In this document: positions 1 through 64,000 of the stretch, one piece after another
How the letters are laid out: every line of letters begins with the position of its first letter
Numbering within the stretch: the stretch's first letter is position 1
Source of the DNA: Rhodospirillales bacterium
GTDB taxonomy: Bacteria; Pseudomonadota; Alphaproteobacteria; Rhodospirillales; UBA2165
Direction: 5' to 3'
Length of the DNA stretch: 64,000 nt
Assembly (NCBI GenBank): GCA_965207535.1
Contig: CBDBMR010000008.1
Span: forward strand, 8-64,007
Position numbers and translations under genes: made by a program
Notes under the pieces: generated by a model
The model's database searches: none
Told to the model about the DNA's origin: nothing
The model's input: the letters and a program-made list of their open reading frames with translations, nothing else

Positions 1-1
1 C

Positions 2-607
2 GCGGCCGGTTGGCGGCTCGCCAAGGGCGAGGGCCGGGCGCTGAGGCGGGCGTTCGACGCGGTGGCCGCCGCCGGGAGTTCGATCGACTGTCTCGGGATC
101 ATGCCGGGCCGGACCCGGAGAGAGTTCAAGGTCAATAGCCGGGCCATGACGTCCGAACGCGCGCTGACGGCCCTCGAGGAACTGGGATGGACGGGGCCGG
201 CCGGCGAGGTCGCGGCGTTCCTGGCGCGGTTCGACGGGCTGTTCCGGTCACTGCGGCTTGCCATCGGCGTTACAGCCGGCGGTGTCTCGCCGCGTATCGG
301 ACTCGAGCTGTTCCAGGGCGAGCCCGGATCCCTGAGCCAGCCGGGGGCGGGCGGGTGGCTGCCCTTTCTGGCCGCGCTGTGCGAGGACGGGTTGTGCCTG
401 CCGCACAAGATGGACGGGCTGCTGGCTTGGCCCGGACGGGAGCTGGTGTTCCGTGGACGGGATACATTCGGCGTGTTGACGGGCATCGGCCACGTGAAGG
501 TTTCTTTCGAGGAGCGGAAAGGCGGAGCCGCGATCATGGCCAAGGCCTATCCGGCCGCCGGATATCTCCCGTTCGAGACGATCGAGTCGCGGTTCGCCTT
601 GCGATGA
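2..607 (+). CDS. 5'-partial paralog of 1047-2150; putative RiPP-associated (ABBA prenyltransferase-like?) protein
   Basis: Frame open from base 2. Shares AAGW, P-x-IGLEL, W..L..L...GLC.P and HVK....AKAY motifs with the 1047-2150 protein. Fold assignment is inference. Confidence 0.55.
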   Translation, partial: AAGWRLAKGEGRALRRAFDAVAAAGSSIDCLGIMPGRTRREFKVNSRAMTSERALTALEELGWTGPAGEVAAFLARFDGLFRSLRLAIGVTAGGVSPRIGLELFQGEPGSLSQPGAGGWLPFLAALCEDGLCLPHKMDGLLAWPGRELVFRGRDTFGVLTGIGHVKVSFEERKGGAAIMAKAYPAAGYLPFETIESRFALR

Positions 608-620
608 CCCTTCGGGGTCA
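605..620. terminator. Short UUCG hairpin between convergent genes
   Basis: TGACCC-TTCG-GGGTCA; the two arms contain the TGA stops of the two convergent ORFs. Confidence 0.35.
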
Positions 621-1037
621 CGACAGTTGCCGGCGTACCAAGTCGCGAAAGGGCCCGTCGGCGTCTGCCAACTCGTCGAACCCGCCAACCTGAACGACTT
701 TCCCGGCGTCGAGCACATAGATGCGGTCGGCCCCGCGTATCGTCGATACCCGATCTCCTTCGCTGGCCGATAGTTCGGCAACCGTCCCGGAAAATGCTGA
801 CAGAACCGTATGCCGTTCCCCGGACAGGACCAGCAAGCCGTCCGACCGCAGTGTCCGTTCCACGCTGCCGAATGCGCCCCAAATTACTATCGCCGCGAGT
901 ATCAGCCCAAGGCACGCGAGCACGGCCCACTCGCGCGGAGCGGTCAACTCCGCGCGCTCGTCAAGCGGCTCCAGATGGGCGCTGCGGACGATCGCTTCTT
1001 CTCGAAACCGGTTACCGCCGAATTCCGCCATGAGCAC
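618..1037 (-). pseudogene. Chimeric remnant: N-terminus of NHLP-system HlyD secretion protein fused in frame to C-terminus of an ABC transporter ATPase
   Basis: N-part FREEA...LDE...P.EW-TM-GSV...G.L...V.S.FSGTV...EGDRV is HlyD-like. C-part STIRGADRIYVLDAGKVVQVGGFDEL...GPFRDLVRRQL is the ABC tail after the H-loop. Confidence 0.75.
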
Positions 1038-1046
1038 CTTCCTTGG

Positions 1047-2150
1047 TCACGGCAGCCGACGAAGAACACAGGCAATGTAAGCCTTCGCCGCCAAAGCACG
1101 GTCAGCGGCACCGCTTCCGGAAATCGGAAGGGCGATCTTGAGGTGGTGGATGCCGCAGTGAAGCTCCGAAACTCCGTCGCGCGAAAAGATTCGCTCGCTG
1201 AGGGTCACACGGCCCAGCGCCGCGGCCCGTTGGGGCTGGCACCAGCGCTCATGCACCATCATGTCGAGCGCTTTATTCCAATCGCCGCCGGCCGGCTCCG
1301 GCCGGGACAATTCCAGGCCGATCCCCGGCGACACGCGCCCCTCGGCGATATCGAGCGCAAGAACATGGTTGTCCACGCCGCAGGAACGGAAAACCGAAAT
1401 CACCCTGTCGACGGCCGACGCATCGCCGCCCCAGCCGATCCGGGACAGGAACCCCGCGCTGCCCTCTCCGAGGCCCCTAATCAGAAGCCGCACCGCTCGC
1501 CTACTCCGATCCGGAAACCCGCCCGCCCAACGAATCGCCGCGCCCCTGGGCAGGGCGGTGAGGATGCGGGCAACCCCGCTCCGCTCGGTCAATGTTTCGC
1601 TCCAGCCGGCAGCCAGCGCGATCGCCCCGGTCAGAACACCGGCGTCTTCGTGCCCGCTCTCGGCAACGCTCCGAATGAAAACCCCCGGCGCTGAATCATT
1701 CTCCACACCGGCCATGTCATATTCGAGCGCCACGAGATCGACGGCGGCCGCCAACGGAGAGCCTTGGCGCCGCATCTCATGCAGGAAACGAGCGAGCCCG
1801 GCCGGCTTCGTTCTCCCCGCGCCGCCGCCACGGGCGAGCCAGCGGGCGAACGGTGAATTCGGGGGAACGGAGAGCAGCAGATCGGCCTGGGCCTCCTCTT
1901 GGCCGAGACGGCACTCGAAGCCGAACATCGCGTCGGCGGCCGACGGCGGCAATCTCCCGGCCCGGGCGAGTAATCGGTCCCAGCCGCGATCGTCGATCAA
2001 TGCATCCGGCAGAACAGAACGAACAGGAATGAGGATATCGGCGAGACTCGCCGCATCTCCGGCTTGCGCCGATTCGCACCAAGCGGGAAGGGGCGCCGTC
2101 CCGGTCGCCTCCGCCGTCCTTATCGCCGCAACGCTCGTATGGTGGCTCAA
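1047..2150 (-). CDS. Putative RiPP-modifying enzyme (ABBA prenyltransferase-like?)
   Basis: 367 aa, directly downstream of the NHLP precursor. Motifs FGFECRL, LEYD, PGVF, IGLEL, HHLKI...AKAY. Function inferred. Confidence 0.5.
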   Translation of the reverse strand: MSHHTSVAAIRTAEATGTAPLPAWCESAQAGDAASLADILIPVRSVLPDALIDDRGWDRLLARAGRLPPSAADAMFGFECRLGQEEAQADLLLSVPPNSPFARWLARGGGAGRTKPAGLARFLHEMRRQGSPLAAAVDLVALEYDMAGVENDSAPGVFIRSVAESGHEDAGVLTGAIALAAGWSETLTERSGVARILTALPRGAAIRWAGGFPDRSRRAVRLLIRGLGEGSAGFLSRIGWGGDASAVDRVISVFRSCGVDNHVLALDIAEGRVSPGIGLELSRPEPAGGDWNKALDMMVHERWCQPQRAAALGRVTLSERIFSRDGVSELHCGIHHLKIALPISGSGAADRALAAKAYIACVLRRLP

Positions 2151-2174
2151 TTGAGTCCCGACCCTAGTGCGCGA

Positions 2175-2447
2175 TCAGTAGTACGCACCGGATGCGGCCT
2201 GCAGTTCGGCCTCTGTCAACTTCTTGGAACGCGGCAGCACAAGGTGGGCCGTCGTCAAGTCATCCTCGTGCACATGGAGGTTCAGGTTTTCCGGCAGGTC
2301 GAGACCGTAGTCTTCGCGAAGGGTTGCTTTCGGATCCGCCAGCAGCCGTGCGCGGAACTCGTCGTCTTCTCCCGCCTGAGCGATCAACTGATCCCGGAGT
2401 TCCGATGCCGTCATTGCACCGCGGGTTGTATCGATCGATCTAACCAT
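2175..2447 (-). CDS. NHLP (nitrile hydratase-like leader) RiPP precursor with (A)YY core
   Basis: LIAQAGEDDEFRARLLADPKA...LPENLNLHVHED...HLVLP...LTEAELQAASGA-YY*; RBS AGGAG upstream. Confidence 0.85.
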   Translation of the reverse strand: MVRSIDTTRGAMTASELRDQLIAQAGEDDEFRARLLADPKATLREDYGLDLPENLNLHVHEDDLTTAHLVLPRSKKLTEAELQAASGAYY

Positions 2448-2679
2448 AGGTATTCTCCTCGCCTAAAGTAGAACCGGAATACGAGTTGCGATGATACCAC
2501 AGCGACGGGAGGCCGAAAACCCGGTTCGCGTATCGCGCGACGGCGCAGGCACCATGCATTCTACACCGCAATATGCGGCCTGGCGCCTCGGTGTTGCCGC
2601 GCGGCTTGCCCGTCCTTTCGGTTGCGCATTACTATTTCCGGTGAGACTTTTGTGCGGTGAACCCCGAGACGGAGTGCGG

Positions 2680-3945
2680 ATGCCGGAACGAGGCGCGACA
2701 AGGTTCGAGGAGTTGATCGCCGCCCATGCCGGGCCCTCGCACGGCTCGCCGCTCGCCGGTTACTTTGCCGATCCCTACCGGTTCTTCGAATGGGCGAGGG
2801 CCGAGGCGCCCGTTCTGCACGTTCCCGAGGTCGACTGGTGGGCCTTTGCCCGTTTCCACGACATCCGCTCCATATTCAGGGACCCGGAAACCTTCTCCTC
2901 CGCCAACGTTCGCCAGCCCGTGGCGCCGCTATGCCAAGAGGCGAGAGAAATCTACGAAGCGGCCGGCGTCAGGCTCGAGCCAACGTTGGCGGATGAGGAG
3001 CCCGGCGATCACCGCCGCCACCGGCGCATCTTCGGCAAGGGCCTTGCCGCGCACCGGATCGAGCGGCTCGAGCCGAAAATCCGTGCGATAATCTCCCGGG
3101 AAATCGACCGCTTCGCCGATGACGGGCGCGCGGACCTCCTTGCCCAGTTCCTGCAGCCGGCCGCAAGCAGGATGACGTTCCATCTTCTCGGCGGCGACGA
3201 CGATGCGTTCAATCTTGCCGACTGGCCCGGTGGAATGCGCCGCGTCGAAATATTGGGAGACTTGACGCAAGCAGCGCAGGTCTCCCTGGTGGAAATGATC
3301 GTGCGGCTCTGGTCCTTCAGCGGCAGACTGGTCGAGGCCGCAATCGAGAACCCCGGCGACAATTATCTCGGGGATGCGGTGCGGATGCGCCGCGCCGATC
3401 CCTCGCTGTTCACGGTCAACTATCTCCACAACATCGCGTTCCTGTTGCAGACCGCAGGGGCGGACAATCAGAGTCAGTCGCTCGCCCACGGCATCCACGC
3501 CATGTTGTCGGAGCGAACGCCTTGGCGGCGGCTTTGCGCCGACCCCGGCCTCATCCCCAACGCGGTCGAGGAAATCCTTCGCCTCGGCACGCCCCTCCTC
3601 GCGTTTCCGAGACTTGCGACCCGGGACGCCGAGATCGGCGGTGCGAAAATTCCCGCCGGAGCCAGGATGCTGCTGCTGCTTGCCTCCGGCAACCGCGACG
3701 AAACCGTGTTTCCCGACGGCGGCACCCTGGACATCGACCGCCACAACGCCCGGGACCATCTCTCGTTCGGACACGGTGCCCACTTCTGCCTCGGCGCGCC
3801 GCTCGCCCGGCTCGAAATGAGAATCATCCTGGAGGAGCTGACGCGCCGCCTGCCCCGCCTCCGGCTTGCGGGCAATGGACCGCCGGACGTCTTCCGGACC
3901 TTCACCTTCAGGGGGCTGAAGCACCTCACCGTCGAGTGGGGGTGA
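2680..3945 (+). CDS. Cytochrome P450 (CYP116-heme-domain-like, no fused reductase)
   Basis: EEILR (ExxR) and FGHGAHFCLG heme motif. ATG 2680 after GGAG is preferred over 2491. Confidence 0.9.
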   Translation: MPERGATRFEELIAAHAGPSHGSPLAGYFADPYRFFEWARAEAPVLHVPEVDWWAFARFHDIRSIFRDPETFSSANVRQPVAPLCQEAREIYEAAGVRLEPTLADEEPGDHRRHRRIFGKGLAAHRIERLEPKIRAIISREIDRFADDGRADLLAQFLQPAASRMTFHLLGGDDDAFNLADWPGGMRRVEILGDLTQAAQVSLVEMIVRLWSFSGRLVEAAIENPGDNYLGDAVRMRRADPSLFTVNYLHNIAFLLQTAGADNQSQSLAHGIHAMLSERTPWRRLCADPGLIPNAVEEILRLGTPLLAFPRLATRDAEIGGAKIPAGARMLLLLASGNRDETVFPDGGTLDIDRHNARDHLSFGHGAHFCLGAPLARLEMRIILEELTRRLPRLRLAGNGPPDVFRTFTFRGLKHLTVEWG

Positions 3946-4017
3946 CGTCCTCAAGCCGTCCGCCGGGCACTAGGGAAGCCTGCCTCCACACTCACCTTCC
4001 GAGTGCGGCCGAGACGG

Positions 4018-4896
4018 CTATTGCGGTACCGGCCGAATCGCGGAAATGAACCGGTATGTGAACAGGCCTTCCGACAATCCCTCGGCGTAGGCGACCGATG
4101 CGTCCATGAACTCCTGAAAGGCGGGATTCGTCTCGCGAATCTGCGGATTCAGGAACGAAACCGACAGGAAGCTCCGCCGAATCCGGTCCGTCGACGGCAG
4201 TGCCTGGGCGGAAAGATCCTGTTCGACGATTCCCGTAAAGCCCGCTTCCTCGACCATTGCCAACACATCGGGCCACGACTCTATGGAGGGCAAGCGCCAG
4301 TTGCGCTCCACCGCGGCAACCAGCGCAGCATGCCGCTCCGATCTCGGCCCATTCTCCTTCAGCAACTCGGCTTCGAGGACCTGCCAGCGGCCTTCCGGCT
4401 TGAGAACCCGGTAGACGCCCCGCAGATAGGCGGGCTTGTCGACGGCGTAACAGAAGGATTCGTGATTCAGGACCGCATCGAAACCGGCGTCCGGGAACGG
4501 CAGGTCCATGAAGTCCCCGTGCCGGAACGCCACCAGATGGCCGACGCCGCGGTCGTGCGCCTTTCGCGCCGCCACCGCAACATGGGGCTCGCAGTTCGTC
4601 AAGCCGGTGACCCTCACGCCGTAGGTTTCGGCCAGGAAGATCGCCGTGCCGCCCACGCCGCAGCCGGCGTCCAGCACGTGCTGCCCCGGGCCGAGCCGGC
4701 ATCCCTGAACCAAAGTGCGGTTGGCGCGGTCAAGGCCTTCCGTGTTTGTCTGGGTGTCCGGCCCCCAAAGTCCCCGGTGAATCGACAGATGCTCGGGGTT
4801 CTTGGTCAACACGAGCTCGGTCAGGCCCGCATAGAGATCGGATACCGACCTCCCCGCTTCCGTTCGACCGGACGAAGGCGTCCCGCCAGGCCCCAT
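4018..4896 (-). CDS. Class I SAM-dependent methyltransferase (tocopherol/sterol C-MT-like)
   Basis: IHRGLW, VLDAGCGVGG, GDFMDLPF, FDAV, RVLKP.G. Confidence 0.88.
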   Translation of the reverse strand: MGPGGTPSSGRTEAGRSVSDLYAGLTELVLTKNPEHLSIHRGLWGPDTQTNTEGLDRANRTLVQGCRLGPGQHVLDAGCGVGGTAIFLAETYGVRVTGLTNCEPHVAVAARKAHDRGVGHLVAFRHGDFMDLPFPDAGFDAVLNHESFCYAVDKPAYLRGVYRVLKPEGRWQVLEAELLKENGPRSERHAALVAAVERNWRLPSIESWPDVLAMVEEAGFTGIVEQDLSAQALPSTDRIRRSFLSVSFLNPQIRETNPAFQEFMDASVAYAEGLSEGLFTYRFISAIRPVPQ

Positions 4897-5094
4897 TCAT
4901 CCTCTCCTCATTAAGGCCCGGCCGTATATCACCGGCGCCCCTCGCACGCGGGCAGTTTGAATGGTATCACAGCGTCCATGCGCATTGCCATTGTTCCCGA
5001 TTTAGACCCATAGTTGAATTGACGGGCATGGCGATGGTTGCTCTGCCCTGGACGATCCTGCGATACCTCAAGGCCTTCCGCCCGGAGAAAACGA

Positions 5095-5967
5095 ATGAGC
5101 CACGGCCAAAGAGATTGGTCCGAAGGAACGGAAGCGGGGAGGCCGGTATCCGAACTCTACGCCGCGCTGACCGATCTCATGTCGATGGAGGGATCGGAAC
5201 GGCTGTCGATTCATCGCGGCCTTTGGGGGCCGGATACCAGGACGGACGAAGAAGCTCTGGACCGCGCCAAACGCACCTTGGTTCAGGGATGCCGGCTCGG
5301 CCCGGGCCGGCATGTGCTGGATGCCGGCTGCGGCGTGGGCGGCACGGCGATCTTCCTGGCCGAGGCCCATGGCGTACGGGTCACCGGCTTGACGAACTGC
5401 GAGCCGCAAGTTGCGGTGGCGGCACGGAAGGCGCGCGAGCGCGGCGTCGGCCATCTGGTGGAGTTCCGGCACGGGGACTTCATGGACCTGCCGTTCGCCG
5501 ACGCCACCTTCGATATCGTGCTGAACCACGAGTCCCTCTGTTATGCCGTCGACAAGCCCGCCTATCTGCGGGGCGTTTACCGGGTGCTCAAGCCGGGAGG
5601 GCGCTGGCGGTCCCTCGACGCGGACCTGGCGAACCGGAACGAGCCTGTGACGGAACGGCTGGACGCGCTGCTCGCCGCCCTGGAGTGGAACTGGCGCTTG
5701 CCTCCCTACCGGTCGTGGCGCGATGTGCTGTCCATGGTCGAGGAGGCGGGCTTCACCACGATCGAGGCGCAGGATCTCACCAGCGAAGCGCTGCCGTCGA
5801 CGGACCGGATCCGGCGGCGGTACCTGTTGCTTTCTTTTCTGAATCCGCAAATTCGCGACATTAATCCCGCTTTCCAGGAAGCCATGGATGGATCGGTTTG
5901 CTTCGCCGACGGATTGTCGGAAGGCCTGTTCAAGTACCGGCTCATTTCCGCAACGCGCCCTACGTGA
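5095..5967 (+). CDS. Class I SAM-dependent methyltransferase, close paralog of 4018-4896
   Basis: Same motifs with long identical stretches. ATG 5095 follows GGAG. Confidence 0.88.
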   Translation: MSHGQRDWSEGTEAGRPVSELYAALTDLMSMEGSERLSIHRGLWGPDTRTDEEALDRAKRTLVQGCRLGPGRHVLDAGCGVGGTAIFLAEAHGVRVTGLTNCEPQVAVAARKARERGVGHLVEFRHGDFMDLPFADATFDIVLNHESLCYAVDKPAYLRGVYRVLKPGGRWRSLDADLANRNEPVTERLDALLAALEWNWRLPPYRSWRDVLSMVEEAGFTTIEAQDLTSEALPSTDRIRRRYLLLSFLNPQIRDINPAFQEAMDGSVCFADGLSEGLFKYRLISATRPT

Positions 5968-6202
5968 CAGTAGACCGGGCAGCGGTGGATGGTGGTCGAC
6001 ATGGCCGCCCGGAAATTTTTGGCAATTTGGGGCAAGAATCCCGCCGAGAGATGGTCTCTCTACGGAAGTTCCAAGAAGTAGACTTACCACATTGTACCAG
6101 TCTCCCTTCGCTCCTGCAGAGCCTCGGGAGACACTCCCACGCCTAAACGCCTTCGACCGCCAAGCCAGGGTGGCCTGCCGCCCGAAGCCCGGAGGCGTAG
6201 AG

Positions 6203-6279
6203 TGGTGGGCCTGGCAGGACTCGAACCTACAACCAGACCGTTATGAGCGGCCGGCTCTAACCAATTGAGCTACAGGCCC
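6203..6279 (-). tRNA. tRNA-Ile2 (anticodon CAT, lysidine-type)
   Basis: GGGCCTGTAGCTCAATTGGTTAGAGCCGGCCGCTCATAACGGTCTGGTTGTAGGTTCGAGTCCTGCCAGGCCCACCA. Full cloverleaf with CCA; ileX-like sequence, downstream of rpoD. Confidence 0.93.
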
Positions 6280-6369
6280 CACCGGGGTGGCAGAGCTTAT
6301 ACCAAGCGCGCCCGGCCGAATACAGATGTGGATTTCCATGCTTTATGGGTAAGAGCCCGACCCGCGGCT

Positions 6370-6744
6370 TCATTCGCCCAGCATGAAGCCCTTGGCGGCC
6401 TTGCCGGTGATGCCGGGTCCCTTGGTGAACATGAGCACCAGATTGTCGGGTCCGGGAGCATCGACGCCGTGCACGACGCCCGCCGGGATGAAGACGATGC
6501 TGCTCTTTTTCACCGGAATGTCGTCCTGGTCCTCGAAGGTGATCCAGCCGGAGCCGTCGATGACGTAGAAAATTTCGTCCTGCAAGGGGTGCTTGTGGAG
6601 CACGGTGGCCTGGCCCGGGACGTAACAGACGATTTCGCAAATCGCGCCCTTCGACTGGAGCACCTTCTTGCGGATCTGCTTGTCGCCGTTGAACTCGATC
6701 ATGTCCGAGACTTCGTGAAGTTCGACGGTTTCAGCGAGTGTCAT
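6370..6744 (-). CDS. Cupin domain protein
   Basis: HKHPLQDEIFYVIDGSG and FIPAGVVH cupin motifs; start MTLAETVE. Confidence 0.85.
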   Translation of the reverse strand: MTLAETVELHEVSDMIEFNGDKQIRKKVLQSKGAICEIVCYVPGQATVLHKHPLQDEIFYVIDGSGWITFEDQDDIPVKKSSIVFIPAGVVHGVDAPGPDNLVLMFTKGPGITGKAAKGFMLGE

Positions 6745-7435
6745 TTCGGTTCTCCGCGGCTGATACGGTTTGCCGCTTCCCGGCCTGGAATGCGGCCCGG
6801 AATGCGGCCTGAATGTCGGATGCCGGCGAGACCTTGCCCAGCAGCGCCCGGGTATTCTGCAAAGTCGCCTCATGCAGGGCCGGGGTATGGGAGGCGACGC
6901 AGTCCTCGGCGAGGACCACGTGGAAGCCCCGGTTATAGGCCTCGCGCAGCGTGGCCTCGACGCAGACGTTGGTCTGGACGCCGGCGAATATCAACGTCTC
7001 GATGCCCCGGGACCGGAGGTGCGCCTCGAAGTCCGGGTTGGTGAATGCCGAATAGCTGTGCTTGACGAATTGGGGCTCGCCGCTTGCCGGCTCGACCCCG
7101 AAGGGCTCATGGCCTTGGGTCCCCGGAACGCAGCAGCTCCGCTCGATCCCCGCCTCCCGCTTTCGCCGGAGGAACGTCGGCGGCACCAGCGCATCGTCGT
7201 AATTGGCGTAGATCCAAAGCACCTCTATGCCGCCCGCCCGGGCGCCGTCGATGAGGCCCTGCAATGCCGGGACGATGGCCCGGCACGGCGCCGGATCCAG
7301 GCCCAGGCCGGCCACGAAGCCATCGGCGGCGCAGAAATCCACCTGCATGTCGACCACCGCCAGCGCCGCCCGGGTCTCCGAGAGAAGCCCGAGCACCGGG
7401 TTGCCGGAGGCCGTATCTCGCACCTTCGCGTCCAT
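6731..7435 (-). CDS. Isochorismatase-family cysteine hydrolase
   Basis: VVDMQVDF, KHSYSAF, GVQTNVCVEAT (D-K-C triad). Confidence 0.88.
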   Translation of the reverse strand: MDAKVRDTASGNPVLGLLSETRAALAVVDMQVDFCAADGFVAGLGLDPAPCRAIVPALQGLIDGARAGGIEVLWIYANYDDALVPPTFLRRKREAGIERSCCVPGTQGHEPFGVEPASGEPQFVKHSYSAFTNPDFEAHLRSRGIETLIFAGVQTNVCVEATLREAYNRGFHVVLAEDCVASHTPALHEATLQNTRALLGKVSPASDIQAAFRAAFQAGKRQTVSAAENRNDTR

Positions 7436-8280
7436 CAGTGAATGGTATCCCACACCGTGCCGCCGATGCCGCAGCGCATCTCGGCGGAGGGAACGTAGAA
7501 GATGGACCGGGCCCTGGTGCCGCCGGCCGCCGCCATGGCGACCATCCAGGCCAGCAGCTCCGTGGTGCCGCCGCCGCCGGCCGCGTTCATTTTTTCCACC
7601 GTCGCCTCGCGGCACACCTTGCCGAGATCGCCCTCTTCGAGCAGCGCCATGAACCAGCGGTCGAAATCCTCGTCGAGGGTGAAGTAGCGGGGGCCGCCCG
7701 GCTCGTGGGACAGGCCGCCGGTTCCCATGACCGCGACCCGCATGCCGTCCGGCAGGTCTTCGCGGATCGTCCTCGCGATCACCTCGCCCGCGTGGACGCT
7801 GATTTCCGGGGTCGGCACCGGCGGGCTGATGCAGTTCATGTGGATCGGCACCAGCGGCACCGAGTGGTCGGGCGTCAGGTAGTGGAGCGGCACCGAAAAA
7901 TTGTCGTCGAACAGCAGGTCGTCCCGGCTGTCGAGGCTCAGGCCGGCCGCCTCCCCCGCCTTCACCAGGGCTTGCGCCACATGGGGATGCCCGTCGACCT
8001 CGTAGCCGTCCAGCGCCAGCCAGGACTTGAAGAACTCGGCAGGGCCCCGCCAGCGGGCCGCCGTGCCGACGCAGAAATCGGGCGGGTCGTGGAGCGGCTG
8101 GTTGAGCATGTGGTCATTGGCCACGCCGACGATCACGTCGGGCCTGGAGGCCTGGAGATGTTCCCGCATCTTCGCGTAACCGCCGACGATCTCGGCCTGC
8201 TCGTCGTCCGGGGCCGAGCCGAGCCAGCCGGTGCATCCGGGCGCATGGGCCAGCGCGATGACCGATACGATTTCCGCCAT
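7435..8280 (-). CDS. Class III extradiol ring-cleavage dioxygenase, LigB-like beta subunit
   Basis: AHAPG, PDVIVGVANDH, GTGGLSHEPGG, DEDFDRWF, GGTTE. Confidence 0.88.
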   Translation of the reverse strand: MAEIVSVIALAHAPGCTGWLGSAPDDEQAEIVGGYAKMREHLQASRPDVIVGVANDHMLNQPLHDPPDFCVGTAARWRGPAEFFKSWLALDGYEVDGHPHVAQALVKAGEAAGLSLDSRDDLLFDDNFSVPLHYLTPDHSVPLVPIHMNCISPPVPTPEISVHAGEVIARTIREDLPDGMRVAVMGTGGLSHEPGGPRYFTLDEDFDRWFMALLEEGDLGKVCREATVEKMNAAGGGGTTELLAWMVAMAAAGGTRARSIFYVPSAEMRCGIGGTVWDTIH

Positions 8281-8291
8281 CTCCCCCTCCT

Positions 8292-8609
8292 CTACGAACG
8301 CTTCCTGTGTTCGACGATCTGATCGCCGAAGGACCGCCTGTAGGCCTGGGCGGCGTCGCTCTTGCTGTCGTTGTCGGCCGAGCCGTGCACCAGGCGGGTC
8401 ACCTGGGGCAGGAAATAGGAATGCACCCCCATCTCGCCCAGCGTCACCACGTCGACCGCGCGCCAGGCGGCCCGCTCGGCGTCGCTCAATCCGTACTGTT
8501 CCATGACGTCTTCCATGCGCTCGGCGAAGCCGGTGTAGAGCGCCGGGTCGCGCCGGATCTCGAATATCAGCTTGTTCGACGGAAGATCGGGATCATATTC
8601 GTTTGCCAT
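8292..8609 (-). CDS. LigA-like small (alpha) subunit of extradiol dioxygenase
   Basis: NKLIFEI...YGLSDAERAAWRAVDVVTLGEMGVHSY; immediately upstream of the LigB-like gene. Confidence 0.75.
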   Translation of the reverse strand: MANEYDPDLPSNKLIFEIRRDPALYTGFAERMEDVMEQYGLSDAERAAWRAVDVVTLGEMGVHSYFLPQVTRLVHGSADNDSKSDAAQAYRRSFGDQIVEHRKRS

Positions 8610-8756
8610 ATCGCCAGCCTCCCCTACCGGCATTTCGCGCCAGTTTGGCACAGACCTTGGCCGAATGAAATTCCATACGGCATCGCCGAAATTGACGATG
8701 GTTTGCGAACGAAGAACCGGGTCGAGACCCGCGCTCGGCGATGGATGAACCGGCCG

Positions 8757-8780
8757 CGAGCCATGCATTTTGTGCATAGC
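8757..8780. promoter_or_regulatory. LysR-type (T-N11-A) dyad box
   Basis: CGAGCCATGCAttttgTGCATAGC (ATGC-N7-GCAT); 19/24 identical to 24746-24769. Confidence 0.5.
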
Positions 8781-9030
8781 GGCAAGGTGTTGAAATTCCA
8801 TAATTTATAAATATTTTCCAACTTGGCCGTTTTCGCCGTAATAGTCATTCATGGACATTAATAGACATTTATTGTCACCCGTTCGGGAGGTAACGCACCG
8901 ATAAGGTCGTACAAAAACGCATAGCTCGCCCCTCCAAATCAAAACGCCGCCCCGGCGAGGGAGCGGCAGTGATCTATTCATTTAGCCCGCGCGCGGGTGA
9001 GAGCAAGGGGGGAATTGGGGGGCGAGACGG

Positions 9031-10335
9031 TTATCCATGTCCCCTTATCTCCGCGATCTTCCTGGCCATATAGATCCAGCGATGCAGGGGTTGTTCCATT
9101 TCCTCCGGTGCGGCTTCCTCGACCATGTGGAAGATATCGTAATCGTCGTTCCGTTTTTGCCACATCGAGAGCAGGGGCTTGACGGTCCCGGCGTCCTCTG
9201 CCTGGACCTGAAGTGTGCGGAACCAGCCCTCCCGATCCGCGGGTCCGTTGAAGGCGCGGTTTTCGAGCACGCGGCAGCCGCATTCCCGTGCTGCGATCCA
9301 GAGAGTGTGTAGTGGCGTTCCCCGGGGAACGGGGTCGGCGATCGGGATCGCTTCGGAAGGTAATGCGTCGACAAAGCGGTCTTCGAGGGACCAGGGAACG
9401 GCTTCGAAGCGCTCGGCTTGCGGGTTCCAGCGAATGCTTGCGCCGTCCCGGGTGTGGCCTTGGGCGCGGTTCAGGAAGGCCCGGAACGAGGTTCGGGCCG
9501 AGGCGGCCGGGCTCGCAAGGATATCCTCCACCCATCGGGTGAGTGCTTCGGCGAACCAGTCCGATACATCTTCTGCGCCGTGAGATTCATACCTGGAGAA
9601 ATTCCAGAGGACCTCGGCGAAGGCGTTGAGCGGATGGCCTTCTCTCCATAGCCAGTCCCGGCTTTCGCCGTAGATGTCATGAAACGGTTCGTCGACGTTC
9701 CGCCGGTCGACCGACACTTTTATCATCAACGTTTCGAGCTGATCCCAGAACTGCTGCATCAGTTGCGTTTCGGGCATGTCCACCCGCCGGTTCTCAGAGA
9801 GATTCTGCTCCGCTATCTGGAAGCACACCCCCCAGATGGCGGCGAGGGTTTCGGGACTGTTGCTCGGCAGGGTGTTGTCCTCGATCAGCGTATATCGCCA
9901 CCGTTCATAGCCGACCCCTCCCTGACCGGAAATCTCGTTGAGGAAATCCTCCACGTCGGCAATGGGCACGTATGAGTGAAGCGACTGGAATCGTCCGTAG
10001 AAGTCCCGCACGATGTCTCGTGCACGCGGTTCGAGCTCGGAGAAAAGCCGCGCTAGGTCGTGGGTACGGAAGCGTTTATTGTTCGCGGCATTCTGTGGAA
10101 CGGGCCGTTCAATCAGTTCCTCGACGGTCAAGTTGGCGTTCTCCGCGATGAGGTACTTGAGGGTTTGTTCCAATCCGCTGTAGGCGGCGGTGATCACCAT
10201 CCAGTTGCGTGCGATGTCGGTGCCCGGATGCAGTTCGTGCGTGACGGGCTCGCCTTCCAGGGTCTGGCTGGTCTTTCTGTGCGCGGTTCGGAGCCGCTGC
10301 ACTATTTCCAACTTGGTGTCCCTGGACATCGGCAT
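9031..10335 (-). CDS. Hypothetical protein with HEPN-like N-terminal domain
   Basis: GLEQTLKYLIA ... FRTHDLARLFSEL ... YERWRY pattern; start MPMSRD after GGAAGG. Confidence 0.6.
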   Translation of the reverse strand: MPMSRDTKLEIVQRLRTAHRKTSQTLEGEPVTHELHPGTDIARNWMVITAAYSGLEQTLKYLIAENANLTVEELIERPVPQNAANNKRFRTHDLARLFSELEPRARDIVRDFYGRFQSLHSYVPIADVEDFLNEISGQGGVGYERWRYTLIEDNTLPSNSPETLAAIWGVCFQIAEQNLSENRRVDMPETQLMQQFWDQLETLMIKVSVDRRNVDEPFHDIYGESRDWLWREGHPLNAFAEVLWNFSRYESHGAEDVSDWFAEALTRWVEDILASPAASARTSFRAFLNRAQGHTRDGASIRWNPQAERFEAVPWSLEDRFVDALPSEAIPIADPVPRGTPLHTLWIAARECGCRVLENRAFNGPADREGWFRTLQVQAEDAGTVKPLLSMWQKRNDDYDIFHMVEEAAPEEMEQPLHRWIYMARKIAEIRGHG

Positions 10336-10567
10336 TTTTTGTCCTTCCCTTCCGGAATGAGTGGTGTTGCCGCGCTTGGTTCGGAGGATACGTGCGCCCG
10401 GTACATGAAGAACAGGTTGGGCGCGAATTTGATCATGGCGCCCCTTTGTCGGGCTTTCGGCGGGGACACACAAGACCCGGACGGCCCACGCAAAATCGGC
10501 GGGCGAAATCGCCAAATAAAACGGCACCTTTTCGCGAGGGCGCTGTTTTTCTTGGCATGTTCTACAA

Positions 10568-11071
10568 TCAGACGATCGATGAGATTCCCGCCTTACACAT
10601 GAGACGTACCGTGCCCCAGGGCATCTCCCGGAGGCCCATATCGTCGAACCCGGCGGCAGCGAAAGCGCCAATGGAGGCGTCATTGGCGGGATCGGGATCA
10701 CTCCAGACCGATAAGACTCCCGCCCGCGAGAGCAAACTGTCCGAAAACGAACGCAGCATCGCGGTTCCATGTCCTAGGCCGATTAGCGCTGCTTCACCGA
10801 TGAAGAGATCGAGCCCACGAGCACCTTGGGGGAGCTCTTTCCACTCCCGCTCCGGATCGGAATCCAGATCGTAGGTTTGGATATATGCGAACGGCTCGCC
10901 CGACAACTCAACAATGACGCATTCCATCCAGGAACGGGTGAGGTGCCCCTTGATCTGTTCAAACTCGCGTGCCGGATCGCCCCACCACTTTCGAACGTGC
11001 GGCGCGTTAAGCCACTTCTCTATAAGCGAGAGATGACTGGTATCGAAGGGCCGAAAGACGTAGCCGGTCAT
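10568..11071 (-). CDS. GNAT N-acetyltransferase (AAC(6')-Ib-like family)
   Basis: WLNAPHVRKWWG, AYIQTY, RGLDLFIGE, GLGHGT, DPDPAN. Confidence 0.82.
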   Translation of the reverse strand: MTGYVFRPFDTSHLSLIEKWLNAPHVRKWWGDPAREFEQIKGHLTRSWMECVIVELSGEPFAYIQTYDLDSDPEREWKELPQGARGLDLFIGEAALIGLGHGTAMLRSFSDSLLSRAGVLSVWSDPDPANDASIGAFAAAGFDDMGLREMPWGTVRLMCKAGISSIV

Positions 11072-11089
11072 TCGGCCCTCACGACAAAC

Positions 11090-13105
<2,016 letters not shown>

Positions 13106-13210
13106 GACTTCCCCGCTTGCTTCCTGATCCTCTCGCCCCGGGTTACCCGGAGCGCGTTCCCCTGCCGGTCCCGCGGGCCCGGCCCTAGATGAATGACGAT
13201 ACCCTGGAGA

Positions 13211-15070
13211 CTATGCCGCCGTGCCGGAACCCGTTTCAGCCGGACCGGCGTCCAACTGGTCGGTTTCCTGGACCTGCTGCTGCTTCTTCAATTCCACGAG
13301 GCGCCGGAAGTCCGCGTCATTCGGCTCTTTGCCGAGACGTTCTTCCACTGCCTTGATCTCGGCCAGCAGCCGATCCCGCTGGTAAAGCCTGAGCACTTGG
13401 TCCCAGCCTCTACGGGCAATGTCCAATGGTTCGTCCGGCCGGGCGAATGTCGCGTGGTCCAATACCTGTCGGCTCAAAAGGCCGCCCAATAGCGTCGAAA
13501 ACCCGGTTTGACATAAGTGGTCATGCAGACCCTGAAAATCAAGGTCGGACCGCTGTTCGAGGGTCTTTAAGACCTCTTGGCGCAGTTTGTCAAGTTCCGG
13601 GCCGGTAAAGTCGAGGGTTCCCAACTGCTCGCCGATGTCGTCCATCATCTCCGGATGGGTGATCAAGACCACCAGAAGAATGCGTTCGCGGAGAGAAATC
13701 CGGTCGATTTTGGCGCCTGCGCCCGCCGCTTCGTCGATCTGCACCGACCTTGACGCGGGCTTGGTCCCGCCCGCCGCCCCGCCCGCTCGGCTTTTACGCG
13801 TTTCCTGCCACAAACGATCCTTGAACGTACTGAGATAGTGCCCCCGCACCGTCTCATCGGCGATCTTGAACGCCTGATCCTTGAGCTTTTTCTCGATCCA
13901 CGCCCGGTCGTCCGGATCGTTCAACGGCTTGCCCGCCCGTTCCATGCGCCAGATGACCTCCGACAAGGGCACCGCCCCGTTCAGCAGGTCCCCCATGGCG
14001 TCCCGGCCCCGGGTCCGGATCAGGCTGTCCGGGTCCTCACCGGCGGGCAGGAAGGCAAACCGCAATGTGCGCCCGGCGTTGAGGATGGGCAGCGCGCGCT
14101 CCGCCGCCCGCGACGCCGCCCGCTCGCCCGCATTGTCGCCGTCGAAACACAGGATGGGTTCGCGGGAGAACCGCCAGACCAGCCTGATCTGGTCTTCGGT
14201 GAGCGCGGTGCCGAGGGGCGCCACGGCGGTCCGGAACCCGGCCTGCTGCAGCGCCAGCACGTCGGTGTAGCCTTCGACAATGACGACGGGATAGTCCCGG
14301 GCATGCTCCCGGGCCTGATAGAGGCCGTAGAGCAGCCGGCCTTTCTGGAACACCGGGGTCTCGGGCGAGTTCAGATATTTGGGCGCGTTGGAGCCGGGGT
14401 CGGCATCGAGGATGCGCCCGCCGAAGGCGGTCACCCGGCCGCGGCCGTCCAGTATGGGGAACATCACCCGGCCCCGGAACCGGTCGTAAGGCGCGCGGTC
14501 CTGCTCGTCCGGCTGCACCACCAGCCCGGCTTCCAGGAGCTTCTCGCCGGGCGTCCCGTCCTTGGTCAGCGCCGCCTTCAGGGCGCCCCGTCCGTCGGGG
14601 GCGAAGCCCAGCCGGTAGGTCTTGATGGTCTCCTCGGTCAGGCCCCGCTCCAGCAAATATTGCAGCGCCCGTTTGCCCTCGGGCAGGCGGAGCTGCTTCT
14701 CGAAATACCGGGCGGCGGCTTCCAGCACGTCGTAGAGGCCCTTGGCGCGCTCGCTCCGGGCCCGCTCCTCCGGTGAATCCTGGGGCACCTCCATGCCGGC
14801 TTCCGCCGCCAATCGCTCGACCGCTTCGGGGAACGACAGGTTCTCGGTCTCCATGACGAAGTCGAAGACGCTGCCATGGGCCCCGCAGCCGAAGCAGTGA
14901 TAGAAGCCCTTCTCCTCATTGACCGTGAAGGACGGCGTCTTTTCGTTGTGGAACGGACACAGGCCAATGTGCTCGCGGCCCGCGCGCTTCAACGCGACGC
15001 GCTTGCCGATCACCGAGACCAGCCCCACCCGCGCCCTGAGCTCGTCCAGAAAGTGAGGAGAAAACGCCAT
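13211..15070 (-). CDS. dnaG: DNA primase
   Basis: CPFHNEKTPSF zinc ribbon, KYLNSPETP, VEGYTDV, CFDGD.AG; upstream of rpoD. Confidence 0.98.
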   Translation of the reverse strand: MAFSPHFLDELRARVGLVSVIGKRVALKRAGREHIGLCPFHNEKTPSFTVNEEKGFYHCFGCGAHGSVFDFVMETENLSFPEAVERLAAEAGMEVPQDSPEERARSERAKGLYDVLEAAARYFEKQLRLPEGKRALQYLLERGLTEETIKTYRLGFAPDGRGALKAALTKDGTPGEKLLEAGLVVQPDEQDRAPYDRFRGRVMFPILDGRGRVTAFGGRILDADPGSNAPKYLNSPETPVFQKGRLLYGLYQAREHARDYPVVIVEGYTDVLALQQAGFRTAVAPLGTALTEDQIRLVWRFSREPILCFDGDNAGERAASRAAERALPILNAGRTLRFAFLPAGEDPDSLIRTRGRDAMGDLLNGAVPLSEVIWRMERAGKPLNDPDDRAWIEKKLKDQAFKIADETVRGHYLSTFKDRLWQETRKSRAGGAAGGTKPASRSVQIDEAAGAGAKIDRISLRERILLVVLITHPEMMDDIGEQLGTLDFTGPELDKLRQEVLKTLEQRSDLDFQGLHDHLCQTGFSTLLGGLLSRQVLDHATFARPDEPLDIARRGWDQVLRLYQRDRLLAEIKAVEERLGKEPNDADFRRLVELKKQQQVQETDQLDAGPAETGSGTAA

Positions 15071-15188
15071 GACGGTTTTATAGCAGGCGCGAATTCGCTC
15101 GTACGCGTGAGTTACGAGTTATCCCCGTGTTCCTTGCGATTCACAGGGGGTGCGAAGCAAATCGCCGGATCTTGAATTTGCCGAATCA

Positions 15189-15485
15189 CCCTCTTCACCC
15201 CCCGAAGGGAGCGAGGGGATAGGCGGGTTGGTCCACCTCCCCCCACGGAGGGGGAGGTCGAGACGGCCGGCAATTAGCCGGGCGTCGAGGGTGGGGGGGG
15301 GATATGGATATTCCCCCTCACCCAGCTACGGCTATGGCTCGCAGGCTCGCCAACCCTCCGCATCCCTCTCCCTCCAGGGGAGAGGGAACACGATGCGGCG
15401 AGGGGACGCACGGCAAGCCCCCTCTCCTTTCCAGCCTTCGCAGCCGCACGCTGCTTCGGCGGAGCCGTCCAAGCGCGGAGGGGAT
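15189..15485. repeat. Cluster of REP-like palindromes (CCCTC(T)CCC-N3-5-GGGAGAGGG type)
   Basis: Examples: CCCTCTCCCTCCAGGGGAGAGGG and CCTCCCCCACGGAGGGGGAGG; related units at about 35910-35975. Confidence 0.6.
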
Positions 15486-15490
15486 AGCAG

Positions 15491-15961
15491 TTAAATCGGT
15501 GTCGTCCACCATTCCGAGGCGATTGAAAGATCACGGGACTCCAGGAAGATGCGTTTCGCCGCATCGTGGTGACCGCAAACGACGACAATTTGAGCTGCTC
15601 CCCGGTCCTTCACCTCGGTTTGCAAATGGTCCAACAGGGCCGCTCCCACGTCCGCCCACAGCTCCGGTGCGCGAACAACGAAATCGTCGACCGTACAGGT
15701 CAATCCACCCGGATCATAGACGGCAGGCGCTGACGCCACGGTTCCAATCAGCATTCCCTCTAGCTCGCCGTCATTTTCAAGAACCAAACAAATCGCTGAG
15801 GGATCATCCAGCAATGCGGCAAACCAGTGCCGTTGGCGTTCCTTCGAATCCGACGCCTTGCGCCAAAACACGGGTTGATGAGGTTCGTATTCGGTCCGCC
15901 GCGCTTCCGCTAGTCGGACCATCTCTTCGAGATCTCCGGTGTCGGCGAATCGGGCGCTCAA
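15491..15961 (-). CDS. GNAT family acetyltransferase
   Basis: QPVFWRKA, PAVYDPGGLTCTVDDF, QIVVVCGHHD, LSIASEWW. Confidence 0.7.
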   Translation of the reverse strand: MSARFADTGDLEEMVRLAEARRTEYEPHQPVFWRKASDSKERQRHWFAALLDDPSAICLVLENDGELEGMLIGTVASAPAVYDPGGLTCTVDDFVVRAPELWADVGAALLDHLQTEVKDRGAAQIVVVCGHHDAAKRIFLESRDLSIASEWWTTPI

Positions 15962-15970
15962 GAGACTTGC

Positions 15971-16426
15971 CTACCCCAGCTTATCCTTGACGATGCCGCT
16001 GGCCTTGGCGAAGTCCATCCGGCCGGCGTACTTCTCCTTCAGCGTGCCCATTACCCGGCCCATCTCCTTGATGGAGCCGGCGCCCGTTTCGTCGATGACG
16101 CCCTGGACGGCCCGGGCCATGTCCTCGTCGGAGAGCTGCGCGGGGAGGAACCGCTCGATGATGTCGATTTCCGCCTGCTCCTTCTCGGCCAGTTCGGTGC
16201 GGTTGCCGTCCCGGTAGAGCTGGATGGCTTCCCGGCGCTGCTTGATCATGCTCTGCAGCAGGCCGAGGATGGCGTCTTCGCCGATCCCCTCCTGGTTGCC
16301 CTTGGACCGGTCGGCGATGTCCCGGTCCTTGAGCGCCGCCAGGATCAGGCGGCAGGTCGAGGTCGCCACCCCGTCCTTCGATTTCATGGAAGCCTTGAGG
16401 GTATCGTTGATCTGATCCCTGAGCAT
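15971..16426 (-). CDS. yqeY: GatB/YqeY domain protein
   Basis: MLRDQI..LK.SMK...R...AALKD, MIKQRRE, KEMGRVMG; conserved location between carA and dnaG. Confidence 0.93.
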   Translation of the reverse strand: MLRDQINDTLKASMKSKDGVATSTCRLILAALKDRDIADRSKGNQEGIGEDAILGLLQSMIKQRREAIQLYRDGNRTELAEKEQAEIDIIERFLPAQLSDEDMARAVQGVIDETGAGSIKEMGRVMGTLKEKYAGRMDFAKASGIVKDKLG

Positions 16427-16745
16427 GGAGCCGTCTTCTCGCTATTGCGGAAGGGCGAGACACTAGCGAAAAAGCGGAACCGGAGTCAAATCCCGCGCAA
16501 AATATAAGTAATTGAAATTAAACGTTTTTTTCGGCGTTTTTTTCTTGACGCCAATGGCTTCAATGCTTTAAGCAACGCTTCCAGCCGTGATGTGACGGCG
16601 GGGGCGCCCAGTATCCCGTTTCCGGCAAGCGAGCGCCGGGCCCGGTCCGCCAGACCGCCCGATCCACAGCCATAGTTAGACCGCTGATTCCGTTGCCGTT
16701 TCCGGGACCGGACCAGCCCACAGACGCGAAAGAGACCGCCTGAGA

Positions 16746-17975
16746 ATGCCGCCTGCCGACGGCCAGGCCGCGCCCCAAGGAAGCGGCGCGCCCACCAGCA
16801 CAAACACGCCCGATGGCACGCCCGATGGCCCGCCCGAAGGCGCCGATGCGGCATTGGTTCTTTCCGACGGCACCATCTTTTGGGGAACCGGCCTGGGCGC
16901 CGAAACCTCCAACGTCGGCGAAGTGTGCTTCAACACCTCGATCACCGGCTATCAGGAAATCCTCACCGATCCCTCCTACGCCGGGCAGATCATCACCTTC
17001 ACCTTCCCCCACATCGGCAACGTGGGCACCAACCCGGAAGACATCGAGACGGTGACCCCGGCGGCCCGGGGCTGCGTGCTCCGCGCCGACATCACCGAAC
17101 CCGCCAACTTCCGCGCCACCCGTCATCTGGACGAGTGGCTCAAATCCCACGGCCTCCCCGGCATCGCCGGGATCGACACGCGGTCGCTGACCCGCAAGAT
17201 CCGGGGCTCGGGCTTCATCAACGGGACAGTGGTGAACGGCCCGGAAAAAGGCGACGGCATGGACGTGGCGGCGGCGCTCGCCGAAGCGCAAGCCTGGCCC
17301 GGCCTCGACGGCATGGACCTCGCCAAGACCGTCACCTGCGGCCAGACCTACCGGTGGGAGGAGAGCACCTGGGCGCTGGGCCGGGGCTACGGCGCGCTCG
17401 ACAAGCCCAAACATCACGTGGTCGCCGTCGATTTCGGCGCCAAGCGCAACATCCTCCGCTGCCTTGCCGCCGCCGGGTGCCGCGTCACCGTGGTGCCGGC
17501 GACCGCCACCGCCGAGGACGTATTGGGCCACGAGCCGGACGGGGTGTTCCTCTCCAACGGCCCGGGCGATCCGGCGGCCACCGGCGAATACGCGGTGCCC
17601 ATGATCCGGCGAGTGGTCGCGAGCGGCACGCCGGTGTTCGGCATCTGCCTCGGCCATCAGATGCTGGCGCTTTCGTTGGGATGCAGGACCGAGAAAATGC
17701 ATCACGGCCACCGGGGCGCCAATCACCCGGTGAAGGATTTGGAGACCGGGAGCGTCGAAATCACCAGCCAGAACCACGGTTTCGTGGTGGTCCGCGATTC
17801 GCTCCCCGACGGCGTGGTCGAGACCCACACGTCCCTGTTCGACGGCACCCTCGAAGGCATCCGCCTCGACGGCAGGCCCGTGTTCAGCGTCCAGCATCAC
17901 CCGGAAGCCTCGCCAGGCCCCCAGGACAGCCACCACCTCTTCGACCGCTTCGTGAAATTCATGGAGGGTGACTAG
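16746..17975 (+). CDS. carA: Carbamoyl-phosphate synthase small subunit
   Basis: GEVCFNT, TDPSY, LSNGPGDP, FGICLGHQ, HPEASPGP. Confidence 0.98.
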   Translation: MPPADGQAAPQGSGAPTSTNTPDGTPDGPPEGADAALVLSDGTIFWGTGLGAETSNVGEVCFNTSITGYQEILTDPSYAGQIITFTFPHIGNVGTNPEDIETVTPAARGCVLRADITEPANFRATRHLDEWLKSHGLPGIAGIDTRSLTRKIRGSGFINGTVVNGPEKGDGMDVAAALAEAQAWPGLDGMDLAKTVTCGQTYRWEESTWALGRGYGALDKPKHHVVAVDFGAKRNILRCLAAAGCRVTVVPATATAEDVLGHEPDGVFLSNGPGDPAATGEYAVPMIRRVVASGTPVFGICLGHQMLALSLGCRTEKMHHGHRGANHPVKDLETGSVEITSQNHGFVVVRDSLPDGVVETHTSLFDGTLEGIRLDGRPVFSVQHHPEASPGPQDSHHLFDRFVKFMEGD

Positions 17976-18036
17976 TTCACCACGGAGCACCCGGAGAGAA
18001 CAAAATTGAACCACAGAGGCAGTGAGACACAGAGAA

Positions 18037-18154
18037 ATGGTTGAGGAGAATGACCCTCTCACCCAAACGGTCATTGGCCTTGCGATTGAGGTCCACGAAG
18101 CTCAGCCTTTGGCGTATATGAAGCCCGGTTGGAATCCAGTTCTAGTGAAATTTA

Positions 18155-18171
<17 letters not shown>
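18037..18171 (+). pseudogene. Internally deleted GxxExxY-family protein remnant
   Basis: MVEENDPLTQTVIGLAIEVH|EAQPLAYMK...LVKFN: N- and C-terminal motifs joined with the GxxExxY core missing. Preceded by ACCACGGAG/ACCACAGAG...CACAGAG repeats. Confidence 0.65.
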
Positions 18172-21421
<3,250 letters not shown>

Positions 21422-21517
21422 TTGTCGCTTCTTCCCGACATTCATGATGTCCGCCCGTGGCGAGGGGCCGCGGGGCCGAGGCGTTTTGACTCCTCTATGC
21501 GTTGAGACGGAAGACGA

Positions 21518-21994
21518 ATGATGGAAAAGATACCGATGACCAAGAACGGCTTGGAGGCGCTGGAAGGCGAACTCAGGCGGCTTCGGTCCGAGGAGCGCCC
21601 GGCGATCATCAAGGCGATCGAAGCGGCGCGGGAACACGGCGATCTGTCGGAAAACGCGGAATATCACGCGGCCCGCGAGCGCCAGAGCTTCGTCGAGGGC
21701 CGGCTGGCCGAACTGGAAGACGTCATTTCGCGGGCCGATGTCATCGACCCGTCGACCCTCTCCGGCGACACGGTGCGCTTCGGCGCCACGGTACATATCG
21801 TCGACGAGGATACCGACGAGGAGCAGACCTTTCAGATCGTCGGCACGCATGAGGCGGATGCGGCCGCCGGCCGGCTGTCGATCACCTCGCCACTGGCGCG
21901 CGGCCTGATTGGCAAGAGCTTGGGCGATTCAGCGGAAATCACCGCGCCCGGCGGCTCCAGGTCCTACGAAATTCTCGAGGTAAAATATAAGTAG
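21518..21994 (+). CDS. greA: Transcription elongation factor GreA
   Basis: [28 protein letters not shown]. Confidence 0.97.
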
Positions 21995-21997
21995 CGG

Positions 21998-22486
21998 CTA
22001 ACCGGCCTCGGCGGTTTCGTCCTCGACCGGCACCCCCGGCAGGTCCTTCGAGGTGCGGATGGTCTCGAAGGTGGAGACCGTCGAGACGTGGTCGGCGGAG
22101 GTGAGCCGCATGGTCAGGTCGTCCCGGTGCTCCTTGTCCCGGGCGACGATCTTCAACAGGAAATCGCCGCCGCCCCGGATCATGTGGGTCTCCCGGATTT
22201 CGGGCCAGCCGGCGGTCATTTCCTCGAACGCCCGCAGCAAGTCCTGGGACTGGCTGTCGAGACCGACGAGGGCGAAGAACATTTCCTTCAGGCCGAGCAG
22301 CGCCGGCTCCAACTCCGCGTGATAACCGCGGATGTAACCCGCTTCTTCCAGGGCCCGGACACGGCGCAGGCACGGCGGTGCCGAAATCCCCACCCGCTTG
22401 GCCAACTCGACATTGGTCATGCGGCCGTCGGCCTGTAGATCGCCGAGTATTTTACGGTCGACTTGGTCGAGCTTGACCCGCGACAT
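21998..22486 (-). CDS. Lrp/AsnC family transcriptional regulator
   Basis: LDQVDRKILGDLQADGRMTNVELAKRVGISAPPCLRRVRALE. Confidence 0.93.
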   Translation of the reverse strand: MSRVKLDQVDRKILGDLQADGRMTNVELAKRVGISAPPCLRRVRALEEAGYIRGYHAELEPALLGLKEMFFALVGLDSQSQDLLRAFEEMTAGWPEIRETHMIRGGGDFLLKIVARDKEHRDDLTMRLTSADHVSTVSTFETIRTSKDLPGVPVEDETAEAG

Positions 22487-22780
22487 CCACTGCTGCTCCC
22501 TGGTCACCCTCGAGGAATTCATTGGAATTTTGGCTCGGTGACGTGAGAGTAATTTTATTACCCGTACGGCTCCGGCGCAATAATATTTCAAAATGTCGGC
22601 GCACCGGTTCGAGCGGCCACTTATTGGCCACGTACCGGCCACATACCGGACAGTGCGCCGGCGACCGCTATTTTACCGGCGCGCTCCCTTGCGGACGGGT
22701 GGGGCCCTTTCTATTTTAGGGCCGGAATTCAGGTCCGGGGGAACCTCGCCGCCGGACAACCCTGTTTGATTGGAACCGCC

Positions 22781-23752
22781 ATGTCCGAACACATCCACAA
22801 CAAAGTCATGATCCTGGGCTCCGGCGCCGCCGGCCTGACTGCGGCCATCTATACCGCCCGGGCCAGTTTGGAGCCGGTGCTGATCCACGGCATGCAGCCG
22901 GGCGGCCAGATGACCATCACCACCGATGTGGAGAACTATCCCGGCTTCGCCGATGTCGTCCAGGGCCCGTGGCTGATGGAACAGATGCAGGCCCAGGCCG
23001 AAAATGTCGGGACCCGGATGATGGCCGATACGATCGTCGAAGCCGATCTCGGCCGGCGGCCGTTCCGCATGGTCGGCGATTCCGGCACCGTCTATACGTG
23101 CGATGCGCTGATTGTCTCCACCGGGGCCGAAGCCAAATGGCTTGGGCTCGACAGCGAGCAGTCGTTCATGGGATTTGGCGTCTCGGCCTGCGCGACCTGC
23201 GACGGCTTTTTCTTCAGGGAAAAGGAAGTCCTGGTGGTCGGCGGCGGCAATACCGCGGTCGAGGAAGCGCTGTATCTCGCCAACCTGGCGAGCAAGGTGA
23301 CCCTGATCCACCGCCGCGACGAACTTCGCGCCGAGAAAATCCTACAGAGCCGGCTGCTCAACAACGACAAGATCGGGGTTCTCTGGGATACGGTGCTCGA
23401 GGAGATCACCGGCAACACCGACGGCATGGCGCCCGAAGTGACCGGCGTGAAGGTCAAGAACGTCAAGACCGACGCGGTCAGCGAGCTTGCCCTCGACGGC
23501 GTCTTCATCGCCATCGGCCACAAGCCGAACACCGATCTGTTCGGCGGCCAGTTGGACATGGACGACGAGGGCTACCTGATTACGGCGCCCGATTCGACCG
23601 CGACCAACGTCCCCGGCGTGTTCGCCGCCGGCGACGTGCAGGACAATACCTACCGTCAGGCGGTCACTGCGGCCGGGACAGGCTGCATGGCCGCCCTCGA
23701 GACGGAGAAATTCCTCGCCGAACAAGAAGCGGTTGCCGACGCCGCCGAATAA
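22781..23752 (+). CDS. trxB: Thioredoxin reductase
   Basis: GSGAAG, GVSACATCDG, GGGNTAVEEA, GVFAAGDV. Confidence 0.97.
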   Translation: MSEHIHNKVMILGSGAAGLTAAIYTARASLEPVLIHGMQPGGQMTITTDVENYPGFADVVQGPWLMEQMQAQAENVGTRMMADTIVEADLGRRPFRMVGDSGTVYTCDALIVSTGAEAKWLGLDSEQSFMGFGVSACATCDGFFFREKEVLVVGGGNTAVEEALYLANLASKVTLIHRRDELRAEKILQSRLLNNDKIGVLWDTVLEEITGNTDGMAPEVTGVKVKNVKTDAVSELALDGVFIAIGHKPNTDLFGGQLDMDDEGYLITAPDSTATNVPGVFAAGDVQDNTYRQAVTAAGTGCMAALETEKFLAEQEAVADAAE

Positions 23753-23804
23753 GCGCTATTCCTGAGCGTCAATTTTCAACCGCTCGGGACGAGGCTTTAA
23801 CGCC

Positions 23805-24707
23805 ATGTCGATGGACTGGGACAAGCTGCGGATTTTTCATGCGGTGGCCGAAGCCGGCAGCTTCACCCATGCCGCCGAAACGCTGAATATCAGTCAATCG
23901 GCGATCAGCCGCCAGATCAGCACCCTCGAACGCAGCCTCAACGTGCCGTTGTTCCACCGCCACCCCCGGGGGCTGATCCTTACCGAACAGGGGGAGGATC
24001 TCTATCTGACCGCCCACGACGTGTTCCACAAGCTGGCCATGTCGGAAGCCCGGCTGACCGACTCCCGGGAGCGGCCGGCGGGCACTCTCAAAATCGCCAC
24101 GACCGTCGGTTTCGGCTCCGTATGGCTGACCCCGCGGATTCGGGAATTCGTCGATCTCTACCCGGACATCGAAGTCAGCATCGTCCTGACCTACTCGGAA
24201 TTCGACCTTTCCATGCGCGAAGCGGACGTGGCCATCGAGCTCACGCCGCCGACCCACACCGAACTCATCCAGCGCCATCTGATGACCATCAACTACTACG
24301 TTTACGCGACGCCCGACTACCTCAAGGCCCACGGGATGCCGCAGACGCCGGAGGATCTCGACAACCACAAGCTCATCACCTTCGGTCAGGAGGTCGGCGA
24401 TCAGCGGGAGCTGCTGCCGGCCCTCAATTTCCTCCTCGATGCCGGCGCAAACCCCAAAAAGCCGCGACGCCCGGTGCTGCAGGTGAATAACATCTACGGA
24501 ATCTACCGGGCGGTCCTGTCGGGCCTCGGCATGGGCGCCCTGCCCAACTACTTCGATGAAGGCTCGGCCAACCTGGTCCGGGTGCTGCCGGAACTGCAAA
24601 GCCCGGCGACCGAGGCCTATTTCGTCTATCCCGAGGAGCTGCGCCAGTCGGCCAGAATCGCGGTATTCCGCGATTTTTTGATCCGGAAGGTCATGGAATC
24701 CCGCTGA
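23805..24707 (+). CDS. LysR-type regulator (LsrB/VtlR-like by sequence and trxB synteny)
   Basis: MDWDKLRIFHAVAEAGSFTHAA...SQSAISRQ; lies downstream of trxB. Confidence 0.92.
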   Translation: MSMDWDKLRIFHAVAEAGSFTHAAETLNISQSAISRQISTLERSLNVPLFHRHPRGLILTEQGEDLYLTAHDVFHKLAMSEARLTDSRERPAGTLKIATTVGFGSVWLTPRIREFVDLYPDIEVSIVLTYSEFDLSMREADVAIELTPPTHTELIQRHLMTINYYVYATPDYLKAHGMPQTPEDLDNHKLITFGQEVGDQRELLPALNFLLDAGANPKKPRRPVLQVNNIYGIYRAVLSGLGMGALPNYFDEGSANLVRVLPELQSPATEAYFVYPEELRQSARIAVFRDFLIRKVMESR

Positions 24708-24745
24708 TTGGAATCCCAATATAGGGAATTTTAGCGGGAATTTGA

Positions 24746-24769
24746 CGAGCCATGCAAAAATTGCATAGC
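24746..24769. promoter_or_regulatory. LysR-type (T-N11-A) dyad box upstream of candidate sRNA
   Basis: CGAGCCATGCAaaaatTGCATAGC. Confidence 0.55.
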
Positions 24770-24824
24770 AAACGTGCGGTAATCACACTGGCGATTTTGC
24801 GATGCAACAACTACATTTCTTAAC

Positions 24825-24960
24825 AGCGGCGGCATTAGCCGGCGCTCTCCGGGCCGCCCCCGGCCCGGATTTTCAAGGGTCTTCGGACCCTACGTCTCCC
24901 AGACGTGAAGCCTCCCTGTTAAACTCACCGGGAAAGTTTTACTTTCCCGGTCTTTTTTTG
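24825..24960 (+). ncRNA. Candidate trans-acting sRNA (AbcR- or alpha-r8/MmgR-like)
   Basis: Four stem-loops, anti-SD CUCCC motifs (TCTCCCA loop, GCCTCCCTG) and a rho-independent terminator; directly after the LsrB-like gene. Confidence 0.6.
24927..24960 (+). terminator. Rho-independent terminator
   Basis: ACCGGGAAAGT-TTT-ACTTTCCCGGT followed by CTTTTTTT. Confidence 0.85.
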
Positions 24961-24963
24961 CTC

Positions 24964-25104
24964 CTAGAGCCGATCATGGATTGTCGGAATCGCTTTGCGA
25001 TGCCGGCAATCCATGTGAATCGGCTCTACACTATTGAAATAGATCGGATTCACATGTTTTGACGAAACCGCGCCGTGGTTCCGTCAAAACATGACCCGAT
25101 CTAG
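24964..25104. repeat. RIME-like two-palindrome intergenic element bounded by CTAG
   Basis: TAGAGCCGAT-CATGGATTG...CAATCCATG-ATCGGCTCTA and TAGATCGG-CATGTTTTGACG...CGTCAAAACATG-CCGATCTA. Confidence 0.6.
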
Positions 25105-25132
25105 AGCCGATCTAGCGAGCCTTTTGACGCCG

Positions 25133-27172
25133 TTATTCGGCGGCGATGCCGAGCTCCGATTGCCGGGCTTTCACCACCTGATCGGCTTCCTTGCCGGTAA
25201 TTTCCTGGAGCCGGTCGAACTTGAATTCAAAGGTGCCCACGCCCTGGGTCGACGAGCGCAACTCGTTGATCAGGTCGAGAATTTCCGATTCCGGCATGTG
25301 GGCGTTCACTTCGTCCCAGCCCTTCCAGCCTTCCTTCGGCTCGAACCCAAGGATTTGGCCGCGGCGCCCGGAAACCAGGCTTTGAACCCGCGACATGAAT
25401 TCCGACGGGACGGAAATGGTGACCGAAAAAATCGGCTCCAGCAGAACCGGGCCGCATTTCGGCATCCCTTCCCGCATGGCCAGGCTGCCGGCCGTCTTGA
25501 ACGCCTGGTCCGAGCTGTCGACCGCGTGGAACTGTCCGTCGGTCAATTCGACCGAGACATCGACCACGGGAAATCCGAGCGGCCCCTGGGAGAGATACTC
25601 CTTCACCCCGTTTTCGACCGCCGGGATGTACTGCTTGGGCACCACGCCGCCGGTGATCGAGTCGGTAAATTGGAACCCCGAACCTCTCGGCAGCGGTTTG
25701 ATTTCGATATGAACATCGCCGAACTGGCCGTGCCCTCCCGACTGCTTTTTGTGCCGCGCATGTTGCGAGATGGGTTTCTTGATGGATTCCTTGTACGCCA
25801 CCTGAGGCAGGCCGCCATCGACCTCTAGCTTGTTCCGGTTGTGCATTCGCTCGAGCGCAATTCGGAGATGGGTTTCACCCTGGCCGCGCAGCACGAATTC
25901 GCCGGTATCCGGATTCGGGCCGTAGGTCAGCGACGGATCCTCTTCGATGAGTCGTGCCAGCGCGCCGGCCATCTTCACCTCGTCGTCCCGCCTGCCCGCA
26001 TGGATGGCCAGCGCATAGACGGGCTTCGGCGGCGCCGGCCACGCCGGACCTTCGGCGCTGCCGGACGGCGACAACAGATCTCCCGTGTGAACCTCTTCCA
26101 TCCGGCCGAGAGCGCCCGCCTCGCCCTCGGCTAGTTTGGCGACCTTTTCCTGGTCGGCGCCCCGCAGCTTGACGATGCCGCTCACCCGGGAACCGCCGAG
26201 CGTCGCACCGTCCTCGACGTCGCCACGCAGAATCCGGGCGATGGACCGTTTGCCGGTCTGCGAACCGTGAGAGGTCTTGAAGACCCGGGCAACCGCCTCG
26301 CCGTCGGCATCAATGCCGATTCGCTCGCGCGTTGCCGCAATGCCGGGCGCCTCATGGCGCAGCACCTTCAACAACCGCGTAATACCGTGATCGGATTCGG
26401 CCGAGCCGAAAAACACCGGGACGAGATTCCCCGCCCTGGTCGCCGCCGCGAGGTGGCCGTAGGTCTCGCCGACCTCGGGTACCTCGTCTTCCAGCAGCTG
26501 CTCCAACAGGCCGTCATCGAAATCGGAGAGCGCCTCCAACATTACCGTCCGTTCGATTTCCAGGCGGTCGCTGAGGTCGGCGGGTACGTCCGTGATCTCC
26601 TTGAGGTCGCCCTCGGTGTACTCGAAGGCCCGCTTGCTCGCGAGATCGACATATCCGGTGATCTCATCGCCCGTCCTGATGGGAATTTCGCGCAAGACCA
26701 ATGGCTGGTCTATGACCCCGCGCAGCGCGTCCACGCTTTCGGCGACGCTCGCCGCGGCGCCGTGGATTTTGTTGATAAAGATGATATGCGGCACGCCTTG
26801 CTCGTGGAGCCCGCGCAACAGCCGCGCGGCCCCAAGGGCCTTGTCCGCGCCGGGCTCGATCACCACCACGGCAATATCACATACGGCCATGGCGCTGATC
26901 GTGTCCTGGACGAGTTCGACCGAACCCGGACAGTCTATGAGAGTCCACGAATCACCGAGGTAGTCGAAGCTGGCGACATTCATTTCGACGCTCATGGACC
27001 GCGAGCGCGCCTCGGGAGATGAATCACCAACCGTATTGCCTTCGGGGATCCTGCCCAGGCGATTGGTCGCGCCGGCCTTGAACAGCATGGCTTCGAGTAA
27101 CGAGGTTTTGCCGCTCAGGTACGGACCCACAAGGGCCGCGCAACGGGGACCGAATTCAGATATGTCTGCCAC
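25133..27172 (-). CDS. Elongation factor G-like protein (EF-G2 paralog)
   Basis: GPYLSGKTSL, DCPG, NKI, GQGETHL, HKKQSGGHGQFG; GTG start after GGAGG. Confidence 0.92.
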   Translation of the reverse strand: MADISEFGPRCAALVGPYLSGKTSLLEAMLFKAGATNRLGRIPEGNTVGDSSPEARSRSMSVEMNVASFDYLGDSWTLIDCPGSVELVQDTISAMAVCDIAVVVIEPGADKALGAARLLRGLHEQGVPHIIFINKIHGAAASVAESVDALRGVIDQPLVLREIPIRTGDEITGYVDLASKRAFEYTEGDLKEITDVPADLSDRLEIERTVMLEALSDFDDGLLEQLLEDEVPEVGETYGHLAAATRAGNLVPVFFGSAESDHGITRLLKVLRHEAPGIAATRERIGIDADGEAVARVFKTSHGSQTGKRSIARILRGDVEDGATLGGSRVSGIVKLRGADQEKVAKLAEGEAGALGRMEEVHTGDLLSPSGSAEGPAWPAPPKPVYALAIHAGRRDDEVKMAGALARLIEEDPSLTYGPNPDTGEFVLRGQGETHLRIALERMHNRNKLEVDGGLPQVAYKESIKKPISQHARHKKQSGGHGQFGDVHIEIKPLPRGSGFQFTDSITGGVVPKQYIPAVENGVKEYLSQGPLGFPVVDVSVELTDGQFHAVDSSDQAFKTAGSLAMREGMPKCGPVLLEPIFSVTISVPSEFMSRVQSLVSGRRGQILGFEPKEGWKGWDEVNAHMPESEILDLINELRSSTQGVGTFEFKFDRLQEITGKEADQVVKARQSELGIAAE

Positions 27173-27333
27173 GGGTAGATCCTCCCAGCCGTCTAGGCGT
27201 TTTGAAGCTCCAGGCGGACGCTTTTCGCCGAGACACGAGTGGAGGCGCCGCGGCACGCCCTTGGGGGAAAGGTTAGCGGCCCGAAACCGGAGTCTTCAAG
27301 AAGAATCCGGTCTCCAAACGATACGAATCGAGC

Positions 27334-30025
<2,692 letters not shown>

Positions 30026-30069
30026 TCTGCCGATCGGCGTGATATAATCGGCTGACCAAAGGATTCGAC

Positions 30070-32274
30070 ATGCCGCTGCTGGACCACGCCGGGATCGATT
30101 TCATCCCCGAAAAACGCCCCCTCATCGAAGGCGGCGAAGCGCTGCGCGTGGTCTCGGAATTCGAGCCCGCCGGCGACCAGCCCGAGGCCATTGGCGAGCT
30201 GACGGCCAGCATCCGCGGCGGCGACAAGGATCAGGTGCTGTTGGGCGTTACCGGATCGGGCAAGACCTTCACCATGGCCCATGTCATTCAGGCACTGAAC
30301 CGGCCGACCCTGGTGCTGGCCCCGAACAAGACCTTGGCGGCCCAGCTTTACGGCGAAATGAAGGAGTTCTTCCCCGACAACGCGGTCGAATATTTTGTTT
30401 CCTATTACGACTACTACCAGCCCGAGGCCTACGTGCCGCGCTCGGACACCTATATCGAGAAAGACGCGTCGATCAACGAGCAGATCGACCGGATGCGGCA
30501 TTCGGCGACCCGCGCGCTGTTGGAGCGCAATGACGTGGTGATCGTCGCTTCGGTGTCCTGCATCTACGGTATCGGCGCGGTGGAGACCTATGCCCAGATG
30601 ACGGTCAGACTGACCGCCGGCGGGGCCATGGACCGCAAGGCGCTGCTCAGGGAGCTGGTGGAGCTTCAGTACACGAGAAACGACGCGGCGTTCTTCCGCG
30701 GCACCTTCCGGGTGCGCGGCGATGTGGTCGAAATCTTTCCCTCGCACCTGGAGGACCGGGCCTGGCGGATCAGCCTGTTCGGCGACGAGATCGAGGGAAT
30801 CTGGGAAATCGATCCCCTGACCGGCGAGAAGACGGCACAGCTTGAAGAGGTCACCGTTTATCCGTCCAGCCACTACGTCACGCCCCGCCCCACCCTCCAG
30901 CAGGCCATCCCGAAGATCAAGGAAGAGCTCAAGGAGCGGGTGGCCTGGTTCGAAAAGAACGGCAAGCTGTTGGAGGCCCAGCGGCTGGAGGAACGGACCA
31001 CCTTCGATCTCGAGATGCTGGAGACCACCGGACATTGTGCGGGGATCGAGAACTACTCCCGCTATCTGACCGGCCGGGCGCCGGGAGAGCCGCCGCCGAC
31101 CCTATTCGAATATCTGCCCGAAAACGCGCTTCTGGTGGTCGACGAAAGCCATGTCACGGTGCCCCAGCTGGGCGGCATGTACCGGGGCGATTTCAACCGC
31201 AAATCGACCCTCGCCGAATACGGATTCCGGCTGCCGTCCTGCGTCGACAACCGGCCGCTGAAATTCGAGGAATGGGAGGCCATGCGGCCGCAGACCGTGT
31301 TCGTCTCGGCGACGCCGGGCCCGTGGGAGCTTGAAGTCACCGGCGGCGTGTTCGTCGAACAGGTGGTCCGCCCGACCGGTCTGGTGGACCCGGAATGCAG
31401 CGTCCGGCCGGTGGAGGCCCAGGTCGACGATCTGCTGGCCGAGTGCCGCGCCTGTGCCGACAATGGGGAACGGGTGCTGGTCACCACCCTTACCAAGCGC
31501 ATGGCCGAGGACTTGACCGAGTACATGCACGAGGCGGGCCTCAGGGTCCGCTACCTGCATTCGGACATCGACACGCTGGAGCGGATCGAGATCATCCGCG
31601 ACCTGCGCCTGGGCGCGTTCGACGTGCTGGTGGGCATCAACCTGCTCCGCGAGGGTCTCGACATTCCCGAATGCGCGCTGGTCGCGATCCTGGATGCCGA
31701 CAAGGAAGGTTTCCTGCGTTCCAAGACGTCCCTCGTCCAGACCATCGGCCGGGCGGCGCGAAACGTCGACGGGCGGGTGCTGCTCTACGCCGACAACAAG
31801 ACCGAGTCGCTGGACTACGCCATCGGCGAGACCAACCGGCGCCGCGCCAAGCAGCAGGCCTATAACGAGGCCCGCGGCATCACCCCGGCAAGCGTCAAGA
31901 AGGGGATCTCGGATGTCTTGCAGTCGGTCTACGAGGCCGACTACGTGACCGTCGATCTGGGGGTCAGCGAAGCCAGCCACAAGGTGGGCGGAAATTTGCA
32001 GGCCCACCTGAAGGACATGAACAAGCGCATGCTGGATGCGGCGGCCAACCTGGAATTCGAGGAAGCGGCCCGGCTTCGGGATGAAATCCGCCGCCTCGAA
32101 GCCATCGACCTCGGGTTAGACAAGGCCGGCGTCTCACCCGCCGCCGCGGCCGAGGCGGGGGTCCGGCCATCCCCGTTCAGACCCGACAAGGCGGGCATCC
32201 AGCCCCGCACCGCCGGCAAACGAAAATCCAAGGCTCACGGCAAGAAGAAGCGCCGCGACGGGCGGGCGCGGTAA
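30070..32274 (+). CDS. uvrB: Excinuclease ABC subunit B
   Basis: [37 protein letters not shown] coil. Confidence 0.98.
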
Positions 32275-32342
32275 TTCTTCGCCGGCTCCCACCCCGACAG
32301 TCCATCTGTTATCCTTCACCATCGATTTCAGGGGGACCCGCC

Positions 32343-33593
32343 ATGGATTGGTCTGTCAGCCACCGGCCCACCTATTGGGAGGGCACGAAACTCGCCTACC
32401 CGGACGTGCCCAGGGAACACCCGAAGTTTTCGCAGAGCGTTACGATCGGCAATCTCGTCCTGGTCTCGGGGTGCGGCGGCAAGAACACCGTGACCGGCGC
32501 GCCGGCGCCGCCGGACGTCGCCGGCCAGGTCACGACGGCGCTGGACAAGACGAGGGCGGCGCTGGAGGAAGCCGGCAGCTCCATGGAGAACATCATCAAG
32601 ACGTTCTTCCTGATCCGCAGCCTGGACGACTATGGCGAGGTGAGAAAAACCGAAACCGAATATTACGAGCGCCACGCGCCGTCCCTGATCGAGACGCCGC
32701 CGTCTGCGACCCTGATGGTGGTGCCCGGCCTCGCCAACCCCGACTACCGGCTCGAATACGAGGTGATCGCCGCGAAGGACCGGTCCGCCCCCGATTGGGG
32801 CGTCACCTATTACCCGGAGTTCTGGGGCGGCAAGGAGCTGGCGTTCCCGCACGTGCCGAAGGAGCACGCCAAGTTCGCCCGCACCCAGGTCATCGGCGGC
32901 CTGGTCGCCGTCTCCGGCTGTCAGGCCCTGGACCACGACACGGTTCGCGTCGAGACCATGGACTTCGCCGAACAAACCCGCATCTGCCTCGACAAGGTGC
33001 GGATCGGAATGGAGGAAACCGGGGGATCCCTCGAAACCACCGCTAAGACGGTGGTGTTCATCAAGGACCCGGCGCAAATTTCAGAGTACCGGGAAATCGA
33101 GCGCGCCTATTTCGCCCGGCACGCGCCCGCCCTTGTGGACAACCCGCCGGCCAGCACCCTGATGGTGGTCGAGGAACTGCCGCGGCCCGAATTCCTGGTC
33201 GAGGTGGAGGCGTTCGGCGTCGCCGGCGGCACGCTCCCCGGCTGGCCGGTTGCCTTCTATCCGGGCGCCGTCCGGGCCGGACAATTGCTGTTCACCGCCG
33301 CCATCGGCGGCGGCGGTATCGAGGCCCAGATCGAGGCGCAGATCGAGGCGGCGTTCACCGGCCTCAAGGCCTCCCTCGAAAATGCCGGCGGGCGCCTCGA
33401 CGGCTTGGTAAAGACGACCATGATGCTGACCCGGCTGGAGGACTACCCAGTCATGCGGCGCGTCGAGACGGAGTTTTACGAGGCTCACGCGCCGGCGCTG
33501 CTCGAGAATCCGCCCGCCAGCACGTTCATCCGGCTCCAGGCCTGCGAAGGCGAGGACAGCCTGTTCCAAATCGACGGCACGGCGGTTCTGTAG
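32343..33593 (+). CDS. Protein with three tandem Rid (YjgF/YER057c/UK114) domains
   Basis: Three repeats of LEEAG-S-ENI-KT...Y-RHAP-L-E/DNPPAST...E-EA. Confidence 0.8.
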   Translation: MDWSVSHRPTYWEGTKLAYPDVPREHPKFSQSVTIGNLVLVSGCGGKNTVTGAPAPPDVAGQVTTALDKTRAALEEAGSSMENIIKTFFLIRSLDDYGEVRKTETEYYERHAPSLIETPPSATLMVVPGLANPDYRLEYEVIAAKDRSAPDWGVTYYPEFWGGKELAFPHVPKEHAKFARTQVIGGLVAVSGCQALDHDTVRVETMDFAEQTRICLDKVRIGMEETGGSLETTAKTVVFIKDPAQISEYREIERAYFARHAPALVDNPPASTLMVVEELPRPEFLVEVEAFGVAGGTLPGWPVAFYPGAVRAGQLLFTAAIGGGGIEAQIEAQIEAAFTGLKASLENAGGRLDGLVKTTMMLTRLEDYPVMRRVETEFYEAHAPALLENPPASTFIRLQACEGEDSLFQIDGTAVL

Positions 33594-33773
33594 GGGCCCA
33601 CCCTTCGCTCATCCGGCCGCGGGCGCGGCGAAGCGCGCCGATGCGTGGCACTTTCGGCACCGGGCGCGAGAACTACGAAAACCGGTGTGATCCCCGCTCG
33701 GGATGTGGCACGTTTTTGCCGGGCCAATACCGCGCGGCCCTTCGAGAGGCCTGGACCAATCAGGGAGAAGATC

Positions 33774-34949
33774 ATGCGCACACAAGTGGCGATTATCGGC
33801 GGCGGCCCAGCGGGGCTGATGCTCTCGCACCTGCTGCATCTGGACGGCATCGACAGCATCGTCGTCGAGAAACACCCGCGGGAGCACGTGCTGCAGCGCA
33901 TCCGGGCGGGCGTCCTCGAAGCGGGCTCGGTCGAGCTGTTGCGCGATGTCGGCCTCGGCGAGCGCATGGACGCCGAAGGCCATCCCCATGACGGCGCCTA
34001 TATCGTCTGGAAGGGCGAGCAGAAGGTCCTTATCGACACCGCCAAATACACCGGCAAGCAGATGATGGCCTACGGCCAGACCGCCATCACCGAGGACCTG
34101 TACGCCGCCCGCGACCGGGACGGCGGCCAAATCATCGACGAGGCCCAAAGCGTGGCGCTCCACGACCTCACCACCGACGAGCCCTTCGTCACTTTCGAGA
34201 AGGACCGCAACGTGGAGCGCATCGAGTGCGATTTCGTCGCCGGCTGCGACGGCTTTCACGGGGTCAGCCGGCGCTGCATTCCGTCGTCCACGCTGGTGAA
34301 CTACGACAAGAGCTACCCCTTCGGCTGGCTCGGCATTCTCGCGGAAACCCGGCCGCTGCCGGATATCGTCTATGCCAACCACGAGCGGGGGTTCGCCCTC
34401 GCCTCCCAACGCTCGGAGCGGATGAGCCGCTACTACATTCAGTGCCCGCTCGACAATTCCGTCGAGGAATGGCCGGACGACCGGTTCTGGGAGGAATTGA
34501 AAGCGCGCTTCCCGGCGGACATGGCGGACGCCATCGAGACCGGCCCGTCGATCGAGAAGTCCATCGCGCCGCTGCGCAGCTTCGTCTCCGAGCCCATGCG
34601 CTACGGACGCCTGTTCACCGCCGGCGACGCCGCGCATATCGTGCCGCCCACCGGCGCCAAGGGGCTCAATCTCGCCTTTTCGGATGTTTGGTACCTGTCG
34701 CGGGGCCTGATCCGCCGTTACAAGGACAACAAGGACGACCTGCTCGACAAGTATTCGGAAACCGCGCTCAGGCGCGTGTGGGGGGCCGAGCGGATGTCCT
34801 GGTACCTGACCCGGCTGCTGCACCTGTTCCCGGACGACAACCCGTTCGATCAGCGGACCCGCGAGGATGAACTGGATTACGTGGCGCGCTCGGAAAACGC
34901 CATGGCGGCGCTCGCCGAACAATATGTCGGACTGCCCTACGAGATGTAG
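33774..34949 (+). CDS. pobA: 4-hydroxybenzoate 3-monooxygenase
   Basis: MRTQVAIIGGGPAG, RIRAGVLE, GCDGFHGVSR, GDAAHIVPPTGAKGLN. Confidence 0.96.
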   Translation: MRTQVAIIGGGPAGLMLSHLLHLDGIDSIVVEKHPREHVLQRIRAGVLEAGSVELLRDVGLGERMDAEGHPHDGAYIVWKGEQKVLIDTAKYTGKQMMAYGQTAITEDLYAARDRDGGQIIDEAQSVALHDLTTDEPFVTFEKDRNVERIECDFVAGCDGFHGVSRRCIPSSTLVNYDKSYPFGWLGILAETRPLPDIVYANHERGFALASQRSERMSRYYIQCPLDNSVEEWPDDRFWEELKARFPADMADAIETGPSIEKSIAPLRSFVSEPMRYGRLFTAGDAAHIVPPTGAKGLNLAFSDVWYLSRGLIRRYKDNKDDLLDKYSETALRRVWGAERMSWYLTRLLHLFPDDNPFDQRTREDELDYVARSENAMAALAEQYVGLPYEM

Positions 34950-34952
34950 GGC

Positions 34953-35237
34953 CTAGAAAAACGGCGAGACGTGCATCACCACAGGCGGGGCCGCCGTCCA
35001 TTCAGGGTAATTATCCCGCACCGCGGTGACGTAGGGCTGCCGGAAGTGGGACTGCAGCGCCTCTTCGTTCGTCCATTCCTCGACTAGGACATAGGCGCCG
35101 GGATTGTCGTCATCCCTGTAGACGTCGAGCCGGAGGCACCCCTCCTCCTTCCGGCCTTCCGGGATCAGCGCGGCCATGCCGGCCTCGTAGGCGGCGATAT
35201 GTTCGGGCTTGATCTGAACTTTGACGATGACGTGCAT
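34953..35237 (-). CDS. Putative quinol monooxygenase (ABM domain)
   Basis: IKPEH...RKEEGCL...LVEEWTNEEALQSH. Confidence 0.82.
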   Translation of the reverse strand: MHVIVKVQIKPEHIAAYEAGMAALIPEGRKEEGCLRLDVYRDDDNPGAYVLVEEWTNEEALQSHFRQPYVTAVRDNYPEWTAAPPVVMHVSPFF

Positions 35238-35254
35238 GGGGCTCTCCCTGTCAT

Positions 35255-35866
35255 TTATCCATCCGACAACGCGAGACGCAGGCCGAGCAAGGCAAACGCG
35301 GCGGCGAACCCGCCCCGCAGCCACTTCATGACGCTCGGTCTTGAGATCACGTAAGTGCGGGCCGCGCTGGCGAAGGCGCCGTAGACGGCAAACACCACGA
35401 ACGTGAGAAACATGAACACGGCGCCGAGCCAGAGCATCAATGGCGTCGGGCCGGCCGTTCCGGCGGGCACGAACTGAGGCAGGAAGGCCAGGAAGAACAG
35501 CGACAGCTTCGGGTTCAGCAGGTTCACCAGGATGCCCGAGGTGACGATCCTGAGGGCCGGGGTCGGGGACTTGTTTTCAGGGACCGATAGCGCACCCCCC
35601 TCACGCAATATCCCCCAGGCCATGTAGAGCAGGTAGAGCACACCCAGAATCTTGACCGCCTGGAAGGCGACGGCGGATGCGTGCAGCAGCGCGGCCAGCC
35701 CCAAAATGCTCGCCGCGATATGGGGCACGATCCCGAGCGTGCAGCCGAAAGCCGCGACGACGCTGGCGCGCAGGCCCTGCCCCAGCCCGTAGGCCAGGGT
35801 GTAGATCACGCCGGTCCCGGGCAGCAGGATGACGATCATCGAGGTGATGAGGAATTCAGGCGTCAT
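35255..35866 (-). CDS. LysE family translocator
   Basis: LPGTG, NLLNPKLSLFFLAFLPQF. Confidence 0.92.
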   Translation of the reverse strand: MTPEFLITSMIVILLPGTGVIYTLAYGLGQGLRASVVAAFGCTLGIVPHIAASILGLAALLHASAVAFQAVKILGVLYLLYMAWGILREGGALSVPENKSPTPALRIVTSGILVNLLNPKLSLFFLAFLPQFVPAGTAGPTPLMLWLGAVFMFLTFVVFAVYGAFASAARTYVISRPSVMKWLRGGFAAAFALLGLRLALSDG

Positions 35867-35983
35867 GGGAACGTTATACGCCCGGAACCGGCACCGTTTA
35901 CAAATATTTCCCTCTCCCCCAAAGGAAGAGCGATCGGTCTTTCTTTTTGCACCCTCTCCCCTGGAGGAGAGGGATGCGGAGAT

Positions 35984-36838
35984 CTAACTCTGATCCCACT
36001 CGGCCCGCTCGCCGCCCTCCGTCTCGGCGTCGTAGTACCACTTCAAGCCAAGCTCCTCCTCGCTCAATACATTGGTCTTGAAGCTCCGCCAGGCCTGGAT
36101 CTCGAAATAGTCGAGCGGACCGTCCAGCGCCCTCAATCGATGAGGGACGCTCGGCGGAAAATAGACCAGGGTGCCCGGTTCGAGCTCCTGGGACTCGTCG
36201 CCGATTTCCACCTTGCCGCGGCCCTTGAAGGTCATGTAGCAGTGGTCGGGGCCGCGCGGATTGGCCTCGGTGCCCACGTGCCGGTGGTACGGCGACGAGC
36301 CGCCGTCGCGATAGTGCATCTCGCCCGCCTGGATGGCGTTGGTGGGGGTCAACCGGCTGCCGTCGCCCAGGCGCACGGTGCTCTCGGCGCAGAAGTGGCG
36401 CACCCGCCCGCCGCTGGCATCGCTCAAGCGGCGGAGCTTGCCGCGATTGAACACGTAGCCCGGCCCGCCGGGCAGATCACCGTCGACCCCCGCGGGCGCC
36501 TTGGGCGTGATCATGTGGAGGATTTCGAGATCGCCTCCCGAGGCTGCGAAATCCGCCGTCTCGCCGGGCGTCACCATGGCCCCGGCGCCCCCTTCGGCGG
36601 CCAGGCTGTCGTCACCGAGGGCGATGGACCCGGAACCGTCCATCACATAGAGCAGGTGAACGTCGCCGCCCGCCTCCACGTGAAAGGTCTGGCCGTCCGA
36701 AACGGTGCGCCGGATGACCGTCAGGTTCTTGGAACTGCAGAGCGCGTCGCCGCAGAGCGTGCGCTCGCTGCCCGTCGGCACCTCGACGGCATCGGCGGTA
36801 TTGGAGTTGATGATGAAGATATCGTTCAACGTCGGCAT
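35984..36838 (-). CDS. Bicupin domain protein
   Basis: Two cupin folds; C-terminal PYHRH...DHCY...GTLVYFPPSVPH. Confidence 0.75.
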   Translation of the reverse strand: MPTLNDIFIINSNTADAVEVPTGSERTLCGDALCSSKNLTVIRRTVSDGQTFHVEAGGDVHLLYVMDGSGSIALGDDSLAAEGGAGAMVTPGETADFAASGGDLEILHMITPKAPAGVDGDLPGGPGYVFNRGKLRRLSDASGGRVRHFCAESTVRLGDGSRLTPTNAIQAGEMHYRDGGSSPYHRHVGTEANPRGPDHCYMTFKGRGKVEIGDESQELEPGTLVYFPPSVPHRLRALDGPLDYFEIQAWRSFKTNVLSEEELGLKWYYDAETEGGERAEWDQS

Positions 36839-36875
36839 AGAAGACCTCCCTTCTCCTAAGGCGTTAGTTCCCATG

Positions 36876-38168
36876 TTAGCCCATCAGCGAGGGCAGTATG
36901 AGCGTAATCGTCGGAAACAGCACCAGCACCGTGAGCCGTACCATGTCGGCCATCCAGAACGGCGTGACGCCCCTGAAGATGGTGCCGGTGCCCACATCCC
37001 GGAGCACGGTGTTAAGTACGAAGATGTTCATGCCGACCGGCGGCGTGATCAGGCTGATCTCGGTCACCACGACGACGATGATGCCGAACCATACGGGGTC
37101 GAGCTCCAGGCTCAGCACCACCGGGAAGAACAGCGGGATCGTGAGCAGGATCATGGCGATGCTGTCCAGCACGGCGCCGAGGCCGATATAGATCAGCATG
37201 ATGGCGAAAACGACCACCAGCGGATGGGTGTCGAGACCGGTGACCCAGCCGCCCAAGGTCTCGGGCATGCCGGTCTCGTTCATCAAATTGGAGAAGATCA
37301 GGGCCCCGATGAGAATGAAGAACAGCATGGCGGTGGTCTGGGCGGCGTCGGACAATTGCTCAAACAGGGTTTTCCATGTGAGTTTGCCCCGCGCCCAGGC
37401 GAATATAAACGCGCCGGCGGCGCCGACACCGGCTGCCTCCGTCGGCGTGAAGAAGCCCACATAAATGCCGCCGATCACCAGCAGGAAGAGCAGCAGCACG
37501 CCCCACACCCGGGAAAGCGCCTTCCACCGCGTGGCCCAGGGCGTCACGTCGCCGGGCGGGCCGATCTCGGGCTTCAGCCGCGTGGTGATGGCAATGGCGA
37601 TGTTGTACCCGACGATGCCCAGGATACCGGGGATGATGCCGGCGATGAACAGCGCCCCGATATCGGTGGACGTCATGATGCCGTAGAGGACGAGGATGAC
37701 GCTGGGCGGAATCAATATCCCCAAGGTGCCGCCGGCGGCGATAGCGCCCGTCGCCAAGGTATCGGCGTAGCGAAAGCGGCGCATGGGCGGCATGGCCACC
37801 TTGGCCATGGTGGCGGCAGTGGCGACGGATGATCCGCACACGGCGGAAAACCCGCCGCAGGAAATGATGGTCGCCATGGCGAGCCCGCCCCGCTTGTGGC
37901 CGATCCAAGAGTAGGCGGCGGTGTAGAGCTCGTCCGCCAGCCCGGCCCGGGTAATGAAATTGCCCATCAGCACGAACAGGGGGATCACCGAGAGTTCCGA
38001 CGATTGGGCGGTATCGAAGGCGAGCCGCCCGATCATCGACAGCGTGCCCGGCCAGCTGACGTAATAGGCGAAGCCGACGATGCCGACCCCGGCCATGGCG
38101 AAGGCCACCGGCAATCGCAGAAATAGAAGCCCGATCAGGATGGCAAAGATGATCAGCGCATCGACCAT
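36876..38168 (-). CDS. TRAP transporter large permease DctM
   Basis: IPLFVLMG, GSSVATAAT, GTLGILIPPS, LITPPVGMN. Confidence 0.95.
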   Translation of the reverse strand: MVDALIIFAILIGLLFLRLPVAFAMAGVGIVGFAYYVSWPGTLSMIGRLAFDTAQSSELSVIPLFVLMGNFITRAGLADELYTAAYSWIGHKRGGLAMATIISCGGFSAVCGSSVATAATMAKVAMPPMRRFRYADTLATGAIAAGGTLGILIPPSVILVLYGIMTSTDIGALFIAGIIPGILGIVGYNIAIAITTRLKPEIGPPGDVTPWATRWKALSRVWGVLLLFLLVIGGIYVGFFTPTEAAGVGAAGAFIFAWARGKLTWKTLFEQLSDAAQTTAMLFFILIGALIFSNLMNETGMPETLGGWVTGLDTHPLVVVFAIMLIYIGLGAVLDSIAMILLTIPLFFPVVLSLELDPVWFGIIVVVVTEISLITPPVGMNIFVLNTVLRDVGTGTIFRGVTPFWMADMVRLTVLVLFPTITLILPSLMG

Positions 38169-38171
38169 GGA

Positions 38172-38681
38172 TCAGATGCTCTCCAACTGATCGTCATGTT
38201 GGGGCGGCGGCACGAGAATGAAGATGGCCTGAATGGGGACGCTGAGTGCCGTCATCACCGCCATGAAATACGCCACCGGCGCCAAGGGGACGTTGAGGAA
38301 CAGGGTCACGTCGTTGTAGCCCGCCAGCTTGCCGGCCACGTCCCAGAGCCGCCAGGCGAAGATAGCGAGAATGACCGTGCAGACGCTGTTGACCGCCACC
38401 CGCTGGACCACCCGCCAGAATGGCGGGATCACGTTGTCCAGAAGCGTCACCGAGACGTGGCCGTCGTTGGCGGTGATGATGGGCACCCCGGCGAACACCA
38501 GGATACCCATCAGGATTTCGACCACCTCGAACAGGCCGACGATGGAGATGTTGAACACCCCGCGGGTGACCACATCGATCACCGTCAGCCACATGATCAC
38601 GAACAGGGTGACCGCGGCAAACAGGGCCAATGCCCGGCCCGCGGGTTTGCGGAACCGGGCATAGTTTTCGGCGAAGGTCAT
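38172..38681 (-). CDS. TRAP transporter small permease DctQ
   Basis: Four TM segments, DVVTRG, GHVSVTL. Confidence 0.9.
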   Translation of the reverse strand: MTFAENYARFRKPAGRALALFAAVTLFVIMWLTVIDVVTRGVFNISIVGLFEVVEILMGILVFAGVPIITANDGHVSVTLLDNVIPPFWRVVQRVAVNSVCTVILAIFAWRLWDVAGKLAGYNDVTLFLNVPLAPVAYFMAVMTALSVPIQAIFILVPPPQHDDQLESI

Positions 38682-38722
38682 TTACTCTGCTCTGGGGCTT
38701 AGCAGCCCAGCCGATAAACGAC

Positions 38723-39772
38723 CTATTTCTTCATGGTCGCCGCTTCGATCTTTTTGATCTCCGACTTGTACATGGCGAGCGCCGCCCCGCCGTCGACGCC
38801 CTTGGCCTTCGCCTTCTTCATCCAATCGGCCTGGATCGGCTTCCACAGCTCCTTGGCCTTTGCGGTGAATTCGGCGGGCATGGGAACGATCTTGATGCCG
38901 TTCTCCTTCATGTGCGCGATGCCGTTCTTGTCGGCCAGATCCCACGCATCGCCGATATAGTCGGCGGCGTGCTCACCGGAAACGCTTTCGATCAGGCGCT
39001 GATCCTTGGCCGAGATGCCGTCCCAGACCTTCTGGTTCATGTACATCTGGAAGACGGTGGCATAGAGGCCCCCGGGCGGCACGGTGGTGTACTTCACCAG
39101 CTTTCCGAGCTTGAAGTTCTTGATCCCCTCATATGTCAGGAAGACGCCGTCGATAACCCCCTTGGAGAGCATGTTATGCACCTTGGTGATGGGCGCGAAG
39201 ATGGGTGTCGCCCCCATGCTCTTGGCGAGCGCCGAGATGTTGTCACCGCTGACCCGGAGCTTCAGCCCCTTCAAGTCGCCCATGGCCTGCACCGGACGCT
39301 TTGAGTTGTGGATCAGGCCGGGGCCGTGGACCCAGACGGTCATCAGCTTCATGCCGGCCGCCTCGTTGGCCTGCTTGAAATGCTTGTCATAGACCCGCCA
39401 GTAGCCGACGGTCCGCGCCTTGGCGCTGTTGGTGAGGAATGGGAATTCGGCCAACTTGTGCAGCAGGAAACGGCCGGGCGTGTAGGCGGGAATGATGTGG
39501 GCGACGTCGATGGCGCCTTCCTTGATGAAGTCGTGATAGGCGGGCGGCGCACCCAGGCCCTTCGCCAGCATGCGGACGCTGACCCGGCCCTTGGTCACCT
39601 CACCGATACTCTTCACCCAGAGATCGACGCCGAACTTCCGCATCTCGTGGTGCGGCGGATCCCAAGTGGCATATCGTAGCTTTTGCTGGGCTTCGGCGGG
39701 CGCCGAAGCGGCGAAGACGGCACCGGCAACCGCGCCGGCTCCCAAAATCGTGCGAACGAATAGTCTGGGCAT
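38723..39772 (-). CDS. TRAP transporter substrate-binding protein DctP
   Basis: Signal peptide, YTPGRF, DLKGLKLRV, LSKGVIDG. Confidence 0.92.
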   Translation of the reverse strand: MPRLFVRTILGAGAVAGAVFAASAPAEAQQKLRYATWDPPHHEMRKFGVDLWVKSIGEVTKGRVSVRMLAKGLGAPPAYHDFIKEGAIDVAHIIPAYTPGRFLLHKLAEFPFLTNSAKARTVGYWRVYDKHFKQANEAAGMKLMTVWVHGPGLIHNSKRPVQAMGDLKGLKLRVSGDNISALAKSMGATPIFAPITKVHNMLSKGVIDGVFLTYEGIKNFKLGKLVKYTTVPPGGLYATVFQMYMNQKVWDGISAKDQRLIESVSGEHAADYIGDAWDLADKNGIAHMKENGIKIVPMPAEFTAKAKELWKPIQADWMKKAKAKGVDGGAALAMYKSEIKKIEAATMKK

Positions 39773-40072
39773 TCATTCCTCCATCGAAAACGTGTTGTCC
39801 TGTTGAAACTGGGTGCGTGCTCTTATGTGACGGCAATCGCTTGATTGGAGGTTATCACAAAATCTCATATTGTGGGATTTTTCTAAATTTAGCCTCGGTG
39901 TTCGGCCAGCGGAATCGGCGAGCGGGAAGTTGGAGTGCACCCGCGCTTTTTCGAGACACACGAAAAGAGGGGGGGGAGGGCAAAGACCGCCCGTCCCGGC
40001 AGCCTGAAATGTCCGAAAGTGTCTGTTTTTTTCCGTGAATGTCCATGAATGTCCGGGCCGCGAAAACGCCAC

Positions 40073-40105
40073 TTGATTGTCTGATATATCGGGATATCAT
40101 GAATT
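40073..40105 (+). promoter_or_regulatory. Putative sigma70 promoter/operator of arsR (near-leaderless)
   Basis: TTGATT-16 nt-TATCAT ending 5 nt before the ATG, with dyad CTGATATATCGG in the spacer. Confidence 0.4.
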
Positions 40106-40429
40106 ATGGATAAAAATCAGGCTCTCGCCGCCTTTGCGGCGCTATCACAGGAAACCCGTTTGGATGCACTCCGGCTGCTGGTCGCCGCCGGGCCCAAGGG
40201 ACTCGCGGCCGGCGACATCGCCGAGCGGCTGGCCGTGCGCCAGAACACCATGTCGACGAACCTCGCCATCCTCGACCGGGCGGGACTGGTCACCTCGAGG
40301 CGGGAGGGGCGCAGCGTCCGCTACTTCGCCTCCCTCGAAAGCATTCGGGATGTGGTCGGGTTCCTGATGGAGGATTGCTGCGGCGGCCGTCCGGAACGGT
40401 GCGCGCCCGAGCAGGCGCCGGCCGAATAA
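40106..40429 (+). CDS. arsR: ArsR family As(III)-responsive regulator
   Basis: ALSQETRL..LRLLV.AGP.GL.AG.IA; C-terminal DCCGGRPERC. Confidence 0.88.
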   Translation: MDKNQALAAFAALSQETRLDALRLLVAAGPKGLAAGDIAERLAVRQNTMSTNLAILDRAGLVTSRREGRSVRYFASLESIRDVVGFLMEDCCGGRPERCAPEQAPAE

Positions 40430-41106
40430 TGAACGCCTACTCCGCCTCCCGACGCCTCGCAGCCGAATGGCTGGGCACGGCCTTTCTACTGGCGACCGTG
40501 ATCGGGTCGGGCATCATGGCCGAGCGGCTGGCCGGCGGGAACGCCTCGCTCGCGTTGTTGGGCAACACCATTCCCACCGGCGCCATCCTGGTGGTGATTA
40601 TTCTCGTCTTCGGACCCATCTCCGGCGCCCACTTCAACCCGGCCGTGACCATTGCGTTTTGGCTGCGCCGCGAAATCGGCGCCGGCCTGGCGGCCGCCTA
40701 TATCCTCGTCCAAGTGCTTGGCGGACTCGCCGGGATGCTGGCGGCCCATGCCATGTTTGACGAGGCGCTGTGGCAAGTCTCCCAGAAAGCGCGCACCGGC
40801 CCGGACCAGTGGTTCGCGGAAGTGGTCGCGGCGTTCGGATTGCTGGCCGCCATTTTCGGTACGATCAAATTCCGGCCCGAGGCCGTCGCCTGGGCTGTCG
40901 GTCTCTATATCACGGCCGGCTACTGGTTTACCGCCTCCACCTCGTTCGCCAACCCGGCGGTGACCGTCGCGCGGTCGTTCACCGATACCTTCTCCGGTAT
41001 CCGTCCCGTCGACGCGCCGGCCTTCATCATTGCCCAGATCATCGGCGCGGCGATCGCCGTGCTGGTGTTCACCTGGCTTCTCAGGGAGACGAAGCATGAC
41101 GGATAA
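40429..41106 (+). CDS. MIP/aquaglyceroporin (AqpS-like arsenite channel)
   Basis: SGAHFNPAVT and FTASTSFANPAVT; follows arsR. Confidence 0.9.
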   Translation: MNAYSASRRLAAEWLGTAFLLATVIGSGIMAERLAGGNASLALLGNTIPTGAILVVIILVFGPISGAHFNPAVTIAFWLRREIGAGLAAAYILVQVLGGLAGMLAAHAMFDEALWQVSQKARTGPDQWFAEVVAAFGLLAAIFGTIKFRPEAVAWAVGLYITAGYWFTASTSFANPAVTVARSFTDTFSGIRPVDAPAFIIAQIIGAAIAVLVFTWLLRETKHDG

Positions 41107-42121
41107 CCCCCTTGCCGGTTTTCAGGTCGACCCGGCGGACCTCAATTATATCGGCGAGGATCTGCAGCGCCCGGAATGCATCCTGGCCGAGCCGGACGGT
41201 ACGCTCTGGTCGGCGGACGCCCGGGGCGGGGTGGTGCGGATAGCGCCTGACGGGTCGCAGGCCATCGTCACTCAGACCCAGGCGGCGGCCTTCGAAGGGG
41301 CCGGCGACGACGCAACCCGGTTCACCCGGGGCACTCTTCCCAACGGCCTCGCCTTCGGGAAAAACAGGGAAATTTACATCTCCAATTTCGGCACCGACGT
41401 GCTGGAAGTGATGGACCGGGACACCGGCGAGACCAATCTTCTCTACGACTCCATCGACGGCGCGCCCATCGGCAAGGTGAACTTCGTGCTGCGGGATTCC
41501 AAGGACCGTTTGTGGCTCACCGTGTCGACCCGAATCAAGAACTGGATGGAGGCCATGAGCCCCAATGTGGCCGACGGCTTCGTGGCGCTGGCCGACGAGA
41601 ACGGCCTTCGCATCGTCACCGACGGGCTCGCCTTTACCAACGAAATCCGCCTGGATGCGAACGAGGAGTATCTCTACATCGCCGAGACCACGGGCCAGCG
41701 GGTCTCCAGGATGAAGGTGGCGGCGGACGGGTCGCTCTCCGGCCGGGAGGTGTTCGGCCCATCGAAACTGGGCCCCGGCGGGTTCATCGACGGGATCGCC
41801 TTTGACGCCTTTGGCAATCTCTGGGGCACGCTGATCATGGCCGACATCATCTTCGCCATCACCCCGGACGGCGAGTACCTGGAGATTCTCAACGATTGCG
41901 ACGAAGCGGCCACCGCCCGGCTGGAGGCCAAGTTTCGCGCCGACGAGGTCACGGCTGACGATATGCTGGCCACCTCGGGCACCATCGCGCCGTGGTTCGC
42001 CAGCGTCACCTTCGGCGGAACCGGCCTCAAGACGTGCTATATCGGCAGCCTGCGCGGCGACCGCATCCCCTACTTCGAAAGCCCGGTCGCCGGCCTGCCC
42101 ATGGTGCATTGGCGGGAGTAG
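41096..42121 (+). CDS. SMP-30/gluconolactonase family protein
   Basis: RPEC, PNGLA, NFVLRD, FTNE, DGIAFDAFGNLW. Confidence 0.85.
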   Translation: MTDNPLAGFQVDPADLNYIGEDLQRPECILAEPDGTLWSADARGGVVRIAPDGSQAIVTQTQAAAFEGAGDDATRFTRGTLPNGLAFGKNREIYISNFGTDVLEVMDRDTGETNLLYDSIDGAPIGKVNFVLRDSKDRLWLTVSTRIKNWMEAMSPNVADGFVALADENGLRIVTDGLAFTNEIRLDANEEYLYIAETTGQRVSRMKVAADGSLSGREVFGPSKLGPGGFIDGIAFDAFGNLWGTLIMADIIFAITPDGEYLEILNDCDEAATARLEAKFRADEVTADDMLATSGTIAPWFASVTFGGTGLKTCYIGSLRGDRIPYFESPVAGLPMVHWRE

Positions 42122-42133
42122 GAGGAAAACGGG

Positions 42134-42805
42134 TCAGGGCTTGGGGAACACCATCACGGTTAGGTCGCTGTAACTCTCATCATCGGTTTCCGCGCAATCC
42201 GCGATGGCGGTATCGGAGGAGCTCTCATCGTCGAAGGTGAGGCGCTGATGCACGGTCACGGCGCGGGCCCCATCGACCCCTGCTTCCATCAGCCGCCGGC
42301 ACAAGGTCGCCGGCATGATGTCGAAGGGGCGCGGCAGGCAGATAACGTTCCGCCGTGCCTCCTTGAGGTAGTGGATCAAATCGTCGAGCTGTTCTTCGTG
42401 GTCGTAGCGCCGGTGCAAAGTGACGAAGAGGGATTGCTCCATGGCGATCCCCGAGCGCACCGCGGCAATCTGAATGCAGCTGATGCCGGGTACCAGTTCC
42501 ACCTCATCGATGCGTTGGCGAACCCGGTCGAGGAGTTCGTTGCACGATACGTTGAGATCCCCCCAGGCACAGACCACGACGGTCTTTCCGTCCCTCGCGC
42601 GCGCCGCCGCCAGGTCGAGTTGCGCCTCCTGGTTGGGGTAATCCATGGAAAGTATCTCGGCCCCCGGCTTGGCGTGAGGCCGGGCGGTCTGGAGCACGGT
42701 CTCGAAACCGGCAATCACGTCCGCGCAGGCGATGATCCCGGCGCCTTTCCCCGTCAGGAACCCGCCGTCGCCGGGCCCGACAGCCACTACGGTCGCGCGG
42801 GTCAT
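42134..42805 (-). CDS. Tetrapyrrole methylase, CbiE-like
   Basis: VGPGDGGFLT, ADVIAG, GDLN, VPGISC, LT.DDE. Confidence 0.8.
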   Translation of the reverse strand: MTRATVVAVGPGDGGFLTGKGAGIIACADVIAGFETVLQTARPHAKPGAEILSMDYPNQEAQLDLAAARARDGKTVVVCAWGDLNVSCNELLDRVRQRIDEVELVPGISCIQIAAVRSGIAMEQSLFVTLHRRYDHEEQLDDLIHYLKEARRNVICLPRPFDIMPATLCRRLMEAGVDGARAVTVHQRLTFDDESSSDTAIADCAETDDESYSDLTVMVFPKP

Positions 42806-43272
42806 AGGGCCTGGACGGCGGCCAGCACTTCGGCCACGTGCCCCTTCACCTTGACCTTCCGCCACTCGGATTTGAGGGTCCCGGCCTCATCGATCAGGAA
42901 GGTGGACCGGTCGATCCCCATGTACTTCCTGCCGTACATGGACTTCTCGACCCAGGAGCCATAGGCGTCGCACACCCTGCCCTCTTCGTCCGAGAGCAGG
43001 GTGAAATTCAACTTGTGCTTGGCCTTGAACTTGTCGTGCTTGGCGGCGCTGTCCTTGGAGATACCGATGATCTCGGCGCCCGCCTCGGAGAATGCTTGGA
43101 GTTCGTCACGGAACTCGGCGGCTTCCCGGGTTCAGCCGGGCGTGTCGTCCTTGGGATAGAAGTAGAGCACCACCTTCCTGCCGCGAAGTTCCGACAGCTT
43201 GACCGACCCGCCGCCGTCGCTGGGCAACGTGAAGTCGGGCGCCTTGTCGCCGGGCTTTGCTTTTGCCGCCAT
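42802..43272 (-). CDS. bcp: BCP/PrxQ peroxiredoxin, selenocysteine at codon 47 (TGA 43134-43132)
   Basis: GDKAPDFTL...[21 protein letters not shown]...GISKD...[14 protein letters not shown]...[17 protein letters not shown]. One continuous frame of 156 aa; SECIS-like hairpin downstream. Confidence 0.88.
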
Positions 43273-43338
43273 GTGTCTCTCCCCTGTGAAGCCGCGGCTC
43301 TATACGCCCGAGATTCGCCGAATGTTCAAGACCGGGGA

Positions 43339-43818
43339 TCAAGACAGATGATCGAGCGGCAGGGCGGTGGAATATTTCACCTGATTGAGGGCGAAGGAGG
43401 ATTTGATGTTGGATACGCCGGGTATGCGGGTCAAATGCTCCATCAGAAATCGCTCGTATGCCTCGAGGTCGGGGACGACCACCCGCAGGAGGTAATCGGA
43501 CTCGCCCGTCATGAGATAGCACTCGACCACCTCGGGCCGCGCCTCGATGGCCGCCTCGAACTTGGACAAGTTCTCTTCGATCTGCTTTTCCAGGGTGACG
43601 TGAATGAAGACGCTGACCTTCAGATCAATGGTGTTGCCGTCCACCAGCGCAACCCGCTTCTTGATGACCCCCGCATCGGTGAGAAGTTTCACCCGGCGAA
43701 GGCAAGGCGACGGCGACAACCCCACCCGTTCGGCCAGTTCCGTGTTGGTCAGGCCGCCATCGGATTGAAGCTCGGTGAGGATTCGTGCATCGATCGCGTC
43801 CAGCTCCATAGTTGGCAC
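43339..43818 (-). CDS. Lrp/AsnC family regulator (divergent from AceE-like gene)
   Basis: LDAIDARIL.ELQ.DG.LTN.ELAERVGLSPSPCLRRV, ECYLMTGESDY. Confidence 0.93.
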   Translation of the reverse strand: MPTMELDAIDARILTELQSDGGLTNTELAERVGLSPSPCLRRVKLLTDAGVIKKRVALVDGNTIDLKVSVFIHVTLEKQIEENLSKFEAAIEARPEVVECYLMTGESDYLLRVVVPDLEAYERFLMEHLTRIPGVSNIKSSFALNQVKYSTALPLDHLS

Positions 43819-43926
43819 TTTATGCCGTTTTTCTATCTTTTCCTAATTGAAAATTCCAATCTCGGCATCTTCAGGCGCATAGTTCGCAAGGATATTTTTT
43901 GCGAATCCTGGCAATTTCGTCGGGTC

Positions 43927-46141
43927 ATGCAGATGATCGGTCCCAGCCGGACCCGCACCGGCCAACCGAGCCCCGAGATCGCCCTGGAGGAGCTTCAGCG
44001 CAAGATTCTGTGGCTCTCCGCCTGGATGATCCACAACGCCAATCACCTTCGCCCCGATGAGGACGGCCTCAAGGTCGGCGGGCACCAGGCGTCCTGCGCG
44101 TCCATGGTGTCGATCATGACCGCGCTCTATTTCTCCGTGCTCCGGCCCGAGGACCGGGTCGCCGTGAAGCCCCACGCCGCGCCGGTGTTTCATGCCATCC
44201 AATACCTCCTCGGCAATCAGGGCCTGGACAAGCTGGAGAACTTCCGTGCCTTCCGCGGCGCCCAGGCATATCCGTCCCGGACCAAGGACACCGACGACGT
44301 GGATTTCTCAACCGGGTCGGTGGGCCTTGGGGCGGCGATGACCGCATTCGCCTCCATGATCCAGGATTACATCCGGGCCAAGGACTGGGGCCGCACGCTG
44401 AAACCCGGCCGGATGATCGCCCTCGTGGGCGATGCGGAACTGGACGAGGGTAATATCTATGAGTGCCTGCTCGAAGGATGGAAACACGAACTCCGCAACA
44501 CCTGGTGGGTCATCGACTATAACCGCCAGAGCCTGGACGGAATCGTTCACGAAGGGATCTACAGCCGGATCGAAAAGACTTTCGCCGCGTTCGACTGGGA
44601 CGTGGTCACCCTGAAATACGGGGCATTGCAGCGGGCCGCCTTCGCCGAGCCCGGCGGCGAAACGCTGCGCCAGTGGATCGACGACTGCCCCAATCCCCTC
44701 TATTCGGCGCTGACCTATCAGGGAGGCGCCGCATGGCGGGAGCGGCTGCTTGACGACTTCTCGAACGATGAGGATGCCCTCGCCCTCATTTCCCGCCGGT
44801 CCGACGAGGAATTGGCCGAACTGATGGTGAGCCTCGGCGGCCACTGCCTGCCGACCCTGATCGACACCTTCGCCGCCATCGATCACGACCGTCCGGTGTG
44901 CTTCATTGCCTACACCATCAAGGGATGGGGACTGCCGCTCGCCGGCCACAAGGACAACCATGCCGGCATTCTGACACCGGATCAGATGGCCGGCTTCCGG
45001 AAGACCATGGGCATCCGTCCGGGGCATGAATGGGAACCTCACGAGGGGATCGACATTTCGAAGGCCGATTTCGAGGCCTTCCTGGACGCGGTGCCGTTCA
45101 ACGCGGGCGGCGATCGCCGCACATCGGCAAGACCCGTTCCGGTTCCCGCGCTGCCCGAAACGGCGGCCGGCGCCGCCTCGACCCAAGAAGGGTTCGGCAG
45201 GATCCTCAACGAAATCGGCCGTTCCGATGAGCCTTATGCGGACCGGATCGTAACCCTGTCGCCGGATGTCAGCGTATCGACCAACCTCGGACCGTGGATC
45301 AATCGGCGGAATCTGTTCGCCGCGGAGACCATCAGCGACACATTCCGCCAGGAAAAGGTGGTCAGCGGCCAAAAGTGGAGTTTCGATCCCGGCGGTCAGC
45401 ATATCGAATTGGGGATCGCCGAAAACAACCTGTTCCTCGCCTTGGCCGCCGCCGGGTTGTCCCATTCGCTGTTCGGCGAACGGCTGCTGCCTATCGGCAC
45501 TCTCTATGATCCGTTCATCGCCCGAGGGCTCGATGCGCTGAACTACGCCTGCTACCAGGATGCCCGTTTCCTGCTGGTGGCCACCCCGTCCGGGGTCACC
45601 TTGGCGCCCGAGGGGGGCGCCCACCAATCCATCGGCACGCCGCTGATCGGCATGGCTCAGGACGGTCTGGCCGCGTTCGAGCCCGCCTTCGTGGACGAGC
45701 TCCGGACGATCATGGAATGGTCGTTCGACTACATGCAGCGCGATGGTGCGGGCGATCCGGATCCCGCCACATGGCTTCGGGATCACACCGGCGGCTCGGT
45801 CTATCTCCGCTGTTCGACGCGCAAACTGGAGCAACCGGTAAGAGAGTTCACTGCCGGCCAGAAGGACGACCTGATCAACGGTGCCTATTGGCTGAGGCGT
45901 CCCGGTCCCAACTGCGAGTTGATCATCGCCTATCAGGGTGTCGTGGCGCCGGAAGCGATGACCGCGGCAGGCATGGCGGCGGAGCATTTCCGGGATATCG
46001 GCGTCCTCGCCGTGACGTCCGGCGACCGCCTCAATGCGGGCTGGCAGGCGGCGCAACGGGCGCGGCGTCACGGCGCGGCAACCGCCGAATGCCATATCGA
46101 GCGTCTGCTGGCCGGAATTCCGGGACATGCCCGTCTGCTTA
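43927..46141 (+). CDS. TPP-dependent 2-oxoacid dehydrogenase E1/transketolase-like (AceE-like), exon 1
   Basis: KVGGHQAS, DFSTGSVGLG, GDAELDEG, YNRQSLD, ELGIAENN, APEGGAHQS; ends at the intron. Confidence 0.9.
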
Positions 46142-48170
46142 TTGCGCCAGGTTAAGCCCTGGAGAGGAGGATGACATGATCTGAAACCTCTCGTCGCGAT
46201 CCAGCGGGTTCGACTCCCGCCCGGCAAAGGCGCAGCCCGCCGGCCGGAAGCGAGTCTTGCATGGCGTGCGGCGACGCTCGTCGTGAAGCGTAGACAGCAG
46301 GTGATGAAGCGGCGTGCAGCCTCGAAATCGGGAAATCGATGACGCCTTCATTGTTAAGCAGGTGGGGGCAGTACCGGAAGCGCCGTTACAGGCGAGGCGC
46401 AACGGGTCGTCCGGGGTCGTGGATCGGCGCAAAGTCACAGGATGGATCGCCAGGGAACCTGGGAGATCCTGCTCTTGCCCGCGGGCAAGGACGCTGGAAA
46501 GGGGACCGCCGGCGTGAACAATCCAGACCCCGGCCCGTCGCCGGGCCTGCGCGGCGATGGGAGCGCCCCACAGGGCGAACACGAACCCCGGCAGGCGCCT
46601 GTGGAGCCGGCTGGCGAAACCAATAAGCCGAAGGCCATGCGGGGGCAGGAAGTCGTAGCGCTCTGATAATACCGCTGAAGGCGGGGAACCGTGACCATCG
46701 GGACCCGCTGGAGGGAAGCGGAGCGTCACCTGAACAGACCCACTGATGGGAAACGCTGGAGGAAACCCTGAGTTCCACCAACACGTACACGAAACAGCAG
46801 TGGATAGCCGAACAGGCGAGGGAGCATCCGGATCGGGTGTTCACGTCCCTGCACCATCTGATCGACGGCGAGTGGATGCGCGAAGCGTATCGCCTGACGC
46901 GCAAGGATGGGGCGACAGGCATCGACGGCGTAACGGCCGCCGACTACGAGAAGGACCTTGAGGCCAATCTTGACGACCTCCTGGGCCGGATCAAGTCGGG
47001 CCGTTACTTCGCGCCGCCGGTGCGACGCCACTACATCCCTAAAGCGGACGGCACGAAACGACCGCTCGGCATTCCGACGTTCGAAGACAAGGTGGCGCAA
47101 CGGGCGATCCTGATGCTGCTGGAGCCGATCTACGAGGCGGACTTTCTGCCGTGCTCTTACGGCTTCCGGCCCAAGCGGTCGGCTCATGACGCCCTGGACG
47201 CACTACGCAAGGGCATCATTGAGCAGCGCCAAAGATGGGTGATCGACGCGGATTTGAAGTCCTACTTCGACTCGATCTCGCACACCCACCTGCGGTCATT
47301 CCTCGACCTGCGGATCAAGGACGGCGTCGCAAGGCGCATGATCGACAAATGGCTGAAAGCGGGGGTGCTCGAAGAGGGCACCGTGCACAGGCCGGTCGCT
47401 GGCGCACCCCAAGGTGGGGTGCTCTCGCCGATTCTCTCCAATATTTTCCTGCACCATGTGCTGGACAAGTGGTTCGAGAACGAGGCGAGGCCGCGCTTGC
47501 GCGGCAACTGCCAGCTGGTGCGATTCGCCGATGATTTTGTCGTTGCTCTCGAAGACCGCCAGAGCGGCAAGCGGCTGCTTGACGTTCTGGGCAAACGTCT
47601 CGGTCGATACGGGCTCACGCTCCATGAGACCAAGACGCGCTATGTGGACTTCCGCCGGAGGCGTCCCTACGGGCGCCACTGGATGGCATCGGCCACGACG
47701 TTCGACTTCCTCGGCTTCACCCATGTTTGGGGGAGGTCGATGCAAGGCAAGGACGTCGTTCGCCAAATCACGGCGAAAGGCCGTTTCGCCCGCGCGCTGA
47801 AATCGGTGCATGACTGGTGCAAGAGCAACCGGCACTTGCCGATCGAGGCGCAGCATGACTATCTTGCTCGAGCGATCCGGGGCCACTGCGCATATTATGG
47901 TCTTGCGGGAAACGGCAAACGTCTGGAGTGGTTCCGCTACCAGGTCGCCCGCACATGGCGGAAGTGGCTTGCACGCCGCAGCCGCCTGCGTCGAATGAAC
48001 TGGGACCGGATGAACGAAACCCTCAAGCGCTACCCCCTGCCGTCAGTCAAGTTCGTGCGCTCATGGCAAAACTCCTTGAGCGAACCTGTCAGGTGAGGAA
48101 CCGAGTGCGTCAATCGCGCACGCTCGGGTCTGTGGGGGGAGGGGCTCGGCAACGACCCCTCCTACCCGGC
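46142..48170 (+). mobile_element. Group II intron (bacterial class E-like, no endonuclease domain)
   Basis: 5' TTGCG. EBS1 TAAGCAG (46355-46361) is complementary to exon end CTGCTTA. RT ORF present. DV at about 48098-48130; DVI with bulged A48164; ends CCTACCCGGC. Removal restores the host frame. Confidence 0.9.
46837..48096 (+). CDS. ltrA: Group II intron reverse transcriptase/maturase
   Basis: IPKADG.KRPLGIP, SYGFRP.RSAH, DLKSYFD, PQGGVLSP, RFADD, FDFLGF. Frame is open upstream to 46747. Confidence 0.95.
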   Translation: MFTSLHHLIDGEWMREAYRLTRKDGATGIDGVTAADYEKDLEANLDDLLGRIKSGRYFAPPVRRHYIPKADGTKRPLGIPTFEDKVAQRAILMLLEPIYEADFLPCSYGFRPKRSAHDALDALRKGIIEQRQRWVIDADLKSYFDSISHTHLRSFLDLRIKDGVARRMIDKWLKAGVLEEGTVHRPVAGAPQGGVLSPILSNIFLHHVLDKWFENEARPRLRGNCQLVRFADDFVVALEDRQSGKRLLDVLGKRLGRYGLTLHETKTRYVDFRRRRPYGRHWMASATTFDFLGFTHVWGRSMQGKDVVRQITAKGRFARALKSVHDWCKSNRHLPIEAQHDYLARAIRGHCAYYGLAGNGKRLEWFRYQVARTWRKWLARRSRLRRMNWDRMNETLKRYPLPSVKFVRSWQNSLSEPVR

Positions 48171-48358
48171 CGGTTCACGACGGACACCCGGCGGCACTTT
48201 CCTGGCTCGGCGGCGTTCGCGGACATCGGACCTCGGCGTTGGGCGTCGAGCATTTCGGGCAAACCGGCACCATCAACGATCTTTACGCACACTTTGAAAT
48301 CGATTGTGATGCTATTCTCAGGGCCGCCGCCGCATTTCGCGGCCGGCCAATTCAGTAG
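48171..48358 (+). CDS. AceE/transketolase-like gene, exon 2
   Basis: Spliced A|CG GTT CAC GAC GGA CAC CCG = T-V-H-D-G-H-P, then ALSWLGGVRGH...LGVEHFGQTGTINDLY; joined CDS is 800 aa. Confidence 0.88.
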
Positions 48359-48378
48359 AGCCAAGGGGGAGACACGAA

Positions 48379-48957
48379 ATGGCCGACAACCAGCCAGGAA
48401 TTCCGGCTCCAACCATCAGCGAGGTGGTCCTGAAGACCGGCCGGTTCGATATCATGCGGGATTGGTACGTCACCGCACTGGCGACCGAGCCGTTTTTCAC
48501 CCGCGGCCGGCCGGAGAAAACATCGTGGACCAAGTCCCAGCAAATTGCCTTCTTCAAGCTCACCGGCTCTTATCCCTATACGCAGATACTCGGCATCTTC
48601 GAGGTGGACGGCACCGGCGATACGCCCGGCACGGACCCGGGCATGCATCATTTTCAGATGGCCCACGCCAGCTTCGATGAGTTGTTCGATCGCTACGAGC
48701 TCCTCAAGGCAGCTGGCATCTCTCCGTCCCAGACCTGGAATCATGGTGTCAGCACCAGCTTCTATTACGAGGATCCGGATGGAAACTGGGCCGAAATGAA
48801 CTGCGTCAATTTCGATACCGAGGAGGAGTTCCTGGGCTACTTCGAGACCGAGGCCTACAAGAAGAACATCTCCGGCATTCCCATCGACCCGGACGAGTAT
48901 ATCGGACGCTACCGCGACGGGACGCCGCGCAGGGAATTGGTCGTAATACCCGTCTGA
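48379..48957 (+). CDS. VOC (glyoxalase/extradiol dioxygenase) family protein
   Basis: GMHHFQM, WNHGVSTSFYYEDPDGNWAE. Confidence 0.85.
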   Translation: MADNQPGIPAPTISEVVLKTGRFDIMRDWYVTALATEPFFTRGRPEKTSWTKSQQIAFFKLTGSYPYTQILGIFEVDGTGDTPGTDPGMHHFQMAHASFDELFDRYELLKAAGISPSQTWNHGVSTSFYYEDPDGNWAEMNCVNFDTEEEFLGYFETEAYKKNISGIPIDPDEYIGRYRDGTPRRELVVIPV

Positions 48958-49082
48958 GCCTGTCCGGTGGGCGACCGCCCACAAAATTCCGGCCAAATCC
49001 CTTGGTTCGGGCGGAACATTCCGCCTATGCTTTCCGCTACGACTCGCACACGAAAAGCACGCGCAACAGGGAGGTCAGGACC

Positions 49083-50114
49083 ATGTTCAAGAAATTTGTT
49101 CTCGCATCTGCCGCAGTGGCGGCCATCGGCGCCGGCCAGGCAACCGCCGCCGATCTGAAGATCGCACATTTCGTCACCCCAAAGCATTCGGTGTCCCAGT
49201 GGATCGCCAACTGGTCGAAGAAGATAGAAGCCGGGACCGCGGGCGAAGTGAAGTTCACCATCTTCCCTGGCGGGCAGTTGGGCCCGCCGCCCAAATACTA
49301 TGATATTGCACGGCGCGGACAGGCTGACATCACCTGGTTGGTCCACGGGTTCACGCCGGGGCGCTTCCCGCTGTCGGAGATTTCCAATCTGCCTTATATG
49401 GTGGCGAGCGCCGAGGTTGGCGCCAAGGTGCTCAATGACCCGACGCTCAAATCCAAGTATTTGGCGCCTGAGCATAAGGGGGTGCAACCGCTCCTGCTGA
49501 TGACCCATCAGCCGGGGAATATTCACACGGCCAAGAAAGCAATCCGTTCGGTAGACGACGTGAAAGGCATGCGGCTCCGGTTCGCTTCAGCGACCATCAA
49601 GGAATTCGTGGCCGCCCTCGGCGGCACACCCGTCGGCATGCCGCCGACCCAGATCGTCGACAACATGCAAAAGGGCTCGATTGACGGCGCCTGGACCGAC
49701 TACGGCGGAGCCGGGATTGCCTTCGGCATGGGGCCGGTGACCAAGTACACCACCGAGATGTACTCCTATGTCGCCAGCTTCTGCATCTGCATGAATAAGA
49801 AGTCCTATGATGGCCTGTCGGCAGGTGCTCGCGCCAAGGTGGATCAGTCTTTCGTCGGCGTCGAAAAGGAGGTCGGCCACGAATGGGACAAGCTCGACCC
49901 CATCGGCAAGGGCATCATGATGAAAGCCGGTATGACGCCAGTGCGGCTATCCAAGGAAGAGGATGCAAAGTTCCGTGCGATCGGCGCCAAGGTCGCCGAA
50001 GCTAAGATCGCCGAGTTGGAAAAAAAGGGCCTGCCGGCGCGGGCGGTCTACAACATGATGAGGGAACTGGCGGCCAAGCACGAAAAGACGTCGCGCAGCT
50101 TCTGGACCCAATAG
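49083..50114 (+). CDS. TRAP substrate-binding protein DctP
   Basis: Signal peptide, FPGGQLG, FTPGRFP, KGMRLR; ATG after GGAGG. Confidence 0.92.
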   Translation: MFKKFVLASAAVAAIGAGQATAADLKIAHFVTPKHSVSQWIANWSKKIEAGTAGEVKFTIFPGGQLGPPPKYYDIARRGQADITWLVHGFTPGRFPLSEISNLPYMVASAEVGAKVLNDPTLKSKYLAPEHKGVQPLLLMTHQPGNIHTAKKAIRSVDDVKGMRLRFASATIKEFVAALGGTPVGMPPTQIVDNMQKGSIDGAWTDYGGAGIAFGMGPVTKYTTEMYSYVASFCICMNKKSYDGLSAGARAKVDQSFVGVEKEVGHEWDKLDPIGKGIMMKAGMTPVRLSKEEDAKFRAIGAKVAEAKIAELEKKGLPARAVYNMMRELAAKHEKTSRSFWTQ

Positions 50115-50141
50115 GCGACGAGACCGGGAACGCGTTTCCCA

Positions 50142-50660
50142 ATGTTTGGCGCACCGAGGGACGCGGCGAGGCCCTTTGGCCTCGCCGCCGCTTTGGTACT
50201 GGTGTTCATGATGCTGTTCACCACCTTCACCGTCGCGTCCCGGCAGTTCTTCGACTTCCCGATCCTCGGCGTGGTCGACGTGATGGAGTTGTCCCTCGTG
50301 GCGATGATCTTCGTCGCCATGCCCGGTGTGTTTCTGCGGGATGAGAACGTGACCGTGGACGTGATCGATCAGGTGATCTCCCGGAAGGCCCGCGTGGCGC
50401 TTCGGTTCTTCGGTTTGATCGTCACCCTCGTGTTTCTCATCGTGATGATGATCGAGATGGTCGAGCCGGCCCTCGATAAGCTGGAGTTCGCCGAGGTTAC
50501 GATGACTCTCAGCATCAACCGGTTTACCCATTGGGTTCCGATTATCATTGGATTTGCCCTCTCGATTATCGGCACCGTCTGGGTGGTCGTGCATTACTGG
50601 CGAACCGGGGTGCCGACGGATTCGACCCTCGACGGACCCCGGGAGGACTCGGCGCCGTGA
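50142..50660 (+). CDS. TRAP small permease DctQ
   Basis: Four TM segments, ENVTVDV. Confidence 0.88.
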   Translation: MFGAPRDAARPFGLAAALVLVFMMLFTTFTVASRQFFDFPILGVVDVMELSLVAMIFVAMPGVFLRDENVTVDVIDQVISRKARVALRFFGLIVTLVFLIVMMIEMVEPALDKLEFAEVTMTLSINRFTHWVPIIIGFALSIIGTVWVVVHYWRTGVPTDSTLDGPREDSAP

Positions 50661-51958
50661 GTACACAGGTCATTGGGCTGATCGCCATGGCCGGGCTGTT
50701 CGGCCTGATACTGTTGCGCGTACCGGTGGCCATCGCAATGGGGCTTACGGGATTGTTGGGGTACGCCGCTATCGACGGCTGGGAAACGGCGCTGATCACC
50801 GCCGGGTCGACCCCCTACGATCTCACGGACAAATATGCACTCACCGTCGTGCCACTGTTTGTGCTGATGGGTGTCGTCGCCTCCAAGGCCGGCATGTCGA
50901 AGGAGCTGTATCGAGCGGCGAACGCGCTGTTCAGTGGGTTCCGCGGCGCCCTGGCGATGGGCACCGTCGGGGCATGCGCGGGCTTCGGCGCCATCTGCGG
51001 CTCCTCGCTGGCCACCGCCGCCACCATGACCCGGGTCGCCGTCCCGGAGATGCGGCGGTTCGGCTATGACGAACGAATGGCGACGGGGGTCGTGGCATCC
51101 GGGGGCATCCTGGGCGTCCTGATCCCGCCCTCGGTGGTCCTGGTGATCTACGCCATCATCGCCGAAGAGGGCGTGCCCCAGCTGTTCGCCGCGGCCCTGC
51201 TTCCGGGGCTCGCCGGGGCCGCCCTGCATATCGTGGTGATCGCCGCAGTGGCGTTCGTGCAGCCGAACCGCATGCCCAGGAGCGCCTGGATGGGCTTTAG
51301 GGAACGCCTAGGCGAGTTTGGCGGGCTTTGGAAGATGGCCATCCTCTTCACCATCGCCGTCGGCGGCATCTACTCCGGATTCATGACGCCAACCGAAGCA
51401 GCCGCCGTCGCTGCGTTCGTCGCCATCATTATCGCCTTCGCCACCCGGACAATGAACTGGCGCGGACTGCTGGACAGTTTGCTGGAGACCGCGTGGACCA
51501 CCGGCATGTTGTTTGTCATCGTCATCGGCGCCTTCCTGTTTTCCTATTTCATGGCGCTCACCCAATTGCCCAACGCGATCACCGAGTATGTGGGCGCCCT
51601 CGGCGTCCAGCCCTGGGTGGTGATCCTGATGCTGGTGGCGTTTTATGTGGCGCTGGGCTTCTTCCTCGATGCCATCAGCATGATCCTGATCACGGTGCCG
51701 GTGTTCCTGCCGCTCGCCGAAGCGGTCGGCTATAGCGGCATCTGGTTCGGTATCCTGGTCCTGGTCGCCGTCGAGGTGGGGATGATCACCCCGCCGGTCG
51801 GCCTCAATATCTTCGTCATTCGCGCCCAGATGCCGGATATTGCATTGGGCGATGTCTACCGCGGCATCGTTCCATTCCTTGCCGCGCATTTCGGACTGAT
51901 CGCCATTCTCCTGCTGCTCCCGCAGATCGCGCTGTGGTTGCCGGCACGATTGTATTGA
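50657..51958 (+). CDS. TRAP large permease DctM
   Basis: VPLFVLMG, CGSSLATAAT, LIPPS, ITPPVGLN; GTG overlaps the dctQ stop. Confidence 0.94.
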   Translation: MSTQVIGLIAMAGLFGLILLRVPVAIAMGLTGLLGYAAIDGWETALITAGSTPYDLTDKYALTVVPLFVLMGVVASKAGMSKELYRAANALFSGFRGALAMGTVGACAGFGAICGSSLATAATMTRVAVPEMRRFGYDERMATGVVASGGILGVLIPPSVVLVIYAIIAEEGVPQLFAAALLPGLAGAALHIVVIAAVAFVQPNRMPRSAWMGFRERLGEFGGLWKMAILFTIAVGGIYSGFMTPTEAAAVAAFVAIIIAFATRTMNWRGLLDSLLETAWTTGMLFVIVIGAFLFSYFMALTQLPNAITEYVGALGVQPWVVILMLVAFYVALGFFLDAISMILITVPVFLPLAEAVGYSGIWFGILVLVAVEVGMITPPVGLNIFVIRAQMPDIALGDVYRGIVPFLAAHFGLIAILLLLPQIALWLPARLY

Positions 51959-51984
51959 CCATGCGGTGACGGGGATCGTCCGCC

Positions 51985-53082
51985 ATGAAGCTTTCATTGT
52001 TCTGCAGCTGCCGGTATCTGGGCCCGTCGGAGGGGAAGGGCTGGCCGGTCCCGGCGGACGACTACTCGCCGGAAGCCGCCGAGTATTCCTACGAAACCGC
52101 CCTCTCGCAGGCCGAGATGGTCGACCAACTCGGCTGGGACTGGGTGTCGGTGGCGGAGCACCACTATGCGCCCTTTTCCATCGCCCCGAATCCCATGGTC
52201 CTGGCTGGCGCGGTGACCCAGCGGGTCAAGCGGGCCAAGGTTGCCTTGCTCGGGCCCGACCTCCCCATCCTCAATCCGATCCGGGTCGCCGAGGAATTCG
52301 CCATGCTGGATACCCTGTCGAACGGCCGGGTGATCGCCGGGCTGATGCGCGGCACGCCGAATGAATATGTGACCTACAACGTCAACCCCGATGAATCCCG
52401 GGGCCGGTTCCAGGAAGGCCTCGAACTGATCAAGATGGCCTGGACGGAGAAACAGCCGTTCGGGTGGCAGGGCCGGTACTTCCAATACCGGACCATCTCC
52501 ATCTGGCCGCGGCCGGTCCAGGACCCGCATCCGCCCATGTTCATGTCGGGCTCGAGCCCCGAGAGCGCGGCGTTCGCCGCCAGGAACCGGGTGAGCCTGG
52601 GGTTCGCGGTCACAACCGTGCAGGCGGCCAGCAAGTCGGCGGCCTACTACCGCGAACAGTGCGCCGAAGCGGGCTGGGAACCGACACCGGACGACGTGAT
52701 ATACCGGATGACATTTCATATTTCGGACACCGACGAGCAGGCCGAACAGGATTTGCGTGATGCGGGCGCCAGCCGTTTCCGGGGCATCTCCATTCTCAAT
52801 CAGGACCTGATGGCCTCACTTCGCAAGACCGGATATTTCTCCGGCCCCGAGCACAGGCCATCGGAGTTGAAGGTGTCCCAGACCGGTCTCCGGGAACGGA
52901 TCGACAACGGTCAGATTCTGATCGGCAGCCCGGAGACGGTCATCAAGCAGATCCGGCGGGTGAGGGAAGGGCTCGGGGCGGGCATTCTCGATCTGACGGC
53001 GGCCATTCAAATCGGCGACAAAACCACGAAATCCATCGAACTGATGACCGAAAAGGTCCTGCCGGAAATCCGCGGCTGGTGA
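51985..53082 (+). CDS. Luciferase-like (LLM) flavin-dependent monooxygenase
   Basis: VAEHHY, NPIRVAEEFAMLD.LSNGR, WPRPVQDPHPP, GSPETV. Confidence 0.92.
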   Translation: MKLSLFCSCRYLGPSEGKGWPVPADDYSPEAAEYSYETALSQAEMVDQLGWDWVSVAEHHYAPFSIAPNPMVLAGAVTQRVKRAKVALLGPDLPILNPIRVAEEFAMLDTLSNGRVIAGLMRGTPNEYVTYNVNPDESRGRFQEGLELIKMAWTEKQPFGWQGRYFQYRTISIWPRPVQDPHPPMFMSGSSPESAAFAARNRVSLGFAVTTVQAASKSAAYYREQCAEAGWEPTPDDVIYRMTFHISDTDEQAEQDLRDAGASRFRGISILNQDLMASLRKTGYFSGPEHRPSELKVSQTGLRERIDNGQILIGSPETVIKQIRRVREGLGAGILDLTAAIQIGDKTTKSIELMTEKVLPEIRGW

Positions 53083-53987
53083 CGGAGGCGAGGCTTATGA
53101 ACGAGATGTTGAATCCGACCGGCCCCGAAGCCGGATTTACCGAGAAGTTCGTCCAGGCTGACGGCTTTGACATACGCTACCGCGAAGCGGGCGAAGGCCC
53201 CGCCGTCGTCGCCCTGCACGGTGGCGGCGGGTCGCGGATTTCGGGCGCCCATGCGCTGCTGTCGGAGAACTTTCGGGTGCTCGCCGTCGAGGCGCCGGGC
53301 TTCGGCAATTCGGACGAGAACACGCGCCATCGAACCATGTTCGAAATGGCCGACACCCTGCATGCCGCGATTGCCGCGCTCGGCATCGCCGCGTTCTCGA
53401 TCATCGGCAATTCCTTTGGCGGCCGGTTGGCGCTGTGCATGGCGGCACGGAACCCCGAACCCATCGACGCGCTGGTCCTGGTGGGGCCGGCGGCCATTCG
53501 GGAGGGGGGCGCGGTATTCGAGCAGAATCTTCGTAATATTCTCGGGGTGGGGCCGTCGGCCATCCGGGAGGGGGGCGCGGCGCCGGGGCGCGCCGACGGG
53601 TCCCATGAGAACATGGAAGCGTTGATGTACGCCCATCCGGAGAACATGCCGCCCATTCCCCGGCCCGATCCGGAGATCGTCAGGAAGCAGGCGGCGCTGA
53701 TAGAACGGTTACATGGTCCCGACCGGGATGAGGAATTGGAAGCGCGGATGCGCGAGATCGACACCCCGACCCTCGTTCTGCTCGGCACCGAAGACAAGCT
53801 TATCCCGCCCCGCATTGGCCGGCTTTACCGGGAGATCATGCCCAATTGTCATGTGGTGATGATCTACGATGCCGGCCATGCCATGGACGCGGAGCGGCCG
53901 GAGGCGGTGGCCTCCGTGGCCGGCGACTTCATCGCCCGGCGGGACGAATTCCTGATCAAGCGCACCGACGGCGCCATTCACCCCTAA
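53079..53987 (+). CDS. Alpha/beta hydrolase
   Basis: LHGGG, GNSFGG nucleophile elbow, GTED, AGH. Confidence 0.9.
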   Translation: MTEARLMNEMLNPTGPEAGFTEKFVQADGFDIRYREAGEGPAVVALHGGGGSRISGAHALLSENFRVLAVEAPGFGNSDENTRHRTMFEMADTLHAAIAALGIAAFSIIGNSFGGRLALCMAARNPEPIDALVLVGPAAIREGGAVFEQNLRNILGVGPSAIREGGAAPGRADGSHENMEALMYAHPENMPPIPRPDPEIVRKQAALIERLHGPDRDEELEARMREIDTPTLVLLGTEDKLIPPRIGRLYREIMPNCHVVMIYDAGHAMDAERPEAVASVAGDFIARRDEFLIKRTDGAIHP

Positions 53988-53989
53988 TT

Positions 53990-54040
53990 GCTTCCCGCAG
54001 CCGCCCTACTGGGCGGTCTGCATGGCTTCCCGCAGCCGCC

Positions 54041-54059
<19 letters not shown>
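53990..54059. repeat. Perfect 35-bp tandem duplication containing a hairpin at the grxD 3' end
   Basis: GCTTCCCGCAGCCGCCCTACTGGGCGGTCTGCATG x2. Confidence 0.85.
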
Positions 54060-54391
<332 letters not shown>

Positions 54392-54430
54392 TTCGGAAAA
54401 TTCCCCTCGGTTCGGGTAAATGGCGGGTGG

Positions 54431-54664
54431 TTACTCGGGAACGTTGGTCTGCAGCGCCAAGGCGTGGAGATCGGTCCCCATCTTTCCCTGGAGCGCTTGA
54501 TAGACCCGTTGATGCTGCTGAACCCGGCTCATGCCTTCGAATTCCTTGGAGATCACCAGCGCCGCATAGTGGTCGCCGTCACCCCGCAGGTCCTCGATCT
54601 GCACCTGGGCATCGGGGATGCTTTCCTTGATCATCCGCTCGATTTCGCCGATGTCCATCGCCAT
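54431..54664 (-). CDS. bolA: BolA family protein
   Basis: DLRGDGDHY, SRVQQHQ.VY, LHALALQT. Confidence 0.94.
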   Translation of the reverse strand: MAMDIGEIERMIKESIPDAQVQIEDLRGDGDHYAALVISKEFEGMSRVQQHQRVYQALQGKMGTDLHALALQTNVPE

Positions 54665-54812
54665 GGCCGGTTCCTCAACATCCGTCCCCGGGGATACCGC
54701 CCACGGGTTGATCCTGTTTTAGCCTATTTGTTTGACCAAGTGGTCCACAATTTCACTGTGAGACTTAGGCCGGGTTTCAGCCGATTGCAAGGACGGGAGA
54801 GAGGCCGCACCC

Positions 54813-55187
54813 CTATAGCCGCGGCTTCCAGTAGCCGCGCAGTTCCTGACCGCGGGGGTTGAACCGCTTGTAGCCGTCCGCCGTCTTCTTGATCTTGTTG
54901 CAGAAACGCCGGCCCTTGGCGTTGTTGAAGCAGATCTTGCCGTCGTCCGTCACCCGCCACTTGGTCTCGTGGGAATGGAGGTTGCCCGGCCGGTCGAACT
55001 GGGTGACCAGGACGCCGCCCGGCTTGAAATGCTGGATCATGTCGACGCCATCGCGGCCGCGGAGGTCGATTTTCCGGTCGTTGTAAAATGCCTTGAGTTC
55101 GGCGGCGGTCAGGAAGTCCTGGGCCGCCGCACCCTGCGGCAACGCGAGCAGCGCCAGCGCGATGGCGGCAAGAAACGCTTTCCCCAT
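54813..55187 (-). CDS. Secreted hypothetical protein
   Basis: Signal peptide, LTAAELKA, WRVTDDGKIC...C. Confidence 0.6.
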   Translation of the reverse strand: MGKAFLAAIALALLALPQGAAAQDFLTAAELKAFYNDRKIDLRGRDGVDMIQHFKPGGVLVTQFDRPGNLHSHETKWRVTDDGKICFNNAKGRRFCNKIKKTADGYKRFNPRGQELRGYWKPRL

Positions 55188-55278
55188 GGCAATTGGGTCC
55201 TTTCGGAATGAGTTGGCGGTCGGAATCAGGCCGATAAACAAGCGAAGGGATTCAACCTAAAACACGTGGTGTTCGGTG

Positions 55279-57486
55279 TCACGTTCCGGCCATGTAGCCG
55301 GGCAGCCAGCTTTCATGGATGTGGCGCAGGTCATCGAGGGCGATCGAGGCGCCGTCCACCGTGACCGCATCGCCGCCAGAGGTACCGACTTCCGCCGCCG
55401 GCACGCCCACCGATTTGGCCGCCCCGAGCACCGCTTCGGCTTCGCCGGTGGCGATCAGATAGCGGGCCTGGTCCTCGCCGAACAGCCAGGCATGGGCCGG
55501 GACGCCGTCCGGGACGCCGATCGACACCCCAATATTTCCGGCAAGCGCCGTCTCGGCCGCGGCGACCAGGAGGCCGCCGTCGGAGAGGTCGTGGCACGCC
55601 GCGATCTTCCCCTCTCGGATGAGCCGCCGCACCAGATCGCCGTTGCGCCGTTCGGCGGCAAGATCGACGGTCGGCGGCGCGCCTTCTTCGCGGCCGTGGA
55701 GTTCCCGGAGATAGAGGCTCTGGCCGAGATGCCCGGATGTCTCGCCGATCAGGACCAGGGACAGGCCTTCGTCCGGGACCGCGATACCCGCCGAACCGTC
55801 GTACCGGTCGAGGAGACCCACGGCGCCGATGGCCGGGGTCGGCAATATGGCGATACCGGCGGTTTCGTTGTAGAGCGAGACGTTGCCCGACACGACGGGG
55901 AAGTCCAAGGCCTCGCACGCCTGGCGGATGCCGTTCACGCAGCCGACGAACTGGCCCATGATGTCCGGCTTCTCCGGATTTCCGAAATTCATGTTGTCGG
56001 TGATCGCCAGCGGCATGGCGCCGACCGCCGTCAGGTTGCGCCAAGCCTCGGCGACCGCCTGCTTGGCGCCCTCCTCCGGGTCGGCCAGGCAATAGCGGGG
56101 GGTCACATCGGTGGTGATGGCGAGCGCCTTCCCGGTCACCGCGCCGTTTGCCCCCTGAATGCGCACCACCGCCGCGTCGCCGCCCGGGCGCTGCACCGTA
56201 TCGCCCATGATCAGGTGGTCATACTGCTCCCAGATCCAGCGGCGCGAGGCGAGATCGGGACAACCCATCAAGGTCATGAGGGCATCCAGCGGCGGAACTT
56301 CGGGCACCTCGTCGGCGGCGAGAACCGGCTGCTTCGGGGCCGGCTCCCACGGCCGGTCATACTCGGGCGACGCCAGCGCCAGCGGGTCGATGGGCAGGTC
56401 CGCGGCGATTTCGCCATGATGGCGCACCACCATCCGGCCCGTATCGGTCAGATGCCCGACCACGGCGAAATCGAGCTCCCACTTTTCCATGATTGCGCGC
56501 GCGCTCTCCTCGGAGCCCGGCTTCAGGACCATCAGCATCCGCTCCTGGCTTTCGGACAGCAGGAATTCGTAGGCGGTCATGCCTTCCTCGCGGGCCGGCA
56601 CCTGATCCAGGTCCAGCTCCACCCCGACGCCGCCCTTGGACGCCATCTCGAAGGACGACGAGGTCAGCCCCGCCGCCCCCATGTCCTGGATGGCGACGAT
56701 GGCGCCGGTGGCCATCAGTTCGAGGCACGCTTCGATGAGCAGTTTCTCGGTGAACGGATCGCCGACCTGCACGGTCGGGCGTTTTTCCTCCGAGTCCTCG
56801 TTGAACTCGGCCGACGCCATGGTGGCGCCGTGAATCCCGTCGCGGCCGGTCTTGGAGCCCACATAGACCACCGGGTTCCCGGCGCCGGTGGCGGCGGAAT
56901 AGAAAATCTTGTCGGCTTCGGCGATGCCGACGGTCATGGCGTTGACCAGGATATTGCCGTCGTAGCGGGTGTGGAAGTTGGTCTCCCCGCCCACCGTCGG
57001 CACGCCGACGCAGTTGCCGTAGCCGCCGATCCCCGCCACCACGCCGGCCACCAGATGCCGGGTCCTGGGGTGCCGGGGATCGCCGAAACGGAGCGCGTTC
57101 ATGTTGGCGACCGGCCGCGCGCCCATGGTGAACACGTCTCGCAGGATGCCGCCGACCCCCGTCGCGGCGCCCTGATAGGGTTCGATGAAACTGGGGTGGT
57201 TGTGGCTTTCCATCTTGAAGATGGCGGCGAGACCGTCGCCGATATCCACCACGCCCGCGTTTTCGCCCGGCCCGCAGATGACCTGCGGCCCTTCGGTGGG
57301 GAGGGTCTTCAGCCACTTCTTGGAGGATTTGTACGAGCAGTGCTCGGACCACATGACGCTGAATACGCCGAGCTCGGTGAGGTTGGGCGCCCGGCCGAGG
57401 ATTTCCAGGATCTTGTCATACTCTTCGGAGGTCAGCCCGTGCCCGGCGATGATGTTGGGGGTCACCTGGTTTTCTTGGGCGTCCAT
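55279..57486 (-). CDS. purL: Phosphoribosylformylglycinamidine synthase subunit PurL
   Basis: [33 protein letters not shown]. Confidence 0.98.
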
Positions 57487-58185
57487 CTAGGCGGCTTCCC
57501 CGATGCCCGCCGCCATGCCGTCGAACAGGGGCTTGCCGCCGAGGCCGCCCAATAGCGGATGCACGGCGTCTTCCGGGTGGGGCATCAGGCCCAGCACATT
57601 GAGCCGCTCGTTGTAGATGCCGGCGATGTTGCGCTGGGAGCCGTTGGGATTGGCGGCGTCGGTCAGTGCGCCGGTCTCGTCGCAATAGCGGACGGCAACC
57701 CGTCCCTCGCCTTCCAGCGCGTCCAATGTCCCGGCATCGGCGAAGTAGTTGCCGTCGTGATGGGCGACGGGGCAGCGCAGCACGTCGCCCGCCCGGAACC
57801 CGCCGGTAAAGGCGGTATCGGCGCGCTCCACCTTCAGGTGAACGTCCTTGCAGACGAACTTGAGGTTGGCGTTGCGCATCAGGGCGCCGGGCAGCAGCCC
57901 GGTCTCGGTGAGGATCTGGAACCCGTTGCACACCCCCAGCACATGGACGCCCGCATCGGCCCGCGCCTTGACTTCGTGCAAGATCGGCGAGTGGGCGGCC
58001 ATGGCGCCGGAGCGCAGATAGTCGCCGTAGGAGAATCCGCCCGGCAGGACGATCAAATCCACCTTGGGAAGGTCCGTGTCCCGGTGCCAGACCATGACCG
58101 GGTCTTCGCCGAAGCTCTCGCCGAGCGCCAGGCGCATGTCACGTTCACGATTGGAGCCGGGGAAAACGATGACGGCGGTGCGCAT
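57487..58185 (-). CDS. purQ: FGAM synthase glutaminase subunit PurQ
   Basis: [28 protein letters not shown]. Confidence 0.98.
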
Positions 58186-58194
58186 GAAACCGGA

Positions 58195-58437
58195 TCAGGC
58201 CTCGATCTCGATGGCGTAGTTTTCGATCACCGTATTGGCGAGGAGCTTCCGGCACATATCCTCGACCCGCGCCTTGGCCGCATCGGCGTCCGTGTCGGCG
58301 AGATCGATCTCGATGTATTTGCCTTGGCGCACATCGCCGACGCCGTCAAACCCCAACGCTTCGAGCGCGTGGCCGACGGCCTTGCCCTGGGGATCGAGAA
58401 CGCCGTTCTTCAGCGTCACGTGCACTTTAGCTTTCAC
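58195..58437 (-). CDS. purS: FGAM synthase subunit PurS
   Basis: GTG start; [17 protein letters not shown]...[10 protein letters not shown]. Confidence 0.96.
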
Positions 58438-59212
58438 TGATGTTCCTGACGGCTCCGATCGTGGGAATTTCCAGGTCCGTGACCCCGCCCTCGGGCAGGA
58501 TGCCAAGCCGCCGGGCAACCTCCTGGTAGGCCTCCTCGATCCCGCCCAAATCCTCCCGGAAGCGGTCGAGGTCGAGTTTCTCGCCGGTGTCCACGTCCCA
58601 CAGCCGGCAGGTATCCGGGCTGATCTCGTCGGCGACGAGGATACGAAGCTGGTCGTGCTCCCACACCCGGCCGAACTCCAGCTTGAAGTCGACGAGCCGG
58701 ATGCCGATACCGACGAACAGCCCATACAGGAAATCGTTGACCCGAAGCGACAGGGCGATGATTTCATCGATCTCCTGGTGGCTGGCCCAGCCGAAGGCGG
58801 TGATGTGCTCTTCCAGCACCATCGGATCCTTGAGGTCGTCCGAATTGTAGTAGAACTCGACGATCGACCGTTCGAGCCGGCGGCCTTCCTCGAGCCCGAA
58901 GCGGGTGGCGAGCGAGCCCGCGACCACGTTTCGCACCACCACCGAAATGGGGATGATCTCCACCTCGCGGATCAATTGTTCCCGCATGTTGAGCCGGCGG
59001 ATGAAGTGGGTCGGGATACCGACCTCGGACAGCCGGGTCATCAAATGTTCGGAAATACGGTTGTTGATGACGCCCTTGCCGGTGATCATGCCGGTCTTGG
59101 CGCCCGAGTGAACGCTGGCATCGTCCTTGAAGTGCTGGACGATGGTGCCGGGCTCCGGGCCTTCGAAGATGTCCTTGCCGTTGCCCTCGAAAATCTGCCT
59201 GCGTCTGGCCAT
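58427..59212 (-). CDS. purC: SAICAR synthase
   Basis: [41 protein letters not shown]. Confidence 0.95.
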
Positions 59213-59311
59213 GATTTGATTCCGGAAAACGGGGCCGCGATCCGCGCCCCAGATGGTGCCTCTATAGCAGTAGAGCGGCCACCGTACAATTGGTCCCTGC
59301 CGTATTCGGCG

Positions 59312-60073
59312 TCACAGGATGACGTCGTCGAATTCGGTATCGTCGGGCCGGCCCGGCGCGAACAGCCAGATGGGCCGCGCACCTTCGTTTTCGGCCGCCG
59401 GCAGAGCCATCAGCGACGAAGACACGGTGCCGAATTCCTGATCCCCGGTGACGATGGACATGGCGCCTTCCGGCCCTTCGTCGGGGTCGAAGATGCGGCT
59501 GCCCAACAGGCGCCGCCAGTCCCCCCAATCACCCAGGGTCGGATTGGGCGGATGGGCCTTCTGGAATCGCGGCAGGTAGGTCCGGATGCGGGCCGAAATC
59601 TTGTCGTTGCGGTCGCTGGCCGTAATCATCGAGATGCCGGGCGGGACCGGCAGCACCTCGACCCGCCCATCCGCGCCGTTGCCGGCATGGCGCAGCCAGA
59701 AAGCGTCGGTATTGTCGGCGATCACCATGTTGAAGGGGCGGTAGGCGGCGGTATCCAAATGGCCGAGGGCATCCGCCGCATCCGCCGCATCGGCGTGGTC
59801 CAGCGCCTCCAGGGGCAGTTCGCCGCGGGAGCGGTAGCCGTCCGCCGGTCCCAAGGACCCCCGGCGGTTGAGAATCGCGGCGACCACCCCGTTCTCGTTG
59901 ATGCCGAGCCAGGTGCCGCCCGCGAACTCGTCCATGCCGGCCACCACGTCCTCCCGGTCGGGCCAGTGGCGGGCCGGCGGCTTCCACGGCCGGGCCAGGG
60001 ATTCGTCCCGATTTGCGGCAAGAATCAGAGGCCAGTCTTCTCCGGGCTGGCGCAGGACGATGACGGTGCACAT
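59312..60073 (-). CDS. NRDE (TANGO2) family protein
   Basis: MCT, AANRDE, GGTWLG, SRGEL, FGTVSS. Confidence 0.92.
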   Translation of the reverse strand: MCTVIVLRQPGEDWPLILAANRDESLARPWKPPARHWPDREDVVAGMDEFAGGTWLGINENGVVAAILNRRGSLGPADGYRSRGELPLEALDHADAADAADALGHLDTAAYRPFNMVIADNTDAFWLRHAGNGADGRVEVLPVPPGISMITASDRNDKISARIRTYLPRFQKAHPPNPTLGDWGDWRRLLGSRIFDPDEGPEGAMSIVTGDQEFGTVSSSLMALPAAENEGARPIWLFAPGRPDDTEFDDVIL

Positions 60074-60229
60074 GACCGATAGATAGCCCCTGGGTGCCGG
60101 AAGTACCAGCAGGGAACGCGGGGTTGAATATTTCCCCGTCCGGTGTCATTGCAATGCCATGCGCCCCGGCGTACATACCCAACGATTAGACGCCCATTCC
60201 GACCCGACAACGCTTCAAGGGAGACCAAT

Positions 60230-60559
60230 ATGGCCGACTCGCTCGCCGAACGGGGCAAAGCCCACGAAACTCAGTTCAAGCTCACCCAAGAACAGGAATT
60301 CAAGGCGGAGGCCCGGCGCAACCGTCTGCTCGGCGAATGGCTCGCCGAACGCTTCGGGCTGCCCGAGAGCGAGGTCGCCGACTATGCCAAATCCGTGGTT
60401 GTGGCCGACCTCGAAGAGCCCGGTGTCGAAGACGTCATGCGCAAGGTGATGAAGGACATCGCCGAGCACGAGGTGGACATTTCCGAGGACGAGGTCCGGG
60501 AAAAGCTGGACGGGCTCATGGACGTCGCGAAACAGCAGATCGCCGACGAGGCCTCCTGA
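60230..60559 (+). CDS. DUF1476 / F1Fo-ATPase inhibitor zeta subunit
   Basis: ERGKAHETQF...EFKAEARRNRLLG...ADLEEPG.EDV.RKV. Confidence 0.88.
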   Translation: MADSLAERGKAHETQFKLTQEQEFKAEARRNRLLGEWLAERFGLPESEVADYAKSVVVADLEEPGVEDVMRKVMKDIAEHEVDISEDEVREKLDGLMDVAKQQIADEAS

Positions 60560-60624
60560 CGCCCTCAACCTCCGACGCTTCCGTTTCGTTGCGCTCGGAC
60601 GATTGCGGGCGTAGAACGGGGGCC

Positions 60625-61251
60625 ATGGGTAGAGAAGATCAAACACCGACCGAACCCGGACAGGCGCTGGTTTCCGGCGTCCTGTCGTTCTGGTTCGGCG
60701 AGCCGGGCGACGGGGATTTCGATGACAAGGGCCAATGGTGGTTCCAAGCCGACCCGGAATTGGATGCCGAGATCGGGCGGAAGTTCATGGACGCTTACCG
60801 GCAGGCCGCGTCCGGCGGGCTCGATCACTTGAAGGAAACGCCGGACGGCTGCCTGGCCTTGATCATTCTGCTGGACCAGTTCTCCCGCAACCTGTTCCGG
60901 GGATCGGCCGAGGCCTTCGCCGCCGATGGCAAGGCGCGGGAGCTGGCCGATTACGCGATCTCGCAGGGTTACGACCGGGAATTCTCCAGGAACCGGAAGC
61001 TGTTCACCTATTTGCCGTTCGAGCATTCGGAGGACCTTGCCGATCAGGAGCGGGCGGTCGAGCTGATAGGGACGTTGGACGATGAGCATCTTAGCGGGTA
61101 TGCCGTCCAGCACCGGGATATCATTGCCGAATTCGGGCGGTTCCCGCACCGCAATGCCGTTCTCGGCCGGGAGAGCACGGCGGCGGAACTCGAGTTCCTC
61201 GAAGACCCCAAGAACTCGTTTGGCCAAACGAAGGATGACGACAGGAAATGA
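60625..61251 (+). CDS. DUF924 family protein
   Basis: VLSFWFG, LDQFSRN.FR, YLPFEHSE, FGRFPHRN. Confidence 0.92.
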   Translation: MGREDQTPTEPGQALVSGVLSFWFGEPGDGDFDDKGQWWFQADPELDAEIGRKFMDAYRQAASGGLDHLKETPDGCLALIILLDQFSRNLFRGSAEAFAADGKARELADYAISQGYDREFSRNRKLFTYLPFEHSEDLADQERAVELIGTLDDEHLSGYAVQHRDIIAEFGRFPHRNAVLGRESTAAELEFLEDPKNSFGQTKDDDRK

Positions 61252-61865
61252 CCGAAGACATTCGACAAAAGGTATTGGACTTCTGGTTCGGCGAACCGGG
61301 AAGCGAAGAGCACGGCACCTTTCGAATTATCTGGTTCCGGGGCCGGACGCCGGAGTTCGATCAGGAAATTCGCGACGGATTTATGGAGATCCACGAGAAG
61401 GCCGCCGGCGGCGAATTCGACCATTGGATGGAGACCAAGGAGGGCTGTCTGGCGCTTTGCATCCTCCTGGACCAGTTCCCGCGCAACATGTTCCGGATGA
61501 CGCCCAGGGCCTTCGCGACCGATGCAAAAGCCCTCGAGGTCGCCAAACACGCCGTCGCCAACAAGTGGGACGAAGAGGTCTCGGCCATCGAGCGGCACTT
61601 TTTCTATCTTCCTTACGAACATTCGGAAGAGTTGGCGGATCTCGATGCGGTCACCGAACTGGCGCCCAAGACGGGCCGGGAGCGCACGGCCAAGGCGGTC
61701 GCGGAGCACCGCGACCTGATCGTCAAGTTCGGACGCTACCCCCACCGCAACGAAATACTGGGCCGGGAATCGACGCCGGAAGAGATCGAGCACATGAAAA
61801 ACGGCGGCAAGAATTTCGGCCAGGGCGCGACGCCCGACCCCATCCCCGACGAGGAAGAGGATTAG
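61248..61865 (+). CDS. DUF924 family protein (tandem paralog)
   Basis: VLDFWFG, LDQFPRN, YLPYEHSE, FGRYPHRN. Confidence 0.92.
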   Translation: MTEDIRQKVLDFWFGEPGSEEHGTFRIIWFRGRTPEFDQEIRDGFMEIHEKAAGGEFDHWMETKEGCLALCILLDQFPRNMFRMTPRAFATDAKALEVAKHAVANKWDEEVSAIERHFFYLPYEHSEELADLDAVTELAPKTGRERTAKAVAEHRDLIVKFGRYPHRNEILGRESTPEEIEHMKNGGKNFGQGATPDPIPDEEED

Positions 61866-62797
61866 CGATTGTTCAGTTGTTTCAAGTGGGCTCGGCAGCG
61901 CTGGTAGATGCCGTCAAAGAAGTCTGGCTCGTTTCTTCGTTGCGCGGCAATTTTTCCCAACAAACTCCTTGTTTCTGGGAGTGAGAGCTCTTCCACAGGT
62001 CTCCGGCCAATGAGTTCTCGAATCTCTGTTCGTTTTGAGTTCTTCACCCGTAGGCCACCGCCTGGATGGACCGCTGAACCCGTTATCGTCTTGTACTCGT
62101 TTGCGGCGTAGCGCTTAGTTTTGGAGAATTTGAGCCGAAGATCGACCGGACTCAGCATCTTGTTGATGTCTCGCGTCCACCCTCTTGGGAAGGGTTTGTC
62201 GCGGCTAAATGTGATGTCGTCTACCCAGAGCGACATTACAATGTCTTGGGCCGTCGCCGCCGCATTAATTCGATTGAATGACTTTTGATAGGCCCAGTAC
62301 GCCATATCCTGGCTTGTCGATGTTCCAGTCGGAATGTGGCCTTTGTATGTAACTAGATCAGCAAGCAATGTGGCAACGTCGCCGACCATATCGAATTCGG
62401 CCTTAAAACATTCAATCACAAACTCCCGTTTTGTACTTTGGAAGAAGCTATCTATGTCAACGCTGACCAGCCAAGCCTCTGGATGATGTAGTAGCGCATT
62501 GTCGATTGCGCTGACACCAACCTTGCCTGACATTAGCCAAGATGGTGTTTCAATTCGTCTGATGAGGCTGTGCAGGCGCTGCTGTATAGCTGCTAGACGG
62601 GGAAGAGGCTCTTCAATGAGACGATCTTTTCTGCCAGGTTCCCGTTTCCACCATTCCTCATAATTTTCTCCCTTTTGCAAGGCTCTCAATTCGCTGGGAG
62701 TGGTCTGAAGAATTCGGGCCAAATCGGCTTTTTTGCCAATTCGATAGAGCGGTGATTTGTTGATTGGCACCAAATTAGGTTGTTTGGGCTTCGACAA
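61862..62797 (-). CDS. Retron-type reverse transcriptase
   Basis: RLIEEP, NALLH (region X NAxxH), DIDSFF, HIPTGTSTS, LWVDDITFS, KTK, ITG (VTG-like region Y). Confidence 0.88.
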   Translation of the reverse strand: MSKPKQPNLVPINKSPLYRIGKKADLARILQTTPSELRALQKGENYEEWWKREPGRKDRLIEEPLPRLAAIQQRLHSLIRRIETPSWLMSGKVGVSAIDNALLHHPEAWLVSVDIDSFFQSTKREFVIECFKAEFDMVGDVATLLADLVTYKGHIPTGTSTSQDMAYWAYQKSFNRINAAATAQDIVMSLWVDDITFSRDKPFPRGWTRDINKMLSPVDLRLKFSKTKRYAANEYKTITGSAVHPGGGLRVKNSKRTEIRELIGRRPVEELSLPETRSLLGKIAAQRRNEPDFFDGIYQRCRAHLKQLNNR

Positions 62798-63068
62798 TCT
62801 GGAGAAACCTAATCAATTTCTGTCGCATGAATGAGCGGGACTGCGATTTCGGCTCCGATTTCTTTCCCAATTCTTCAGAGAAAAAGAGAATGGCCGAGGG
62901 CGAAGTCTCAAAGAATTCAGCATATTTGTTGATCGTTTCAATTGACGGTACTCGCTTACCTTTTTCTATCTCAGAAATATGGCTCGCAGACAGACCGAGT
63001 GCCAAAGCAAGCTCCACAGTCTTGCAGTCATGAAATACCCTGATCAAACGAAGTGCTTCGCCCAGCAT
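62775..63068 (-). CDS. XRE/Cro-type HTH protein of the retron operon
   Basis: LRLIRVFH...ELALALGLSASHISEIEKGKRVPS; overlaps the RT start. Confidence 0.88.
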   Translation of the reverse strand: MLGEALRLIRVFHDCKTVELALALGLSASHISEIEKGKRVPSIETINKYAEFFETSPSAILFFSEELGKKSEPKSQSRSFMRQKLIRFLQIVEAQTT

Positions 63069-63097
63069 CGCTACGTTCTCGCAGTTAGAAGGAAAAA

Positions 63098-63271
63098 CTA
63101 GTCGTTCTCAGTCAGATGCTTTACGCAAAAAAGCACGAAGCGAATGATTCTGCGGCGAATCGATTTCACCCAGCGCTTCTTTGACGATCGCCAATTTGCG
63201 CACATCTGCCGAGAAACAACACACAGTCGCACCGTTAGGTGGATAGTCGTCTGTTGTTGACGATCGTCCAT
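63098..63271 (-). CDS. 57-aa basic small protein, candidate retron effector
   Basis: Strong SD AAGGAGG 5 nt before the ATG; MDDRQQQTTIHLTVRLC...KKRWVKSIRRRIIRFVLFCVKHLTEND. Confidence 0.55.
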   Translation of the reverse strand: MDDRQQQTTIHLTVRLCVVSRQMCANWRSSKKRWVKSIRRRIIRFVLFCVKHLTEND

Positions 63272-63274
63272 AGC

Positions 63275-63560
63275 CGCCTCCTTTCCCGTACTTCTAGAAG
63301 CACCCCATGTGCTCCTTTCTGAGTACGTCCTCGTGGGAAAGGCTGGGTCTCGGCTGTGCTTGTCGTTTCTCCTTCTCATTTTGCCGCGATCAGCAGTCCT
63401 CGCTGATCGCGGCGCCGACGCACGTCCCATCCATGGAAACCGTGTCAGTCATCCACAGAGGGAATTGCGCCATGCACCTCAAAAATAGTTGGGCCGAAGC
63501 CCGCGAGCGCAGTCTGCGCTCCAGTCGTGTCCGAGGACAATGACCCTACCTAACGGATGA
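63275..63560 (-). ncRNA. Candidate retron msr-msd non-coding RNA
   Basis: Hairpins at 63505-63521, 63491-63502 (C-UUCG-G), a perfect 12-bp stem at 63383-63413 and a long stem at 63280-63342. Boundaries approximate. Confidence 0.55.
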
Positions 63561-63645
63561 GGGGACCCTACTCGAGTCGCTTAAGAACGTCTACAAAAAA
63601 GTTCTAAAATAGAGAATTTTTTTCTCAGGGCGTGTTCACATTGGA

Positions 63646-63849
63646 CTACCCAAAGACGCGGGCGAAGATGGCGTCCACGTTCTTGGTCTGATAGCCGAGA
63701 TCGAACAGCGCCGTCAGGTCGTCTTCCGGCAGCTTGGCCGTGACGTCGGCGTCGCCTTTCAGCGCGGCCAGAAAATCGGCGCCGTTCTTCCACACGTCCA
63801 TGGCGTTCCGCTGGACCGCCGCGTACGCGTCCTCGCGGCTCATGCCGCC
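63646..63849 (-). pseudogene. purB: 3' fragment of adenylosuccinate lyase gene
   Basis: GMSREDAYAAVQRNAMDVW...FLAALKGD.DV...LFDLGYQTKNVDAIFARVFG. In-frame TAG and non-PurB sequence lie immediately upstream. Confidence 0.75.
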
Positions 63850-64000
63850 CCCGCGCCCCTACCACCGCATCGCGCCGGTGAGCATCGCGCCGTGGGCCGG
63901 CTCGCCGGTGCCCGCGCTCTCGCGGCGGGTGGCGTCGAGGTTGATGCTCCATCCGCTCGCCGCGCCCGTATCATCGTCGGTGCTGCTTGTTTTCTTTGAT

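Follow-up and report, generated by a model that had tools for sequence, protein, structure and literature searches.

Within the window, the 64,000-nt stretch of contig CBDBMR010000008.1 of a Rhodospirillales bacterium that was analysed here, an active group II intron lacking an endonuclease domain has probably been retrotransposed recently into a ThDP-dependent E1-like gene. All window features with coordinates below lie on the + strand. According to the proposed scenario, the intron would normally home in this genome to a position 1 nt from the tip of an IS66-family element, within its terminal inverted repeat. The site in the host gene, an accessory one, lies on the sense strand and would resemble the homing site in IBS1 (TGCTTA), in the C at +1 and partially in IBS2. 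The host transcript would be spliced with the help of the intron-encoded protein (IEP), the 800-aa enzyme arising from spliced mRNA only, and unspliced mRNA yielding a 742-aa truncated product. The unusual termini would belong to a covarying remodelling of the active site that extends through the whole family and comprises U1 together with the penultimate G, and the J2/3 U together with the domain V triad AAC.

The intron and its host gene

The complete group II intron, 2029 nt in length and IIB-like, occupies exactly positions 46142..48170, its boundaries having been determined from intron-less orthologues and from empty-site contigs of sequencing runs X5 and X9. The first-pass annotation had placed a group II intron at this position, which is borne out by the match of RF02005 (group-II-D1D4-6) to part of domain I at 46211-46426 (+) with 127.9 bits (E 5.6e-36; gathering score 49), and the intron lies in the sense orientation. 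A further match, to RF00029 (D5/D6) at 48096-48170, stayed under the gathering score of 40 with its 33.9 bits (E 3e-4). Exon 1 (43927..46141) comprises codons 1-738 and the first base of codon 739 of the E1-like (AceE/transketolase-like) gene, and exon 2 (48171..48358), which begins with C at +1 (IBS3), supplies the remaining two bases of codon 739, followed by 61 further codons and the stop. If 46142-48170 is taken out, the sequence reads CTT A/CG GTT CAC (the slash marks the junction) and the spliced coding sequence of 2403 nt specifies 800 aa with no internal stops. The orthologous loci examined, five of the same genus (L006-L010) and three more distant (L011, L013, L014), are all uninterrupted (8/8) and colinear at CTGCTTA/CGGTTCAC, the downstream part of which starts with CGG; only one boundary placement, 46142/48170, reproduces the orthologue sequence. 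Since such intron-less orthologues, which had been suggested as a check at the outset, are colinear with the exons, excision restores an 800-aa ThDP E1-like ORF without a stop, in agreement with the in-frame excision originally claimed. If the intron stays, a stop codon is reached at 46153..46155, giving a 742-aa truncated protein ending in ...LLIAPG. The gene site shows no target-site duplication around the intron.

The product of exon 1 matches Transketolase_N (5.2e-12) and PDH_E1_M (2.3e-5) and is 94-95% identical to its same-genus orthologues, while exon 2, likewise colinear with the orthologues, matches Transketolase_C_1 (0.006). The relationship to AceE is a distant one, the score against TIGR00759 aceE being 132 bits, far under the cut-off of 860. 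The host protein is a distant E1-like enzyme of an accessory cluster and not the housekeeping PDH E1. The gene sits in a TRAP/VOC/LLM cluster, and the downstream genes start 21 nt past its stop codon. The initial suggestion that the VOC-TRAP-LLM genes may depend on splicing found no support: these genes possess start codons of their own, and no signal came from the scan of 43500-49200 for terminators (4 terminator-like sites vs 4.7 expected by chance) or from that of the same interval for promoters (1 promoter-like site vs 0.9 expected). Nothing is broken in either exon.

Exon 1 ends with the 7-nt IBS1, CTGCTTA (46135..46141), which pairs at 7/7 positions with EBS1, UAAGCAG, located in a hairpin loop at 46355..46361. 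This perfect complementarity between the loop and the exon end had been noticed from the start, and it is strengthened by covariation with the 5' exons of the family: in 38 distinct EBS1/IBS1 combinations the homologous loop and its own 5' exon form a mean of 5.68/6 pairs, as against 2.69 +/- 0.22 of 6 for shuffled partners (maximum 3.66 in 1000 shuffles).

In group II introns, domain V forms a helix about 34 nt long that bears an AC bulge and the triad AGC (CGC in IIC), and in domain VI the branch-point A is bulged out at a distance of 7-8 nt from the 3' splice site. On the basis of the RF00029 alignment and of a D5 alignment of the window with 53 relatives, domain V was assigned to 48098..48130, where the AC bulge is retained and the triad (48099-48101) is AAC, not AGC. 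In domain VI (48134..48170, RF00029 D6 alignment), the bulged A48164, the 7th nucleotide from the 3' end, lies at the position expected of a branch-point A.

The frame of the IEP, a reverse transcriptase/maturase encoded in domain IV (46747..48096), is open from 46747, matches RVT_1 (5.4e-37) and scores 360.3 bits against TIGR04416 (cut-off 300); the domain search found no endonuclease domain in it at E<=0.01. The first canonical start, GTG at 46837, would give 419 aa. This start is uncertain, because a conserved peptide precedes the GTG and no ATG, GTG or TTG lies upstream of that N-terminal peptide. The nearest plasmid-encoded IEPs outside the intron family are about 40% identical (plasmid tblastn), and neither they nor Toro & Martinez-Abarca 2013 (PMC3552965) point to one particular lettered IEP class (A-F, CL, ML).

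Homing sites and the fate of the interrupted gene

The search for other copies and their targets, also proposed at first pass, revealed four copies of the intron in the genome, those on contigs C17 and C15 being identical to the window copy and that on C5 differing at 2 nt; the C15 copy is at a contig end (C15:1-1903). The three copies other than that in the window are each located in a terminal inverted repeat of an IS66-family element, 1 nt in from its tip, and adjoin ...CCCGGAATGCTTA. This sequence is the end of the inverted repeats, 109 nt long, which delimit the element; the latter measures 2.97 kb and encodes a DDE_Tnp_IS66 transposase (1.5e-52). IS66 repeats begin with GTAA and make 8-bp duplications; 8-bp direct repeats, TCGTATTC and CGCCTCGT, were present at both of the two IS copies with both flanks visible. 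All four insertion sites share TGCTTA/C, which, together with the duplication-free gene site, points to site-specific mobility without target-site duplication. The first-pass annotation had set the intron against the rule that most bacterial group II introns sit in mobile DNA or intergenic sites; since 3/4 copies occupy an IS66-family inverted repeat, the intron follows the mobile-DNA rule and does not break it. The window copy is thus an ectopic offshoot of an IS-homing intron.

In each of the three IS copies one end is occupied by the intron and the identical other end is empty. The occupation of a single repeat per IS may be explained by a preference for the lagging strand, an explanation offered by analogy, because the GC skew around the four copies (-0.018 to +0.013, no clear sign) is too weak for the replication strand to be called. 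Runs X5 and X9 each yielded one contig with the joint 46141->48171, in which 2029 nt are skipped and which represents the empty site, and the insertion into the host gene appears to be both recent and ectopic.

The pairing of IBS1 with EBS1 is better at the gene site (7/7) than at the IS site (6/7), and the C at +1 is kept. The opposite would hold for the candidate EBS2, UCGGGAA, read by eye in an internal loop at 46328..46334: with the IS-site sequence TTCCCGG it could form 7 pairs, one of them G-U, vs a 4-bp core only (CGGG/CCCG) at the gene site. As the EBS2-IBS2 pairing is weaker there, splicing is probably less efficient at the gene site than at the IS site. The insertion might even be an effective knock-out, the intron being mobile from its IS copies and splicing poorly or not at all here, so that the E1-like gene is inactivated and will decay. 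Such an outcome seems unlikely, though by no means negligible. It would accord with the weak IBS2 match and with the accessory nature of the gene, a distant aceE relative in the TRAP/VOC/LLM cluster; in addition, the absence of differences from two other copies (0) indicates an insertion so recent that intact exons are uninformative on selection. The superior IBS1 match and the conserved C at +1 nevertheless argue against it, as do the fact that neither exon is broken and the persistence, even fixation, of RmInt1 at an ectopic gene site, which is reported in the literature (PMC5894124). The sole RNA run, the metatranscriptome X20 (share 0.10), backs neither reading: the exons are barely covered, no contig extends over 46141/48171, and those contigs which do cover the intron show about 8-10% differences and derive from related introns.

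The view that the intron is a long-term domesticated resident which regulates the operon through controlled splicing is close to refuted. Its sense orientation, its position in frame and the start of the downstream genes so near the stop would suit this role, but the intron is absent from 5/5 same-genus and from the three more distant orthologous loci examined, its site is empty in contigs of two other runs (X5 and X9), and it is identical to other genomic copies, the main sites being IS ends. An assembly artefact, with a repeat misjoined to the gene sequence, is scarcely credible: the intron is a multi-copy repeat with one copy at a contig end, yet both junctions are base-exact with respect to the orthologues and a contig of run X1 (45400-46225) crosses the 5' junction with 0 differences, X1 possibly being the source of the assembly and hence not independent support.

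Parallels with known introns

RmInt1 has canonical GUGYG...AY ends and an AGC triad, and Ll.LtrB, residing in the ltrB relaxase gene, is a bacterial group II intron in a coding gene that needs splicing. The recent retrotransposition favoured here is a known kind of event, for which RmInt1 in oxi1 and RmInt2 in the repeats of ISRm17 provide close parallels. In Sinorhizobium meliloti, RmInt1 (class D / IIB3) is described as invading the ectopic oxi1 because oxi1 has similar IBS sequences (PMC5894124); the window intron shares with it an IEP without an endonuclease domain, a normal homing site in an insertion sequence and the occasional ectopic insertion, polymorphic in the population, into an oxidoreductase-type chromosomal gene. 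In contrast, the IS family is ISRm2011-2 there and IS66-family here, and the window IEP is only about 40% identical, over part of its length, to the Sinorhizobium plasmid hits.

RmInt2 targets both terminal inverted repeats of ISRm17, which provide two potential sites on opposite replication strands, and the IS66-associated Sr.md.I1 lies in an IS66 transposase ORF, according to two reports (PMC4615759, PMC5894124). As with RmInt2, the usual site of the window intron is in IS inverted repeats, of which one per IS copy is occupied here; unlike that of Sr.md.I1, it is 1 nt from the IS tip and not in the transposase ORF. The lineage of RmInt2 and Sr.md.I1 differs from that of the window intron. 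CL/ML introns have been described in cyanobacterial housekeeping genes, the expression of which needs splicing (review PMC4424553). These introns and Ll.LtrB are long-standing residents, whereas a recent strain-level ectopic copy is seen here. The event would show that an IS-homing intron may occasionally seed into a working gene without necessarily destroying it, and that strains of an apparently sponge-associated bacterium thereby come to differ in an accessory catabolic cluster. The kind of event is known, but the whole family of the intron carries unusual changes of the catalytic core.

Termini and active-site positions of the family

The boundaries of group II introns follow the consensus 5'-GUGYG...AY-3'. 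The window intron begins with UUGCG (46142..46146; U1) and ends with ...GGC, the penultimate G being 48169, and the termini were thus correctly recognized at first pass as non-consensus. The IEP scan counted 520 relatives. U1, the penultimate G, the D5 triad AAC (not AGC) and J2/3 G-U-A are shared by 71/72 distinct full-length relatives, the 5' end of these being UUGCG or UAGCG. The unusual termini are a conserved family trait and not decay or damage; as the boundary deviation is conserved in the family and covaries, it was treated as a variant, not as grounds for exclusion. Many family members are present in several nearly identical copies per genome, and the trait is compatible with mobility.

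J2/3 (G-U-A, 46655..46657) was located via gamma-gamma' covariation: the gamma column, 46655, tracks the last intron nucleotide, G occurring with C in 69 cases, A with U in 2/2 and U with A in 1/2. MFE folding of 46427-46735 for J2/3 was no better than shuffles (z = -0.67). The next column, 46656, is U in 72/72 family members and G in the canonical state, as in L050, L214, L227 and L186. In the tree, obtained by a quick IQ-TREE search, L050 is nested in the family and is canonical at all four sites.

These patterns suggest two covarying active-site contacts in the family. The first proposed pair consists of the first and penultimate nucleotides (G1/A -> U1/G). In the second, the J2/3 nucleotide that follows gamma would be coupled with the central base of the D5 triad (G/G -> U/A, i.e. 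AGC -> AAC). The two pairs appear to be separable, since L186, a relative of 53% identity, has only the first change, with U1 and the penultimate G, and keeps AGC and the J2/3 G. It is tentatively proposed, with chances somewhat less than even, that paired substitutions have remodelled two tertiary contacts in the group II active site of this lineage, which is large and actively mobile. The family offers natural, mobility-proven substitutions at four active-site positions that are usually held near-invariant. A limited literature search found no description of the paired active-site contacts, and that on the catalytic triad no paper describing AAC. If true and undescribed, the remodelling would provide a naturally occurring isosteric version of the catalytic triplex, a structure shared with the AGC triad of spliceosomal U6, and at the same time the group II equivalent of AT-AC intron termini.

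The search on UUGCG/TTGCG termini returned a single relevant paper (PMC7923331). It describes UHB.I2, a IIB intron that is associated with an integron and comes from the metagenome of a soda lake, with the boundaries 5'-UUGCG..GU-3' and not GUGYG..AY. The window intron has the same combination of U1 and penultimate G. The figure legend gives a conserved AGC triad for UHB.I2, and its IEP is placed by the authors in CL1 (PMC7923331); in its triad UHB.I2 therefore resembles L186, and not the family of the window intron with its AAC.

The intron and its host gene

A complete group II intron, 2029 nt long, occupies positions 46142-48170 (+) of the window, as indicated by Rfam, by the match of its intron-encoded reverse transcriptase/maturase (IEP) and by intron-less orthologues. 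In agreement with the first-pass annotation, RF02005 (group-II-D1D4-6) matches 46211-46426 in the gathering-threshold scan (127.9 bits; gathering score 49), and RF00029 (domains V and VI) reaches 33.9 bits (E 3e-4) at 48096-48170 in a permissive scan, short of the 40 bits of its gathering score. The IEP frame lies in domain IV, its first GTG at 46837 yielding 419 aa, and is recognised by Pfam RVT_1 (5.4e-37) and by NCBIfam TIGR04416, "group II intron reverse transcriptase/maturase" (360.3 bits; cut-off 300); no endonuclease domain was detected in it with Pfam at E<=0.01. The frame is also open for 30 codons upstream of this first ATG/GTG/TTG (46747-46836), and the peptide encoded there (…TNTYTKQQWIAEQAREHPDR…) is conserved across the intron family at the protein level, some relatives having an ATG at that place; the IEP start in the window's subgroup may be non-canonical. 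Elsewhere in the window there is an ordinary tRNA gene (6206-6279 (-); RF00005, 64.8 bits).

A protein search with exon 1 (43927-46141) over 31 genomes, the window's own included, revealed that each of the 6 other genomes of the genus has an orthologue, 94-95% identical. That of genome G004 is split over two contigs, and as this locus stops short of the site it was omitted from the exon-end alignment, which comprised five same-genus loci (L006-L010) and three more distant ones (L011, L013, L014). All eight are uninterrupted at the intron position, where the five congeners read CTGCT(T/C)A|CGGTTCA(C/T). Since shifting the boundary by one base either way fails to give the orthologue sequence, 46142-48170 is exact and there is no target-site duplication. 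The CDS joined to exon 2 (48171-48358) is 2403 nt long and encodes 800 aa with 0 internal stops, while the unexcised frame meets a stop at 46153-46155, after 742 residues. That exact excision would be in frame, as proposed earlier, and that intron-less orthologues exist were thereby borne out.

Exon 1 carries the Pfam domains Transketolase_N and PDH_E1_M, and the host gene reaches only 132 bits on the aceE equivalog model (cut-off 860). Its neighbours code for an SMP-30/gluconolactonase-like protein, a 238-aa ORF product without assignment, a VOC/glyoxalase-fold protein, DctP, DctQ, DctM and a luciferase-like monooxygenase. By its low score and these neighbours, the product is a distantly related ThDP E1-like enzyme of an accessory uptake/catabolism cluster and not the housekeeping pyruvate dehydrogenase E1. 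The sole other match to the host protein in the genome is weak (27% identity over residues 49-223).

The suggestion that the downstream VOC-TRAP-LLM genes depend on splicing is unsupported; those genes have their own starts. Consensus scans around the host gene gave nothing above chance, and no contig of the RNA run X20 crosses the junction 46141/48171. Contigs of X20, a sponge metatranscriptome, match most of the intron (46197-48106) at ~90%, so related introns are present in this RNA library, with DNA carry-over being possible.

Target recognition and the IS66-family homing site

EBS1 (UAAGCAG, 46355-46361) is located in a hairpin loop aligned by RF02005 and pairs at 7/7 positions with the gene site, as had been read from the exon end at first sight, and at 6/7 with the IS site described below. 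Among the 70 relatives whose exon could be read (38 distinct EBS1/IBS1 combinations, 29 distinct EBS1 hexamers), the EBS1 loop forms on average 5.68 of 6 pairs with its own exon, as against 2.69 +/- 0.22 with shuffled partners (maximum 3.66 in 1000 shuffles). A candidate EBS2 (UCGGGAA, 46328-46334), read from the sequence, would pair with TTCCCGG of the IS site over 7 positions, one of them G-U, and with the gene site over a 4-bp core only.

The search for further copies and target sites revealed 4 copies of the intron in the window's genome (G000), three of them in ends of IS66-family elements and all inserted at TGCTTA|C, which is common to the gene and IS sites. The copies on contigs C17 (2029 nt) and C15 (1903 nt, ended by the contig end) are identical to that of the window, and the C5 copy differs at 2 positions. 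These three share a 5' flank of at least 64 to 106 nt, and their 3' flanks diverge after a single C. The common flank is one arm of the 109-nt inverted repeats, unusually long ones, around a ~2.97-kb element (G000:C17:382736-385707, corresponding to 2737-5708 of locus L101; similar at C5:46190-49160 and C15:1904-4874), which codes for a transposase of 635 aa (DDE_Tnp_IS66, 1.5e-52) and for a protein of 329 aa with a match to Pfam DruA (Druantia protein DruA, 6.7e-37). At both copies with two visible sides the element is surrounded by 8-bp direct repeats (TCGTATTC, CGCCTCGT), a reading which presupposes that the element ends with the C after ...GCTTA. The element ends and the direct repeats thus place the intron 1 nt inside the tip of the IS66-family element. 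At the opposite end of all three elements ...CCCGGAATGCTTA|C recurs without an intron. As only 4 of the 97 TGCTTAC heptamers in the genome are occupied, recognition involves more than this heptamer. An inverted 19-nt fragment of the IS tip (TAAGCATTCCGGGAAGCCG), probably a remnant of a second IS copy, lies ten bases past the right end of the C17 copy (G000:C17:385708-385740), and a truncated solo repeat is found at C3:100204-100301.

According to PMC5894124 and PMC4615759, RmInt1 combines homing to an IS with ectopic insertions into oxidoreductase genes with a similar IBS, and for RmInt2 each of the two inverted repeats of an IS holds a target. The window intron likewise homes to an IS, with an ectopic copy in an enzyme gene with similar IBS, and its site is carried by both IS inverted repeats. 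The insertion event itself is therefore of an already known type, and the present case is a well-resolved further example of it.

Age of the insertion and possible spread of the intron

The intron is missing from the orthologous loci of the congeners. When contigs of four coded sequencing runs were placed on 45400-48900, the joint 46141->48171 ("skips 2029, TT..GC") was found once in X5, a run of unrecorded kind (798-nt contig), and once in X9, probably a DNA run (465-nt contig). A contig of X1 (45400-46225) crosses the 5' junction with 0 differences; this run, in which every sampled word is present, may be the source sample. The empty site in congeners and runs, taken with the zero divergence from two other copies, marks the insertion as a recent, strain-level event.

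IEPs 86-95% identical to that of the window (L016-L029) occur in MAGs labelled Chromatiales, Gammaproteobacteria, Rhodospirillaceae, Nitrospinota, Thermodesulfobacteriota and Gemmatimonadetes, and sponge metagenome is the label of the runs in which the host gene is present. From this distribution it looks as if the intron had recently spread by horizontal transfer inside a single habitat. In L023 (contig CBDCME010000043.1) the 3' flank is directly another intron 5' end (…CCCGGC|TTGCGCCAGGCT), the arrangement being either a head-to-tail pair of copies or an insertion of one copy at nt 1 of the other.

Termini and catalytic core across the intron family

Two scans, with the IEPs of the window and of L050, a Paracoccus MAG contig, gave 134 loci, and these yielded distinct sequences for 72 full-length relatives and for another 15 3' ends. 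The intron starts with U in 71 of the 72 (47 UUGCG, 24 UAGCG), and each of these 71 has a domain V (D5) beginning GAACC and a penultimate G. The penultimate G recurs in all 15 further 3' ends, GAACC in 14, the D5 motif of the other being unreadable. The non-consensus termini noticed initially were thus seen again and, judged from this set, are a family trait. The lone exception, L050, has GUGCG, GAGCC and ...GAC. It departs from the family at 16 of 325 columns conserved at >=93%, and five of these are otherwise invariant (72/72): nt 1, 46656, 46702, 48100 (triad middle) and 48169 (penultimate nt). Column 46655 changes in step with the last nucleotide of the intron (G with C in 69 sequences; A with U in 2/2; U with A in 1/2), which identifies it as gamma and places J2/3 at 46655-46657; the family reads G-U-A there, and L050 reads G-G-A.

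Klebsiella and Cupriavidus plasmids provided outgroup introns (IEPs ~40% identical, RF02005 186-189 bits), which have GAGCC and end in ...GAC/GAU. A pattern scan for canonical D5 returned at least 119 stretches, and the 80 loci analysed include at least three intermediates with 52-54% IEP identity. L214 is canonical at 4/4 sites and L227 at all three visible ones; L186 has UUGCA and ...GGC, yet keeps G-G-A in J2/3 and AGC, and a match between its exon and an EBS1 hexamer at intron nt 212 backs its 5' boundary. The patterns of L050, L214, L227 and L186 suggest that the four sites form two co-changing pairs, namely nt 1 with the penultimate nt, and the second nt of J2/3 with the triad middle. 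In a quick IEP tree L050 clusters with two non-canonical members (SH-aLRT 98) on a long branch (0.31); given this and the unresolved base of the family, independent switches number at least two but are poorly counted.

Chanfreau and Jacquier reportedly described in 1993 that the penultimate A is contacted by G1, and Toor et al. are said to have described in 2008 base triples between J2/3 and the D5 triad. The triad is AGC, or CGC in some introns, in PMC4424553, and PMC7923331 contains one intron with UUGCG..GU ends and with AGC as its triad in the figure legend. An AAC triad is nowhere described in the literature searched, most subscription journals and supplements lying outside its reach. A family-wide covarying change of the catalytic core is a lead of moderate probability, and the part that a specialist might find surprising. 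Among the 71 non-canonical relatives, intron nt 2 (46143) is U 47 times and A 24 times, with several changes on the quick tree.

Follow-up and report, generated by a model that had tools for sequence, protein, structure and literature searches.

A compact candidate type VI retron with a small-protein gene inside its structured RNA

Introduction

Does a low-GC block beside a DUF924 gene hold a complete retron, and if so, which product is its effector and how might it be switched on? The first-pass annotation of the 64,000-nt stretch of DNA analysed here (the window) described the block as a complete, divergent retron-like cassette with structured RNA, a small open reading frame (ORF), an HTH gene and a reverse transcriptase (RT), and with an unannotated effector.

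Canonical retrons (Ec86/Eco1, Ec78, Ec67) resemble the locus in the RT fold and motifs, in the ncRNA upstream of the genes and, if the reading proposed below is right, in abortive infection. Their abundant msDNA is an antitoxin and their effector a distinct protein from one of the known enzyme classes, whereas in type VI the effector mRNA lies within the retron RNA and the msDNA is proposed to turn the toxin on. Small accessory proteins were linked to type VI in 2020, and the type VI HTH proteins are given as 91-110 aa long, encoded directly upstream of the RT or overlapping it, in the available part of that paper (PMC7736814). According to the accessible parts of two preprints, the small protein (SP) is the toxin in Retron-Vpa2 (Zhang et al., bioRxiv 10.1101/2025.10.22.683967) and in Retron-Sen3 (Garcia-Rodriguez et al., bioRxiv 10.64898/2026.04.27.721009). 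Vpa2, from the 'Large' lineage of type VI, is described there with a hybrid RNA some 470 nt long, a sequestered RBS, a 3' inverted repeat, a 55-aa SP and 7-nt direct repeats in the msd loop and the riboregulator loop. For Sen3, constitutive ssDNA and SP with post-translational control are reported, so type VI can also work otherwise.

Results

All of the listed parts of the cassette were present. The insert, its genes and its flanks are as follows.

61248-61865: flanking DUF924 gene (Pfam, 2.5e-60)
61856..63645, minus strand: entire low-GC retron insert of about 1.79 kb, from the DUF924 stop to the stop of the purB 3' fragment
61862..62797, minus strand: retron RT, 311 aa, TTG start, without a fused domain (PADLOC RT_VI)
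62775..63068, minus strand: Cro/C1-type HTH protein, 97 aa, with a 23-nt overlap with the RT start
63098..63271, minus strand: small protein SP, 57 aa, presumed toxic effector (24 relatives, dN/dS)
63646-63843: flanking ADSL_C piece (Pfam, 9.7e-18)

The GC profile of the window gave 0.44-0.56 over about 61900-63650 and 0.60-0.72 in the flanks, which, together with the Pfam matches of the flanks, bears out the low-GC block between DUF924 and the end of purB. Its limits had been set at 61862-63600. The place was right, but the true extent is slightly wider, about 61856-63645, as judged from the empty site in a genome of the same genus (G003), where the DUF924 and purB stops overlap in CTAG. In the contigs of run X3, position 61852 was joined to 63653 with 13 other letters in between. 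The flank taken for the end of purB is indeed derived from purB, but it is just a 202-nt 3' fragment, and the genome carries a full purB on a different contig. The cassette was present in one of the seven genomes of the genus and contained no mobility genes. One conceivable origin is an island with the purB 3' end as its target; the assembly is interrupted at the point that bears on this, by a gap separating the ends of contigs C6 and C8.

The RT was expected to have 311 residues, NAxxH and ITG motifs and no fused effector, and this was confirmed in the translation (N100-A101-L-L-H104, I238-T239-G240 and a catalytic VDD at 192-194). NAxxH, a VTG-like motif and the catalytic xxDD are motifs of retron RTs. 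With the exception of I238, the motif residues were invariant in 38 aligned homologues (alignment A1). The RT matched PADLOC RT_VI over profile positions 1-274 of 279 (4.1e-71, 237.5 bits); the second-ranked model, RT_X, reached 97.8 bits, and the best 25 of the 40 PADLOC matches were all retron models. The solved-structure matches were retron RTs in 12 of 12 cases (E = 2.9e-9 to 4.9e-4). Pfam RVT_1 scored 20.8 bits, under its cut-off of 29.6, the NCBIfam retron models all stayed under their cut-offs (e.g. St85, 90.7 bits vs 235), and NCBIfam Drt3a matched at E = 0.031 only. Following the classification of Mestre et al. 2020, where type VI RTs form retron clade 3, the PADLOC profile scores identify the RT as a predicted member of the type VI clade.

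The HTH protein supports the same assignment, HTH_VI being, like RT_VI, a full-length best match in PADLOC (1.8e-27, 93.4 bits, profile 1-91 of 92). The gene had been annotated as an XRE HTH overlapping the RT, and both the overlap and the family (Pfam HTH_3, 6.1e-11) were found. With 97 aa and its overlap, the protein falls inside the type VI size range. The related loci L015 and L023 have an identical 23-nt overlap and a TTG start of the RT. The mean column identity of the HTH was 64% (alignment A6), and it is under purifying selection when compared with its relatives.

The RT gene is present in a single copy in the genome. A single-protein search of the genome contigs for related loci found no relative, and the search was rerun with alignment A1 as the query. 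The RT had 77 relatives at E <= 1e-10, the top two with 90% and 78% identity, and RT_VI was the best PADLOC model for 13 of 13 related RTs scanned (235-322 bits). A sample of 400 other genomes from the class contained type VI RTs in 8. Given these counts and a nearest relative at 90% identity, the label 'divergent' holds in part. The order small ORF, HTH, RT was seen in all related loci with enough upstream DNA, namely seven metagenome or genome loci and nine more whose genomes belong to the same class or order.

The 57-aa ORF was found as annotated. It starts at an internal ATG of a 110-aa frame, with a strong SD, AGGAGG, 6 nt upstream. Its 24 relatives are 46-66 aa long (alignment A4, 25 rows including the window) and share the motif TVRLCVVS...WRS...VLF. 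The dN/dS of 0.18-0.34 points to purifying selection, and the comparison shows that the ORF is a real gene. Its synonymous divergence was damped (pS 0.53-0.74 vs 0.74-0.94 in the HTH), as would be expected of a coding sequence whose RNA forms pairs as well. The structure model is one long helix (pLDDT 80), and the C-terminal part has a hydrophobic stretch. Complex prediction for HTH and SP gave a score of 0.28, with the mark at 0.32, and speaks neither for nor against a complex. No Pfam or PADLOC family matched SP, so that the effector is unannotated in this sense. Its kind has been described, however: as in the Vpa2- and Sen3-type retrons, a gene for a small helical protein lies between the ncRNA and the HTH. 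Since the layout ncRNA-SP-HTH-RT is that of Retron-Vpa2 and Retron-Sen3, the effector is presumed, by analogy with the published SP toxins, to be the small ORF itself.

The SP gene lies inside a structured RNA with the following elements.

63087..63558, minus strand: hybrid RNA (structured leader and SP coding region), about 470 nt (covariation, MFE)
63414..63490, minus strand: long hairpin of variable sequence that follows a U-rich linker and presumably makes up most of the msd (folds in five loci)
63383..63413, minus strand: hairpin H4 with repeat copy 1 in its loop (11 pairs, 6 two-sided changes)
63396-63402, minus strand: repeat copy 1, CGAGGAC, in the H4 loop
63365..63376, minus strand: 5' arm of the long-range repeat H5 (repeat I6), pairing with 63087-63098
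63277..63346, minus strand: SD-sequestering hairpin H7, anti-SD CCAGCCTTTCCC (63335-63346) pairing with GGGAAAGGAGG (63277-63287)
63327..63333, minus strand: repeat copy 2, CGAGGAC, in the loop directly 3' of the anti-SD strand
63087..63098, minus strand: 3' arm of H5, its first base overlapping the SP stop codon

The 5' end of the hybrid RNA was placed from the -10 box and the 3' end at the outer arm of H5. The upstream 541 nt had an MFE of -232.5 kcal/mol (z = -5.81), and none of 100 shuffles was as good. A consensus structure of 96 pairs in 13 helices was derived from the window and four related loci and counted on the same alignment of these five sequences. It had two-sided changes in 33 pairs, compared with 2-10 when the partners were slid; 89.9% of the cells were paired vs 38-48% in the slid controls, and none of 500 shuffles matched the observed structure score. 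The structured RNA with multiple hairpins that was claimed at the outset is thus supported both by its folding energy and by covariation. A covariance model trained on the five loci detected L044, which was outside the training set, at E = 3.7e-5.

In each of the helices H4, H5, H6 and H7, more than 90% of the cells were paired. H7 sequesters the RBS of SP (11 pairs, 90.9% of cells paired, one pair changed on both sides), and H5 brackets the SP gene (12 pairs, 91.7% of cells paired, 7 with two-sided changes) in the five sequences. H4 contains a perfect 12-nt inverted repeat, I3. The variable hairpin is not conserved in sequence, yet it folds in five of five loci (-17.6 to -31.5 kcal/mol); by analogy with Vpa2 it is presumed to be the main part of the reverse-transcription template (msd). 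Helix H1 (63523-63545) was weak, with 4 of its 9 pairs departing only by unpaired cells, and was not relied on. The priming guanosine and the a1/a2 pairing were not located in the locus RNA. GGGTC near the 5' end, which could pair with GACCC downstream of H6, is a candidate for a1/a2; both are invariant and therefore show no covariation. An Rfam scan of 61000-64000 gave five weak matches, all far under the gathering scores, and a terminator scan of the locus found none.

Two further elements lie upstream of the RNA.

63565..63593, minus strand: presumed promoter, -35 TAGACG (63588-63593), 17-nt spacer, -10 TAGGGT (63565-63570)
63612..63626: palindrome GAGAA-N5-TTCTC, candidate HTH operator, 18 nt upstream of the -35 box

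Of 12 consensus positions, the presumed promoter agrees with only 8, and four related loci have TTGAC(A/T/C) and a TA-rich -10 box at the aligned places. A consensus promoter scan passed it over and listed three other sites (1.5 expected), which lie inside genes or on the opposite strand. The palindrome is the sole exact match within the window. At the aligned position L015 and L024 have GCGAA-N5-TTCGC, and L023 and L038 have imperfect versions; the half-sites have changed symmetrically in the window, from GCGAA/TTCGC to GAGAA/TTCTC. Judged by this pattern, it is a candidate operator of the HTH.

In the MFE folds, a hairpin loop contains repeat copy 1, and copy 2 is next to the anti-SD. The locus thus has 7-nt direct repeats in both the presumed msd loop and the riboregulator loop, as described for Vpa2. 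The repeat common to both copies differed between loci: CGAGGAC in the window and L015, CGGAGACG in L024, AGAGGAC in L038, ACGAGGC in L044 and TGAAGA, of 6 nt only, in L023. Among type VI lineages, the variants were CGAGGAC, CGGAGACG, ACGAGGC, CGATGAC, CGTTGCG and CAGATGG. In more distant type VI loci, the position windows were fixed beforehand from the close loci; 6 of 11 had a repeat of at least 7 nt in them and 5 of 11 had none. Shuffled controls gave a mean of 1.08, and 0 of 300 shuffles reached 6. The copies change together, which is expected if the DNA of copy 1 base-pairs with copy 2 and unlocks toxin translation, and unexpected if one conserved protein reads both. We tentatively suggest, at somewhat less than even confidence, that the copies act as a lineage-private key and lock and that the palindrome, as an HTH operator, would be a second unreported element. 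The SP family and the repeat sequence may be lineage-specific. Zhang et al. may already show the repeat variation in their Fig. S4, on the covariance model and the repeats.

Discussion

The locus is probably, though by no means certainly, a complete type VI retron that works as an abortive-infection anti-phage system with a Vpa2-like toxin switch. Vpa2 was compared by its published description, as far as available, and not by SP, HTH or RNA sequence. The likeness extends to the order ncRNA, SP, HTH, RT, to an SP gene inside a hybrid RNA some 470 nt long, to the RBS in a stem, the 3' inverted repeat that folds back and the 7-nt repeats in both loops, and to the SP itself (55 aa vs 57 aa here) with its hydrophobic C-terminal stretch. 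The hosts differ: here the genome is high in GC and has its nearest named relatives among MAGs of Alphaproteobacteria and not in Vibrio.

On the model of Retron-Vpa2, msDNA synthesis, its trigger, SP toxicity and defence would fit together as follows. A single promoter would give the roughly 470-nt hybrid RNA. In it, the retron ncRNA, with conserved recognition hairpins, the variable template hairpin and H4, would form the 5' part and the mRNA of the 57-aa helical toxin SP the 3' part, followed by the translationally coupled HTH and RT genes. In the resting state, the SD of SP would be locked in the hairpin and the HTH would restrain reverse transcription, the toxin or both. Upon infection, the RT product (msDNA) would build up. 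With its 5' part, which would be the complement of the 7-nt repeat next to the anti-SD, it would pair at that repeat and open the hairpin, SP would be translated and the infected cell would be halted.

A control as in Sen3 is unlikely here, yet it is the strongest of the alternatives. The ssDNA and SP would always be made, the HTH would be a post-translational antitoxin and the inhibition of RecBCD by a phage would free the toxin; the RNA structure would serve folding and RT recognition and would not be a translational switch. The gene order is identical, the HTH is highly conserved, and the features reported for the Sen3 lineage (cl2075) in the available part of the preprint recur in the locus, namely the SP-HTH-RT module, the inverted repeat bracketing SP, RNA pairing of the SP coding sequence under structural selection and an upstream ncRNA with a variable internal hairpin. 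However, the cl2075 proteins are described as 75-79 aa long, extended at the N-terminus by about 25 residues that the 57-aa SP lacks, and as coming mainly from Beta- and Gammaproteobacteria, unlike the present host. By length, neither SP nor its relatives belong to cl2075. Sen3 is moreover reported as controlled after translation, with constitutive ssDNA, whereas here a conserved hairpin occludes the SD and the two repeats co-vary, so control at the RNA level as in Vpa2 fits better.

Improbable is a decayed or domesticated cassette that has lost defence and is now a toxin-antitoxin addiction module or silent. The lack of mobility genes and the restriction to one of the seven genomes of the genus would suit it, but the three ORFs are intact with their catalytic and family-invariant residues, SP and HTH are under purifying selection and the RNA pairs are retained. 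An RT of some other class (Abi/DRT/UG, group II intron, DGR) that resembles retrons only superficially is hardly credible, since the sub-threshold RVT_1 and NCBIfam retron scores are outweighed by RT_VI far ahead among PADLOC matches whose best 25 are all retron models, by the uniformly retron solved structures, by the marginal Drt3a match and by NAxxH and ITG.

We conclude that the locus is a further example of the type VI SP-toxin retron kind described in 2025-2026. It is a clean, minimal (1.79 kb) type VI retron in a high-GC, probably alphaproteobacterial genome, and its known empty site and small family of relatives make comparative RNA analysis possible. Annotation by Pfam, NCBIfam and Rfam misses both the 57-aa effector and the RNA. 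The main value of the locus is the support that it lends to a mechanism known from preprints only, with a toxin mRNA in the retron RNA and reverse-transcribed DNA as the switch. The concerted change of the repeats is a cheaply testable prediction of this msDNA-switch model. If the key and lock are real, comparative data alone would back the proposed pairing of msDNA with the riboregulator and would extend it to a sub-family in Alphaproteobacteria that has an SP cluster of its own. Type VI systems would in that case amount to naturally orthogonal, reprogrammable translational switches gated by ssDNA.

A type VI retron between DUF924 and purB

The first-pass annotation had described a retron-like cassette of structured RNA, small ORF, HTH gene and RT gene in a low-GC block. 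ORF calls, composition and folding located every element on its list. The block (minus strand, 61856-63645) had a GC content of 0.44-0.56 in the GC profile, compared with 0.60-0.72 for the genome, and was laid out as follows.

61248-61865: DUF924 gene, flank (Pfam 2.5e-60)
61862-62797, minus: RT ORF, 311 aa
62775-63068, minus: HTH ORF, 97 aa, overlapping the RT ORF by 23 nt
63098-63271, minus: small protein (SP) ORF, 57 aa, whose start is an ATG inside a longer frame, with AGGAGG 6 nt upstream
63646-63843: adenylosuccinate lyase C-terminal piece, other flank (9.7e-18)

General family libraries were nearly blind to the locus. Pfam RVT_1 gave 20.8 bits on the RT, under its cut-off of 29.6, the NCBIfam retron models scored far under their cut-offs and Rfam had no family match at the locus. 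The PADLOC result was unambiguous: RT_VI matched the RT with 237.5 bits over profile positions 1-274 of 279 (next model, 97.8 bits) and HTH_VI matched the 97-aa ORF with 93.4 bits over positions 1-91 of 92. The SP ORF had no PADLOC match. All 12 solved-structure matches of the RT were retron RTs, none of them named type VI. The motifs N100-A101-x-x-H104, I238-T239-G240 and V192-D193-D194 were found in the RT and, apart from I238, were invariant in 38 aligned homologues.

The RT had 77 relatives at E <= 1e-10, the top two 90% and 78% identical and the others at most 60%. Nearly all were metagenomic, and one was named as an alphaproteobacterial MAG. The 13 related RTs scanned with PADLOC all matched RT_VI best (235-322 bits); among the distant loci the scan covered L042-L049 and not L002. 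A maximum-likelihood tree built from 51 RTs placed the window with P0001 and P0002 inside a family of 39 rows (support 100/98) that stood apart from the other relatives of the class. Of 400 further genomes sampled from the class, 8 had a type VI RT at E <= 1e-40. Flanking DNA of relatives was available for 8 loci on genome contigs, one of them close, and for 18 loci on metagenome contigs. The 107 plasmid RT records were all under 60% identity. Since the RTs of two loci, L050 and L051 (36-37% identical to the window RT), lie on contigs of a viral collection, prophages or phage-like elements may carry related retrons.

The retron block is an insert

Only one copy of the RT is present in the source genome. 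Only 5 of 60 related genomes had any RT match (best identity 31%), and within the genus a match was found in 1 of 6 genomes (28%). In G003, another genome of the genus, the stops of DUF924 and purB overlap in CTAG exactly at the site of the 1.79-kb block. The retron block is thus an insert. Three other genomes of the genus had 184-323 bp of unrelated spacer at this junction, and G006 carried a 1.36-kb segment (locus L013, 2617-3979) with a 371-aa ORF that we read by eye, from its translation, as a transposase. The junction of the convergent genes appears to be a recurrent insertion site. The contigs of run X3 showed the empty junction at a depth of about 9, plus a low-depth retron piece. In run X6, a 2065-nt contig with flanks other than those of the window carried a retron copy that was about 93% identical, with 118 differences plus 4 gaps across 61875-63580. 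No integrase or transposase was found within the block.

The purB beside the retron (63646-63848) is only a 202-nt 3' fragment; the complete gene, coding for 435 aa, is on a different contig of this genome (C6, 145758-147062; L052). The last 202 nt of the two copies differ at 8 positions (96% identical). Each copy is close to a contig end, at distances of about 1.5 kb and about 0.2 kb, so that a rearrangement or an island could lie between them. Just past the fragment, a repeat of about 90 nt (63851-63944) has 80-91% copies on four other contigs of the genome (C14, C16 twice, C17 and, as a piece of 33 nt, C5) as well as on four G003 contigs; it probably accounts for the contig break. On C14 its two halves match 1.5 kb apart. 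On the other side, 60337-61865 holds a tandem pair of DUF924-like genes. The second, the one covered by the Pfam scan, reaches the retron and ends in PDEEED, compared with PDED in the empty-site form.

The small protein gene and its structured RNA

All related loci with enough upstream DNA (L015, equal to L026, L023, L024, L025, L035, L038, L040, L042-L049 and L002) had a small ORF immediately before the HTH gene. Among the close relatives, the ribosome-binding site is GAGAAAGGAGG-like and the protein pattern TVRLCVVS...WRS...R..VLF is shared. A profile search gave 20 called proteins of 57-66 aa, none with a name or Pfam family, and a scan of 1.84 billion representatives gave 11. Pairwise dN/dS was 0.18-0.34, and the 57-aa ORF is a gene. 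Its synonymous divergence (pS 0.53-0.74) was lower than that of the neighbouring HTH gene (0.74-0.94), which fits a coding sequence also constrained as RNA. AlphaFold2 with a 25-row alignment predicted one long helix (pLDDT 80).

L042-L049 and L002, the more distant type VI loci from the class or order, encode different small proteins of 50-62 aa. These have a basic N-terminus and a long hydrophobic C-terminus and do not align with the window SP family. The RT lineage would, in line with this, track the SP type.

Folding of the 541 nt that precede the HTH gene gave z = -5.81. Window 63066-63564 was aligned with the corresponding regions of L015, L023, L024 and L038, and RNAalifold predicted 96 pairs. 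In this alignment 89.9% of the cells were paired, a percentage inflated by deriving the structure from the same five sequences, versus 38-48% when partners were slid by 1-3 columns. Pairs changed on both sides numbered 33 versus 2-10 after sliding, and the structure score was reached in none of 500 shuffles. The following helices are well supported.

63505-63521: H2
63383-63413: H4, two-sided changes at 6 of 11 pairs
63365-63376 with 63087-63098: H5, bracketing the SP gene, two-sided changes at 7 of 12 pairs
63351-63359 with 63221-63229: H6, pairing with SP codons
63335-63346 with 63277-63287: H7, anti-Shine-Dalgarno (anti-SD) with SD

The H3-H4 interval is not conserved in sequence, yet all five loci fold into a long hairpin there, which is what a reverse-transcription template would be expected to do. 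A covariance model covering H4 to the start codon recovered the five training loci and also found the untrained L044 (E = 3.7e-5).

Upstream, common to all five loci are a putative -35 element (TTGAC in four of them, TAGACG in the window) and, across a 17-nt spacer, a putative -10 element (TAGGGT in the window). About 18 nt further upstream of the -35 element lies a palindrome common to the five loci: GCGAA-N5-TTCGC in L015 and L024, imperfect in L023 and L038, and GAGAA-N5-TTCTC in the window, where both half-sites are altered symmetrically and the sequence has its sole exact match. We infer a candidate HTH operator, which may be new; the words palindrome, operator and autoregulation are absent from the main text of the Zhang et al. 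and Garcia-Rodriguez et al. preprints.

A direct repeat pair

The H4 loop has a short word in common with the loop that follows the anti-SD strand immediately on its 3' side: CGAGGAC in the window and L015, CGGAGACG in L024, AGAGGAC in L038, ACGAGGC in L044 and, at 6 nt only, TGAAGA in L023. In 11 distant loci (L025, L040, L042-L049, L002), an exact repeat of at least 7 nt was required within position windows fixed from the five close loci +/-15 nt. Excluded were the five training loci, L026 (equal to L015), L035, for which too little sequence upstream was available, and L050 and L051, in which the SP was not located. Such a repeat was found in 6 of the 11, each with its own word, whereas dinucleotide shuffles gave a mean of 1.08 loci and reached 6 in 0 of 300. 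L042, L043, L045, L046 and L047 had no such repeat inside the fixed windows. In minimum-free-energy folds of the window, L024, L044 and L049, a hairpin loop contained copy 1, and copy 2 was next to the stem that locks the SD; the placement was less clear in L025 and L048. The concerted change of the pair across lineages may be new.

Comparison with published type VI retrons

Mestre et al. 2020 (PMC7736814) defined type VI by the HTH protein and also recorded small auxiliary proteins of 75-79 aa. For Retron-Vpa2, Zhang et al. 2025 (10.1101/2025.10.22.683967) described a hybrid RNA of about 470 nt that combines the msr-msd with the gene for a toxic SP of 55 aa, with the RBS and start codon inside stems, a 3' inverted repeat, and 7-nt direct repeats, reported as highly conserved in sequence, in a loop of the msd and a riboregulator loop. 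They also reported that RT, HTH and RNA form a complex, that the HTH represses reverse transcription and that phage triggers lead to msDNA-dependent SP translation. Garcia-Rodriguez et al. 2026 (10.64898/2026.04.27.721009) split type VI into sub-lineages by SP cluster and showed that in Retron-Sen3 (cl2075) SP and HTH act as a toxin-antitoxin pair at the post-translational level, with RecBCD inhibition as the trigger.

The window locus shows every sequence-level feature of the Retron-Vpa2 description, and its SP is short, similar to that of Retron-Vpa2 and different in size from cl2075. For these reasons we regard the locus as a type VI retron and prefer a Vpa2-type mechanism. We infer msDNA, toxicity, defence and trigger at the window locus. 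Taken together, the PADLOC matches to RT_VI and HTH_VI, the conserved RNA pairs and the SP-HTH-RT layout support the retron reading of the first-pass annotation, and the system belongs to a kind characterised in 2025-2026.

Follow-up and report, generated by a model that had tools for sequence, protein, structure and literature searches.

The analysed window, i.e., the whole stretch of 64,000 nt of DNA whose coordinates are used throughout, carries at positions 61862-63600 (minus strand) what is, judging from the sequence, a complete Type VI retron placed on an island of approximately 1.8 kb. Its first gene encodes a 57-amino acid small protein (SP), presumably a toxic effector, and the ribosome-binding site (RBS) of this gene is predicted to be folded into the retron RNA. 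The locus represents a further case of an anti-phage system already known: its design was reported in 2025 for Type VI retrons, and the mechanism of these retrons was worked out only in 2025-2026. The present case contributes an intact Type VI retron, found in a high-GC genome that is probably alphaproteobacterial, together with a previously unnamed small-protein family, and indicates that the hybrid-RNA design (a toxin gene inside the RNA, a paired RBS, bracketing inverted repeats, and a 7-nt word present twice) reaches well beyond Vibrio and enterobacteria. As a modest addition, the two copies of the 7-nt word change in concert between lineages, which provides a cheap comparative argument for the pairing of msDNA with the riboregulator, a step proposed but left undemonstrated in the cited sections of the Retron-Vpa2 study. 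The features of the locus are summarized in Table 1.

Table 1. Features of the Type VI retron locus and of its predicted RNA (positions in the window).
Feature	Position	Strand	Basis
Low-GC island, ~1.8 kb, with the whole retron inside	61866..63645	.	GC 0.44-0.58 inside vs 0.6-0.7 outside
Retron reverse transcriptase (RT), 311 aa	61862..62797	-	PADLOC RT_VI, 4.1e-71
Cro/C1-type HTH protein, 97 aa, Type VI partner	62775..63068	-	PADLOC HTH_VI, 1.8e-27
IR2, 3' arm of the predicted long-range helix; its first base is the last one of the SP stop codon	63087..63098	-	MFE
SP gene, 57 aa and TAG stop, presumed toxic effector	63098..63271	-	Translation, relatives, profile matches
Predicted riboregulator hairpin	63268..63353	-	Folds; outer stem, bulge, and inner stem recur in L009-L013
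Shine-Dalgarno AAGGAGG of the SP gene	63277..63283	-	Direct sequence reading
IR1, 5' arm of the predicted long-range helix enclosing the riboregulator and SP gene	63365..63376	-	MFE
Hairpin of 12-13 bp, apical loop with repeat copy A	63383..63413	-	Fold; 6/11 aligned pairs change on both sides in 5 relatives
Long imperfect hairpin, candidate part of the msd template	63414..63475	-	MFE helices 63475-63446 / 63442-63414
5' msr-like domain	63477..63562	-	MFE helices
Possible -35 element TTGTAG of the retron promoter, uncertain	63591..63596	-	Aligns with TTGAC in L009, L010, and L012

Genes of the Locus and Their Genomic Surroundings

The genes of the locus follow the order SP-HTH-RT. The island that holds them is flanked by convergent stop codons, with a DUF924 gene on one side and an adenylosuccinate-lyase gene on the other, and an empty site was found at a contig end of sequencing run X3, where the DUF924 stop is fused directly to a sequence matching about 63650 onward. 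The HTH gene begins 29 nt after the end of the SP gene, and its own end overlaps the RT ORF by 23 nt. No second effector gene was found within the 1.8-kb island, and an Rfam scan of the region 61500-64000 (E ≤ 1) returned no family.

The match of the RT to the RT_VI model spans profile positions 1-274 of 279, the runner-up model being RT_X (1.6e-28). The protein carries the motifs NALLH (residue 100), WVDD (residue 191), and ITG (residue 238), the last two of which are variants of the YxDD and VTG hallmarks of retron RTs; WVDD was found in four of the 58 collected RT ORFs. No close relative of this RT was detected in 61 related genomes, where the best match outside its own genome shows 31% identity, or in plasmids, where the best matches show 34-37% identity and none exceeds 37%. 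The HTH_VI match covers profile positions 1-91 of 92 and is accompanied by a match to Pfam HTH_3 (6.1e-11). For the HTH protein, 210 relatives were found, and R7 is invariant in all 43 aligned sequences.

This composition is that of the Type VI systems as described in the cited parts of Mestre et al. 2020 (PMC7736814), in which a retron RT of clade 3, showing NAxxH and VTG-type motifs, is accompanied by a small HTH protein of the Cro/C1 type (cluster 2_1) and by a small auxiliary protein in which no domain is identifiable. The auxiliary proteins listed there have 75-79 aa (clusters 2075, 2760, and 3272) versus 57 aa here, and the same parts of that work report that no structured ncRNA was found for Type VI.

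The Small Protein and Its Gene

An earlier note on this DNA had pointed to ATG 63271 preceded by the Shine-Dalgarno (SD) sequence AAGGAGG. Both are confirmed by the sequence (minus strand), the SD lying at 63283-63277 and the start codon (63271-63269) following it after a 5-nt spacer. The cationic amphipathic C-terminus that was also claimed for the product agrees with the computed properties: the net charge is +9, the hydrophobic moment reaches 0.62 in residues 33-50, the C-terminus is both amphipathic and hydrophobic, and the hydropathy peak falls at residues 42-50 (IIRFVLFCV), in which I42, R44, V46, and L47 are invariant or nearly so. The AlphaFold model of SP is a single long helix (pLDDT 77, pTM 0.34) with no informative fold, and three prediction runs of the HTH-SP complex gave 0.63, 0.03, and 0.02, values that count neither for nor against binding.

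Searches of Pfam and PADLOC with SP gave no match. Six close relatives of 58 aa (70-79% identity) were found, and a profile search of 1.84 billion proteins yielded nine representative SP clusters at E ≤ 0.001, all of 57-66 aa. All 16 protein relatives have retained the start and stop positions and begin at the MDD/MED position, and SP profile matches lie directly 5' of the HTH gene in the loci L009, L010, L011, L012, and L013. Two near-relative contigs (about 93% and about 90% identical), compared by their indels and contig ends, have an SP ORF free of indels, while the ncRNA 5' of it contains them. On the strength of these sequence comparisons, the SP ORF is a conserved, real gene. Purifying selection acting on it is not strong, since as many as 23 of the 36 codons that differ from those of L010 are changed non-synonymously (13 synonymously), and the differences at the three codon positions number 15/15/25.

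A longer, 110-aa in-frame reading from ATG 63430 was rejected, as all protein relatives start at the position mentioned above. The ORF starting there is also excluded by single-base deletions at 63379-63437 in two related contigs, none of which falls inside 63098-63271.

Conservation of the Locus in Metagenomes

Related loci were found by a search of metagenome contigs with the HTH alignment, the only alignment that yielded them; searches of genome contigs with the RT and SP alignments, and of metagenome contigs with the SP alignment, returned pattern matches only and no confirmed relative. In total, 77 metagenome loci, each with at least 300 nt of upstream sequence, were counted. In 64 of them, an ORF of 30-110 aa led by an SD ends no more than 120 nt from the HTH gene; 12 others have a shorter ORF (25-28 aa) led by an SD-like motif, and one (L047) is without any, which gives 76/77 loci with a small SD- or SD-like-led ORF just 5' of the HTH gene. 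The RT is present in 53 of the 54 loci having enough downstream DNA. Conservation of the ORF beside homologous RTs, named in the earlier note as a way of checking its proposal, was found. All products encoded across the loci have in common a basic stretch and, after it, a hydrophobic helix, and their sequences are unalignable between lineages.

Predicted Structure of the Retron RNA

We propose, on the basis of folding predictions, that the first ~470-490 nt of the retron constitute one structured hybrid RNA. The 486-nt RNA folds with a predicted energy of -212.5 kcal/mol (z -6.9), a result obtained with none of 100 shuffles, and its fold shows four conserved features: the RBS hairpin, the inverted repeats on either side of the ORF, an msd-like hairpin, and the 7-nt direct repeat CGAGGAC. 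The msr-like domain at the 5' end contains three hairpins (63545-63523, 63521-63505, and 63502-63491), which are also found in the consensus of five relatives and show changes on both sides. The region of the long imperfect hairpin that follows aligns poorly among relatives, and its role as msd may be assumed by analogy with Retron-Vpa2. The IR1-IR2 helix comprises 12 bp (63376-63365 / 63098-63087), and seven of these 12 pairs change on both sides among five relatives.

The elements of the riboregulator come in the order anti-SD, bulge with repeat copy B, inner stem (63316-63296), SD strand, and extension to the start codon. The stems proposed in the earlier note were recovered in part. The outer stem, formed by the anti-SD CCUUUCCC (63342-63335) and the SD strand GGGAAAGG (63287-63280), is present in the MFE structures of both the 91-nt and the 486-nt pieces, and the proposed GCAC/GUGC stem is included in a longer inner stem, AGGAGCAC/GUGCUUCU (63316-63309 / 63303-63296). 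The remaining one, GUACU/AGUAC (63326-63322 / 63292-63288), is absent from the MFE; its sequence allows pairing, and folding of relatives predicts a corresponding middle stem, which changes on both sides. The pairing claimed for the 5' part of the SD is reproduced in the full-length fold, in which 63283-63280 are paired with p ≥ 0.99 and G63277 with 0.96, and A63279 (0.02) and G63278 (0.23) are free. The helix runs on to the start codon (U63270 0.69 and G63269 0.94), the A of AUG being unpaired.

Compared with shuffled sequences, the local hairpin (91-nt piece) has a z of -2.04, with 6/200 shuffles folding equally well, and the mean pairing of the SD is 0.87 versus 0.38 when the upstream part is shuffled, the former value being reached by 0/20 shuffles. 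Family-wide, the mean SD pairing amounts to 0.73 versus 0.62 for shuffles and 0.56 for the RBS of the HTH gene; 12 of 54 loci exceed all 20 of their shuffles in this respect, and several loci pair the SD less than shuffles do. In a covariation analysis of five relatives, i.e., a small alignment of five sequences, 17 of the 38 tested pairs change on both sides versus 8.0 +/- 2.0 in shuffles (0/500 as many) and at most seven in slid controls. The anti-SD/SD helix itself barely varies among these relatives (5/11 pairs constant and 1/11 changed on both sides), and covariation thus speaks neither for nor against it. In the predicted structures, then, the RBS of the SP gene is folded into the retron RNA.

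The apex of the hairpin also contains a four-codon mini-ORF with an AAAGGAG of its own (63308-63294), which might have served as a decoy or leader. Since relatives have not retained it, we counted it as a part of the inner stem.

The Twin 7-nt Direct Repeat

The word CGAGGAC is found twice in the predicted RNA, i.e., as copy A (63402-63396) in the loop of the msd hairpin and as copy B (63333-63327) in the bulge beside the anti-SD. The pairing of the two copies is 0.45 and 0.38, versus 0.64 for their surroundings. Repeats of 7 nt or more shared by the two corresponding search windows were detected in 25 of 53 loci versus a mean of 4.99 and a maximum of 11 in 200 shuffles; these search windows were chosen after inspection of the repeat, and the loci are interrelated and de-duplicated by SP sequence only. 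The 25 repeats represent 23 distinct words. The longest word that copy A shares with copy B of its own locus has a mean length of 6.45, as compared with 5.07 for foreign copies, and 0/2000 permutations reach this value. The repeats of L002, L009, L026, and L044 lie outside loops and may be due to chance.

These comparisons of sequences show that the two copies change in concert between lineages. In the cited sections of the Vpa2 preprint (bioRxiv 10.1101/2025.10.22.683967), the repeats are described as highly conserved in sequence, and the hybridisation step is left as a hypothesis. As the cDNA of the msd-loop word is exactly complementary to the word in the bulge, and as this word varies with lineage and its copies co-change, it is conceivable, though we advance it with more reserve than conviction, that the copies form a lineage-specific address, by which the msDNA of each retron would unlock only its own toxin mRNA. 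If true, this would mean a natural set of orthogonal DNA-triggered riboregulators, and the co-variation over 53 loci would argue, on comparative grounds, for the hybridisation step.

Comparison with Characterized Type VI Retrons and the Proposed Mechanism

According to the cited sections of its description, Retron-Vpa2 of Vibrio parahaemolyticus (Type VI; Zhang et al.) was shown by experiment to produce a hybrid RNA and to need msDNA for the translation of its SP, a protein toxic on its own, whose RBS and start codon lie in stem-loops (bioRxiv 10.1101/2025.10.22.683967). The locus studied here is like Retron-Vpa2, as far as those sections describe it, in the SP-HTH-RT order, in the RBS and start codon placed in predicted stem-loops, and in the inverted repeats connecting the 3' end, just past the SP stop, with the first arm. 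In both, an msd loop and the riboregulator loop share a direct repeat of 7 nt, the SP is of similar length (~55 aa in Vpa2 and 57 aa here) and has a hydrophobic C-terminal helix, and the HTH protein has a conserved R7. The hybrid RNA of Retron-Vpa2, in which msr/msd is joined to the SP coding sequence, has ~470 nt, and the predicted fold here comprises 486 nt. Unlike in Retron-Vpa2, the RT motif is WVDD and not YADD, the repeat word and the stems are different, and the host is a high-GC, probably alphaproteobacterial one. It should be added that the SP described here forms a small separate sequence family and is set beside that of Vpa2 by description only, the locus being known from its sequence alone.

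The earlier note had envisaged a toxin held silent by the structure of the retron RNA and released upon a change in reverse transcription or msDNA state. Since the anatomy of the locus matches the hybrid RNA of Retron-Vpa2, this mechanism is one already published for Type VI, and homology together with the conserved anatomy lends it support. We consider the explanation of the locus as a Vpa2-like hybrid-RNA Type VI retron, taken as a whole, to be the probable one.

In the Vpa2-like explanation, the RNA would be composed of an msr/msd-like template, the riboregulator hairpin pairing the SD and start codon, and then the sequence encoding the 57-aa cationic helical SP, and the 12-bp IR1-IR2 helix would close it. 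In the resting state, the paired RBS would keep the synthesis of SP at a low level or at zero, and the HTH protein would restrain reverse transcription. During infection, msDNA, for which the msd hairpins serve as template, would accumulate, and the DNA complement of CGAGGAC copy A would pair with the identical RNA word of copy B and open the hairpin, after which SP would be translated and the growth of the infected cell would stop. What the sequence analysis itself demonstrates is the anatomy of the locus, the conservation of this anatomy, the covariation of helices, and the concerted change of the two repeat copies. The toxicity of SP, the translational repression, the production and role of msDNA, the role of the HTH protein, and the triggering by phages are all assigned here by analogy with the published Retron-Vpa2 work.

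A different regulation has been published for Retron-Sen3 of Salmonella enterica (Type VI; Garcia-Rodriguez et al.), for which the cited parts of the preprint (bioRxiv 10.64898/2026.04.27.721009) report a paired RBS, yet constitutive SP and ssDNA, an HTH protein controlling SP post-translationally, and an SP toxic when alone. The pairing of an RBS is therefore in itself no proof of translational silencing. With the Sen3 system, as presented there, our locus shares the SP-HTH-RT order, the HTH gene partly overlapping the RT gene, the sequestered SP RBS, the IR1-IR2 helix around SP with IR2 just past the SP stop, the structured SP coding region, and the amphipathic and hydrophobic SP C-terminus. 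If it functioned likewise, SP would always be translated and neutralised post-translationally by the HTH protein, infection would free SP while msDNA stays unchanged, and the pairing of the RBS would do no more than tune SP synthesis; the HTH gene located 29 nt after the SP gene, in a toxin-antitoxin-like manner, would fit this, as would the two SD bases and the A of AUG unpaired in the fold. Nevertheless, we find such a scenario unlikely, because msDNA directed at the riboregulator would be expected to entail a concerted change of the repeats, for which a switch acting purely at the protein level has no use. Furthermore, the terms "direct repeat" and "riboregulator" are absent from the main text of the Sen3 paper, and its SPs, according to the cited parts, are 79 aa long, carry an N-terminal extension, and fall into cluster cl2075, known from Beta- and Gammaproteobacteria, whereas the SP described here, with its 57 aa, is close to the 55-aa SP of Vpa2.

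Far less credible is the possibility that SP is translated but is not a toxin, acting, e.g., as an adaptor or regulator of the RT or HTH protein, with growth arrest coming from elsewhere. SP alone is toxic in both Retron-Vpa2 and Retron-Sen3, as the cited parts of both preprints state, and its position, size, charge, and hydrophobic C-terminus are the same here, although the single long helix modelled by AlphaFold tells little about the fold, and the published Type VI systems, in the same parts, give no toxic mechanism for their SPs either. The least probable option, to which we attach hardly any weight, is that the ORF is untranslated, its conservation reflecting only RNA structure (a third arm of the retron RNA) and the effector being elsewhere: the coding region is indeed heavily base-paired, covarying pairs inside the SP coding region are reported in the cited parts of the Sen3 paper (bioRxiv 10.64898/2026.04.27.721009), and the third-position bias between this locus and L010 is weak, but an SD- or SD-like-led frame (25-72 aa) is kept in 76/77 loci despite their unalignable sequences, all products share the basic stretch and the hydrophobic helix, the start and stop are kept in all 16 protein relatives, the 1.8-kb island holds no other effector gene, and SP toxicity has been shown, in the parts cited, for two Type VI retrons.

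Sequences Upstream of the Proposed Hybrid RNA

A scan for consensus promoters and terminators indicated no promoter 5' of the RNA and no terminator. The possible, uncertain -35 element TTGTAG (Table 1), together with the next three bases, is kept in two related contigs despite the diverged flanks.

Identification of a Type VI Retron

Three closely spaced genes, encoding a 57-aa small protein (SP), a Cro/C1-type HTH protein and a reverse transcriptase (RT), were found in a low-GC stretch (GC 0.44–0.58, versus 0.6–0.7 in the surroundings). Within the RT, whose runner-up PADLOC profile was RT_X (1.6e-28) and whose match to Pfam RVT_1 was weak, the retron motifs NALLH, WVDD and ITG (for definitions see PMC7736814) were recognized. 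The HTH protein was assigned to Pfam HTH_3, and the SP ORF had no match in the Pfam or PADLOC profiles. Based on the RT_VI and HTH_VI profiles and the retron RT motifs, the locus is therefore classified, from its sequence, as a Type VI retron.

Features of the retron locus (all retron elements on the minus strand) and of its neighborhood
Feature	Position	Strand	Evidence
SP ORF, 57 aa	63271–63098	minus	translation
HTH protein, 97 aa	63068–62775	minus	PADLOC HTH_VI 1.8e-27
Reverse transcriptase, 311 aa	62797–61862	minus	PADLOC RT_VI 4.1e-71
Shine-Dalgarno (SD) of SP, AAGGAGG	63283–63277	minus
Anti-SD	63342–63335	minus
Inverted repeat IR1	63376–63365
Inverted repeat IR2	63098–63087
msd-like hairpin, 12–13 bp	63413–63383
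CGAGGAC copy A	63402–63396
CGAGGAC copy B	63333–63327
Second GAAAGGAG copy with mini-frame, in the riboregulator inner stem	63294–63319	minus
Retron island	61866 to about 63645–63650
Adenylosuccinate lyase, last 65 codons	63646–63843	minus	Pfam ADSL_C, 9.7e-18
First DUF924 gene	60640–61251	plus	Pfam, 4.4e-62
Second DUF924 gene	61248–61865	plus	Pfam, 2.5e-60
ATPase inhibitor subunit zeta gene	60143–60559		1.1e-31

Conservation of the Small Protein Gene

A word-indexed search yielded six SP relatives of 58 aa (70–79% identity), and a profile run against 1.84 billion representatives gave nine clusters at E ≤ 0.001, all of 57–66 aa and aligned end to end; no relative was found in the genome and metagenome collections scanned with the RT or SP. 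For the HTH protein 210 relatives were retrieved, and metagenomes searched with an alignment of 43 of them provided 80 loci. The ORF immediately upstream of the HTH gene was matched by the SP profile in loci L010 (4.6e-29), L011, L009, L012 and L013. The conservation of the ORF beside homologous RTs, put forward as a check in the earlier note, was borne out: a small ORF is present in 76 of the 77 loci having at least 300 nt upstream (in 64 an SD-led ORF of 30–110 aa ending at most 120 nt from the HTH gene, in a further 12 an SD-like-led ORF of 25–28 aa), and the RT in 53 of the 54 loci having at least 900 nt downstream. L047, the sole locus with neither kind of ORF and also without a downstream RT homolog, may be an HTH gene on its own or a retron that has decayed.

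The small proteins cannot be aligned between lineages, and in every one of them a basic stretch precedes a hydrophobic helix. The products of the 25–28-codon ORFs (L017, L035, L037, L040, L041, L043, L022, L024, L055, L061, L063 and L073) consist of a short basic stretch and one hydrophobic helix. Some Type VI-like lineages make do with these 25–28 codons, which points to the helix as the minimal functional unit of such proteins. The cationic amphipathic C-terminus ascribed earlier to SP was confirmed (net charge +9; amphipathic stretch at residues 33–50, moment 0.62; hydropathy peak at residues 42–50), and AlphaFold modeled SP as one helix (pLDDT 77).

In two public runs, contigs that match the retron at about 93% and 90% identity carry single-base indels exclusively at positions 63379, 63425, 63428, 63437 and 63538, and none in the SP ORF or the HTH gene. 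A 110-aa reading from ATG 63430 was ruled out by these indels. Comparison of SP with its L010 counterpart revealed 15, 15 and 25 differences at codon positions 1, 2 and 3, and non-synonymous changes in 23 of 36 changed codons, which counts against strong constraint at the protein level. Judged by these comparisons, the 57-aa ORF is a real gene.

Predicted Structure of the Retron RNA

The SP start site and the stems named in the earlier note are present in the sequence. The GUACU/AGUAC stem is permitted by the sequence and an equivalent is predicted in relatives, but it is absent from the minimum-energy fold of the studied locus. The 486-nt fold (63570–63085) reached −212.5 kcal/mol (z −6.9; none of 100 shuffles as good). 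In this fold, pairing of the 5′ half of the SD was found as claimed, with four SD bases at p ≥ 0.99 and a fifth at 0.96, and the helix reaches as far as the UG within the start codon. Mean SD pairing fell from 0.87 to 0.38 upon upstream shuffling, and the native value was reached by none of 20 shuffles; the riboregulator hairpin by itself gave a z of only −2.04, with 6 of 200 shuffles folding as well.

The consensus of the studied locus with L010, L009, L011 and L012 comprised 102 pairs, 35 of them changed on both sides. Covariation was tested in the msd-like hairpin, IR1–IR2, the anti-SD/SD stem and the middle stem, where two-sided changes occurred in 17 of 38 pairs, versus 8.0 ± 2.0 in column shuffles (0/500) and at most 7 after sliding partners by 1–3 columns, these numbers coming from only five related sequences, from which the structure itself was derived. 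The changes fell in the msd-like hairpin (6/11), IR1–IR2 (7/12) and the middle stem (3/4). The anti-SD/SD stem is almost invariant (1/11), and covariation therefore has no bearing on it. Across 54 loci (74 with an SP candidate, minus 20 removed on visual inspection whose SP was the same or nearly the same as a retained one, or which had no SD), mean SD pairing was 0.73, versus 0.62 in shuffles and 0.56 for the HTH ribosome-binding site (RBS); it exceeded all 20 shuffles in 12 loci and lay below the locus's own shuffles in several.

The riboregulator inner stem contains a second GAAAGGAG copy followed by a four-codon AUG...UAG mini-frame. None of the four aligned relatives retains the mini-frame, and hence both elements are probably merely stem sequence.

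A Repeated 7-nt Word

The word CGAGGAC occurs twice, in the apical loop of the msd-like hairpin (copy A) and in an 8-nt bulge separating the anti-SD from the inner stems (copy B). Each of the four close relatives has one and the same word in both copies, and this word varies among loci (GAGGAC, GGAGAC, GAAGA). In windows fixed at −145 to −98 and −74 to −34 relative to the SP start, chosen post hoc after the repeat had first been seen, 25 of 53 loci showed an exactly repeated word of 7 nt or longer (L067, with too little upstream DNA, was left out), and 200 dinucleotide shuffles gave 4.99 such loci on average and never more than 11; the longest common word averaged 6.45 nt for own and 5.07 for foreign window pairs (0/2000 permutations reached the own mean), and matches of at least 7 nt were found in 25/53 own versus 222/2756 foreign pairs, figures that are not probabilities, because the loci are related to one another. 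These 25 loci contain 23 distinct words. In most of them, copy A forms a hairpin apex and copy B an unpaired bulge beyond the outer stem (mean pairing 0.45 and 0.38, respectively, versus 0.64 for the region). The repeats of L002, L009, L026 and L044 lie outside loops and are probably due to chance.

Comparison with Published Type VI Retrons

According to its published description, Retron-Vpa2 produces a hybrid RNA of about 470 nt, closed by inverted repeats, in which msr-msd is joined to a translationally repressed toxic 55-aa SP whose RBS and start codon are held in stem-loops; triggering leads to msDNA accumulation, and SP translation requires msDNA (bioRxiv 10.1101/2025.10.22.683967). Zhang et al. 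proposed, as an undemonstrated step, that a 7-nt direct repeat shared by the msd and riboregulator loops mediates msDNA–RNA pairing (bioRxiv 10.1101/2025.10.22.683967). Compared with that description, the locus has all the sequence-level hallmarks of Retron-Vpa2, among them the HTH residue R7, invariant in the 43-sequence alignment. The main rival is post-translational control of SP by HTH, as described for Retron-Sen3 by Garcia-Rodriguez et al., where IR1–IR2 likewise surround the SP and the RBS is also sequestered, but SP and ssDNA are constitutive (bioRxiv 10.64898/2026.04.27.721009). The Sen3 SP has 79 aa, whereas the 57 aa at the locus are near the 55 aa of Vpa2, and we regard such control here as unlikely.

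By analogy, a Vpa2-like mode of action is rather likely: the RBS hairpin would keep SP, a putative toxin, untranslated, and SP would be released when the loop-word complement in msDNA pairs with the bulge beside the anti-SD. The earlier proposal of a toxin silenced by retron RNA and freed by a change of msDNA thus gains support from the Vpa2 hallmarks. Such a mechanism is already in print for Type VI retrons, and the locus is therefore a further case of a known system. As far as the preprint descriptions extend, the concerted change of the twin word across lineages is the single item going modestly beyond them.

Genomic Context of the Island

The island, about 1.8 kb long, separates the ends of two convergent genes, a DUF924 gene and the adenylosuccinate-lyase gene. 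At a contig end of run X3, the DUF924 stop codon runs directly into sequence matching the adenylosuccinate-lyase 3′ end, and the two stop codons overlap there. This junction marks an empty site without the retron. The island seems to have been inserted precisely between the two genes; neither an integrase nor a flanking repeat was seen within it, and no close RT relatives were found among 60 other related genomes searched. Of the lyase gene only the final 65 codons are present; upstream of 63843 the DNA turns very GC-rich and shows no lyase frame (63844–64000), and the contig stops about 30 nt past the window. Truncation of the gene, a repeat or an assembly break may account for this. On the other side, the DUF924 genes are arranged in tandem, the second beginning at the stop of the first, and upstream of them lies a gene for ATPase inhibitor subunit zeta, a protein typical of Alphaproteobacteria.
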